From: Eledone cirrhosa
Taxonomy: Eukaryota
Direction: 5' to 3'
NCBI GenBank assembly: GCA_964016885.1
Contig: OZ024763.1
Coordinates: forward strand, 15,128,001 to 15,192,000
Length of the DNA stretch: 64,000 nucleotides
Of the stretch, positions 1 to 64,000 are shown one piece after another. Position numbers and translations under genes: made by a program. The notes below the pieces were generated by a model that was not told where the DNA came from, made no database searches, and saw only the letters and a program-made list of their open reading frames with translations. Numbering within the stretch: position 1 is the first letter of the stretch; every line of letters begins with the position of its first letter.

Positions 1-67
<67 letters not shown>

Positions 68-563
68 CAAAAAAAAAGTTGTATGTATATCATCATCATC
101 ATTAGCGCCGTGTTATGCCCATTCTTCTACACTAGCATGGGTTAGACGGGTTGTCCTGTTGAGAGCAATGCCAGGTCAGGTTACCATATCTTGCTCGTGT
201 TTTTGACTTGATTTCTAAAGCTGGATGCACTTCCCAACACCATACAAACATACACATAAACATACAGATGTACATATATATATAACAGAACTGTGCAGTT
301 TTGTCAGAGGCATGACAGCCTCTCACATGTTGGTAAGGTACGCAATAAACACACCCAGTACACTCTGCAAAATGGCTGGCGACAGGACGGGCCACCTGGC
401 AATCAAACAAAAGGTTGGGAGGAAGGACTCTTCAGCTGCCCTATCGGACAAGACAGACTCACTCACCACATAGATTTAACATGCTGCTGGCATGGGTGAC
501 ATAAGTTGTCCTGTTGTGAGACGAGTTAGATCACGTGACTTGGGCTTGATCATACATATACGC

Positions 564-628
<65 letters not shown>

Positions 629-736
629 CGTGCGTGTGTGTGTGTGCGCGGGTGTGCGTGTGTGTATAACTTTGAGAGTTTTCGACCAGGCCGTGTCTAA
701 CTTAATAGCACCACCTGGCATATATATATATATGTA

Positions 737-790
<54 letters not shown>

Positions 791-839
791 CATACATGCG
801 AATATATATATATATAAATATATATATATACATACATAC

Positions 840-884
<45 letters not shown>

Positions 885-889
885 CATAC

Positions 890-946
<57 letters not shown>

Positions 947-984
947 CATACGAATATATATATATAAATATATATATATAAATA

Positions 985-1339
985 CATGGAAAGTTATATT
1001 TAAATTGTTGGGTTACAACGAGTAAATATTTATAACTGATATAAAAGCACTCAACAATTATTTGGAGTATATTTACGATATTAAATAAATGGAAATTATA
1101 TTTATAAAACCATATCTATTTCATTATATATATTTCAGGGATATCATATTAAAAATAGGTTATGCCTTCTTCAGACAAAATACAATATAAACAGTCTTAT
1201 AAATCTATCTATTTATAAAACTGTTTATATTGTATTTTGTCTGAAGAAGGCATAACATTTTTAATATGATATCCCTGAAATATATATAATGAAATAGATA
1301 TGGTTTTATAAATATAATTTCCATTTATTTAATATCGTA
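985..1339 (-). mobile_element. Fold-back hammerhead-bearing element, family A (Penelope-like, non-autonomous)
   Basis: Palindrome about 1074-1339 (loop ctatct near 1205-1210) with a hammerhead motif in each arm, flanked by (TA)n. Homologous to the 20.3, 51.3 and 60.1 kb copies. Confidence 0.7.
1233..1296 (+). ncRNA. Minimal type I hammerhead ribozyme motif (mirror copy 1117-1182 on minus)
   Basis: tattttgt-CTGAAGA-agg...cct-GAAA-tatata-TA-atgaaata. Confidence 0.65.
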
Positions 1340-1468
1340 TATATAAATATATATATATACATATATATATACATACATACGAATATATATATATATATAG
1401 TGTTATACTTGGGGAGGGTCATATTTGTGTAATATTGCAAGAATTAATATATATATACAAATATATAT

Positions 1469-1515
<47 letters not shown>

Positions 1516-1518
1516 AAT

Positions 1519-1567
<49 letters not shown>

Positions 1568-1570
1568 AAT

Positions 1571-1609
<39 letters not shown>

Positions 1610-1612
1610 AAT

Positions 1613-1651
<39 letters not shown>

Positions 1652-1654
1652 AAT

Positions 1655-1691
<37 letters not shown>

Positions 1692-1694
1692 AAT

Positions 1695-1763
<69 letters not shown>

Positions 1764-1934
1764 AATACAAATATATATATATATATATACAAATATATAT
1801 ATATATACAAATATATATATAAATACAAATATATATATATATATATATATACACAAATATATATATATATATATATATATACACAAATATATATATATAT
1901 ATATATATACACACAAATATATATATATATATAC

Positions 1935-1981
<47 letters not shown>

Positions 1982-2144
1982 TATATATATATATATATAT
2001 ATTTGTATATATATATGTCACTGCCAACTATCAGCTACACACCAGATATGACATATATTTTAGACAGACAAAAAAACTGGAAGATAGGAGATAAAAATAA
2101 CTTTAGCTTTCATGATTACATCTGTTGGTAGGAGTGGGTGTATA

Positions 2145-2209
<65 letters not shown>

Positions 2210-2211
<2 letters not shown>

Positions 2212-2630
2212 CTGTGTGTGTGTGTATATTTATATATATTTGGGTGTGTATACAGAAAGAGTGAGAGAGAGACACATCTATGTATATATATATGTATGCA
2301 AACATAACCGTACATATATGCACATACATATAATCTCACGCACACACCCACACACATATATATTATATATATATATATATACACACATATTCTCACTGAC
2401 ACATATATATATATATCATCATTTTGATGATGATATATATATATATGTGTCAGTGAGAATATGTGTGTATATATATACTATATATGTGTGTGGGTGTGTG
2501 CGTGAGATTATATGTATGTGCATATATGTACGGTTATGTTTGCATACATATATATATACATAGATGTGTGTCTCTCTCTCACTCTTTCTGTATACACACC
2601 CAAATATATATAAATATACACACACACACA
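2210..2630. repeat. Long palindrome (about 210-bp arms) made of low-complexity DNA
   Basis: ttctcactgacac...tcatca ttt tgatga...gtgtcagtgagaa. Distinctive words are mirrored, e.g. aaacataaccgtac/gtacggttatgttt and tgggtgtgtatacagaaagagtgag/ctcactctttctgtatacacaccca. Confidence 0.85.
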
Positions 2631-2655
2631 TATATATATATACACATATACACAA

Positions 2656-2707
<52 letters not shown>

Positions 2708-3331
2708 AACCAACACACACATTCTCACACACACACACACACATGTATATGTATATATATATATATATATATATGTATATTTATACCAACACATACATAT
2801 ATACTCAAACACGCATATATATATATATATATATAATATATAAACCAACACACACACATATATATATATGTATATTTATACCAACACATACATATATACT
2901 CAAACACGCATATATATATATATATATATAATATATAAACCAACACACACACATATATATATATGTATATTTATACCAACACATACATATATACTCAAAC
3001 ACGCATATATATATATATATATAATATATAAACCAACACACACACATATATATATATATGTGTATATTTATACCAACACATACATATATACTCACACGCG
3101 CATCGAATTTCATGAGTTTGGTTAAGTAGGGAATCGTTTAACCCTTTCATTACCATATTTATAATAAAAGACACTCTTCTGTGAGCTGAAGCTGACAGGC
3201 TGTGGTCAGACTGGCCCATCACCACTAGCTGTCAAATAATTTTGAAAATAATCTAGGATTTTGGAGGGATTTGCATTTGCAATTATCATTAATGTATGTA
3301 TATATATATATATATATAGTAATTTGTGTCA

Positions 3332-3936
3332 GGTCACCAGTTGGTGCTACTGGTAACATGTATCCCAGTACAACCTGTCTCATGGTCGGGTCGTTGGCGA
3401 CTAAACTGGCAACCCCACCAAGGTTTCTTCGTGAGGAGGGTGACTTTGGACATCCTGCAGGACTAAAAACAAAACCTGTCAAAGGGCAAAGGAGCTCTTA
3501 AGAGTCAATGGCCTTCCAAAATCACCGGGAGAGATGACCCCTTAGCCTTTGTCAAGGCAGAATTCTAGGAGAAGGAAAACTCTGATATAACACCTGCAAC
3601 CCTGATGGTATCCAATGATGTTGACTTGTTCTTCTTTTTGGTAAATATCATCTTGGTTAAGAGAGTGGGACTGGCTTTGTGCAGTGCCTTTGCTCACTAT
3701 AAAAGCTTCACGGCACAGGCATTGCTTTATATCTGGAGATCTCTCTGCACTTGTCATCACATGGTACCATGGGCCCAGCACTGTGTGTCAATAATTGTCA
3801 CAGGTGTAGTGTTTGTACCAGAGTTTTCAAGTCGCTGGCTGGACTCAAAAGTCACACTCGTTCAGCGCATCGGTAGGGGTTCTCCTACATGGATATAAAG
3901 TAGTGGCCGTACTCGAAAACGAGTTGGCAGCCACCA
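3332..3936 (+). mobile_element. Probable non-autonomous RTE-derived element (5' UTR-like region plus short tail)
   Basis: Contains ctaggagaaggaaaactctga, which resembles RTE 5' UTRs as I recall them, an HDV-ribozyme-like 5' segment and a (TAA)n-like tail. No credible ORF. Confidence 0.4.
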
Positions 3937-3967
3937 TATATAGTAATAATAATACTAATAATAATAT

Positions 3968-4020
3968 GAGTTTCAGAAGATCCTGTTAAGGGTGAAAGCA
4001 GCAATTCTTTGCTTAAACTT
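3968..4020 (+). ncRNA. Degenerate hammerhead motif
   Basis: gagttt-CAGAAGA (U4>A)-tcctgttaagggt-GAAA-gca..tgc-TT-aaactt. Confidence 0.45.
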
Positions 4021-4132
4021 TAATCTGTTATTTTAATAAATAAATCAATTGACTTATGTTTCATCACTATATATATATATATATATAGTTATGAAACATA
4101 AGTCAATTGCATGAACTCATAATCCTTTATTT

Positions 4133-4188
4133 ACTGCTATATATATTTTGATGATAGCCATTGAATGGCTATGACCTCATCAGGCAGT
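4133..4188 (-). ncRNA. Hammerhead motif, family B (G12>A, probably inactive)
   Basis: actgc-CTGATGA-ggtc atagcca ttcaa tggctat catc-AAAA-tatata-TA-gcagt. Confidence 0.65.
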
Positions 4189-4266
4189 TAGTCAGTTCTT
4201 AGATATGCCAGCTCTGTGTTTATGGTGTTGATGGTATCAGAGCCTTGGGACATATATATATATACA

Positions 4267-4445
4267 AATAATTGTTTCTACTTTTGGCACAGGGCCAGCA
4301 ATTATCCCAGTACATTACTGGTACTTCATTTTATCGACCCCGTAAGGATGAAAGGCAAAGTTAACCTCGGCGGGATTTGAACTTAGACCGTAAAGGGACG
4401 TAACTTTATGCTTCAAAGCATGGTGTCCGACTCTCTACCGATACT
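4267..4445 (-). mobile_element. SINE family 2 (core ctttgcctttcatccttacggggtcgataaaatraagtaccag)
   Basis: Reverse complement of the copies at 45.5-45.9 kb and 56.4 kb. Other fragments near 18602-18675, 23485-23590, 47260-47630, 48278-48375 and 60291-60392. Confidence 0.8.
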
Positions 4446-4492
4446 AGAGTATCGATAATAATGATTTGGGACGTGAGTCTATATGGGAGAAC

Positions 4493-4582
4493 ACATATCT
4501 GAGGAGCTTCCGATTCTAGATCAGGAACACATATAATCGATCGTTCCTCGAGCTGATCAGCAATGAAACACATGTAATATGT
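4493..4582 (+). ncRNA. Type I hammerhead motif with extended stem II
   Basis: acatat-CTGAGGA-gct..gatcag gaac..gttc..ctgatc agc aat-GAAA-cacatg-TA-atatgt, followed by a short AT-rich tail and (TA)n. Confidence 0.6.
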
Positions 4583-4933
4583 AATTAAATATGTATACTG
4601 ATTCTTTGTTCCCTAATTATTATATATACACATATAAATATACACACATGTATGTATATGTATGGTTGGTGATGGGAAGGGCATCCAGCCATTGAAACAC
4701 ACCAAAGAGAGGGCGAAGAGGACTTTTCAATTGTGTCAAGGGCACAACAACTTCTTTATTGTAATTGACATGATAGAAAACACCCAGTACACTCTGTAAA
4801 GTGGCCAATGATAGGAGGGGCCTCCAGACATAGAAAGCTTGCCAAACAGATGGCTGAGTGGGTTCTTTAGCTGTGTCAGAGATATAACAACCTCGTTAGA
4901 ATTGGGGCCATGATAAAATGTACTTTGGGCATT

Positions 4934-4995
<62 letters not shown>

Positions 4996-5001
4996 TGAGA
5001 A

Positions 5002-5072
<71 letters not shown>

Positions 5073-5073
5073 A

Positions 5074-5128
<55 letters not shown>

Positions 5129-5384
5129 AAGAGAGAAAGAGAGAAAGAGAGAGAGAGAAAGAGAGAGAAAGAAAGAGAGAGAGAGACTGTGTGTGTGGCG
5201 GAGGGGGGAACATATCTATGCTAGATATGTTCCCCCTCATCCAATCCCCCCACCCTAGCTGCAAGGTCAGTAGTTCCAGTTAAGTACCCACTTGGTCTGA
5301 GATGACCTGTCTAACCCTTACGAGCAGGGAGAGCTGCGGGGGGGGGGGGGGGATTATATGATGATGATTTATATATATATATAT

Positions 5385-5846
5385 GGAGGCACATGGCTGA
5401 GTGGTTAGAGCATTGGCCTTGCAATCGAAAGGTTGTGAGTTCAATTCTCAGACCGGGTGATGTGTTGTTTCCTTGAGCAAGACACTTTATTTCACATTGC
5501 TCCAGTTTACTCAGCTGTAGAAATGAGATGATAGGGACTGGGGTCCCTATCATTCCACTGCAAAGTGGTCGTGGAGGTGCCACGGCAAAAAAGCACCCAG
5601 CACTCACTGTAAATGAGGTTGGTGTTAGGAAGGGCATCCAGCTGTAGAAATGAGATGATAGGGACTGGGGTCCCTATCATTCCACTGCAAAGTGGTCGTG
5701 CAGGTGCCACGACAAAAAAGCACCCAGTACTCACTGTAAATGAGGTTGGTGTTAGGAAGGGCATCCAGCTGTAGAAATCAAGCCAGAGTCAGTTCCTGTC
5801 CCACCCTTGCAAGCAGGGAAAAAGCGGACGTAAAATGAAATGATGA

Positions 5847-5850
<4 letters not shown>
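5385..5850 (+). mobile_element. tRNA-derived SINE family 1 with an internal 127-bp tandem duplication
   Basis: A box tggctgagtgg, B box gttcaattc, (GAT)n tail. The segment starting agctgtagaaatgagatg occurs at 5513 and 5640. Confidence 0.85.
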
Positions 5851-5885
<35 letters not shown>

Positions 5886-6139
5886 TGCATGTACATTTAT
5901 GTATGTGTATATATGTATATAATATATACATATACACATGTATATATACATATATATATATATATAATATATACATATACACATGTGTATATATACATAT
6001 ATATATAATATATCATCATCATCTCATCATCATCATCTTCATCTAACGTCCATTTTCCATGCTAGCATGGGTTAGACGAGAGTTGTCCCACTTGAGGCAA
6101 GGCTGGTCGGGTGACCGTGTCTCGCTCGTGTATATATAT

Positions 6140-6350
6140 ATAGGAACGAGTAGGACCCCGACGGCTGAGCTCAAGCCGTTTCGACGGCTAATTCTGGACT
6201 AAAATTTTAGTCCAGAATTAGCCGTCGAAATGGCTTGAGCTCAGCCGTCGGGGTCCTACTCGTTCCTATTACCCACTCTACTACCCTAAGTATTGAGTAC
6301 TTTGGTGCGTTATGGTCCATCTGGTTCCTTACCACATTTCCTTCGTTATA
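6140..6350 (+). mobile_element. Fold-back element family C (palindrome 6140-6269 plus tail) with the 3' half of a hammerhead
   Basis: 65-bp arms, axis aaaa|tttt at 6204/6205, one mismatch. GAAA-(c/t)ggct tgagctc agccg-TC-ggggt. (TA)n on both sides. Confidence 0.7.
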
Positions 6351-6629
6351 TATAAATATATATATATGTATGGACATACATACATGTACATACATATGTG
6401 TGTGTGTTTCTGTGAGAGAGAGAGAGAGAGAAGAGAGAGAGAGACAGACAGAGAGAGAGAGAGAAAGAGAGAGAGATAGAGAGAGAAAGAGAGAGAGAAA
6501 GATAGAGAGAAAGAGAGAGAGACAGACAGAGAGAGAGAGAGAGAGAGAGAACCTCAGGCTTCTTAAACAAGTGCTTCCTCTTAAAATGATTATGAAGACA
6601 TCTCTGCAACTAACCTCATTTTTCACCAG

Positions 6630-8866
6630 CACCACACCCCCACAAACACCACCTCCACCACCTTCTCTTGATCTCAACACACCACCACCACCACCCCCTT
6701 CTCTTGATCTCAACACACCACCACCACCACCACCACCACCCCCTTCTCCTGATCTCACCACCACACCTCCACCACTACCTTTTGATCTCACCACCATCAC
6801 CACTTCTGATCTCACCACCACCACCACCACACCACTATCATCATCATCATCGCATCTACACACCACCACCGTCACCTGATCTCACCACCACCACCTCCTC
6901 CACCATTACCTTGTGATCTCACCAGCACCACACCTCTACTACACCACCACCACCACCGCCGCCATCGCCCTCTCCTGATCTCACCATCACCACCACCTCC
7001 ACCACCATTGCCTTCTGATCTCACCACCGCCCCCACCAGCACCACCACCACCTCCACCACCATTGCCTTCTGATCTCACCACCGCCCCCACCACCACCTC
7101 CACCATTACCTTCTGATCTCACCACCGCCCCCACCAGCACCACCACCACCTCCACCATTACCTTCTGATCTCACCACCGCCCCCACCAGCACCACCACCA
7201 CCTCCACCATTACCTTCTGATCTCACCATCACCACACCTCTACACCGCCGCCATCGCCCTCTCCTGATCTCACTAGCCCCACCACCACCTCCACCATTAC
7301 CTTCACCATCTGATCTCACCACCACCACCACTGCCATCACCATCGCTATTTCCTCATAACTTCAACTCCCACGCCCCACCCCACCTTGTCATAACCTCCC
7401 TCGTCCCACCCAAACACCCACCCAACACTCTCTCCCAACCCACACACCCACTTCCTCATCATCTCATACCCTCCTAATTTAACCCTCCCACCACCACCAC
7501 CACCACCACCTCCTAACCTAAGCCCTATCAAGACATTCCCATGACTTCCCACCCCATCTCTGAAGATAACAATACTGGGGATGTTGGTGGTGATGGTGGT
7601 GGTAGTAGTGGCGCTGGTGGTGGTGATGGTGGTGGTTTGGATGATGATGGTGGTGGTGGTTTGGATGATAATGGTGGTGGCGCTGGTGGTGGTGGTGGTG
7701 GTGGTGGTGGTGGTGGTTTGGATGATGATAGTGGTGGCGCTGGTGGTGGTGGTGATGGTGGTGGTGGTGGTTTGGATGATGATGGTGGTGGTGGTGATGG
7801 TGGTTTGGATGATGGTGGTGGTGGTGGTGATGGTGGTTTGGATGATGGTGGTAAATGCAGTGGTGGCTATGGTTATGGTAATAGTGGTGGATAATGGTTG
7901 GATGATGGTTGCAATGATTATGATGGTGATGATAGTGGTGATGGTGATAGTGGTAATAGTGATGGTGGTGATGGTGGTGATGGTGATAGTGGTGATGGTG
8001 GTGATGGTGGTGATGGTGGTGATGGTGGTGGTAGTAGTGATGGTGATAGTGGTAATAGTGATGGTGGTGATGGTGATGGTGGTGATGGTGGTGGTAGTAG
8101 TGATGGTGGTAATAGTGATGGTGGTGGTGGTGATAGTGGTAATAGTGATGGTGGTGATGGTGATAGTGATGATAGTGGTGATGGTGGTGGTAGTAGTGAT
8201 GGTGGTGATGGTGGTAATGGTGATGTGATGGTGGTAGTGGTAATAGTGATGGTGGTAATAGTGATGGTGGTGATGGTGATAGTGGTGATTGTGGTGATGG
8301 TAATAGTGATGGTGGTGGTGGTGATGGTGATGGTGATGATGGTGATAGTGGTAATAGTGATGGTGGTGGTGGTGGTAGTGGTAATAGTGATGGTGGTGAT
8401 GGTAATAGTGATGGTGGTGGTGGTGATGGTGATGGTGATGATGGTGATAGTGGTAATAGTGATGGTGGTGGTGGTAGTGGTAATAGTGATGGTGGTGATG
8501 GTGATGGTGATGATGGTGATAGTGGTAATAGTGATGGTGGTGGTGATGGTGGTGATGGTGATGATGGTGATAGTGGTAATAGTGATGGTGGTGGTGGTAG
8601 TGGTAATAGTGATGGTGGTGATGGTGATGGTGGTGATGGTGGTGGTAGTAGTGGTGGTGATAGTGGTAATAGTGGTGGTGGTAATGGTGATAGTGGTAAT
8701 AGTGGTGGTGGTGATGGTGATAGTGGTAATAGTGGTGGTGGTGGTGGTAATAGTGATGATGGTGGTGATGGTAATAGTGATGATGGTGGTGATGGTAATA
8801 GTGATGATGGTAATAGTGATGGTGGTGATAGTATTGTTGGTGTTGTTGGTGATGATGATGATGATG
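6630..8866. repeat. ACC-rich minisatellite (tgatctcaccacc units) followed by a GGT/GAT trinucleotide tract
   Basis: Direct inspection. Source of the poly-V/T/H/G/P ORFs. Confidence 0.9.
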
Positions 8867-9444
8867 TCAACATAGATTACATATATGCAGTATAAACTTA
8901 TAACATATTTCACAGCAATTAAGGTTAACGATATAAATCGTTAAGAAAAAAAAATCATTAACACTTGAATATTTTATAAATAGTAAAATATTTAATTGCC
9001 TAAAATCATTTGAACTAATTAACAGTGGGAAGTCTTAAAGTTTACCTAATTAAAAGATTAATTAAGCTAAACTGTACCATTTGTGACTTAACTTTATTTT
9101 AATCCCAGGTATTTTAACAATAAGTATTAATCGCTCGTTAAAGGTAAACTCTATCTAATTAAATTTAATCTTTCATAAATGGAAGAATTCCTGATGGCCA
9201 TTGTTGTGGGAATATGGTGGGGGTGGGGCTAGGGTGGGGATGGGGGGTAGTCGGAGGTGTGGGAGGTATGTGTGGGAGTGGGGGGGGGGGGGTATGCGCG
9301 GGAGTGGGGTGGCTGGGGTGGGGTGGATGGGAGTGGGGTAAGAGTGGTGTATGAGTGGGGGTGGGAATGGATGTGGGGTGAGAGTGGAGGTGAACTTGTT
9401 TCCTTTTTATAAGGTCACCATTGTAGAACCACCACCACCACCAC

Positions 9445-9521
9445 TTGTTATACTTGGGGAGGGTCATATTGTTATCATATTGCCAATATTATAACAATAT
9501 GACACTCCCCAAGTATAACAA
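9445..9521. repeat. Short fold-back of family D terminus
   Basis: ttgttatacttggggagggtcatattgttat...ataacaatatgacactccccaagtataacaa. The same word occurs at 1402-1425 and 21156-21180. Confidence 0.75.
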
Positions 9522-9820
9522 TATAAATATATATATATATACACACATACTAGGACTGGGACCTATATCCCTTAAAACCAAGAAACCTGCTCAGGCCAAG
9601 CATGAGCCATAACAATAACAGCAACAACAACAACAGCAATTATAACAATGTGTAAATACAATCTTAGCTCAACACAAACTGGGTCACCTTTGTATTGTTG
9701 TAAAACAATATTTTTAGAAATACTTGTGTGAAATCATACATGGCGTTTTTTGTGAACAAAGCTTTTGAAAGCTTGACATATATCTGTTGTATCTCTTTTA
9801 CTCACTTTTACTCTTTTTGT

Positions 9821-11020
9821 GAAGGCACGTGGCCTAGTGGTTAGGATGTTGGACTAATGAACTTGATTCCTGACCCAAGCAAGGTGTTGCGTTTTTGAGG
9901 AAGATAGGTTATTCCACTTTGTTCCTTCTGTCAATGTTGTGATGAAAAGATAGTATCAACAATGGAAAGAGTAATGGAAATATAGTTTCCTTGGTCTGAT
10001 CTGATGATCAACTCCTTTCTTCTGCCAGGAGTTGTGACCAACAGATAGTATCAACAATGGAAAGACCAATGAAAACATTGTTTCCTTGACCTGATCTGAT
10101 GGTCAGTTCCTTTCTTCTGCCAGGCGTTGTGTCCAACAGACAGTATCAACAATGGAAATACTAATAGAAACATTGTTTCCTTGGTCTGATCTGATGATCA
10201 GCTCCTTTCTTCTGCCAGGAGTTGTGTCCAACAGACAGTATCAAGAATGGAAATACTAATAGAAACATTGTTTCCTTGGTCTGATCTGATGATCAGCTCC
10301 TTTCTTCTGCCAGGAGTTGTGTCCAACAGACAGTATCAACAATGGAAATACTAATAGAAACATTGTTTCCTTGGTCTGATCTGATGATCAGCTCTTTTCT
10401 TCTGCCAGGAGTTGTGTCCAACAGACAGTATCAGCAATGGAAATACTAATAGAAACATTGTTTCCTTGGTTTGATCTGATGATCAGCTCCTTTCTTCTGC
10501 CAGGAGTTGTGTCCAACAGACAGTATCAACAATGGAAATACTAATAGAAACATTGTTTCCTTGGTCTGATCTGATGATCAGCTCTTTTCTTCTGCCAGGA
10601 GTTGTGTCCAACAGACAGTATCAACAATGGAAATACTAATAGAAACATTGTTTCCTTGGTCTGATCTGATGATCAGCTCTTTTCTTCTGCCAGGAGTTGT
10701 GTCCAACAGACAGTATCAACAATGGAAATACTAATAGAAACATTGTTTCCTTGGTCTGATCTGATGATCAGCTCTTTTCTTCTGCCAGGAGTTGTGTCCA
10801 ACAGACAGTATCAGCAATGGAAATACTAATAGAAACATTGTTTCCTTGGTTTGATCTGATGATCAGCTCCTTTCTTCTGCCAGGAGTTGTGTCCAACAGA
10901 CAGTATCAACAATGGAAATACTAATAGAAACATTGTTTCCTTGGTCTGATCTGATGATCAGCTCCTATCTTCTGCCAGGAGTTGTGTCCAACAGATAGTA
11001 TGTAACAGCAATGGAAATAA
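9821..11020 (+). repeat. Degenerate SINE head followed by about 11 tandem 95-bp units derived from its body
   Basis: acagacagtatca recurs at 10231, 10326 and 10421. Head gaaggcacgtggcctagtggttagg. A single-unit relative lies at 62920-63118 (-). Confidence 0.85.
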
Positions 11021-11899
11021 CAAAGTCTCCCCACCCAGTTCCTACCAACGTGCGCGCGGGGGGGGGGGTCACCCACACACATCTGTCCCCACCCCATCCC
11101 TCAACATTGTGCCATCCCCACCCCTCTGACGTAAATGACTCCCCCACTCCCACAATCCATGTATTGTGATGGTGTGTACTGACAACACAACTACAATAAC
11201 AGTGACAACAACAATATCACCCTGTTCACATGGTAATTACTGCTACACACACATGACATACAGCAGACCTGGGGTGGGGAGGGGGTGTACCTGGGGTGGG
11301 GTAGAGAGATGGTCGAGGGGGTAACCTGGGGGGTGGCAGAGAGAGAGTAGAAGGAGAGAAGAAAGAGAGGGGGAGAGGGGGAATCTGGGGGTGGCAGGCA
11401 GGGAGAGAGTAGGAGAGAGGAAAGAGAGTGTGGGAGGGGGAATCTGGGGGTGGCAGGGAGAGAGTAGGAGAGAGGAAAGAGAGTAGGAGAGAGGAAAGAG
11501 AGGGGGAGAGGGAGAATCTGGGGGTGGCAGGGAGAGAGTAGGAGAGAGGAAAGAGAGGGGGAGAAACAGACTGGTTGAGAGAAAGAGAGGTAAAAAGAGA
11601 GACAGAGGTAGTAATGGAGAGAGAGATAAAGAGAGAAACACACATATATATATATATATATATATAAAGAGAGAGAGGCGGTGGAGGGAGACAGACAGAG
11701 AGAGAGAGAGAGAAACATATATATATAGAGAGAGAGAAGAGAGAGGAGAGAGAGAGGAGAGAGGAGAGAGAGAGAGAAACATATATATATAAAGAGAGAG
11801 AGGCGGTGGAGGGAGACAGACAGAGAGAGAAACATATATATATAGAGAGAGAGAGAGGGAGAGAGAGAAACATATGTATAGAAAGAGAGAGGGGAAGAA

Positions 11900-11932
<33 letters not shown>

Positions 11933-12401
11933 TAGTTAGAAAGGGAGCATGAGTATATTTCCCCTTAAGCTGACATTTTAAAGTTGTCACACACAACAAT
12001 TGTTAACTAGATTGTGTAAAATATATATGAAAACATTAACACACCCCTCCACCACCACTAACAACAACAACAACAACACTACTGATAATTCTTAGTTGCT
12101 CCCCACCCTCCCCACCGCCATCCCACGTGACACCTCATCTTAACTTTTTCATTTAAATCTTCACTTAATCCCTAAAGTCACATTCCACACAACACCTTAC
12201 ACTCAACCCCACTTTAATCCTAAATCTACCTGTAAACACTATAGGTCTCGTTTAATAAAGATAGGTTTTATTTATATATATCATCATCATCATCGTTTTA
12301 TGTCCGTTCTTCCACGCTAGCATGGGTTAGACGGGTTGTCCTGTTGCGGGCAGTAGCCGGTCGGCTGACCTTGCCTTGCTCATATGGGAACTGATTCTGA
12401 T

Positions 12402-12431
<30 letters not shown>

Positions 12432-12436
<5 letters not shown>

Positions 12437-12660
12437 AAAAAGTATGACCCCGACGGCAGAGCTCAAGGCGTTTTGACGGCTATTTCTGGACTAAATTAGA
12501 ATTTTTAAAAAATTCTAATTTAGTCCAGAAATAGACGTTGAAACGGCTTGAGCTCTGCCGTCGGGGTCATACTTTTTCCTATTTCCCACTCTACTACCCT
12601 AAGTATTGAGTACTCTGGTGCGTTATGGTCCATTTAGTTCCTTACCACAATTCCTTTGTT
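12432..12660 (+). mobile_element. Second family C fold-back element (palindrome 12432-12582)
   Basis: 75-bp arms around 12507, GAAACGGCttgagctctGCCGTCgggg, same tail as the 6.2 kb copy, (TA)n flanks. Confidence 0.7.
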
Positions 12661-12694
12661 ATATATATATATATATATATATATGTGTATGTCA

Positions 12695-13085
12695 TCATCA
12701 TCATCATCATCAACGTTTAACGTTCGTGTTCCACGCTCGCATGGGTTTGGACGGGGGTAGTCCCACTTGAGGCAAGAGTGATTGTCTTGCTCGCATAGGA
12801 CTGTCTGGCAGGTTTTCTACAGTTGGATGTCCTTCCTAACACCAACCACATTTACAGTGTGGGTCTGGGAGGTTTTTACCGTGTTGCCTACACGGCCACA
12901 TTACAGCGTGGACTGTGTGTTTTTTTGTCGTGACACCTACACGATCTCATTTGTTTCGGCCTGGATGGCGCGGCACCAACATAACTTTACATAGAACGGG
13001 GTGGTGTGGATGGGGTGGGGGTGGTGGTGGTGGGACGGGGTGTATTTTGTTAGAGATGCCTACTGGCTGGAGTAGGTTTTACTAT
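12695..13085 (-). mobile_element. RTE LINE 3' UTR copy, inverted partner of 13460-13840
   Basis: Near-exact reverse complement of 13460-13840. Confidence 0.8.
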
Positions 13086-13119
13086 ATATATATATGTATA
13101 TATATAAATATATATATGT

Positions 13120-13840
13120 AAGCTTGCATGCTCCGCTGGATGTGTAATAGTAATATACATGAACGGCAAAGCATAAACGAACTAAGGAAAAAAATTAGAA
13201 ATAAGAGGGATCAGATGTTGTTTACTCGAGAGAAGGCTACGTTGGTATGGACACGTGATGCGCATGAAAGTCGATAGCTGTATAACAAAGTGCAGGGCAA
13301 TAAAGATAGACGGTAGCCACGGAATAGGCAGACCTAGAAAAACCTGGGACGAGCTGATAAACTCCGACCTCACACACTTACACCTCTCCAAGACAATGTC
13401 ACTGGACCGAGACCTTTGGCGGTACTCAGTAACAGAGAAGACCCGCCTTACCTAAATACATAGTAAAACCTACTACAGCCAGTAGGCATCTCTAACAAAA
13501 TACCCCCCACCCCCACCCCATCCACACCACCCCGTTCTATGTAAAGTTATGTTGGTGCCACACCATCCAGGCCGAAACAAATGAGATCGTGTAGGTGTCA
13601 CGACAAAAAAACACACAGTCCACGCTGTAATGTGGCCGTGTAGGCAACACGGTAAAAGCCTCCCAGACCCACACTGTAAATGTGGTTGGTGTTAGGAAGG
13701 GCATCCAACTGTAGAAAACCTGCCAGACAGTCCTATGCGAGCAAGACAATCACTCTTGCCTCAAGTGGGACTACCCCCGTCCAAACCCATGCAAGCGTGG
13801 AACACGGACGTTAAACGTTGATGATGATGATGATGATGAG
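13120..13840 (+). mobile_element. 5'-truncated RTE-clade LINE (ORF C-terminus plus 3' UTR ending in (GAT)n)
   Basis: ERRLRWYGHVMRMKVDSCITKCRAIKIDGSHGIGRPRKTWDELI..DRDLWR. Confidence 0.85.
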
Positions 13841-14077
13841 GTGTCACAACAAAAAAACACACAGTCCACACTGTAATGTGGTCGTGTAGGTAACACGGTA
13901 AAAAAAACCCAGTCCACACTGTAAATGTGGTTGGTGTTAGGAAGGGCATCCAGCCATAGAATACCTGCCAGACAGTCCTATACGAGTGAGACCCGGTTAC
14001 CCAACCAATCTTGCCTCAAGTGGGACAACTTCCGTCTAAGCCATGCTAGCATGGAAGATAGATGTTAAACGATGATG

Positions 14078-14112
<35 letters not shown>

Positions 14113-14164
14113 TAGCATGGAAAATGGACGTTAAATGAAGATGATGATGATATATATATATATA

Positions 14165-14730
14165 GTATTAGTTATACTATTTATGGTTATGTAAATACAA
14201 AACCTTAAGCAGTTATAAGTATTTTACACACACCCTAAATAGTGGTAGGCAGTAATGTATTACTACCTTATTACCAGTAAGTTAAGTAGCTCAATGTAAA
14301 GACATCAGATGATTTACAGAGCAGTTATATGAAATATAAGAATCAAAGGACTGTTCAAAACATTATTGTGCTTACAGCTGTTTCCTCCAAACCGAGGTTT
14401 GGATTCTTCGGAGCAATTTATTAATGCATGGACAGTTATATGACCTCCTTTTCAGCCGAGAGACATACCGATACATATTCAAACATTGATACGTATTCAA
14501 ACATTGTGGGTCAACATTCATTACAGAAACTGTAATGAATGTTGACCCACAATGTTTGAATATGTATCAATGTTTGAATATGTATCGGTATGTCTCTCGG
14601 CTGAAAAGGAGGTCATATAACTGTCCATGCATTAATAAATTGCTCCGAAGAATCCAAACCTCGGTTTGGAGGAAACAGCTGTAAGCACAATAATGTTTTG
14701 AACAGTCTTTTGATTCTTATATTTCATATA
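14165..14730 (-). mobile_element. Fold-back hammerhead element family E (palindrome 14326-14730, 201-bp arms, 3-nt loop)
   Basis: Arms are near-identical around cag-aaa-ctg at 14528. The unique tail 14165-14325 runs into (TA)n. Confidence 0.75.
14641..14687 (+). ncRNA. Hammerhead motif with U4>C variant core (mirror 14369-14415 on minus)
   Basis: tgct-CCGAAGA-a tccaaacc tc ggtttgga g-GAAA-cagctg-TA-agca. Confidence 0.65.
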
Positions 14731-14741
14731 TATATATATAT

Positions 14742-14943
14742 AATTGAGATAAGCGGAGCAAGCAAGATTCAAATAATTTTTAAGATGATCTAATCTTTTC
14801 CATTGGAAGTCCCTAGGGATCTCCAATCTTTTGTGAAGTGAAACCGTCGGTAAAAGCAATTGGAATAGGTAAATATTTAAATTATATTTTTTAATTTATT
14901 TTAAAAAATTGTTTGAATTTTGCTTGCTCCACTTATCTCAATT
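14742..14943. repeat. Diverged 42-bp inverted repeat enclosing a hammerhead 3'-half-like motif
   Basis: aattgagataagcggagcaagcaagattcaaa / tttgaattttgcttgctccacttatctcaatt, with internal GAAA-ccgtcgg-TA-aaag. Confidence 0.5.
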
Positions 14944-15265
14944 TTATAGTTCTGGTAAGTCAAATTAATACCATAGAACAACCCTGTATCATAGACACCC
15001 TATATATTTCCAGGGGTACTTAGTACCTGTGGCGATATTAACTTCTTTTATATGTATATATATATATTTATTCAGGTTTGAGGTTCACCACTGTATAGAG
15101 CTGGTCTATTCCGTATGGTCAATCGTAATGCAATAATATAGAGAGTACTCAACGTAAAGCAGTTCAACCGTCTTTGTTTTTGTAGTTGGTGGTGCTATTA
15201 CGGAGTTAAATATTATAATAAAATGACAGGAGGCTGGATTTGTGTAAATCCTTGAAAGGTTTATT

Positions 15266-15323
15266 ATACTATGATCATTTCAATGACCGGGTTCCGTATG
15301 AATCCGGTGATATCATCAGGTAT
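15266..15323 (-). ncRNA. Type I hammerhead motif with intact core, inside a unique element of about 15070-15428
   Basis: atac-CTGATGA-tatc accgg..ccggt catt-GAAA-tgatca-TA-gtat. Confidence 0.65.
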
Positions 15324-15425
15324 TCGAAATATAATACGTGAATGTAATAGATAAAATCCATGGGGCTGAAAATCGAGGACCCGAGGGCGACCGCTATTCT
15401 GTTCCTTCAACCTCAGCCGGTCGCC

Positions 15426-15469
<44 letters not shown>

Positions 15470-15859
15470 AAAATATATATGTAGGTGTCACGACAAAAAA
15501 ATACGCAGTCCACGCTGTAACGTGGCCGTGTAGGTAACATGGTAAAAATCTCCCAGTCCACACTGCAAACGTGGTTGGTGTTAGGAAGGGCATCCAGCCA
15601 TAGAAAACCTGCCAGATAGTCCTATACGACCGAGACACTGTCACCTGACCAATCTTGCCTCAACTCTAACCCATGCTAGCATGGAAGATAGACGTTAAAC
15701 AATGATGATGATATATATATATATACATATATTTTCTTTTTTTTTTTTCAATGTGGTCTACCCTTTGTGGTAGGGTCCGTACCATAGACAGAACTCAATG
15801 TAATCTGATAGTGAGTAATTCAGTGAAATCCATAGAAAGGTTCTATGTTTACATTTATC

Positions 15860-16400
15860 AAAGGGTTAAAGTGTTTACATTTATCTAAAAACCTTCCATC
15901 ATAATTTTAATAACCTTTGTTGAGTTATGTTCCAAACACTGGCTTAATATTGAGTGTTTTTCGTTAGAAACATGGTCATGAAAGGGTTAAAGTGTTTACA
16001 TTTATGAAAGGGTTAAAGTGTTTACATTTATCTAAAAACCTTCCATCATAATTTTAATAACCTTTGTTGAGTTATGTTCCAAACACTGGCTTAATATTGA
16101 GTGTTTTTCGTTAGAAACATGGTCATGAAAGGGTTAAAGTGTTTACATTTATGAAAGGGTTAAAGTGTTTACATTTATCTAAAAACCTTCCATCATAATT
16201 TTAATAACCTTTGTTGAGTTATGTTCCAAACACTGGCTTAATATTGAGTGTTTTTCGTTAGAAACATGGTCATGAAGGGTTAAAGTGTTTACATTTATGA
16301 AAGGGTTAAAGTGTTTACATTTATCTAAAAACCTTCAATCATAATTTTAATAACCTTTGTTGAGTTATGTTCCAAACACCTGGGTAATGAAAGGGTTAAT
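15860..16400 (+). repeat. 147-bp tandem array (about 3.5 units) containing a MITE-like end (gaaagggttaa)
   Basis: aagggttaaagtgtttacatttatctaaaa at 15861, 16008 and onward. Confidence 0.8.
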
Positions 16401-16459
16401 ATTCAATGTTACCATAGACCTGAAGTTTATGATAGATACATGTGTCTGCATCAGTAGGA

Positions 16460-17800
16460 ATACACACACACACACATATATATCTGCATATACATATATG
16501 CATACATACACATATATACATGCATACACAGCTTCATATATACACATGCATACATACATAAACATACATAAAAACACATATACATGCATACAGCCTCACA
16601 TATACACATGCATACATACATAAACATACATATACACACATATACATGCATACACAGCCTCACATATACACATGCATAAACAGCCTCACATATACACATG
16701 CATACATACATATACACACATATACACATATACACATGCATACATACATAAACATACATATACACACATATACATGCATACACAGCCTCACATATACACA
16801 TGCATACACAGCCTCACATATACACATGCATACATACATATACACATATACACATGCATACATACATAAACATACATATACACACATATACATGCATACA
16901 CAGCCTCACATATACACATGCATACATACATACATAAACATACATATACACATGTATACATGCATACACAGCCTCACATATACACATGCATACATAGATA
17001 AACATACATATACACACATATACATGCATACACAGCCTCACATATACACATGCATACATACATAAACATACATATACACACATATACATGCATACACAGC
17101 CTCACATATACACATGCATACATACATACATAAACATACATATACACATGTATACATGCATAAACAGCCTCACATATACACATGCATACATACACAAACA
17201 TACATATACACACATATACATGCATACACAGCCTCACATATACACATGCATACATACATACATAAACATACATATACACATGTATACATGCATACACAGC
17301 CTCACATATACACATGCATACATACATAAACATACATACACATATATACATGCATACACAGCCTCATATATACACATGCATACATAGATAAACATACATA
17401 TACACACATATACATGCATACACAGCCTCACATATACACATGCATACATAAACATACATATACACATATATACATGCATACACAACATCACATATACACA
17501 TGCATACATACATACATAAACATACATATACACATGTATACATGCATACACAGCCTCACATATACACATGCATACATACATAAACATACATATACACATC
17601 TATACATGCATACACAGCCTCACATATACACATACATACACAAACATACATACACATACATACACATACATGCATACACAAACCTAGTCACACATACATA
17701 TAAATATACATGCATATACACACACATACACGCAGACATGAATACACATATACATGCATTCATACACAAATTCACATATACATATATACATCCATACAGC
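16460..17800. repeat. CA/TA-rich compound minisatellite (catgcatacacagcctcacatata units)
   Basis: Direct inspection. Confidence 0.9.
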
Positions 17801-18228
17801 ATGCACACAACAACAACTAATCTAAATCCATCCAAAACTGCAGTATTCAGCAGTATCTCGGTACTATAGGAACTATAACAAAGGTAACATAGGTTAACAA
17901 CAGTGAAACAACACAACTAAATCCATCCAAAGACACAGTATTCAGCAAAACCTCAATACCAGAGCAACTACAAAGTTACAATATGTTGACAACATCTACT
18001 AAGTTTGTTTCTACAAATATTGGATAGGAAACAGAAAAATAAGGAAGTTGCAGGGAGGATACATAAAAGAGGGTAACACGGTGAAGAAGGGACACATATG
18101 TCAGAATTTAGTGCTCCCCCATCTACTAATGATGTGGTTTCCTCATAATCTTTTCAACCCTTTTCATATCAAACCGCCTGAAACCATTCCTCAGTTCTAC
18201 GATACAAAACTGTCTGCTTTAAAGTGAC

Positions 18229-18560
18229 ACAGAGGAAGACTGAGGTTAGCTGGACATGCTCACCGACATCCAGAGTTGACACTGCACTCAGTGCTCCTGT
18301 GGGAGCCCCTGCATGGACACACTGGAAGAGGAAGACTAAGGTTAGCTGGACATGCGCACCGACATCCAGAGTTGACACTGCACTCAGTGCTCCTGTAGGA
18401 GCCCCTACATGGACACACTGGAAGAGGAAGACCGAGGTTAACATATGTTGATGCCCTAAGGACAGACACTGGTCTGTTGGAGACGCAGGACATGGCAGCG
18501 ATAATGAGGGACAGAGACCGCTGGAGAGAACTCGTCCATGGATCTCGGGAATTTTACCCG
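18229..18560 (+). mobile_element. RTE-type LINE 3' fragment with an internal 96-bp duplication
   Basis: RLRLAGHAHRHPELTLHSVLLWEPLHGHTGRGRPRLTYVDALRTDTG..DRDRWRELV. Confidence 0.75.
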
Positions 18561-18578
18561 CCCTAGAGAGTTATTTAA

Positions 18579-18885
18579 CCCTTTAGCATTTACATTATTA
18601 TGGGGGTCGATAAAATAAAGTACCAGTAATGTACTGGGTTATTGCTGGCCTTGTGCCAAAAGTAGAAACAATTATTATATATATATATATATATATATAT
18701 ACTATTGTATTTTTGTGGTATAGGCTTTACCTCATAATTATCTCACATAATATCGAATCTATGAGATTTTAATATTATTTATTTTGAGAAAAATACCTTA
18801 ACATCAATATGAGTAGCCAGTCCAGTTTGAACATAAAGAGGCAAGAGAATTCTTGCTGGATATGGTCGGTTTAAATGTTAAAGGG
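18579..18885 (+). mobile_element. piggyBac-type MITE (ttaa|ccctttagcattt...aaatgttaaaggg) with a SINE fragment inside
   Basis: Termini and body shared with 36335-36546 and 46049-47126. Confidence 0.6.
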
Positions 18886-19064
18886 TCAAAACCCTTCCAT
18901 CAGATAAGTTATGTTTCAAACACCAACTTAAATTTAGTTATATTATTAAATCCTTCCAAATTCTTGATGATTTTCAAATTTATTTGGAAACTATAGGCAG
19001 CGTCTTTCATTAGAAATATGGTAATGAAAGAGTTACTATTCTTTTATTTTTTTACGATAAAAAA

Positions 19065-19870
19065 GAATTCTGGGGCTGATATTATTGGCCAAATACTTCG
19101 AAGGCCAAAGATTGAAACCAATAAAAGAGTACTGGGGTTGATATGATTGACAAGAAGCTTCCAAAGTGGGGCCCCAGCCTTGGCCGCTGTCTAATGACAA
19201 AAACCAATAATAGAGTCCTGGGGTTGATATGATTGACTAAATCCTTTCAGGGCAGTGCCCCAGCATGGTCGCAGTCTAATGACTGAAACCAATAAAAGAA
19301 TAAGTACTGGGGTTGATATGATTGACTAAATCTTGTGAAGACAGTACCCCAGCATGGCCGCTGCCTACTGACTGAAACCAATAAAGCAGTACTGGAGTTT
19401 ATATGATTGACTAAATCCTTTCAAGGAAGTGCCCCAGCATGGTCAGTCACAGTTAAATGACTGAAACCAGTAAAAACGTCTGGGGTTGATATTTTTGACT
19501 AAATCCTTTTGAGGTGGTGCCACAGCATGGCCACAGTCTAATGACTGATACCAGTAAAAGAGTCCTGGGGTTGATATGATTGGCTAAAACCTTCCAAGAC
19601 GGTGCCCCAGCATGGCCAAGGTCTAATGACTGATACCAGTAAAAAAAAAAAGTCCTGGGGTTGATGTGATTGGCTAAAACCTTTCAAGGCAATGCCCCAG
19701 CATTGCCAAGGTCTAATGACTTTCAAGGCAGTGCCCCAGCATGGCCACAGTCTAATGACTCAAACCAATAAAAGAATAAGTACTGGGGTTGATATGATTG
19801 ACTAAAACCTTCCAAGACGGTGCCCCAGCATGGCCCCAGTATAATGACTGAAACTAGTAAAAGAATAAAA
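19065..19870 (+). repeat. About 10 diverged tandem copies of a roughly 80-bp SINE-tail-like unit
   Basis: ctggggttgatatgattgactaaa...gtgccccagcatggcc..agtctaatgactgaaaccaataaaag repeated. Confidence 0.8.
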
Positions 19871-20018
19871 AGGGTTGTAGAAAGTTATGAGGAAACTAAG
19901 TCTAGAAGAAAGAAAGGGGGAGGGAGGAGGTGGTTCCACGTAAGTGTAGTTATGTCATATTATGTTGTGAAGTGCTTCAGGGTTGATAGCCATGTTTGGA
20001 TCTGTGAGTAGAACTTAC

Positions 20019-20045
20019 CAATAACTCATCATATTGTTCAGAGAA
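20019..20045 (-). CDS. Probable 27-nt microexon (FSEQYDELL) of the myosin-XVIII gene
   Basis: Minus strand aaattttttcag|TTCTCTGAACAATATGATGAGTTATTG|gtaagt: U-rich acceptor, consensus donor, phase 0/0, stop-free and compatible with the phase-0 end of the PDZ exon. Confidence 0.62.
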
Positions 20046-20104
20046 CTGAAAAAATTTGTAATTTATATTTAGAAAAATAAAAACATGAACAAAAATCTCA
20101 TATA

Positions 20105-20137
<33 letters not shown>

Positions 20138-20338
20138 GAAAAACATGGGGAGAAGAATACTGCATGGTTGCACATGGATTACATATTATAAAATTAGTCC
20201 CTCATCAGTGATTTGCCAACGATCATTGGTATTTCATCGCATTAAATTAAACAACTCCACTATCCGGGAGCTTCCAACAGTAATGGTTGCATTTTTTAAG
20301 GGTATGTCAATATTTATTTATAAAACTGATCTATATTA

Positions 20339-20403
20339 TATTTTATCTGATGAAAGCACACCATAATTTAACTTGGTGTCCTTGAAATATGTATAATGAA
20401 ATA
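20339..20403 (+). ncRNA. Hammerhead motif, family A (element about 20260-20525)
   Basis: tattttat-CTGATGA-aagc acacca..tggtgt cctt-GAAA-tatgta-TA-atgaaata. Confidence 0.7.
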
Positions 20404-20521
20404 AATATGGTTTTATAGATATAGTTTCCATTTGTATTTTTACTCCAAAAATTTGTTGAGTGCTTTATATCAGTTATAAAAATATTTGCTTGTTGTATCC
20501 CAACAATTTAAATAGAACTTC

Positions 20522-20560
<39 letters not shown>

Positions 20561-21152
20561 CATATATATAACATATATATGACATATACATATATATATA
20601 ACACACATATATATAACATATATATGTGTTGTATATGTTATATATATAACATATATACATATATATAACATATACATATTTATAACATATACATATATAT
20701 ATACATATATATACATATATATAACATATACATATTTATAACATATACATATATATATACATATATATAACATATACATATATATATACATATATATAAC
20801 ATATACATATATATATACATATATATAACATATACATATATATACATATATATAACATATACATATATATAACATATACATATATATACATATATATAAC
20901 ATATACATATATATACATATATATAACATATACATATATATAACATATACATATATATACATACAATAATATTTACTTAATTAAGGTAGGATGATGCCTG
21001 TACTCTACTAACGTATTGAGTACCTTTTTTACCTGTGGTCATCTCCCACTATACATCGGGAATCCACCTACATATATATATATTATGTTTTAATATGTTT
21101 ACGTCTGTTAAGTACATTTATACAGAAATACGGTTTATATATATATATATAT

Positions 21153-21460
21153 ATATTGTTATACTTTGGGAGGGTCATGTTGCCAATAAGAAACACACGC
21201 ACCAGTTGCTTTCACTTCAATTTAATTTATTAAATATTTATAAATTTACAAATTTATAAATTTCTGGTTGTGGAACCAACCAACCAACCAGAAATTTATA
21301 AATTTGTAAATTTATAAATATTTAATAAATTAAATTGAAGTGAAAGCAACTGGTGCGTGTGTTTCTTATTGGCAACATGACCCTCCCAAAGTATAACAAT
21401 ATCGGTTTCAACACACGATTTCAGATAAAGAATCTTGCTAAACAAATTCAGAAACGAAAT
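21153..21460 (+). mobile_element. Family D fold-back element: arms of about 118 bp (21153-21402) plus tail, between (TA)n tracts
   Basis: atattgttatactttgggagggtcatgttgcc...ctggttg [tggaaccaaccaac] caaccag...ggcaacatgaccctcccaaagtataacaatat. Confidence 0.7.
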
Positions 21461-21573
21461 ATATATATATAGTTATGTAATAAACAACATAAGGCAATTA
21501 TTCCATTTACCAGTGGTTTCTTAAAAGCAAAAAAAGTTTTTAAAATCCAACGTCAATAAATACACCAGGATTT

Positions 21574-21633
21574 TTTCTTTCTGATGATTGAAAGCAAAAT
21601 TTTTTGCTTTTAAGAAACCACTGGTAAATGGAA
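21574..21633 (+). ncRNA. Hammerhead motif within a 62-bp inverted repeat (21473-21535 / 21600-21661)
   Basis: ttcttt-CTGATGA-ttgaaagcaaaa tt ttttgcttttaa-GAAA-ccactgg-TA-aatggaa. Stem I has one mismatch. Confidence 0.6.
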
Positions 21634-21735
21634 TAATTGCCTTATGTTGTTTATTACATAATAATAATAATTAAGCTCTGTTGCCTACATAGAGCACTCT
21701 TTTTTCCTGGACTTTTCCAATGGAATTACTTCATT

Positions 21736-21805
<70 letters not shown>

Positions 21806-21837
21806 ACAGAATGTGTTTGATGAATAAATTGGTTTTG

Positions 21838-23330
21838 GACAACAACTACTACGACTACTACTACCACAACTACTACCACTACAACTACTACGACAACTAC
21901 TACCACTACAACTACTACAACAACTGCTACTACAACAACTGCTACTACAACAACTGCTACTACCACAACTGCTACTACCACAACTACTACCACTACTACT
22001 ACCACAACTATTACAACTACAACTACTACTACCACAACTACTATTACAACTACTACTACCACAACTACTACAACTACTACCACTACTACTACAACCACTA
22101 CTACCACAACTACTACTACTACCACAACTATTATCACTACTACTACTACTACTACTATTACCACCACAACTACTACTACTACTACTACCACTACCACAAT
22201 TACTACCACCACAACTACTACTACTACAACTACTACTACCACAACTACTACCACCACAACTACTACTACAACTACTGCCACAAGTACTACAACAACTACT
22301 ACCACAACTACCACAAGTACTACCACAACTACTACAACAACTATTACCACAACTACTACAACTATTACCACAACTACCACTACCACAACCACAAAATCAA
22401 CTGCTGAGACCACAACTACTACTACTACTGCTGTTATGACCACAACAACAACAACTACTACAACTGCTGAGACCACAACAACAACTACTACTACCACTAC
22501 AACTGCTATGACCACAACAACAACCACTACTACTACTACAACAACTGCTGAGACCACAACTACTACTACTACTATGACCACAACAACTACTACCACTACA
22601 ACTGCTATGACCACAACAACAACAACAACTACTACTACGACCACAACAACTACTACTACTACTATGACCACAACAACTACTACTACAACTGCTATGACCA
22701 CAACAACAACTAACACCACTACAACTACTATAACCACAACAACAACTACTACTACTATGACCACAACAACAACTACTACTACTACAACTGCTATGACCAC
22801 AACAACAACTAACACCACTACAACTACTATAACCACAACAACTACTACTACTACTACTATGACCACAACAACAACAACTACTACTACTATGACCACAACA
22901 ACAACAACTACTACTACTACTACAACTGCTATGACCACAACAACAACTAACACCACTACAACTACTATAACCACAACAACAACTACTACTACTATGACCA
23001 CAACAACAACTACTACTACTACAACTGCTATGACCACAACAACAACTAACACCACTACAACTACTATAACCACAACAACTACTACTACTACTACTACTAT
23101 GACCACAACAACAACAACTACTACAACTGCTATGACCACAACAACAACTAACACCACTACAACTACTATAACCACAACAACTACTACTACTACTACTACT
23201 ATGACCACAACAACAACTACTACAACTGCTATGACCACAACAACAACTAACACCACTACAACTACTATAACCACAACAACAACTACTACAATCACAACAA
23301 CAACTACAACAGTAACAATAACAACAAATA
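21838..23330. repeat. AAC/TAC/ACC trinucleotide-based compound satellite
   Basis: Direct inspection. Source of the poly-T/V/Y ORFs. Confidence 0.92.
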
Positions 23331-23589
23331 ATGAGGGAGTTAGTTATATTACTAAATTCATCCAAATTTTGGATTAGGTAAAGAATTATTTGAAAATTAC
23401 AGACAGTGTATGTTTGGGTGTAGGAATATTTGAATTTAGCTGCTGAAGAATAAAGTTAAGTGACATTCCAAACACCAGCTTAATAATTGTTTCTAATTTT
23501 GGCACAAGGCCAGCAATTATCTCAGTGTATTACTGGTACTTGATTCTATCAACCCCGTAAGGATGAAAGGCAAAGTTAACCTCGGTGGG

Positions 23590-25832
23590 ATTAACTTTGA
23601 GAAAGTTAGTTTTATTACTAAATCCTTCCAAATTCTTCATTATTTTCAAAATTATTTTAAAATCCTAAGCTGCATATTTCATTAGAATTATGACAGCGAA
23701 AGGGTTAAAGTGTTTATATGTTTCTAAAAATCTTTATTATGTTCCAAACATCAGTTTAAAAATGAGGGAGTTAGTTATATTATTAAATCCTTCCAAATTT
23801 TTCATTATTTTCAAAATTATTTGAAAGTCATAGGCAGTGTTTTCTTTAGAAATATGGTAACGTAAGGGTTAAAGTCTTTATATTTATCCAAAAAACTTCC
23901 ATCATAATTTTATCTAGAAACCTTTTATATTCCAAACATATATTAATGAGAATGTTATATTACTAAATACCCTCCAAGTTCTTGATTAATTCCTAAATTA
24001 TTTTAAAAACATAGACAGAGTCTTTCTTTAGAAATATGGTAATGAAAGGGTTAAAACACCAACTTAATAATGAAAGAGTTAGTTACATTATTAAATCTTT
24101 CCAAATTTTTCATTATTTTCAAAATTATTTGAAAGTCATAGGCAGTGTTTTCTTTAGAAATATGGTAACAAGAAGGTTAAAGTGTTTATATTTATCTAAA
24201 TACCTTCCATCATAATTTTATGTAAGAAGCTTTGTTAAGTTATGTTCCAAACATAAGCAATATCATTCATTAGAAATATGGTAACGAAAGGATTAAAATG
24301 TTTTAAATGCATTCAGTACACTCTGGGAAGTGATAGTGTTGATGCCACAATAAAATTCATCCAGTACACTCTGTAAAATGTTAGTGTTGGCACCTACAAT
24401 AAAATACACCGCTTACACTGTAAAGTGATAGTGTTGGTGCCACAATAAAATGCACCCAGTATACTCTGTAAAGTGGTGTTGGTGTCACAATAAAATGCAC
24501 TCAGTGCACTCTGTAAAGTGGTTGGTGCCTTGATAAAATGCACTGAGTACACTCTGTAAAGTGGTTGGTGTTTGGAAGGGCATACAACGGTAGAAACCAT
24601 ACCAAAAAATGGAATGTATGTATGTAAGCAAGAGGGGGTGGTCCCTGAGCCCATTTGAGAGGACAGAACTCTAATTAAGTCCTGACTCGGTCTGTGACAA
24701 CCGGTCCAACCCATGCTAACATATGAAAAAAGAATGTTAACATTTTTAATACCAAACCACCTGAAACTGACACAGGTTCTAATGTGTTTACATTTATCTA
24801 AAAGCATTCCATCATAATTTTATGTTCCAGACACCAACTTAATGAGAAAGTTAGTTATAATACTAAAGTTCTCAAAATAGATTATTTTCAAAATTAATTA
24901 AAATGCCTAGTCTTTCATTAGAAATATGGTACAAAAAAGTTAAAGTGTTTATATTTATCTAAAACCTTTCCATCATAATTTTATGTAAGAACCTTTGTTA
25001 AGTTATGTTCTAAACACCAACTTAATAATGAGAAAGTTAGTTATAATACTAAAGTTCTCAAAATTGATTATTTTCAAAATTAATTAAAATGCCTAGTCTT
25101 TCATTAGAAATATGGTACAAAAAAGTTAAAGTGTTTATATTTATCTAAAACCTTTCCATCATAATTTTATGTAAGAACCTTTGTTAAGTTATGTTCTAAA
25201 CACCAACTTAATAATGAGAAAGTTAGTTATAATACTAAAGTTCTCAAAATTGATTATTTTCAAAATTAATTAAAATGCCTAGTCTTTCATTAGAAATATG
25301 GTACAAAAAAGTTAAAGTGTTTATATTTATCTAAAACCTTTCCATCATAATCTTATGTAAGAACCTTTGTTAAGTTATGTTCTAAACACCAGCTTAATAA
25401 TAACAAAGTTAGTTATATTGCTAAATCCCTCCAAATTCTTGATTATTTCAAAATTAATTAAAGTGCCTAGTCAGTGTCTTTCATTAGAAATATGGTAATG
25501 AAAAGGTTAAAGTGTTTACATTTACCTAAAAATATTCCATCATAATTTTATGTAAGAACCTTTATTAAGTTATGTTCCAAATACCAACTCAATAATGAGA
25601 AAGTTAGTTATATTTGTACATCCTACAAATTCTATATTTTCAAAATTATTTGAAAATAATTAGAAATATGGTAACGAAAGGGTTAAAGTGTTTTTATGTA
25701 AGAACCTTTGTTAAGTTATGTTCCAAACACCAGCTTAAAAATGAGAAAGTTAGTTATATAACTAAATCTCTCAAAATTAATTAAAAACCATAGATAGTGT
25801 CTCTCGTTAGAAATATGGTAACGAAAGGGTTC
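23590..25832 (+). repeat. Tandem array of about 180-190-bp units (186 bp in the homogeneous part) ending agaaatatggtaacgaaagggttaa, interrupted by SINE/LINE-tail repeats at 24310-24740
   Basis: aatgagaaagttagttataa at 24841, 25027 and 25213. The unit end is the reverse complement of the ttaaccctttcattaccatattt terminus at 3139. Confidence 0.8.
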
Positions 25833-26104
25833 AATGATGATGATATATACAGAAAGAAAGACATTTATATACGGAGAGAGAGAAGGGGAAAAGATGAAGA
25901 GAAAGAGATATGAAGAGAAAGAGAGAAATGGAGAGATGAAGGGAGAGAGAGAGGGGGGGGGGGAGATGAAGAGATAGAGAGAGAGAGAGATAAAATATAA
26001 ACTGACAGATAGAGAGATGGAGAGATGAAGGGAGAGATAGTGAGAGAAAGAGAGACATAGAGAGATGGCGACAGAGATACATAGAGATAGATAGGGAGAC
26101 TCAC

Positions 26105-26634
26105 CTTTTTCTTGTAGCGGACACTTCCACTTCTCTTGAGTGTACCACCCTTCACGACATCATCTTGTACTTCAATTTTTACTCCATCTGCGGCTGTGCG
26201 GACACTAAGCTCCAAAAGTTCAGGCACTGGTTGGACTTTCAACACAACAGAATCCGTCGAAGTCCGGATCATTTCGATAATTTCTTCTCTTTTGGCCTTC
26301 TCCACATTTTTATCGTTGACCTCGATTAGTCGGTCACCGGGTAATAGGCCGGTCTCGGTGGCTTTTGCTCCCGTGCCAGGTTCTGCGAAGATGACCGTCT
26401 GCTTGGTTCCGAAACAGTCCGTGTTATTTCGTTGCATGACGACACCCTTGCGGAGAGAGAAGCCGAAGTCACCCCCAGGCTGTCGTCTCAGGGTCAGGGT
26501 TCGAATGCGTCCGGGTCGGGGCGGGACTATGGAGGGCAGATGGAGATCAAAGCCAAACGTCTTTTCAGCTGGGCTCGTAGGGGGTGGAGGGATTGCCCCG
26601 GCCGCTTCATCCTCTGTCGCCATCTTTGGACGGT
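26105..26634 (-). CDS. MYO18A: Exon encoding the N-terminal PDZ domain of unconventional myosin-XVIII (MYO18A-like)
   Basis: Translation DLHLPSIVPP..LRRQPGGDFGFSLRK..VIFAEPGTG..GLLPGDRLIEVNDKNVEKAKREEIIEMIRTSTDSVVLKVQPVPELLELS matches the myosin-18 PDZ motifs as I recall them (GDFGFSLR, FAEPG, LxPGDRL, LKVQPxPEL). Acceptor tttttttaatcgtag| at 26634 (phase 1), donor AAG|gtgagt at 26105 (phase 0). ATG at 26623 is in a good Kozak context (AAGATGG). Confidence 0.93.
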
Positions 26635-27758
26635 CTACGATTAAAAAAAAAATAATAATAATAATAATAATAATAATAATTAAAATCTAATAAAAAGGGA
26701 GGAAAAAATTTTTTCGGAATTTGAAAATATAGTCGCCACAGTGCTGATAACTACAGTAATAGTTGATAACTATAAATAATAGTTGAATACATCAACTAAA
26801 GTACCCCTGGGGTCAGGAAAATGGAGTGAGAGAGACACCTACAGGGAATTGGTCCACATATGTCTTGCATGCTGCACAAGCATGTTAAGAATACGAAAAC
26901 AAAAATCAATCAATTTTCTTGTTAATTTTGGGGGGCTTTGGGGGGAGGTTTTTTGGAGGGGGTCATGGGAAGGCTGGAGGAGTTTTGTTGTTTTCTTTAC
27001 CTAGTGTTTAAAAAATCGTCTCCATTTTGCTTGTGCTGTTCTGCAGAGAATAAACCGAAATACTTTATTAAGTCTCAGTCTGGCATGTTACTTGTACGTA
27101 TTCCATTAAATAATATTGACAAAGTGGACAAATATTTCATCAAAACTGGAGACAATGAAATACATTTTATGTGGTTCCATAGTGTTTAGAATAATGAGGT
27201 GAAAAGATGACACACACACACATACAAAGGCATACATACACAGATGCAAACACATACAGACACACACACACACACACACACACAAAGGCATACATACACA
27301 AGGACACACACACACACAAAGGCAGACACAAACACACACATACACGGGCAGACACACAAATACACACACAAAGGCATACATACACAGACACAAACACATA
27401 CATACATGTGCAGACACCCACACACACACAAAGCATACATACACATACACACACACATGCAGACACACACATACATATGCAGACATACACACTCACGCAT
27501 GCAGACATACACACACACATGCAGACACACACACACGTGTAGGCATACATAAACACACACACACGTGTAGGCATACATAAACACACACACACTGGAGGCA
27601 GCAACCATCTGTAAAATACACACAGATCATGTGACAAAAACCATCACCTCTGCCACCATAACCATCATCACCCCAAACATCAGCACAAACACTAACAACA
27701 TTACTACCACTATCATATACATTCACAAAACTCTACAAGCTGTTGACTCCTTAATTTG

Positions 27759-29305
27759 GACCAAGGAAACAATGTTTCCATTGGTCTTTCCATTGTTGAT
27801 ACTGTCTGTTAGTCACAACTCCTGGCAAAAGAAAGATGATCTTTAGATCAGACCAAGGAAACAATGTTTCCATTGGTCTTTCCATTGTTGATACTGTCTG
27901 TTAGTCACAACTCCTGGCAAAAGAAAGATGATCTTTAGATCAGACCAAGGAAACAATGTTTCCATTGGTCTTTCCATTGTTGATACTGTCTGTTAGTCAC
28001 AACTCCTGGCAAAAGAAAGATGATCTTTAGATCAGACCAAGGAAACAATGTTTCCATTGGTCTTTCCATTGTTGATACTGTCTGTTAGTCACAACTCCTG
28101 GCAAAAGAAAGATGATCTTTAGATCAGACCAAGGAAACAATGTTTCCATTGGTCTTTCCATTGTTGATACTGTCTGTTAGTCACAACTCCTGGCAAAAGA
28201 AAGATGATCTTTAGATCAGACCAAGGAAACAATGTTTCCATTGGTCTTTCCATTGTTGATACTGTCTGTTAGTCACAACTCCTGGCAAAAGAAAGATGAT
28301 CTTTAGATCAGACCAAGGAAACAATGTTTCCATTGGTCTTTCCATTGTTGATACTGTCTGTTAGTCACAACTCCTGGCAAAAGAAAGATGATCTTTAGAT
28401 CAGACCAAGGAAACAATGTTTCCATTGGTCTTTCCATTGTTGATACTGTCTGTTAGTCACAACTCCTGGCAAAAGAAAGATGATCTTTAGATCAGACCAA
28501 GGAAACAATGTTTCCATTGGTCTTTCCATTGTTGATACTGTCTGTTAGTCACAACTCCTGGCAAAAGAAAGATGATCTTTAGATCAGACCAAGGAAACAA
28601 TGTTTCCATTGGTCTTTCCATTGTTGATACTGTCTGTTAGTCACAACTCCTGGCAAAAGAAAGATGATCTTTAGATCAGACCAAGGAAACAATGTTTCCA
28701 TTGGTCTTTCCATTGTTGATACTGTCTGTTAGTTACAACTGCTGGCAAAAGAAAGATGATCTTTAGATCAGACCAAGGAAACAATGTTTCCATTGGTCTT
28801 TCCATTGTTGATACTGTCTGTTAGTCACAACTCCTGGCAAAAGAAAGATGATCTTTAGATCAGACCAAGGAAACAATGTTTCCATTGGTCTTTCCATTGT
28901 TGATACTGTCTGTTAGTTACAACTGCTGGCAAAAGAAAGATGATCTTTAGATCAGACCAAGGAAACAATGTTTCCATTGGTCTTTCCATTGCTGATACTG
29001 TCTGTTAGTTACAACTCCTGGCAAAAGAAAGATGATCTTTAGATCAGACCAAGGAAACAATGTTTCCATTGGTCTTTCCATTGTTGATACTGTCTGTTAG
29101 TCACAACTCCTGGCAAAAGAAAGATGATCTTTAGATCAGACGAAGGAAACAATGTTTCCACTGGTCTTTCCATTGCTGATACTGTCTGTTAGTCACAACT
29201 CCTGGCAAAAGAAAGATGATCTTTAGATCAGACCAAGGAAACAATGTTTCCATTAGTTTTTCCATTGTTGATACTATCTATCTGTTGGTCACAACTCCTG
29301 GCAGA
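27759..29305 (-). repeat. 92-bp tandem array, about 17 near-identical units, homologous and inverted relative to the 95-bp array at 10 kb
   Basis: ccaaggaaacaatgtttccattggtc at 27761, 27853 and onward. Further related units at 48560-48845. Confidence 0.92.
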
Positions 29306-29557
29306 ATGAGGTGGGATTTGAACTTAGATAACTGCAGAGCATCCCATCTGAAACTTTAACAATACCACCAGTCCACTCTTCCTGGGCAATGACTTTATTT
29401 ATTGTCTGCCTTCTTCTTGCCCCTACACACTGCCCCACCTGAAAGAATGAAAGCTACAGTTGACCTCAGTTGAACTCATAGCTCAGAGAGTTGGGACATA
29501 TATAAAGGTGTTTAATCCAATGATTCAACAACTTTGCCAATTCACTGCTGGCTGCAA

Positions 29558-30090
29558 AGAACCACCAGAAACCACTAGAAACTATTAGAGGACACTAGAA
29601 ACCACATGAAGCCACTAAAAATCACCTAAGAAGCCCCTATAAATAAATAGAAGCCACCAACTAAGAAGCCCCTATAAATCAATAGAAGCCACCAGAAATC
29701 ACTAAATGCCACTAAAAATTCCCCCAAACCATCAAAAGCCACTAGACACCTCAGAAATCACCAGAAGCCACTACAAGTCACTGGAAATTCCCCAAAAACC
29801 ACTATAAATCCTCAGAAGTCACTAGAAATCCCCAGAAATCACTAGAAACCACTAAAAGCCCCTATAAATCCTCAAAAGCCACTATAAATCCCTAGAAACC
29901 ACTATAAATCCCTAGAAGCCACTATAAACCACTTGAAACCGCTAAAAAACCACTATAAATCCCCAGAAGTCACTAGAAATCTTCAGAAATCACTAGAAAC
30001 CACTAAAAGCAACTAGAAATCCTTAGAAACTACTTTAAATCCCCATAAACCACGAGAAACCACTAAAAATCACTAAAAGCCACCAATAAA
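29558..30090. repeat. Degenerate 10-11-bp minisatellite (gaaaccacta/aaatcccta)
   Basis: Direct inspection. Confidence 0.8.
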
Positions 30091-30344
30091 CACCAAATTA
30101 CTGAAACAAAAAGATTGAAATATATGCCATTCCAGATCACAATGGTAAAAATGGAATTTCTAGAGTTAAAAAAACACAAAAAGTGAAGCTATTGTAAAAA
30201 CCACAAACACGGCCATTGTAATTATTTTCTACTTGCAATGAATTGTTGTGTTGGTATTTGAAGTCTTTTAGATGTATTCTTTGGATTGTTGTTGTTGTTG
30301 TTTTGTGGTTTATTTATTTACTTATTTACTCAGTGAATTGGTTT

Positions 30345-30690
30345 CATCATCATCAACAACACCATCATCACTACCATCACAACAACCCAACCAACATCAC
30401 TATCATCACCATCACCATTGTCTATGATCTATACCATCTGCATTCATCATCATCATCATCAACAACACCATCATCACTACCATCACAACAACCCAACCAA
30501 CATCACTATCATCACCATCACCATTGTCTATGATCTATACCATCTGCATTCATCATCATCATCATCAACAACACCATCATCACTACCATCACAACAACCC
30601 AACCAACATCACTATCATCACCATCACCATTGTCTATGATCTATACCATCTGCATTCATCATCATCATCATCAACAACACCATCATCACA
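30345..30690. repeat. 106-bp unit repeated about 3 times within a CAT/CAC-rich tract
   Basis: tgtctatgatctataccatctgcattc repeated, giving ORF starts at 30418, 30524 and 30630. Confidence 0.85.
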
Positions 30691-32223
30691 ACCACCACCA
30701 TCATCATCATCACAACCATCACAACAATCAGCATCATAACATCTATCATCACCATCATCACAAACTATATCAACCTCACCACCACCATCAACACCACCAC
30801 CAACACCACCACCACCACTGCCAACACCACCACCACCAACACCACCACCAACAGATTGGTTAAAAAACTTCATTGTAATCCCTCCCCCCTCCCCACTAGT
30901 CTGTCTGTGCGTCTGTCTTTAGATATTGGATCAAAAGAACAAATGATAAAGGAAGAAGTGTATGAGAGGTGGGTGGGGGAGCGACAGAGAGAGTGGGGTG
31001 GAAGGATTGATTAAAAGGTTCATTGTAGTACTGCTGGTCTATATATCTGCTCTGTCTGTGGGTCTGTTGGTCTGTTGGTCTGTTATTGCAGATGTCTGTC
31101 TGTCTGTGTCAGTCTGTCTGTGTGTCAGTCTGTCTGTGTGTCAGTCTGTCTGTCAGTCTGTCTGTGTGTCAGTCTGTCTGTCAGTCTGTCTGTCTATCAG
31201 TCTGTCTGTGTCTGTATGTCTGTCTGTGTGTCTGTATGTCTGTCTGTCTGTATGTCTGTGTCTGTCTGTATGTCTATCTGTCAGTGTACCAGTCTTTCAG
31301 TCTATCCATCTGTCAGTGTGTCTGTCTGACAGCCTGTTTGTCTGTCTGTCTATTTGTCTGTCTGTGTCTGTCTATCTATCTATTTTTATATCTGTCTGTC
31401 TGACAGCCTGTCTGTCTGACTGTATGTCTGTCTGACTGTATGTCTGTCTGACTGTATGTCTGTCTGACTGTATGTCTGTCTGACTGTATGTCTGTCTGAC
31501 TGTATGTCTGTCTGTCTCTCTGTGTGTCTGACTGTATGTCTGTCTCTCTCTGTGTGTCTGTCTGTCTGTCTGTAGTTAGATATTGGCACAAAATAAACAT
31601 TCCAATTTTAACAAAAAAGTCTTTCATAGTTTTCTATTCTTTTCCAAACTAACAAAGACAACCCTCAAGACACACTCACCACACCCAACACCATACCACC
31701 ACACCACCATACCACTCACAATACCACACCACCCACCACACCACCATACCAAGCACACCAATACACTCAACACCATACCACCACACCACCACACCCAACA
31801 CCATACCACCCACCACATCTCTCACCATACCAACCATAACAACCACACCACACAATACCAGACCTCCACACAACCCCAACCACTATACCACCACACACCA
31901 TACTACCACACCAAACACAATACCACCCACCACCGACCACACCACGCCAACCATTATACCACACACACCGGCCACCATACCAATCACACCATACACAATA
32001 CCAACCACCACACCAAACTACCCATCAACATACCATACCACCACACCATCCAGAGATAACAGCACCATAGCAGCAACAGATGATTAAATAAATGAAATAT
32101 ATGAGCAATTGTGTTGCTGAGATCAATTATAAATAACTGGGTTGTCTAGGTTTGTTTCAACTGACACAAGTTGTAGGGGAAGGGCAACACAGTTTAAGCC
32201 AGTTATATCTCTCTCTCTCATAT

Positions 32224-32752
32224 CATCATCATTTTACATCCACTTTTCCCTGCTTGCAAGGGTTGGACGGGTCCTATTCAGCACAGCATCTCTCCACTTG
32301 TCACGGTCCTTCGTCATCTCCTCCATGAGCTTCAGCGATCTGAGGTCTGCTCTCACCACGTCCGCCCATGTTTTTCATGGGCTACCCCCTACTGCGTCTT
32401 CCTTCTACTGGGATTTCTTGGCACTTCGTTACCCAGCGGTCATCCTCCATACCATCTCAGCCTTCTCTCCTGCACACCACAACTTATCCCTCTTATACCC
32501 AGTTTCTTTCTCAACTCGTCCATGATTGGTCGTTCACGCACATTGACTTTGCACATCCAACGGAGCATACTTGCTTCATTTCTCTCCAGCCGTCGCATAT
32601 CTTCTGCAGTTGCTGCCCATGTCTCACAACCATGCAGCATCGCGCATCTCACACAGGCATCATATGACCGTCCTTTCGTACGCAGAGAGAAACCCTTCTT
32701 AGTCAACAGAGGAAGCAGCTCCCTAAACTTCTTCCAACCTGTCCTTATTCTA
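32224..32752 (-). mobile_element. 5'-truncated RTE LINE
   Basis: SRIRTGWKKFRELLPLLT..AMLHGCETWAATAEDMRRLERNEASMLRWMC..ERRLRWYG, with a (GAT)n tail. Confidence 0.88.
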
Positions 32753-32817
32753 GATACTATATATATTCCAATTCCCCACCCCGCCCACCCCTTCAATCTT
32801 TCTAATTTCTCATTCTT

Positions 32818-32853
32818 TCTTCTGATGAAGGACTAGCATCTGAAACGTTAAGA
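32818..32853 (+). ncRNA. Ultra-minimal hammerhead motif (36 nt)
   Basis: tctt-CTGATGA-aggactagcatct-GAAA-cg-TT-aaga. Loopless palindromic stem III (AACGTT), then a tail of about 90 nt and (TA)n. Confidence 0.65.
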
Positions 32854-32970
32854 CCCTCTTCCTGCTATTTCAACCATTAACCTAATATATTCCTTCCATA
32901 TACTGTACCGATTGTGTTGTTATTTCTGTTTACCTTTTACATATATATATACTAGCAGAATGGCCCGGTG

Positions 32971-34350
32971 TTGTAAATACATTATCGGAGAAAGCTAATA
33001 GCGATACTCCGGCCAAATCCCAACTCACTCAACAAACATTAGGAAATAAGTGAGTATATTCCTAATTAAATGTTCGGGGTGCTAACTAATTGTATTGTGT
33101 GGAAAATTGGCTGTATTATTTCATATGAGATATATCAAATATATCTCTTCCCAGACGGACGTCTCATTTCATTATAAGATTCCTACAAGTTGGGTGAAAT
33201 TATACCAATTTATGTAGAAGCTTGTATAAGATCAACAGATACTTATTCAAGTGGGCTCTTATAATTCTTCAGTGGGTGCGCAATAATATTAATATTGATA
33301 ATCAAATCAACATCAATATTTAGTGATAATCACCATCAGTGCTTGAGGTAGCTGCTAGGTTGCTAGCCCAGCAGTTCTAACAAAATTCTCATACTGTCTC
33401 AAAAAAAGAGGAAGGAGAATTACCGCCAAAAAACAATACATGCGCAGGACAATGAATTCTAAAAGGAATTCAAGCCACGTGCTAGAACTCAATTGGAATT
33501 TGAAAAAATATCCATATGTGTACATCGTTTGATGACGCACAGATATTTTCTCGGGCAAAATAACAGAATGAGATACAAGAAACAATCAATATTCATATAT
33601 AAAAGGCACATGGAGGCACATGGCTTAGTGGGTAGAGCATTGGCCTTGCAATCAAAAGGCTGTGAGTTCAATTCTCAGACCGGGTGATGTGTTGTTTCCT
33701 TGAGCAAGACACTTTATTTCACATTGCTCCAGTTTACTCAGCTGTAGAAATGAGATGATAGGGACTGGGGTCCCTATCATTCCACTGCAAAGTGGTCGTG
33801 GAGGTGCCACGGCAAAAAAGCACCCAGCACTCACTGTAAATGAGGTTGGTGTTGGGAAGGGCATCCAGCTGTAGAAATCAAGCCAGCATCAGTTCCCGTA
33901 TGAGCAAGACATGGTCAGCCGACCAGACACTGCCCACAACAGGACAACCCGTCTAACCCATGCTAACGTGGAAGAATGGACGTAAAACGGTGATGATGAT
34001 GACATATATATATATATTAGTGTTAGGAAGGGCACCCAACTGTAAAATACCCGGCCAGAGTCTGCATTCGCGCATGGTGTGGCATGGCCAACTTTGGCCA
34101 GGCTTGCCTTCTGGCATGGACGACCCGTCTAACTCATGCAAGCATGACAGGAGGCCAGATTGTTACCGCACCACTAATAGAATCATATATCAATGATGAT
34201 TGAGTTGTGTTATGTTGAGTGCTTTTCCTACTATTGCATCATGATTAACTAAACAGAATGACCAGTTCTATCCAGTGGTGAACCACCAACTTCAATGTAT
34301 ATATTTGGCCGGAGTATCGCTATTAGCTTTCTCCGATAATGTATTTATAA
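32971..34350. mobile_element. Unclassified element bounded by a 45-bp inverted repeat, with SINE insertions inside
   Basis: taaatacattatcggagaaagctaatagcgatactccggccaaat (32974-33018) versus its reverse complement (34303-34347). Confidence 0.55.
33612..34000 (+). mobile_element. tRNA-derived SINE family 1
   Basis: Same head, body and (GAT)n tail as the 5385 copy. Confidence 0.85.
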
Positions 34351-34607
34351 AATTACTCTTGGTGCAACGGATATGAACTTCCTGATATAAGGTTTGACTC
34401 TCTTTGTTTATTTTTCATTTCATTTCATTTCATTTCATTTCATTTCATTTCATTTCATTTTACGTCCGCTTTTTCCCTGCTTGCAAGGGTGGGACAGGAA
34501 CTGATTCTGGCTTGATTTCTACAGCTGGATGCCCTTCCTAACACCAACCTCATTTACAGTGAGTGCTGGGTGCTTTTTTGCCGTGGCACCTCCACGACCA
34601 CTTTGCA

Positions 34608-35277
34608 GTGTGCTCGTAAAGGGCGGCGGGCCGCAGGTGTGCTTGTAAAGGGCAGCGGGCCGCAGGTGTGCTTTGTAAAGGGTGGCAGGCCGCAGGTGTG
34701 CTTTGTAAAGGGTGGCAGGCCGCAGGTGTGCTTGTAAAGGGTGGCAGGCCGCAGGTGTGCTTGTAAAGGGCGGCAAGCCGTAGGTGTGCTTGTAAAGGGC
34801 GGCAGGCCGCAGGTGTGCTTGTAAAGGGCGGCAGGCCGCGGGTGTGCTTGTGAAGGGCGGCAGGCCGCAGGTGTGCTTGTAAAGGGCGGCAGGCCGCGGG
34901 TGTGCTTGTAAAGGGCGGCAGGCCGCGGGTGTGCTTGTAAAGGGCGGCAGGCCACAGGTGTGCTTGTAAAGGGCGGCAGGCCGCAGGTGTGCTTGTAAAG
35001 GGCGGCAGGCCGCAGGTGTGCTTGTAAAGGGCGGCAGGCCGCAGGCGTGCTTGTAAAGGGCGGCAGGCCGCAGGTGTGCTTGTAAAGGGCGGCAGGCCGC
35101 AGGTGTGCTTGTAAAGGGCGGCAGGCCGCAGGTGTGCTTGTAAAGGGCGGCAGGCCGCGGGTGTGCTTGTAAAGGGCGGCAGGCCGCGGGTGTGCTTGTA
35201 AAGGGCGGCAGGCCACAGGTGTGCTTGTAAAGGGTGGCAGGCCGCATGTGTGCTTGTAAAGGGCGGCAGGCCGCATG
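34608..35277. repeat. GC-rich 29-bp minisatellite, about 23 units
   Basis: gtgtgcttgtaaagggcggcaggccgcag. Confidence 0.92.
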
Positions 35278-35377
35278 TTTGTCATGCCTGGATTAGAGAA
35301 AAAACACAATCAGTAAAACAGTAATGGAATGAAAAATAACATTTTTTTATAGTTAAGGCCTTAATATGCCCCTTCCT

Positions 35378-35718
35378 TATGTGGTAGAAAGGATCAGTAT
35401 TTCAGATAGTTTTCTCCACATGTGGCAGAAAGGATCAGTGTTTCACATAGTTCTCTCCACATGTGGCAGAAAGGATCAGTGTCTCGCATAGTTCTCTCCA
35501 CATGTGGTAGAAAGGATCAGTGTTTCACATAGTTTTCTCCACATGTGGCAGAAAAGATCAGTGTCTCGCATAGTTCTCTCCGCATGTGGTAGAAAGGATC
35601 AGTGTTTCACATAGTTTTCTCCACATGTGGCAGAAAAGATCAGTGTTTCACATAGTTCTCTCCACATGTGACAGCAAGGATCAGTGTTTCAGATAGTTCT
35701 GCCCACATGTAGCAGAAA
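35378..35718. repeat. 41-bp minisatellite, about 8 units
   Basis: ccacatgtggcagaaaggatcagtgtttcacatagttctct. Confidence 0.88.
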
Positions 35719-35798
35719 ATCCATGGCTTGCTCTAATTCATTCTATGTGTGACATTCTTGGTGTTCACTGGAGTAAACATTCTACAGACACCAAAATA

Positions 35799-36141
35799 CA
35801 GTGGTACCTCGGTTCAGGAACTTATTTAATTCCTGAAGGCTGGATCGTCATCTGAAATGTTTGTAAACTGAAACTACTTTTCCCATATGAAATGTTGAGA
35901 GAGAAATACAGTGAGAGAGAGATTATCTGTGAAAGATAGATAGATATCCCCATAGTAACTAACTACACAGCATCTGATGCTTTCCTGCCAATACTCCCAG
36001 CTTGTTGCCAACTGTTGTTGCCGGCTTGCATGTTCGTTACTCGAGACGCCGTTCATTAACTGAGACATTTTATGTTTTGAAAAATTGTTCATGAACCAAT
36101 TTTTTCGTGATACAAAGCATTCTTGAACTGAGACTCCACTG
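35799..36141. mobile_element. pogo/Tigger-type MITE (degenerate)
   Basis: ta|cagtggtacctcggttc ... gaactgagactccactg imperfect TIRs. Confidence 0.6.
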
Positions 36142-36334
36142 AACTACAAAATGGAAGAGCAGTCAGCAAAGCTCACATCCACCAGCACCAACTTTGATGG
36201 GTAAGCCACGTTATTAGATTTCACGACAACAGAATTGCAAAGCAAGCTCTTATGACAAGTTAACACCTGATGCAAGACTACAGCCACAACACAAACCAAA
36301 ACTGTGCTACAAGGACTGTGCGAAAGAATCCTTA

Positions 36335-36546
36335 ACAACTTTAGCATTTACATTACTCTTTATTTACTATTGTATTTTTGCAGTAAAGGCTTTTTATCTC
36401 ACATAATATTGAATCTATGAGATTTTGATGTTATTTATTTTGAGGACAATACCTTAACGTCAGTATGAGTGGCTGGTTATGGTTTGTTTGAACAGAAAGA
36501 GGTGAGAGACATCTGGCCAGATATAGCCGGTTTAAATGCTAAAGGG
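36335..36546 (+). mobile_element. piggyBac-type MITE, unexpanded copy of about 210 bp
   Basis: ttaacaactttagcatttac ... tttaaatgctaaaggg|ttaa. Confidence 0.6.
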
Positions 36547-37084
36547 TTAACGCAGTGCAAAATTGACACATCTTGCTAAGAGGTTACGACATTCAGGGAA
36601 ACGCCTTTGCCATCCTGTTCGCCGGGGCTGTGGGTGGGCCCCATCGCGTACCATTACATTAGTTAAATACCATTCTTTCATCTCTTACAATAATGCCCAT
36701 CTATATCATAGATTACTGACACAACCACCACAAATAGAAACAACTGGTGCACCACTATATTAACAGAGTAAGTCTTTTTCAAGAATGTGTTTCGAAAAAG
36801 CTGCATGCTGAATGCTAGCCTAAGAAACAGCAGCAAGTGGAGACCTATCTACCTCAGTTTGTATACAATGTATGTAGCTGAGTATATCTGTCAAATGCTG
36901 GCTTTACAAGCCATGTATGTAAATAGGCAGAAATGCCATTGGTCAAATATGACCAATTCCTTGGAGCCAATGTGACATGTGATACATGTAGCAGAGAAAT
37001 GTCAAATAAGTCAGGACTTACAGGGCAACCAAAAATACATAATTATGGTCTAGATCAGAGTGAAGAGCCAAAAATACTAATTTT

Positions 37085-38514
37085 ACCAACACCACCACCA
37101 CCAACATAGCCGACATTACACAACCATCACTACCGCTACCACCATGACAGTACTTCCACTACAACCATCATCTCTATGCCATCACCACCACCATCATAAC
37201 CAACACTACACAACCATCACCACCAATACTACACAACCATCACCACCACCACCAATACTACACAACCATCACCACCACTACCACCACCAATACTACACAA
37301 CCATCACCACCACTACCACCACCAATACTACACAACCATCACCATCACTACCAATACTACACAACCATCACCACCACTACCACCACCAATACTACACAAC
37401 CATCACCACCACTACCACCACCAATACTACACAACCACCACCACCACTACCAATACTACACAACCATCACCACCACTACCACCACCAATACTACACAACC
37501 ATCACCACCACTACCACCACCAATACTACACAACCATCACCACCAACACTACACAACCATCACCACCACCATGATAGTACTCCCACCACCACCACTACCA
37601 CCACCACTACACAACCATCATCACCACTCCCACCACCACCACTACACAACCATCATCACCACTCCCACCAGCACCACCACTACACAACCATCACCACCAC
37701 CATGATAGTACTCCCACCACCACCACTACACAACCATCAGCACCACTACCACCACCACCATGACAGTACTCCACCACGACCACCACTACACAACTATCAC
37801 CACCACTACCACCATCACCACCACCACAGCCAACACTACACAACCATCACCACCACTACCACCACCACCATGACAGTACTCCCACCACCACCACTGCACA
37901 ACTATCACCACCACTACCACCAACACCACCACCACAACCAACAGTACACAACCATCACCACCAACACCACTACCACCATGATAGTACTCCCACTATAACC
38001 ACCACCGCTACAGCCAACATCACACAACCACCAAGACAATACTGCTACCACCACTAACAACAACAACAACAACAACACCACAGTACAGTAACCATAACAT
38101 AACTACTGATTAACTCATAATTGTGTCAACACTGACATTTTATACCACCCTTCCACCGCTACCATCACACCATCGGCTCCACCACACCGCCACCACCACA
38201 CCAACCATCATCACAACCACAAACACTCCACCACCACCACTAACATCACATTATCATTCCACTGCCACCATCACAACCACTTCACCACCACCATCACACC
38301 ACCACAAACACTCTGCCGCCGCCATCCCCACTACCATCACAACCACAAACACTTCACCACCACCATGACACCACCACAATCAACAACACATCACCAACAT
38401 CTCCCCCTCATTGCCCCCACCACACCACCACTACCACACCACCGCTGCCACCTTGGTATGGCATACATACTCACCTGTCTGTGAATGTGTGTATATATGT
38501 GTCTGCCTACATAT

Positions 38515-38613
<99 letters not shown>

Positions 38614-38696
38614 ATCTTTCTCACTATACATACATATATATATAAATATACACACACACACACACACACACGTGTGTATGTATGCATCTTTCTCAC

Positions 38697-38743
<47 letters not shown>

Positions 38744-38747
38744 TCAC

Positions 38748-38803
<56 letters not shown>

Positions 38804-38911
38804 ATCTTTCTCACTATACATACATACATATATATATAAATATATACACACACGTGTGTATGTATGCATCTTTCTCACTATATATATATATATATACACA
38901 CACATACTCAC

Positions 38912-38978
<67 letters not shown>

Positions 38979-39083
38979 CATCTTTCTCACTATACATACA
39001 TATATATATAAATATATACACACACGTGTGTATGTATGCATCTTTCTCACTATATATATATATATATACACACACATACTCAC

Positions 39084-39149
<66 letters not shown>

Positions 39150-39150
39150 C
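37085..39150. repeat. ACC-rich minisatellite followed by a (GT)n/(TA)n compound tandem
   Basis: Direct inspection. Confidence 0.88.
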
Positions 39151-39300
39151 TGATTACATTTTATTCAGGTCACTATAACAACTTTGACCTCAACATAGAG
39201 GTTACAGTACAATCTTTCCTAACCTTTGACCTCTCCTTCATTTTGATTTCCTATGGCCTGCTAAAGTCTGCTCACTGTAATACACATATGTGTGTATGTG

Positions 39301-39353
<53 letters not shown>

Positions 39354-39432
39354 GTAGGTCCCCCCCCCCCGGGTTGAGTCGGGGATAACCACAGTAAGTA
39401 AGGTACTCAATACATGGCAGAGTAAAATTTTT

Positions 39433-39552
39433 TATTTTATAGAAGGAGCTTCTACAGGACTAGTACTGTTTCATTCAGATGAAATCTTCAGGAAGCTTCC
39501 TGAAGATTTCATCTGAATGAAACAGTACTAGTCCTGTAGAAGCTCCTTCTAT

Positions 39553-39558
<6 letters not shown>
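39433..39558. repeat. Perfect spacerless 126-bp palindrome (element tail at 39352-39432)
   Basis: Axis ggaag|cttcc at 39495/39496, 63-bp arms. Confidence 0.92.
39494..39544 (+). ncRNA. Type I hammerhead motif (identical mirror 39447-39497 on minus)
   Basis: agcttc-CTGAAGA-t ttc atct gaa t-GAAA-cag tactagtc ctg-TA-gaagct. Confidence 0.7.
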
Positions 39559-39589
<31 letters not shown>

Positions 39590-39605
39590 ATTACAGTGAG
39601 CAGAC

Positions 39606-39637
<32 letters not shown>

Positions 39638-40129
39638 ATTACAGTGAGCAGACATAATGTGTGTATATATATATATATATATGTTTGTGTGTGTCGAGAT
39701 ATAGATATATATATATGTGTGTGTGTTGAGATGTGTGTGTGTGTGTGCCTGTGTGTCTGTGTGTGTATGTGTGTGAGTGTGAGTGTATGTGTGAGTGTTT
39801 AAGTATGAGTGTGAGTGTGTGTATCACCTTCACAGCTTAATGTCTTTTCCATGCTCTCATGAGTTGGACATTATGAGACAAATCAGATCAGGTGACCATG
39901 TCTTGCAAATGGGTGTGTTTGTGTGTGTGAGGTGTGTGAGGTGTGTGAGGTGTGTGAGGTGTGTGAGGTGTGTGTGTGTGTGTGTGTTTAAAGTGTAGAA
40001 ATATACGAGACCCCCAGTAGACAATTGATGAGGAAAACCCCCCCTCCCCCCCACCGTTCTTGCTTTCTTCGTATTCCCACTGCATTTTAAGTTACCTGAA
40101 ATAGCAACTACACAGCCATTTCTATTCTC

Positions 40130-40510
40130 CAGAGGGTCGGGCGCCATGCTTTGCAGCAAAGAGTTACGTCCCCTTATGGTCTGAGTTCAAATCCCGCCGA
40201 GGTTGACTTTGCCTTTCATCCTTACGGGGTTCGATAAACTAAAGTACCAGTAATACACTGGGTAATTGCTGGCCTTGTGCCAAAAAGTAGAAACAATTAT
40301 TTGAGTTCAAATCCCGCCGAGGTTAACTTTGCCTTTCATCCTTACGGGGTTCGATAAACTAAAGTACCAGTAATACACTGGGTTATTGCTGACCTTGTAC
40401 CAAAAAGTAGAAACAATTATTTGAGTTCAAATCCCGCCGAGGTTAACTTTGCCTTTCATCCTTACGGGGTCAATAAAATAAAATACCAGTAATACACTGG
40501 GTTATTGCTG
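40130..40510 (+). mobile_element. SINE family 2 with a 120-bp tandem-amplified 3' part running into the gap
   Basis: tgagttcaaatcccgccgaggtt at about 40182, 40302 and 40422. Confidence 0.8.
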
Positions 40511-40710
40511 NNNNNNNNNNNNNNNNNNNNNNNNNNNNNNNNNNNNNNNNNNNNNNNNNNNNNNNNNNNNNNNNNNNNNNNNNNNNNNNNNNNNNNNNNN
40601 NNNNNNNNNNNNNNNNNNNNNNNNNNNNNNNNNNNNNNNNNNNNNNNNNNNNNNNNNNNNNNNNNNNNNNNNNNNNNNNNNNNNNNNNNNNNNNNNNNNN
40701 NNNNNNNNNN
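40511..40710. other. Assembly gap (200 N)
   Basis: Run of N. Confidence 1.
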
Positions 40711-40713
40711 CAT

Positions 40714-41048
40714 GGAGGCACATGGCTTAGTGGTTAGAGCATTGGGCCTTGCAATCGAAAGGTTGTGAGTTCAATTCTCAGACCGGGTGATGTGTTGTTT
40801 CCTTGAGCAAGACACTTTATGTCACATTGCTCCAGTTTACTCAGCTGTAGAAATGAGATGATAGGGACTTGGGCCCCTATCATTCCACTGTAAAGTGGTC
40901 ATGGAGGTGCCACGGCAAAAAAAAAAAAATCACCCACCATTCACTGTAAATGAGGTTGGTGTTAGGAAGGGCATCCAGCTGTAGAAATCAAGCCAGAATC
41001 AGTTCCCATCCCACCCTTGCAAGCAGGGAAAAGTGGGCGTAAAATGAA
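40714..41048 (+). mobile_element. tRNA-derived SINE family 1
   Basis: ggaggcacatggcttagtggttagagc head and shared body. Confidence 0.85.
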
Positions 41049-41070
41049 AAAAAATATATATATATATATA

Positions 41071-41367
41071 TAAGGAAATAGAAAGTTTAGATGATCAAGT
41101 CCTTTATTGCTAAGGCCATGATACATATTTCAGGGACGACATGCCCTGGAACAGGCATTCGGTTCATGAAGATCAGTGTTTGTCCTTTTCCTTTGTCACT
41201 TCAATTTTGGATTACCTCCTTCATTGTAACTTTGTTATGTAAGACGCTGTCTTAAGAGAGTATGGCAGTGGCTTCTACACTGAATTGCGTAGCCAATGTC
41301 GTCCTCCAAACATGTACCACAGCCTTATCAATAAAGAACTTTATCATCTAAACTTTGTATTTCCTTA
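41071..41367. repeat. Old diverged inverted repeat (about 72-bp arms) next to (TA)n
   Basis: taaggaaatagaaagtttagatgat...gacgacat / atgtcgtc...atcatctaaactttgtatttcctta. Arm consensus contains GAAA-yatg-TA. Confidence 0.6.
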
Positions 41368-41529
41368 TTCTAAAAATACTCCGTCACTCCTGTGTGGAAA
41401 ATGCACGTTGAGCTCTTGAAATGAATTACATCAATATTTTTACATCGCCAAATGGGACAGCCCGTCTAACTCATGCTAGCGTGGAAAATGGACGTTAAAC
41501 AATGATGATGATATAGATATATATATATA

Positions 41530-42232
41530 TCATCATCATCATCGTTTTACATCCGTTCTTCCGTGCTAGCATGGGTTAGACAGGTTGTCCTGTTGTGGGC
41601 AGTGTCTGGTCGGCTGACCATGCCTTGCTGACCATGCCTTGCTCATACAGGAACTGATTTTGGCTTGATTTCTACAGCTGGATGCCCTTCCTAACACCAA
41701 CCTCATTTATAGTGAGTGCTGGGTGCTTTTGTTTTCCGTGGCGCCTACACGTCCACTTTACAGTGTGGGCTGGGTGCTTTTTTGCCGTGGCACCTCCACG
41801 GCCACCTTGCAGTGGGAGGGTGTGGGGGCATATTGTCTATATGCTTCAGCTTGTACCCATACGCCAGAGGTCACGGTCATATGTCATCGCCTTTGAGAGG
41901 TGTAATTGGGTAAGGTCGGCTTTTATCACCTCATCCCAGGTCTTCTTGAGTCTCCCCACTCCGCGGTTTCCATTGACTTCTAGTGCTCTGCACCTTTTTA
42001 TGCAGCTGTCATCCTTCATCCGCATCATATGTCCATACCAACGCAACCGCCTCTCCTGCACACAGCATTTGATTCCTCTTATGCTCAGTCTCTCTCTCAA
42101 TTCATTTATGCTTTGTCGTTCGCGTATATTACTATTACACATCCATCGGAGCATGCAGACTTCGTTTCTTTCTAATCTACGTAAGTCTTCCACCTTCAGC
42201 ACCCAGGTCTCACTACCATGTAACATTGCTGT
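41530..42232 (-). mobile_element. 5'-truncated RTE LINE with a 3' UTR shared with SINE family 1
   Basis: MLHGSETWVLKVEDLRRLERNE..ERRLRWYGHMMRM..DRDLWR, then the ttggtgttaggaagggcatccagctgtag tail. Confidence 0.88.
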
Positions 42233-43029
42233 TCCCCATGCTAGCGTGGAAGAACGGACGTAAAACGGTGATTATGATGATGATGATACACGCATCATAC
42301 AGTCTGCCTTTCATTTTGAGGGAGAAGCCTTTTGCAGCTAGCAGTGGCAGTAGTTCCCTAAACTTCTTTTAGATCACCAACTCTAGCGAGGATGTTGTGC
42401 TATATGATAAACACACCCAGTACATTTTCTGAAGTGGTTGGTAATAGGAAGAGCACCCAGTCAACAAAAGCTTGACAAACAAAGGGTTGGGAGAAACCTT
42501 TAGTTGTGTAAAAGGCATAACAATTACTCTGGTGTTGGTGACCTACATGATAAACACCCAGTACATGCTGTAAAGTGACTACTGATGATAGGAAGAGTAT
42601 CCAGCCATAGAGAACCTGAGAAAGTGTCGGCAGGACCCTTCAGCTGTGTCAAAGTCACGACAACCTCCCTAGTGTTCGTGAATTCCCTGATAAACATACC
42701 CAGTACATTCTGTAAAGTGATTGGTTATAGGAAAGACATCTAGATGTAGAAAACCTGCTAAATAAAGGATCAGGAAGACACTTCAGTTCTTTCAAAGACA
42801 TAACAACCTCCTTGTGTTGAGGCCACAATAAAATGTACTTGGTAAAGTACAAGAGGGTATGTAAGCAAGATGCAGGCTCCTTAACTATCTGAGAGGTCAA
42901 TAGCGCCACTTGAGGTCTGACTCGGTCTGTGAAGACCCATATAACCCTTCTAGCAGAGAAAATAGATGTATGATGATGATGCACACACACACACATACAC
43001 ACATTACATCAGGTTTAGTTTCTCCAATG

Positions 43030-43880
43030 TACACACACACACACTCACACATACATATGCATATATGCAGATACACACACACAAATTAAGCACACATGCA
43101 CACAAACACCCAAACATAAGCATACATACATATGTGCATACACACACAAACACACAAATATAAGCACACATACATATGCACATTTGCACATACACACACA
43201 AATATAAGCTCTCATGCACACAAACACCCAAACATAAGCATACATATGTGCATACACACACAAACACACAGATACACAAATATAAGCACACATACATATG
43301 CACATACACACACAAATATAAGCTCTCATGCACACAAACACCCAAACATAAGCATACATACATATGTGCATACGCACACAAACACACAGATACACAAATA
43401 TAAGCACACATACATATGCATATTTGCACATACGCACACAAATATAAGCACACATGCACACAAACACCCAAACATAAGCATACATACATATGTGCATACA
43501 CACACAAACACACAGATACACAAATATAAGCACACATACATATGCATATTTAGACATACACACACAAATGTAAGCACACATGCACACAAACACCCAAACA
43601 TAAGCATACATACATATGTGCATACACACACACATAAACACACAGATACACAAATATAAGCTCTCATGCACACAAACACCCAAACATAAGCAGACATACA
43701 TGCATACACACACAACCACACAGATACACAAATATAAGCACACATACATATGCATATTTGCACATACACACACAAATATAAGCTCTCATGCACACAAACA
43801 CCCAGACATAAGCATACATACATGTGCATACACACACACAAACACACAGATACACAAACATAAGCACACATACATGTATG
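43030..43880. repeat. CA-rich compound minisatellite
   Basis: cacacaaacacccaaacataagcatac units. Confidence 0.88.
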
Positions 43881-44147
43881 TTACAGAAATAGGGCACTGG
43901 CAGATTTTGTAAATTCTGGGGTCACCTTTCATGTATATCACATTGTAGAAATATCTGTAATGTAAGCTGCACTCAATACCTATGACCCAGTGAGGCATAA
44001 AATAGCTGTAAGTAGTCGCAATACCTGTGACAGAGTGAAGTATGACACATACCTTTCAAGCATATCACATAGTAGAAATAGTTGCCATGTAAGTAGCACG
44101 CAATACCCATGATCCAGTGAAGCATGAAATAGCTGTGATGTAAGAAG

Positions 44148-44955
44148 ACTCAACACCTGCGACCCAGTGAAGCGTGACTACAACAAATGTAGCACTCAAC
44201 ACTTGCAACCCAGTGAAGCGCGACTACAACAAATGTAGCACTCAACACTTGCGACCCAGTGAAGCGTGACTACAACAAATGTAGCACTCAACACCTGCGA
44301 CCCAGTGAAGCTTGACTACAACAAATGTAGCACTCAACACCTGCGACCCAGTGAAGCGTGACTACAACAAATGTAGCACTCAACACCTGCGACCCAGTGA
44401 AGCGTGACTACAACAAATGTAGCACTCAACACTTGCGACCCAGTGAAGCGCGACTACAACAAATGTAGCACTCAACACCTGAGACCCAGTGAAGCGCGAC
44501 TACAACAAATGTAGCACTCAACACCTGAGACCCAGTGAAGCTTGACTACAACAAATGTAGCACTCAACATGTGCAACCCAGTGAAGCGCGACTACAACAA
44601 ATGTAGCACTCAACACCTGAGACCCAGTGAAGCGCGACTACAACAAATGTAGCACTCAACACTTGCAACCCAGTGAAGCGTGACTATAACAAATGTAGCA
44701 CTCAACACCTGCGACCCAGTGAAGCGTGACTACAACAAATGTAGCACTCAACACTTGCAACCCAGTGAAGCGTGACTACAACAAATGTAGCACTCAACAC
44801 CCGAGACCCAGTGAAGTGTGACTACAACAAATGAAGCACTCAACACTTGCAACCCAGTGAAGCATGACTACAACAAATGTAGCACTAAACACCTTCGACC
44901 CAGTGAAGCGTGACTACAACATATGTAGCAATCAACATGTGCAACCCAGTGAAAT
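44148..44955. repeat. 46-bp minisatellite, about 17 units, with diverged precursor-like units at 43960-44150
   Basis: caacacctgcgacccagtgaagcgtgactacaacaaatgtagcact. Confidence 0.92.
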
Positions 44956-44992
44956 GAGACCACCACCACCATTATCATCATCACCACCAACA

Positions 44993-45880
44993 TTGCCTTT
45001 CATCCTTCTGGGGCTGATAAAATAAAGTACCAGTAATACACTGGTGTCAATACAATGTAAGAAAGAATTATCATGAGTGGTGGACTGGCAGAATTGGTAG
45101 AGGATCGGACAAAATACTTTACGTGAATGGGTTTTTGCATTCTGATTTCAAATCCTGCCAAGGTCAAGTTTGCCTTTCATCCTTACAGGATCAATAAAAT
45201 AAAGTACCAGTAATACACTGGCGTCGATTTAATCGACTTTTCCCTTCTCCGAAAATGTTGGTTGATTGGCAGTATCAGTAGGGCATCAGACAACATGCTT
45301 TGCAGCATAGAGTTACACCCCTTTACATTCTGAGTTCAAATCATGCCAAGCTAAACTCTGTCTTTCATCCTCACATGGTTAATGAAATAAAGTACCAGTA
45401 ATCCACTGGGGTCAATTTAATCGACCCCCCCCCCCCCCCAACCTAAAAATTGTTGGCCTTGTGCCTATATAAGAAACCATTATTGAATTGGCAGTATCGG
45501 TAGAGGGTCGGACGCCATGTTTTGAAGCATAGAGTTACCTCCCTGTATGATCTGAGTTCAAATCCCGCCGAGGTTAACTTTGCCTTTCATCCTTCCAGGG
45601 TCGATAAAATAAAGTACCAGTAATGCACTGGTTAATTTGCTGGCCTTGTGCCAAAAGTAGAAACAATTATTATTATTATTATAGCAGTGGATTGGCAGTA
45701 TCGGTAGAGGGTCGGACGCCATGTTTTGCAGCAAAGAGTTACGGCCCTTTATGGTCTGAGTTCAAATCCCGACGAGGTTAACTTTGCCTTTGATCCTTAC
45801 AGGGTCGAGAAAATAAAGTACCAGTAATACACTGATTTAATTTCTGGCATTGTGCCAAAAATAGAAACAATTATTATTAT
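44993..45880 (+). mobile_element. Head-to-tail cluster of about 5 SINE family 2 copies
   Basis: Repeated ggcagtatcggtagagggtcggacgccatg...tgagttcaaatcc...gtaccagtaat. Confidence 0.8.
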
Positions 45881-46048
45881 TAGAAATAATTAAAATAAAA
45901 AATATTTTTAAATGAATTTATTAGAAATTTTGTTGTTGTTGTTGTTATCGAAAAATTGAAAACATTATCATTATAAATATAAATCCAAAGAGAAGAAACT
46001 AAAACAGTTTTCTCCAAGTTCCTTATACTCTGAAGAAGGCAATTTTAA

Positions 46049-47126
46049 CCCTTTAGCATTTACATTACTCTATATATACTATTATATTTTCATGGTAAAG
46101 GCTTTACCTCCTCTATATATACTATTATATTTTCATGGTAAAGACTTTACCTCACATAATATCTCACATAACATTCACATTACTCTATATATACTATTAT
46201 ATTTTCATGGTAAAGGCTTTACCTCCTCTATATATACTATTATATTTTCATGGTAAAGACTTTACCTCACATAATATCTCACATAACATTCACATTACTC
46301 TATATATACTATTATATTTTCATGGTAAAGGCTTTACCTCCTCTATATATACTATTATATTTTCATGGTAAAGACTTTACCTCACATAATATCTCACATA
46401 ACATTCACATTACTCTATATATACTATTATATTTTCATGGTAAAGGCTTTACCTCCTCTATATGTACTATTATATTTTCATGGTAAAGACTTTACCTCAC
46501 ATAATATCTCACATAACATTCACATTACTCTATATATACTATTATATTTTCATGGTAAAGACTTTACCTCACATAATATCTCACATAACATTCACATTAC
46601 TTTATATATACTATTATATGTTCATGGTAAAAGCTTTACCTCACATAATATCTCACATAACATTCACATTACTCTAAATATACTATTATATTTTCATGGT
46701 AAAGGCTTTACTTCACATAATATCTCGCATAACATTTACATTACTCTATATATACTATTATATTTTCATGGTAAAGGCTTTACCTCACATAACATTCACA
46801 TTACTCTATATATACTATTATATTTTCATGGTAAAGGCTTTACCTCACATAATTATCTCACATAATATCAACATTACTCTATATATACTATTGTATTTTC
46901 ATGGTAAAGGCTTTACCTCACATAATATCTCACATAATATCAACATTACTATATATATACTATTATATGTTCATGGTAAAGGCTTTACCTCACATAATAT
47001 CGAATCTATGAGATTTTGAAAGTATTTATTTTGAGAACAATACCTTAACATCAGTTTGAGTGACCAGTTACAGCCAGTTTCAACAGAAAAAGGTAGAGAA
47101 TTCTGGGCAGTTTGAACACTAAAGGG
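46049..47126 (+). mobile_element. piggyBac-type MITE with TTAA TSD and an internal 115-bp tandem expansion
   Basis: ttaa|ccctttag ... ctaaaggg|ttaa. ORF starts at 46135, 46250 and 46365 show the 115-bp period. Confidence 0.75.
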
Positions 47127-49629
47127 TTAAGTCCGAAATATTAGGACAAAAGAAACAACAGCAACAAAAACAAACAGATTACCAAGTAACTAAATTTTTA
47201 GTTACCTTCACCTGATTGTCCATTTTGCATTGTTTAGCCTTATATCACTTTCCTTGTTATATAATTGTTTCTTATTTTGGCACAAGGCCAGCAATTAACC
47301 AGTGCATTACTGGTACTTTATTTTATCAACCCCCGTAATAACTGTTTCTACTTTTGGCACAAGGCCAGCAATCACTCCAGTGCATCACTGGTACTTTTTT
47401 TTAATCAACCTCGTAAGGATGAAAGGCAAAGTTAACCTTGGCAGGATTTGAACTCAGAACATAAAGGGCCATAACTCTGCTGCAAAGCATGGTGTCTGAT
47501 GCTCTACCGATTCTGCCAATTCACCGCCCTTTCCACATTCTATAATATCATTATTACAGAGTCAATAAAATAAAGTACCAGTTATGCACTGGGGTATTTG
47601 CTGGCCTTGTGCCAAAAGTAGAAACAATTAGTATATTTTGTTATTGTTGCTGTTATTGTTATTGTTATTAGTGAAAAAATGAAATTATTTGATTTTATTG
47701 TTACTGAATAATAAAAAATATTATTATTATTATTATTGTTGTTGTAGTTGTTATTGAAGACTTGGAATTAGAAATATTTATGTAAACATTTTGTTTGGTG
47801 TAGAATTGGGTTAATGTTTGATGGGAGGGAGAAAGTGATAATGAGAGAGAGAGGGGGAGAGAGAGAGAGATATAATGAGAGAGAGAGGGAGAGAGAGAGA
47901 TGAGAGAGAGAGGGAGAATGACAGAGAGAAAGAGAATGAGAGAGAGAAAGAAGCAGTGTCAGAGAGAGGGAGAATGACAGAGAAAAAGAGAATGAGAGGA
48001 GAGAAGCAGTGTCAGAGAGAGAGAGAGAGAGAGCAAGGGAGTAGGTGAGTTAGGGAGGCAGTGGGTGAGTTAAAGAAAAAGAACAAGAGATAGTGAGAGA
48101 GAGGGAAAAAGAGAGAACATGGGTGGGGGAGTTAGAGAGAAAGAATAGGAAAGAGACAGTGACAAACCATCCTCACTACACTACATCTTTCTCTCTCTAA
48201 GTAATTGTCTATCCCTCTCTCTCTCCAAGTCATTCGGTCTATCCCTGTCTCTCATTCTCCCTCACTATCTACATATCCGAGGTTAACTTTGCCTTTCATC
48301 CTTACGGGGTCGATAAAATAAAGTACCAGTAATGCACTGGGTAATTGCTGGCCTTGTGCCTAAAGTAGAAACAACTATCTACTTATCTCCTTTTCTCAAT
48401 CTCTCCCAGCAGGGTCACTACTCTAATACTGACCATCACGGATTGGAATTAAACATAAGTGACCATCACCACCTCCCGTCCGTCATCAGTCATCAATAAT
48501 AGCCCCACACCTCACCCTTCATCTAAAGACTAGGGAAGGAGACAAGCTGGGTGTTGGATTGGATCAAGGAAACAAGATTTCCATTGGTCTTTCCATTGCT
48601 GATACTATCTGTTGGTCACAACTCCTGGCAAAACAAAGGAGCTGATCATCAGATCAGACCAAGGAAACAAGATTTCCATTGGTCTTTCTATTGCTGATAC
48701 TATCTGTTGGTCACAACTCCTGGAAGAAGGAAATATTGTCTTCATTGGCCTTTCCATTAATTATACTATCTGTCTGTAGTAACTTTTGAAGTGGAAAAGA
48801 AAGAAACCTACTGCCAAATCAGATCAAAGTAACAATATTTCCATTGTTCAAACCCTTTAAAATGATTGGTTTTGTTTCATGGAACCAGAGCCAGCTTTGG
48901 TCAGGTTGGTATCAAAATAGTTAAGGAAGAATTTAAAGAGATTTACTAAACTTAATAATTTCATTACTAAGATAGTAACTTAACAAATGATTCTTAGAAT
49001 AAAATTATGTTGGAAAATTTTAATTTATATATGAACATTATATTTCATTTAATTAATGAAGAATTTAGAGAGATTTACTAGAATTATTATTTAATTATTA
49101 AGATAGTAACTTAACGTATGCTTCTTATATAAAATTATGTTGGAAGATTTTAATTCAACTAGGACCTCTTTAAAATAGGTGACCTTCTTTCGTAGAACCA
49201 GAGCTGGTTTGGGGGGTGGGATGGTATCAAAATGATTAATCCAAAACCCTAACAATTTTACCAATAATTACAATTATATATAGCATAATTATAATTACAT
49301 ACATCATAATTATATTTGTATACATCATAATTAATATAGAATATACTTCAATCAATCCCGGTTATAATTATATTTATATACATCATAATTATATTTACAT
49401 ATATCATAATTATAATTATACACATAATTATATTCATATATATCATAATTATAAACAACTATCTATTTTTAGAAACGTTGAGTGGAAATGTATTTATTGA
49501 AAATTACTTTTGATTATGAAAAAAAAAAAATGTGAATCGATGCTTCTAACTCTTATGTTAATTTCCAATAAATCATACTTATACTTAATTATTGATCTCT
49601 CTGTCTGATTTCCCTTATACCATGTATAT

Positions 49630-50012
49630 TTATGAATGTCTCTGTGTTGGAAGAAGGTGTTCAAGCGAGCCAATTACTAGAATAGAAGTCTAATAAGGCC
49701 TCGCCATTCCTTCCTACCATTCCTTTCTATGTCAGGAGGTCAGTGCCAATATGAGGACTGAAGTCACCCACCAGAATATATGACTCAGTTTAAACTACAT
49801 CCAATGCTGATGTGACTTCATCAAGGAAAGATCTGTATTCAGATTCTTTGCTTGGTGCATAAACTTTCACCACCCACAGAAACCCATCCCTCAGCTGAAA
49901 CCCCAAGAGGCAAATCCTCTCTACACTTGGGACCTAGTCCATAACACATTCTGACAGCCGGGGGGCTTATGAGCATCCCTACTCTTACCCATACAGTCAT
50001 TTCTGGTGCCAC
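49630..50012 (-). mobile_element. Degenerate RTE-type AP-endonuclease fragment
   Basis: VAPEMTVWVRVGMLISP..VYAPSKESEYRSFLDEVTSALDVV*TESYILVGDFSPHIG..KGMVGRNG. Confidence 0.7.
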
Positions 50013-50225
50013 ACACAGTTTATGGCCAAATCCAAGTGGCGGGAGACCCAAGGGTAGACCCTAAGCAAGACAGTTGGATAAAACATTCATGAGCTCGGCT
50101 GGTCTCACTTGGGGATCCAGCCAAGTTATTTGGAGATGGTTGCTTCTGACAGGACCCACTGGAAAGAGTCTTTGAGGATTCTGCCCCCATGACTCTCTCA
50201 GGAATAAGTGGATGGAAAAGAAGAT
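50013..50225 (+). mobile_element. Expander/RTE-like LINE 3' end (second copy at 52047-52205)
   Basis: GRPKGRP..WSHLGIQPSYLEMVASDRTHWK..ILPP, with frameshifts. Confidence 0.6.
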
Positions 50226-50689
50226 ATAGACAATATGCCCCCACCCCCTCACATTGCAAAGTGGTCATGGAGGTGTCATGGAAAAAAAGTACCCAGCCCA
50301 CACTGTAAAGTGGTCGTGTAGGCGCTACGGAAAAATAGCACCCAGCACACACTGTAAATGAGGTTGGTGTTAGGAAGGGCATCCAGCTGTAGAAATCCAG
50401 CCAAAATCAGTTCCCGTATGAGCAAAACAAGGTCAGCCGACCGGCTAATGCCCACAACAGGACAACCCGTCTAATCCATGCTAGCGTGGAAGAATGGACA
50501 TAAAATGATGATATATATATATGCATTTTATTGCATTTATATGCTCATATATTTCATCTGCTTCTTCCCCCCTTTGCTATCTTTTCTTATATAAATGTTG
50601 ATATTTATGCTTACTTCCCATATTATGTATCCTCCTAATGTTCTTTGACAAACTTCTCATATAATATTTGTGTTTCAACCTTTATTATA

Positions 50690-50736
50690 TACTCTGATGA
50701 TTCCAGTCTTGTGGGATGATGAAACAATCATAAGTG
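50690..50736 (+). ncRNA. Degenerate hammerhead motif
   Basis: tact-CTGATGA-ttcca gtcttg tggga tgat-GAAA-caatca-TA-agtg. caatca is what CpG decay of the palindrome cgatcg would give. Confidence 0.45.
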
Positions 50737-50946
50737 ATTAAATGTTCCAAACACTCATTGATTGTTATTTATATAGTGTGTGTGTGTATCATCATCATCA
50801 TCATCATCGTTTAACGTCCATGTTCCACGCTTGCATGGGTTTGGACGGGAGTTTTCCCACTTGAGGCAAGAGTGGTTGTCTTGCTCGCATAGGACTGTCG
50901 GGTTTTCTACAGCTGGATGCCCTTCCTAACACCAACCACATTTACA

Positions 50947-50986
<40 letters not shown>

Positions 50987-51129
50987 AGTATATGTTGGTT
51001 GTATACCAACACCTCAGTATGCAGGCTGGAGCACTCGACGAAGTGCGCAGGTTGGTTTGGTTACTCCGGAGTAATGTAAAATAAAGTAAAATAAATAAGT
51101 CAGATGTTTAAAATTTAGCTTCGTTTATT

Positions 51130-51184
51130 ACTGCTATATATATTTCGGTGACAGCCATCTTTGGCTGTGACCTCTTCAGGCAGT
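51130..51184 (-). ncRNA. Type I hammerhead motif with intact core, family B
   Basis: actgc-CTGAAGA-ggtc acagcca aaga tggctgt cacc-GAAA-tatata-TA-gcagt. Confidence 0.75.
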
Positions 51185-51317
51185 CCGAATAAGTGTGGTA
51201 TAGACAAGTACATATGTTGTTGAGGTGTATAATTTTGTCAATACTCTGATATGCCCAGTTCCTGGTTGGGTTGTTATTTCACTGAGGAACTGGAATCATA
51301 TGTATATATATATATAT

Positions 51318-51692
51318 ATATCAATGATATTAATAAATGGAAATTATATTTATAAAACCATATTTCTTCTATTATATATATTTCAAGGGTACCAAAACTT
51401 TGGTACGCTCTCATCAGATAAAATACAAAGTTTGTTTTATAAATATTGACATATCCAGGAATGAGACCTTAACAGTTCAAGTTTTACCTGGATATGTCAA
51501 TATTTATAAAACAAACTTTGTATTTTATCTGATGAGAGCGTACCAAAGTTTTGGTACTCTTGAAATATATATAATAGAATAAATGTGGTTTTATATATAT
51601 AATTTCTATTTATTAATATCATTGATATTATACTCCAGAAAACTTGTCGAGTGCTTCGAATTGAGTGCAACAAATTAAATATCCCTGTTGCT
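51318..51692 (+). mobile_element. Family A fold-back element (142-bp arms, 51318-51459 / 51487-51628)
   Basis: Inverted arms with a 27-nt spacer, unique tail, (TA)n on both sides. Confidence 0.75.
51521..51581 (+). ncRNA. Type I hammerhead motif with intact core (mirror 51365-51425 on minus)
   Basis: tattttat-CTGATGA-gagc gtaccaaa gt tttggtac tctt-GAAA-tatata-TA-atagaata. Confidence 0.78.
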
Positions 51693-51707
51693 TATATATA
51701 TATATGT

Positions 51708-52045
51708 GGTGGCACATGGCTTAGTGGTTAGAACATTGGCCTTGCAATCGAAAGGTTGTGAGTTCAATTCTCAGACCAGGTGATGTGTTGTTTCCTTGAG
51801 CAAGAAACTTTATTTCACATTGCTCCCGTTTACTCAGCTGTAGAAATGAGATGATAGGGACTGGGGTCCATATCATTCCACTGCAAAGTGGTCGTGGAGG
51901 TGCCATGCCAAAAAGCACCCAGCACTCACTGTAAATGAGGTTGGTGTTAGGAAGGGCATCCAGCTGTAGAAATCAAGCCAGAATCAGTTCCCGTCCCACC
52001 CTTGCAAGCAGGGAAAAGCGGACGTAAAATGATGATGATGATGAT
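51708..52045 (+). mobile_element. tRNA-derived SINE family 1
   Basis: Same as the 5385 copy. Confidence 0.85.
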
Positions 52046-53218
52046 TAGTTGGATAACATTCATGAGCTCAGCTGGTCTCGCTTGGGAATCCAGCTGGATC
52101 AATTGGAGACAGTTGCTTCTAACAGGACCTGAGAGAAAAGTTGGAATGAGTGTTTGAGGACTCTGCCCCCATGACCTTCTCAAGAATAAGTGGGTGAAGA
52201 AGAAGATAAAGCTAATTATATATTTATCAAACTGGTCAGTGTCATTCTGGCACCAAGGAGTCTCCTAATGACAAGATTAACTTCACTCTAATTAGCCCAG
52301 TAAACCTACACTTAATTAAGAACCTGGTAATTAGTCAGAGGCTGTAATTTTATGACAACAAATACCAGTAATTATATATACTTTTACTGGCTGGGTTGTG
52401 TTGGTAGTGTAGCTTTTAGAAACAGAAGCCAAGCCATCACAAAACCATCATCACCGTTATCAAACCATCACCATTACAACCATTATCAAACCATCATCAC
52501 CATTATCAAACCATCATCACCATTACATTACCATCATCATCATCATCATCATCCATACTCCAGTATGGCCAAAGCCAAATGGCTGGAACTAGAGAGAGAC
52601 AGACAGACAGACAGAGAAGGAGAAAGAAAAGGAGAGAAAAGAGGAAAAAAGAGAGGGAGAAAAGGAGAGAGGAAAAAAGAGGGAGAAAAGGAGAGAGAAG
52701 AGAGGAAAAAAGAGAGAGAAAAGGAGAGAGAAGAGAGGAAAAAAGAGGGGGAGAAAAGAAGAGAGAAGAGAGGAAAAAAGAGGGAGAAAGGGAGAGAGAA
52801 GAGAGGGGAAAAGAGAGGGAGAAAAGGAGAGAGAAGAGAGGAAAAAAGAGGGAAAAAACGAGAGAGAAGAGAGAAAAAAAGAGAGGGAGAAAAGAAGAGA
52901 GAGAAGAGAGGGAAAAGGAGGGGGAGAAAGACAAAAAATATAAAGGGGGAGATTAGTACTTAATATTTAAGTCTGTGGTTGGTGGATTGGTTAGGGCAGT
53001 GGGTATGAGATGAATCTACCTACCAGTGGTATACTGGGGTGAAGGCTGACAGTCTTTCAAGAATGTAAGAACACAGAGATGTGACAGAGAGAGAGAATGA
53101 GGGAGCACAGTTAATTAGTTCTCTGGTTTGTTAGGGCAGTGGGCATGAGATGAAGATACCAGTGGTATATTGGGGTGAAAGTTTGGCATCGAGCAGCAAA
53201 CGTTGGAACCAGACAAAC

Positions 53219-53320
53219 CTAGGGAGTTCCTGGAATTTCTAAACTGAGCTGCCGATGGACTCCTCCTTCCACTGACGTAAAGCTTTCTTGAGATCCGACT
53301 GACCGCTGCTACTCCTCCGC
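53219..53320 (-). CDS. Candidate 102-nt exon upstream of the PDZ exon
   Basis: Unique GC-richer island, ttgccttctttag|GCGGAGG...CCCTAG|gtttgt. The phase 1/1 frame is open (GGVAAVSRISRKLYVSGRRSPSAAQFRNSRNSL) and would join the PDZ exon in frame. Another frame reads RRSSSGQSDLKKALRQWKEESIGSSV-stop. Confidence 0.4.
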
Positions 53321-53364
53321 CTAAAGAAGGCAACACTTTAGACAGGTCAAATATAGTTGGATCA

Positions 53365-53775
53365 AGAATGGGTTAACATGGGATCAACATTGGGTCAAAA
53401 CTGAATCAACACAGGCTCAATACTGGGTCAATATCGGATCAACATATGATCAATACTGGGTGAACATTGAGTCAACATTGGGTCAGCATTGGGTAAACAT
53501 TGGATCAACATTTAAGTCAACATTGGGTTAACACAGGGTCAACATTTAAGTCAACATTGGGTAAACACAGGATCAGCATTTAAGTCAATATTGGGTAAAC
53601 ACAGGATCAGCATTTAAGTCAATATTGGGTAAACACAGGATCAGCATTTAAGTCAACATTGGGTTAACACAGGATCAACATGTAAGTCAACATTGGGTTA
53701 GCATTGAGTTAACATTGAGGCAAAACTGGATCAACAATGGGTCAATACTGTATCATTATTAGATCAACCTTAGGT
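53365..53775. repeat. Degenerate 10-11-bp minisatellite (ggtcaacatt) with a higher period of about 32 bp
   Basis: Direct inspection. Confidence 0.8.
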
Positions 53776-54307
53776 TAACAGCAGGGGAAACAATGGGTTA
53801 ATACTAGATAAATAGATTAACATTGGAAAACAAAGTACCACATGAACTGACAAACAGTTATTAGCATTTGTGAATATTATGAAAATACAATCAAGATTAT
53901 TATTATTATTATTATTAGTGATAGTTTTTGTTAATTGTTTTTGTAAATTTTTTTTACTCGATTGCATGTAAATCCCACTGTCCTCGTCTCTGTATCGTCC
54001 TCTATGTTTGGTCCTTGTGGCCAATAATAAAGAAATCATTATTATTATTACTAGCAGAAAACCACTCTTCGGGAGGTTTTCTGCTAGCATGTGTAGTGTG
54101 CATATTGATGATACGTGAAATAAAATCGTAATTGAGAATATGAACAGAAATTGAAGAGAAACTGTGTTACACTCTCTTCTGTAATCCATGATACATTTAA
54201 AAAAGACGATATTATATATAAACTGCATTATGGCGAAATGTTATGAAAACAAAAAAGGAGAAAATTATCGATGGAAATATAAACCTTATGTAACTATGCA
54301 AATATAA

Positions 54308-54606
54308 GTCGATGGAAGCCGCGGAGTTGGGAGACCCAAGAAGACCTGGGATGAGGTGATAAAGGCCGACCTTACCCAATTGCACCTCTCAAGAGCAATG
54401 ACACATGGCCGTGACCTCTGGTGTCACACAGTAATACAGAAGACCCGACCCCGCCACAGGAACAAGCCAAAGCTGAAGCATATAGACAATATGCCGCCTA
54501 CCCTCCCACTGCAAAGTGGTTGGGGAGGTGCCATGGCAAAAAAGCACCCAGCCCACACTGTAAAGTGGACGTGTAAACGTAAAACGATGATGATGATGAT
54601 GATGAT
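54308..54606 (+). mobile_element. Short RTE LINE 3' fragment
   Basis: GSRGVGRPKKTWDEVIKADLTQLHLSRAMTHGRDLW, with a (GAT)n tail. Confidence 0.82.
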
Positions 54607-54828
54607 TTATATAAGCGATGTGATATAGCGTACGGCTATATGTGATGATATTACGGACGTTAACCGGAGAGAAGTGAATCTTAAAATAAGCTATAGATAA
54701 CTTATAAGAATATTTAGATTTAATTGAGAGCTACAAAATTTAGAAGATAAATTACATAATATTCATTCATGATTTATTCAAGGTACTCCAACTTATTTTA
54801 ATAACGTGTTCAGAAAAAATATCCCTGA

Positions 54829-56434
54829 CACCACATGTCCTCTGCAGTCACTGCCCATGTTTCACTACCATGCAGGCAGCACCACATGTCCTCTGCAGTC
54901 ACTGCCCATGTTTCACTACCATGCAGGCAGCACCACATGTCCTCTGCAGTCACTGCCCATGTTCCACTACCATGCAGGTAGCACCACATGTCCTCTGCAG
55001 TCACTGCCCATGTTTCACTTCCATGCAGGCAGCACCACATGTCCTCTGCAGTCACTGTCCATGTTTCACTACCATGCAGGCAGAACCACATGTCCTCTGC
55101 AGTCACTGCCCATGTTTCACTACCATGCAGGCAGCACCACATGTCCTCTGCAGTCACTGCCCATGTTTCACTACCATGCAGGCAGCACCACATGTCCTCT
55201 GCAGTCACTGCCCATGTTCCACTACCATGCAGGTAGCACCACATGTCCTCTGCAGTCACTGCCCATGTTTCACTTCCATGCAGGCAGCACCACATGTCCT
55301 CTGCAGTCACTGTCCATGTTTCACTACCATGCAGGCAGAACCACATGTCCTCTGCAGTCACTGTCCATGTTTCACTACCATGCAGGCAGCACCACATGTC
55401 CTCTGCAGTCACTGCCCATGTTTCACTACCATGCAGGTAGCACCACATGTCCTCTGCAGTCACTGCCCATGTTTCACTTCCATGCAGGCAGCACCACATG
55501 TCCTCTGCAGTCACTGTCCATGTTTCACTACCATGCAGGCAGAACCACATGTCCTCTGCAGTCACTGCCCATGTTTCACTACCATGCAGGCAGCACCACA
55601 TGTCCTCTGCAGTCACTGCCCATGTTTCACTACCATGCAGGCAGCACCACATGTCCTCTGCAGTCACTGCCCATGTTTCACTACCATGCAGGCAGCACCA
55701 CATGTCCTCTGCAGTCACTGCCCATGTTTCACTACCATGCAGGCGGCACCACATGTCCTCTGCAGTCACTGCCCATGTTTCACTACCATGCAGGCAGCAC
55801 CACATGTCCTCTGCAGTCACTGCCCATGTTTCACTACCATGCAGGCAGCACCACATGTCCCCTGCAGTCACTGCCCATGTTCCACTACCATGCAGGCAGC
55901 ACCACATGTCCTCTGCAGTCACTGCCCATGTTTCACTACCATGCAGGCAGCACCACATGTCCTCTGCAGTCACTGTCCATGTTTCACTACCATGCAGGCA
56001 GCACCACATGTCCTCTGCAGTCACTGCCCATGTTTCACTACCATGCAGGCAGCACCACATGTCCTCTGCAGTCACTGCCCATGTTTCACTTCCATGCAGG
56101 CAGCACCACATGTCCTCTGCAGTCACTGTCCATGTTTCACTACCATGCAGGCAGCACCACATGTCCTCTGCAGTCACTGTCCATGTTTCACTACCATGCA
56201 GGCAGCACCACATGTTCTCTGCAGTCACTGCCCATGTTTCACTACCATGCAGGCAGCACCACATGTCCTCTGCAGTCACTGTCCATGTTTCACTACCATG
56301 CAGGCAGCACCACATGTCCTCTGCAGTCACTGTCCATGTTTCACTACCATGCAGGCAGCACCACATGTCCTCTGCAGTCACTGTCCATGTTTCACTACCA
56401 TGCAGGCAGCACCACATGTACTCTGCAGTCACTG
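54829..56434 (-). repeat. 51-bp minisatellite (about 31.5 units) derived from RTE LINE coding sequence
   Basis: The unit translates as LHGSETWAVTAEDMWCC, compared with RTE LHGCETWAATAEDMRRL at 32.6 kb. Confidence 0.92.
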
Positions 56435-56622
56435 GTGGATTGGCAGTATCAGTAGAGGATCGGACGCCATGCTTTGACGCATAGAGTTACGGCCCTTGCC
56501 ATTCTGAGTTCAAATCCCGCCGAGGTTAACTTTGCCTTTCATCCTTACAGGATCAATAAAATAAAGTACCAGTAATGCACTGGGGTAATTGCTGGCCTTG
56601 TACCAAAAGTAGAAACAATTAT
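56434..56622 (+). mobile_element. SINE family 2, full-length-like copy
   Basis: gtggattggcagtatcagtagagg...tgagttcaaatcccgcc...aaagtagaaacaattat. Confidence 0.8.
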
Positions 56623-56654
56623 ATATTAGATTGTCATCACCAATATTATTATTA

Positions 56655-59600
56655 TTGTCATCATCATCATCAATATCAATACCATCATCCTCAAAAATCA
56701 CCAATAACATCACCAACATCACAAGCATAATCATTATCACCACCACCAATACCATCAATACCATCACCACCACCACCATCATCATCATCACCACCATCAA
56801 TACCACCACCACCATCACCACCACCATCAATACCACCACCACCATCACCACCACCATCAATACCACCACCACCATCACCACCACCATCAATACCACCACC
56901 ATCACCACCACCATCAATACCACCACCACCACCATCACCATCAATACCACCACCACCATCACCACCACCATCAATACCACCACCACCACCATCACCATCA
57001 ATACCACCACCACCATCACCACCACCATCAATACCACCACCACCACCATCACCACCACCATCAATACCACCACCACCATCACCACCACCATCAATACCAC
57101 CACCACCACCATCACCATCAATACCACCACCACCATCACCACCACCATCAATACCACCACCACCACCATCACCACCACCATCAATACCACCACCACCACC
57201 ATCACCACCACCATCAATACCACCACCACCACCATCACCACCACCATCAATACCACCACCACCATCACCACCACCATCAATACCACCACCACCACCATCA
57301 CCATCAATACCACCACCACCATCACCACCACCATCAATACCACCACCACCACCATCACCACCATCAATACTACCACCACCATCACCACCACCATCAATAC
57401 CACCACCACCACCATCACCACCACCATCAATACCACCACCACCACCATCACCATCAATACTACCACCACCATCACCACCACCATCAATACCACCACCACC
57501 ACCATCACCACCACCATCAATACCACCACCACCACCATCACCACCACCATCAATACCACCACCACCACCATCACCATCAATACTACCACCACCATCACCA
57601 CCACCATCAATACCACCACCACCACCAATACCACCACCACCACCATCACCATCAATACTACCACCACCATCACCACCACCATCAATACCACCACCACCAT
57701 CACCACCACCATCACCACCACCATCAATACCACCACCACCACCATCACCATCAATACTACCACCACCATCACCACCACCATCAATACCACCACCACCACC
57801 ATCACCACCACCATCAATACCACCACCACCATCACCACCACCATCAATACCACCACCACCACCACCATCACCACCACCATCAATACCACCACCACCACCA
57901 TCACCATCAATACTACCACCACCATCACCACCACCATCAATACCACCACCACCACCATCACCACCACCATCAATACCATCACCACCACCATCAATACCAC
58001 CACCACCACCATCACACCACCACACCATCACCACCACCATCAATACCACCACCACCACCACCATCAATACCACCACCACCATCACCACCACCATCAATAC
58101 CACCACCATCACCACCACCATCAATACCACCACCACCACCATCACCATCAATACCACCACCACCACCATCACCATCACCATCAATACCACCACCACCACC
58201 ATCACCACCACCATCAATACCACCACCACCACCATCACCACCACCATCAATACCACCACCACCACCATCACCATCAATACCACCACCACCACCATCACCA
58301 TCACCATCAATACCACCACCACCACCATCACCACCACCATCAATACCACCACCACCACCACCACCACCACCATCAATACCACCACCACCATCACCACCAC
58401 CATCAATACCATCACCATCATCATCAATACCACCACCACCATCACCACCACCATCAATACCACCACCACCATCACCACCACCACCACCACCACCACCACC
58501 ATCTTCACCGCTATCATTATAAAGGTTTCTGATTTAGCCACGAGGCAAACAGTTTGAGGGTCGGGGAAAGTCAATTAAATCATCATCATCATCACCCTCA
58601 CCACCATCATCGCAATCACAAACATCATCATCATCATCGTCATCAATATGATCAACACCATCACCATCACCACCATCATCATAATATTATCACTATTACC
58701 AACATCACTATCAATACCATCATCATCATCCTCACCAACATCACTGTCATAATCATCATCAATAGCATCATCATCATCATCATCATAAGCATAAAAGAAA
58801 TAAACATAAGATACCCCAGTATGGCCACAGTCCACTGGCTGGAACTAGGACTGATAGAGAGAGGAAGAGAGGTTTCGCTTGGAAAAGCTAACAGCTACCA
58901 TAGCAACTGATGGTGGTGGTAGAGATGGTGGTGGAAGTGGTGGTGGCAGTGAGTGGTGATGTCGGTGGTGGTGGTGGTGGTGATAATGATGTCAGTGGAG
59001 GTGGTGGTGGAGATGGTGGTGGCAGTGGTGGTGATGATGGTGGTGGTGCTGGTGTTGGTGGTGGTATTGATAGTGATGATGGTGGTGGTGTTGATGGTAG
59101 TGGTATTGATAATGATGATGGTGGTGGTGTTGGTGTTGGTGGTGATATTGATAGTGATGGTGATGGTGGTAGAGATAGCAGTGGTGGTAGTGATGGTAGT
59201 GGTGGTGGAAGCAGTGGTGGTGGAGATAGCAGTGGTGGTTGTGATGGTGGTGGTGGTAGTGATGGTGGTGGTAGTGATGGTGGTGGTAGTGATGGTGGTG
59301 GTAGTGATGGTGGTGGTAGTGATGGTGGTGGTGGTGATGGTGGTGGTGGTGATGGTGGTGGTAGTGATGGTGGTAGTGGTGGTGGTGGTGGTAGTGATGG
59401 TGGTAGTGATGGTGGTGGTCGAGATACTAGTGGTGGTAGTGGTGGTAGTGATGGTGGTGGGGGAGATTGCAGTGGTGGTAGTGATGGTGGTGGTGGTGGT
59501 GGTGGTGGTAGTGGTGGTGGTGGTGGTGGTGGTGGAAGCAGTGGTGGTAGTGATGGTGGTAGTGATGGTGGTGGTGGTGGTGGTGGAAGCAGTATTGCAG
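56655..59600. repeat. (ACC/ATC)-based satellite (caataccaccacc units) followed by a GGT/GAT tract
   Basis: Direct inspection. Confidence 0.92.
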
Positions 59601-59924
59601 CCATTATTGTTTCTGCTGCTGCTGCTGCTGTTGTTGTTGGCAGTAGTCATAGTGACCAGTATACTATGTGTGTGGGTGTCCATCTTAACAACAATTTCAG
59701 GTTGGGGGAGAAGGGAGAGGAGGAAAACAGAGTAGGACACAATATAGGAGGTAGGAGGAAGAGGAGGGGTGTATATGATAAGCACAACATAGCTGTAGCA
59801 TGTGTGTATATACATATATAACCATGATGATGATGATGGTATATAGGAGTATTTGTGCGTGCGCATATATATATATATATTTATATATCTGTGTGCATAT
59901 ATACATGCATGTGTGTGTGTGAGT

Positions 59925-60026
59925 GTGTACCCAAAAAATGTATACACAATTCAACAGCATTCTATTAAATATTACCTGTACAGGTAATCAAAGTTTTGTA
60001 TACATTTTTTGGAAGACACCTTGTAT
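59925..60026. mobile_element. Small Tc1/mariner-type MITE, with an inverted duplicate at about 60678-60780
   Basis: ta|cagggtgtcctccaaaaaatgcatac...gtatacatttttggggtacac TIR-like ends. Confidence 0.5.
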
Positions 60027-60055
60027 ATACTTTTTACCTGCTCCAGCTATCCGGC

Positions 60056-60092
<37 letters not shown>

Positions 60093-60095
<3 letters not shown>

Positions 60096-60580
60096 GAAGT
60101 TCTATTTAATTTGTTGGGATACAACAAGCAAATATTTTTATAACTGATATAAAGCACTCAACAAATTATTGGAGTAAAAATACGATATATTAACAAATGG
60201 AAACTATATTTATAAAACCATATTTATTTCATTATACATATTTCAAGGACACCAAGTTAAATTATGGTATGCTTTCATCAGATAAAATATAATTGTTTCT
60301 TCTTTTGGCACAAGGCCAGCAATTATCCAGTACATTACTGGTACTTTATTTTATCGACCCCGTAAGGATGAAAGGCAAAGTCAACCTCGGCGGAGAGCAG
60401 TTTTATGAATAAATATTGACATACCCTTAAAGAATGCGACCATTTCTGTTGGAAGCTCCCGGATAGTTACGTTATATTTTATCTGATGAAAGCACACCAT
60501 AATTTAACTTGGTGTCCTTGAAATATGTATAATGAAATAAATATGGTTTTATAAATATAGTTTCCATTTGTTAATATATC

Positions 60581-60583
<3 letters not shown>
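60093..60583 (-). mobile_element. Family A fold-back element with hammerheads at 60225-60289 (-) and 60475-60539 (+), interrupted by a SINE 2 fragment
   Basis: tattttat-CTGATGA-aagcacacca..tggtgtcctt-GAAA-tatgta-TA-atgaaata on the plus arm, mirrored on the minus arm. (TA)n flanks. Confidence 0.75.
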
Positions 60584-60626
<43 letters not shown>

Positions 60627-60874
60627 TGGTGCCCCATCACGGCCTCAGCCAGATAGCTGGAACAGGTAAGAAGTATATACAGGGTGTCCTCCAAAAAATG
60701 CATACAAAACTTTGATTACCTGTACAGGCAATATTTAATAGAATGCTGTTGAATTGTGTATACATTTTTGGGGTACACACACACACATGCATGTATATAT
60801 GCACACACATATAAATATATATATATGCGCACACACACACTCCTATATATCATCATCGTTATATATGTATATAC

Positions 60875-62312
60875 ATCATCATCATCATCGTTTAACGTCC
60901 ATTTTCCACGCTAGCATGGGTTAGGCGGGAGTTGTCCCACTTGAGGCAAGGCTGGTCGGGTGACCGTGTCTCGTTCACATAGGACTATCTGGCAGGTTTT
61001 CTACGGCTGGATGCCCTTCCTAACACCAACTACATTTACAGTGTGGAACTGGGAACTTTGTACCGTGTTACCTACACGGCCACATTACAGCGTGGACTGT
61101 GTGTGTGTTTTTTTTGTCGTGACACCTACACGAACTCGATCTCATTTTCTTGTGCTGTTGGTGGGTGTGGGAGGATAGGGTAGGGGTAGTAGATTGGGGT
61201 GTATATTTGGTTAAGAGGTGCCTACTGACTGTAGGTTTCGCTTTGTACATAGGCAAGGCGGGTCTTCTGTATTACTGCATGGTGCGAAAGATCTGTCCAG
61301 AGACATTGTCTTGGAGAGGTGTAAGTGTGTGAGGTCGGAATTTATCAGATCATCCCAGGATTTTCTGGGTCTACCTACTCCGTAACTACCATAAATTTTG
61401 ATCGCCCTGCACTTTTTTATGCAGCTGTCGTCTTTCATGCGCATCACGTGACCATACCAACATAGTCTTCTCTCAAGTAAACAGCATCTGATCCCTCTTA
61501 TTCCTAATTTCTCACTGAGTTCATTTATGCTTTGCCGTTCACGTATATTACTATTACACATCCAACGGAGCATGCATGCTTCATTACTTTCCAGTCTACG
61601 CAGATCCTCTGCACGTAATGCCCATGTCTCACTGCCAAGTAGCATTGCTCTTCGTATACAGGCATCCTACAATCTGCCTTTCATTTTTAGAGAGAAACAT
61701 TTTGTGGCCAACAGCGGTATCAGCTCTCTGAACTTTTTCCATCCCGTTCTGACTCTGGCTACTGTACTTTCAGAACACCCTCCACCACTGCTGATTTCGT
61801 CACCCAGGTAACGGAAAGTGTCTACTATTTCTATAGAACCATCTGGGCAATGGAAGGAGCTAGTATCCTTTGGACACTTGCTACTTATTGCACCTGAGCA
61901 TTGGCCACATATAAAGTCTACCTTCTTAGATAGTTTACCTGTGATCCCACTACATCTTTTATGTACCCATACTTTGCATTTGGGACATAAAATGGAATTT
62001 CTGCCTACTCCTTTCCTACACACTGAGCATGGCCATTTCCCTGAGGGCACCTGTGCCCTATTTTCCTTTCTACAAACTAGAACTTTAGTCTTAGACAAGT
62101 CAACTTTAAGGCCATGCTTCCATGTTTCGAATTTCTTCTCTAGTTCAGCCATTGATTCAGCTAGGAGCGTTAGATCATCTGCGTATAGGAGTTCCCATGG
62201 GCAGCCGGTCTTGAACTCCTCTGTTAAAGCCTGAAGGGTAATAATAAATAAGAGGGGGCTAAGGACAGAGCCTTGATGAACGCCAACTTTTACACTAAAA
62301 GATCTCCATATT
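60875..62312 (-). mobile_element. 5'-truncated RTE LINE: RT motifs, Cys/His finger, C-terminus and 3' UTR
   Basis: GVHQGSVLSPLLF, LLYADDL, WPCSVC..ILCPKCKVWVHKRC..FICGQC, FRYLG. Premature stop at about 61667. Confidence 0.92.
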
Positions 62313-62508
62313 GTATGAGGGATCAAATTTGTGACCTAATCTCCTGGATATGTGGTCAATATTCGGTCTTAAAACATAACATAAATAAATAATATATCAG
62401 CTCTCATACCAGATTGAGCAACTTTTTCCTTTTTCACATCTATGCATATTAATTACATATACACAAAGACATATTGTAATAATAAATGTGAAGACTAAAA
62501 TCCGAAGA

Positions 62509-62893
62509 GGTTAGAGCATTGGGCTTGCAATCGAAAGGTTGTGAGTTCAATTCTCAGACCGGGTGATGTGTTGTTTCCTTGAGCAAGACACTTTATTTCA
62601 CATTGCTCCAGTTTACTCAGCTGTAGAAATGAGATGATAAGACTGGGGTCCCTATCATTCCACTGCAAAGTGGACGTGGAGGTGCCACGGCAAAAAAGCC
62701 CCCAGCACTCACTGTAAATGATGTTGGTGTTAGGAAGGGCATCCAGCTGTAGAAATCAAGCCAGAATCAGTTCCCATATGAGCAAGACAAGGTCAGCCGA
62801 CCGGACACTGCCCTCAACAGGACAACTCATCTAACCCATGTTAGCGTGGAAGAACGGACGTAAAACGGTGATGATGATGATGATGATGATGAT
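62509..62893 (+). mobile_element. SINE family 1 (slightly 5'-truncated)
   Basis: Same body and (GAT)n tail. Confidence 0.85.
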
Positions 62894-62919
62894 ATTTTAT
62901 GTATCGATCGACTTTCATC

Positions 62920-63117
62920 AAATCGGACCGAGGAAACAATGTTTTTGTCAGTCTTTCCAATTGCTAATACTATCTATCGGTCACAACTTCAGGTAGAAGG
63001 AACAACGTGAAATAAATTGTCTTGCTCAAGGACATAACGCATCACCCGGTCCAGGAATTGAACTCACAACCTCAAGATTGAGAATCCAATTCTCTAACCA
63101 CTCAGCCACACGCCTCC

Positions 63118-63118
<1 letters not shown>
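62920..63118 (-). mobile_element. tRNA-derived SINE whose body is the monomer of the 92/95-bp arrays
   Basis: Minus strand ggaggcgtgtggctgagtggttagag..gagttcaattcc head, then gttgtgaccgatagatagtattagcaattggaaagac..aacattgtttcctcggtc. Confidence 0.7.
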
Positions 63119-63159
<41 letters not shown>

Positions 63160-63160
<1 letters not shown>

Positions 63161-63814
63161 TAGCAGATTTACCCGGCGTTGCCTGGGGTTTGAAATTATG
63201 CTAAGGATATACAGCTAGGAAGTAAAAGAAGAAAATTATTTGTCCCCAACCTGTCAAAATAAGCAGAAGTCTTCAATAATTAATGATTTCTTTATTAACC
63301 ACAAGGGTTTACATAAAGTAGACATGCAGGACAATGCAGGACGGTACAAATGGGCATTTCTGCGTGTAAAAAACAAAAACAGAGGATGTAACAAAAAATA
63401 ACAATGAAAAAATTCCCCAATAGGGGGGAGACTTCGGAGGGACATTATCTTCAATAATTAATGCAAACAAATATTTAGTGCAATCTTTGTACACACAAAA
63501 CTATTCTGATAATGAAGGAAAACACTTAACAGGATGCAAAACACGTTGCAAATCTGTAAAAAAAAACAGGCAGTTTTGTTAAAGTACAAAAAGTTGTAAT
63601 GAAAGCAGAGTTGTATACAAACAAAAACAATGAGTTGAATAAGAGAAAATGTATTCTTGCTATCGATTTTTTATTGCTCAACGTGAGCCGATTTGAAAAA
63701 ATGTTTGTGATGTGACCATCTTAGCAATTTGAACTGCCACTTTAGAAGCAGTGCTTAGATTTCTTAATGATAATGACCTCAATCTTATGTTGTTATAGAA
63801 CACTCCTATATAGA
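63160..63814 (-). mobile_element. Non-autonomous Helitron
   Basis: Minus strand a|TCTATATAG ... cccaggcaacgccggg hairpin, then CTAG|t. No TSD. A related 3'-end remnant lies at 32952-32973. Confidence 0.6.
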
Positions 63815-64000
63815 TATAGCTGGCTCCTACCATGTTGTATCAGATAGGCTTCTAGGATGTTTTAATGATAGAGGACCCAGTCCTATCATATATTTGAAAC
63901 AAATATTATTTTTGCTTTATTATTAAAGGGGTCATATAGGAGTAAAAAGCACCTAGCACACACTGTAAATGTGGTTGGCGTTAAGAAGGACATCCAGCTG

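What the first reader, a model, noticed from the sequence alone, without database searches (positions are those of the whole stretch)
39433..39558. Perfect palindrome that encodes a complete hammerhead on both strands
The 126-bp spacerless palindrome has its axis inside the 5' strand of stem I (ag|cttc), so each strand encodes agcttc-CUGAAGA-stem II-GAAA-cag..cug-UA-gaagcu. Stem I is partly self-complementary (AAGCTT), which could have primed the snap-back. A transcript would face competition between a 63-bp dsRNA hairpin and the ribozyme fold, so the fold-back may silence a ribozyme that would otherwise cut the host intron (inference).
Basis: partly seen in the sequence, partly recalled or inferred. 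Interest (0 to 1): 0.75.

Follow-up and report, generated by a model that had tools for sequence, protein, structure and literature searches.

The report
Penelope palindromes mark capped RNA start
This mirror-image DNA is one of about 1,500 tiny insertions left by a Penelope-type jumping gene, likely made when the first 60-145 bases of its RNA are copied twice at a landing site and joined head to head, so it likely marks where that RNA starts rather than serving to silence its ribozyme.

Summary
The 126-bp perfect palindrome and both hammerhead motifs are real but not unique. Head-to-head copies occur at about 604 loci, plus 897 in a sister subfamily whose stem I is not self-complementary. The arms are the 5' leader of a Hydra-clade Penelope-like retroelement (RT plus GIY-YIG) inserted in (TA)n.

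In 95 fetched loci, no arm (0 of 190) passes more than one base beyond the first A of stem I. A TATA box lies 29-30 bases upstream of that A in native copies. Free arm ends often carry an extra C (35 of 60). 94 of 95 loci pair one long with one short arm.

Best reading (inferred): both nicked target strands prime reverse transcription at two internal sites, both cDNAs run off the capped, uncleaved RNA start, and they are joined head to head. The self-complementary AGCT only supplies microhomology for this perfect junction (133 loci). Silencing by the hairpin would be a by-product; a host intron is unshown.

The architecture is published, and this scan noted similar stubs in other genomes. I found no paper reporting the TATA/cap signature.

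The parts
39352..39497 (-). Long arm: 5' leader of a Hydra-clade Penelope-like element, from the inferred RNA start (A at 39497) through the hammerhead to the 'tail' end at about +145; it carries an 8-base homopolymer expansion at 39360-39370
   Evidence: Same sequence precedes the ORF in tandem full-length copies L089 and L093; coordinates
39494..39558 (+). Short arm: the same leader from the inferred RNA start (A at 39494) to the AT-rich site at about +65
39494..39497 (.). Axis: 4-bp AGCT overlap shared by both arms (microhomology join); the same axis occurs at 133 loci
39494..39544 (+). Type I hammerhead motif of Hydra type (6-bp stem I, 3-bp stem II closed by U/U, 4-bp stem III with 8-nt loop); predicted cut after A39538
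39447..39497 (-). Mirror hammerhead motif on the minus strand
39559..39584 (.). (TA)n target repeat, right flank
39306..39351 (.). (TA)n then (CA)n repeat, left flank

Best explanation
The palindrome is a miniature insertion of a Hydra-clade Penelope-like retroelement, made of two copies of the element's 5' leader joined head to head in a (TA)n tract, likely because both nicked target strands primed reverse transcription and both cDNAs likely ran off the capped, uncleaved 5' end of the RNA. Shown: family identity, copy numbers, asymmetric arms, (TA)n flanks, a hard wall at the first A of stem I, a TATA box 29-30 nt upstream of it, and an excess of an extra C at free ends. Inferred: (1) that A is the transcription start; (2) the extra C is the copied cap G; (3) reverse transcription starts internally at about +145 on one strand and about +60 to +75 on the other; (4) both copies come from one RNA or one source element; (5) the two cDNA ends are joined by end joining or a template jump, here through the 4-bp AGCT overlap. 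The hammerhead would mostly be uncut in the RNA that gets copied. Hairpin silencing of the ribozyme in a read-through transcript would follow from the geometry and is not a selected function.
For: Family: the native upstream body is a 2-kb microsatellite-rich 3' region preceded by an RT + GIY-YIG ORF. Tandem copies show leader then ORF. The model has pLDDT 89 and its best Foldseek hits are telomerase RTs. Hydra motifs are present. Hard wall: 0 of 190 arms extend more than 1 nt past the A although spacers up to 30 were allowed. TATA lies at -29 in 47 of 51 subfamily-A native copies and at -30 in 3 of 4 subfamily-B copies, with a diverged spacer between. The extra C occurs at 14 of 24 (A) and 21 of 36 (B) free ends, P=5e-4 and 2e-5 against 25%, and on both arms in 4 of 12 and 5 of 18 loci. 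Genome-wide, 606 arms read stem+N+C where native DNA has G. Letters after the C vary, so there is no constant upstream exon. One long plus one short arm occurs in 94 of 95 loci, and 190 of 190 arms end in a TA-type repeat. Longer inverted copies show the same long/short ends but join at scattered internal points, mostly with short overlaps. Arms starting at the ribozyme cut site are rare: 26 by a pattern that sees about 9/16 of them, against 9 at a control site, and about half fit a 6-bp stem I overlap. In vitro, a Penelope/Poseidon protein nicks and extends both strands, starts at two internal sites and uses uncut RNA (PMC11167929). An extra G from the cap is described for full-length L1 insertions (PMC11702581).
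Against: No RNA 5'-end data exist for this family; the RNA runs were contigs of other organisms. Some extra Cs may be templated filler, because nearby sequence begins with C, and the 25% null is rough. About 40% of free ends lack the C, and in many ends the base before it is not the expected T (44 of the first 100 rows, counted by eye), which is unexplained. The two arms always share a variant (43 of 43 B loci, 13 discordant expected), and no A/B hybrid exists. That fits one RNA copied twice but also fits one arm copied from the other. The loci examined were the first listed on one contig, not a random draw. The in vitro precedent is from a different clade. D. virilis Penelope has a TATA-less internal promoter (PMC2377424), so the promoter type is not general.
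Confidence: 0.7

Rival explanations
1. Snap-back self-priming: one cDNA (or an antisense template) folds back at stem I and copies itself to give the second arm. This is the first reader's mechanism and is close to the self-priming proposal of Arkhipova et al. 2013.
For: AGCT is self-complementary and perfect axes are enriched in this subfamily (9 of 50 against 1 of 45). Arms share variants in 43 of 43 B loci and no hybrid was found. Proposed in PMC3846280.
Against: 897 loci form at the same site without a self-complementary stem. This axis would need a 2-nt loop. Several junctions keep both terminal Cs 0-1 base apart. Long inverted copies have arms truncated at unrelated points.
Confidence: 0.12
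2. The wall is not an RNA start but a structure-dependent stop of the RT at the base of stem I, or a processing site. The sequence there reads CAG, and the D. virilis intron ends at helix I.
For: The wall coincides with the 5' edge of stem I. The intron/helix I coincidence is reported in PMC4209133. Some RTs add non-templated C (recalled).
Against: About half of the core copies read straight through this site. TATA spacing is conserved in both subfamilies. Arms retain the AG that splicing would remove, and no constant upstream exon follows.
Confidence: 0.1
3. A self-propagating palindromic mini-element (MITE- or retrozyme-like) copied as a unit from a master palindrome.
For: 133 loci share this exact axis; the arm layout is regular.
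Against: 19 spacer lengths among 50 loci and varied fillers. The same junction occurs with long and short arms swapped (L012 against L029). The units lack the TATA box.
Confidence: 0.05
4. The fold-back was selected to silence a ribozyme that would cut a host intron.
For: The hairpin is predicted to outcompete the ribozyme fold by about 100 kcal/mol.
Against: The geometry follows from the insertion mechanism at more than 1,500 loci. Many unmirrored copies persist. The lone motif folds poorly. No intron was shown.
Confidence: 0.03

Closest known systems
Hydra-clade EN+ Penelope-like elements (Craig et al. 2021, PMC8557442; passages, section 11 and supplement part 2 read)
   Same: Single ORF of about 700 aa with RT and C-terminal GIY-YIG; RW[K/R], DKT, CxCX5C, CxxC and CxH motifs; (TA)n target; hammerhead with the core/U...U/GAA layout that many listed Hydra elements have.
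   Different: A 2-kb microsatellite-rich 3' region makes it longer than the listed <3-kb elements. The hammerhead sequence matches none of those in File S2 (by eye). Thousands of leader-only palindromic stubs are not described in the parts read.
Inverted-pLTR insertion architecture with optional tail (Pen2a_Av and others, PMC3846280, passages read; PMC8557442 Fig. 2 legend)
   Same: Head-to-head inverted 5'-truncated copy, tail on one end only, palindrome at the junction, TATA and initiator-like motif noted in the pLTR.
   Different: Here the whole insert is two leaders. The junction sits at one base tied to a TATA box and carries an extra C, which points to a capped sense template rather than the proposed antisense self-priming. 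The tail difference is about 75-85 nt, not 30-40.
Anolis PAc in vitro reaction (Frangieh et al. 2024, PMC11167929; parts 1-2 of 4 read)
   Same: Both strands nicked and extended in AT-rich DNA; two internal RT start sites just downstream of the hammerhead; uncut RNA used.
   Different: Penelope/Poseidon clade; the parts read do not describe the 5' end of the products or their head-to-head joining.
L1 twin priming and the extra G from the cap (PMC11702581, passages read)
   Same: Second target strand primes internally; inverted junction by end joining; extra G at full-length 5' ends.
   Different: L1 twin priming inverts a different 5' segment; here both cDNAs copy the same leader, giving a duplication.
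Non-LTR retrozymes (bioRxiv 10.64898/2026.07.22.740005, part 1 and passages read)
   Same: Non-coding, hammerhead-bearing derivative of a PLE pLTR.
   Different: Retrozymes are head-to-tail tandems; these units are head-to-head and promoterless.

Membership tests
Hydra-clade EN+ PLE | Single ORF with telomerase-like RT | tested here: met
   754-codon open frame with YRDD; best Foldseek hits TERT, E 2e-9; no Pfam or PDB sequence hit
Hydra-clade EN+ PLE | C-terminal GIY-YIG endonuclease | tested here: met
   VY...YIG..F..R motif near the C-terminus (by eye); homologue P0016 hits PF01541 weakly, E 0.006, below the cut-off
Hydra-clade EN+ PLE | RWK, DKT, CxCX5C linker, CxxC and CxH motifs | tested here: met
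   RWR, DKT, CxCX5C, CxxC and CxH read in P0001 against the list
Hydra-clade EN+ PLE | Insertion in (TA)n | tested here: met
   190 of 190 arms end in a TA-type repeat by a loose pattern
Hydra-clade EN+ PLE | Element generally under 3 kb | tested here: not met
   hammerhead-to-hammerhead distance in L089 is about 4.3 kb
Hydra-clade EN+ PLE | Placement in the Hydra clade on an RT tree | not tested
   no reference proteins were fetched
Type I hammerhead ribozyme | Core CUGANGA, GAAA, UH with stems I and III | tested here: met
   the sister subfamily differs at 7 of 51 positions: one compensatory pair in stem I, the rest at N7 and in loops
Type I hammerhead ribozyme | G10.1-C11.1 pair and a stable stem II | tested here: not met
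   U/U closing and 3 bp; the same U/U layout is common in listed Hydra motifs; no Rfam match
Type I hammerhead ribozyme | Self-cleavage as monomer or dimer | not testable with these tools
   needs an assay; the genomic trace of cut RNA is weak
Non-LTR retrozyme | Head-to-tail tandem units, each with a hammerhead | tested here: not met
   single head-to-head unit
MITE or self-copying palindrome | Uniform unit copied as a whole | tested here: not met
   19 spacer lengths in 50 loci

The most novel reading that the evidence does not exclude
Penelope-like elements insert by reciprocal twin priming. One capped mRNA is copied from two internal sites onto both nicked strands, the downstream RT displaces the upstream cDNA, both copy the cap, and the ends are sealed head to head. 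Each stub is then a fossil strong-stop product that maps the promoter, both RT start sites and the uncut state of the ribozyme, and it explains the inverted-pLTR-plus-tail architecture of the whole class. The more than 1,500 perfect hairpins would also be a self-made source of dsRNA against the element's own leader.
Probability: 0.4. Interest if true: 0.72.

Novelty: new variant of a known kind. Interest (0 to 1): 0.5.

Why it matters
How Penelope-like elements build their inverted ends, and whether their hammerheads cut in vivo, are stated open questions (PMC8557442; PMC11167929). These stubs give base-level predictions that one CAGE run and one in vitro assay can test: the RNA start, cap copying, two RT start sites and an uncut template. 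They argue against the published antisense self-priming idea. As a locus, this copy is an ordinary by-product.

Tried and rejected
DNA similarity search of the own genome found nothing (the tool skips common words), so exact patterns were used. Rfam gave no hammerhead hit, only generic hairpin matches below cut-off. Pfam and PDB sequence searches of the element protein were blank. Run search: no RNA holder listed. Contigs of four guessed-RNA runs from other organisms cover the leader and part of the ORF, but contigs cannot show a start or a level, so they were not used for the RNA start. A ribozyme-cut 5' end as the main template was rejected: 14 loci are centred downstream of the core, about 1 with both arms at the cut. 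An A/B hybrid search gave 0. A control for the extra C at internal junctions of long copies was attempted; most junctions were overlaps or lay in low-complexity DNA, so it gave no usable count. No dimer prediction of the protein was obtained. PMC5785218 (dimer cleavage of PLE hammerheads) is not held and was not read. The host-intron claim could not be tested without annotation. The species was not determined.

Full report
Observation. The stretch 39433-39558 is a perfect spacerless palindrome with 63-bp arms. Each strand carries a type I hammerhead motif at the stated places. Stem II is 3 bp and closed by U/U, and Rfam reports no hammerhead family. The minus-strand arm goes on to 39352, so the insert is about 146 + 65 nt between TA/CA repeats.

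It is a family. The 26-nt core has 1194 + 1211 exact matches in the 3.0-Gb genome, control 0. Head-to-head pairs with 0-30 nt between the cores number 604 per strand (1 of the first 50 listed was a nested double count), and 133 have this exact axis. A sister subfamily, first seen inside L031, has 897 such loci. Its hammerhead differs at 7 of 51 positions: a compensatory pair in stem I that removes the self-complementary AGCT, N7, three bases of loop II and one of loop III.

Parent element. Unmirrored copies continue upstream into a 2-kb microsatellite-rich region and an ORF. One copy gives a 754-codon open frame. It has 412 homologues, the best about 700 aa. AlphaFold with 98 rows gives pLDDT 89, and Foldseek's best hits are telomerase RTs. 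It shows RWR, DKT, CxCX5C, CxxC and CxH, the motifs listed for the Hydra clade (PMC8557442 section 11). Many listed Hydra hammerheads have the same U/U layout (File S2). In tandem copies L089 and L093 the hammerhead and tail lie directly before the ORF. The palindrome's arms are therefore the element's 5' leader as well as its 3' repeat.

What fixes the axis. I fetched 49 of the first 50 listed A rows (all distinct loci) plus the window, and 45 of the first 50 listed B loci, all from contig C1. In none of 190 arms does native sequence go more than one base past the first A of stem I. A TATA box lies at -29 from that A in 47 of 51 native A copies and at -30 in 3 of 4 native B copies, with a diverged spacer between. 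Where both arms keep the stem and are 12 or more bases apart, the base after the A position is C on the cDNA strand in 14 of 24 and 21 of 36 ends. It is C on both arms in 4 of 12 and 5 of 18 loci; native DNA has G. Genome-wide, 606 A arms read stem+N+C and 1295 read stem+N+not-C (about 73 of the first 100 are TG, mostly native read-through, counted by eye). An extra G on the sense strand marks copied caps in full-length L1 insertions (PMC11702581 passages). I infer a capped RNA start. Weakness: some fillers copy nearby sequence that begins with C, and the base before the C is often not T, which I cannot explain.

Two primers. 94 of 95 loci have exactly one long (tail) arm and one short arm, and all 190 arms end in TA-type repeats. 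Longer inverted insertions show the same pairing of ends but join at scattered internal points, mostly with short overlaps (several of the 17 loci could not be resolved). The purified Anolis PAc protein nicks and extends both strands of AT-rich DNA, starts at two internal sites downstream of the hammerhead and uses uncut RNA (PMC11167929 parts 1-2). Both arms share the variant base in 43 of 43 B loci where 13 discordant were expected, and no A/B hybrid exists. So they come from one RNA or one source at a time. This also fits snap-back, which is why that rival keeps 0.12.

The ribozyme. The isolated 51-mer is predicted to prefer another fold (-9.8 against -6.7 kcal/mol; P of the hammerhead fold about 0.001), and the full palindrome folds at -106.1. 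In either direction the antisense arm is transcribed first, so the motif would be masked, but that follows from head-to-head geometry at every locus. If cut RNA were the template, arms would start at the cut. Only 14 loci are centred downstream of the core, and 26 arms start at the cut against 9 at a control site. About half of these are also explained by the 6-bp stem I overlap. A little cutting is not excluded. Metazoan PLE hammerheads are reported to cut weakly and as dimers (PMC4209133 parts 1-2).

The motifs and the hairpin competition are right. AGCT raises the share of perfect axes (9 of 50 against 1 of 45, p=0.017) but is not needed for the palindrome. A host intron is not shown: the only host exon recognised is a PDZ exon at 25868-26686 on the minus strand.

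Known or new. Inverted 5'-truncated pLTRs, one-sided tails and junction palindromes are published (PMC3846280 passages; PMC8557442 passages), with self-priming on an antisense template as the proposed cause. Paper searches listed no paper reporting PLE inverted junctions fixed at a TATA-linked, cap-marked RNA start. The library lacks most subscription papers, and only one supplement part was read. The scan's notes hold 227 findings in at least 33 genomes with these words, several with the same double-priming or RNA-start reading; these are unchecked AI notes, and my reading was recorded before I saw them. Verdict: a real, recurrent by-product of a known element class whose junctions carry an unusually clear and testable mechanistic signature; interest 0.5.

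Noticed in passing
window 25868-26686 (-): Host exon with a PDZ domain (PF00595, E 1.6e-9), about 13 kb from the palindrome; whether its transcript spans the palindrome is unknown.
   Followed up: partly
window 39266-39289, 39583-39606, 39631-39654: A ~24-bp sequence left of the insert recurs inverted, twice, on the right: the element landed in the central TA tract of an older inverted repeat.
   Followed up: no
window 2372-2477, 14494-14562, 12480-12534: Other perfect inverted repeats with arms of 51, 33 and 27 bp and 1-4 nt spacers.
   Followed up: no
L201 1370-1730: A subfamily-A unit in permuted order (short arm, TA tract, long arm) sits inside the axis of a subfamily-B palindrome.
   Followed up: partly
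junction lists: The base opposite the first A is often A, C or G instead of T, followed by C (18, 16 and 10 of the first 100 rows, by eye); possibly misreading of a modified cap-adjacent A or a start at +2 (inference).
   Followed up: partly
L040 1650-4250: An inverted insertion unit is tandemly triplicated with its flank at about 1060-bp spacing.
   Followed up: no
L213 6960-7060: Another copy of the family lies about 1 kb before the window's start.
   Followed up: no
window 54744-56486; 61211-62335, 41846-42271, 32440-32832: LINE-type RT fragments (label recalled, not scanned) and a long tandem array whose unit translates like a short piece of these fragments.
   Followed up: no
window 40511-40710: 200-base N run about 950 bases to the right of the finding.
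   Followed up: no
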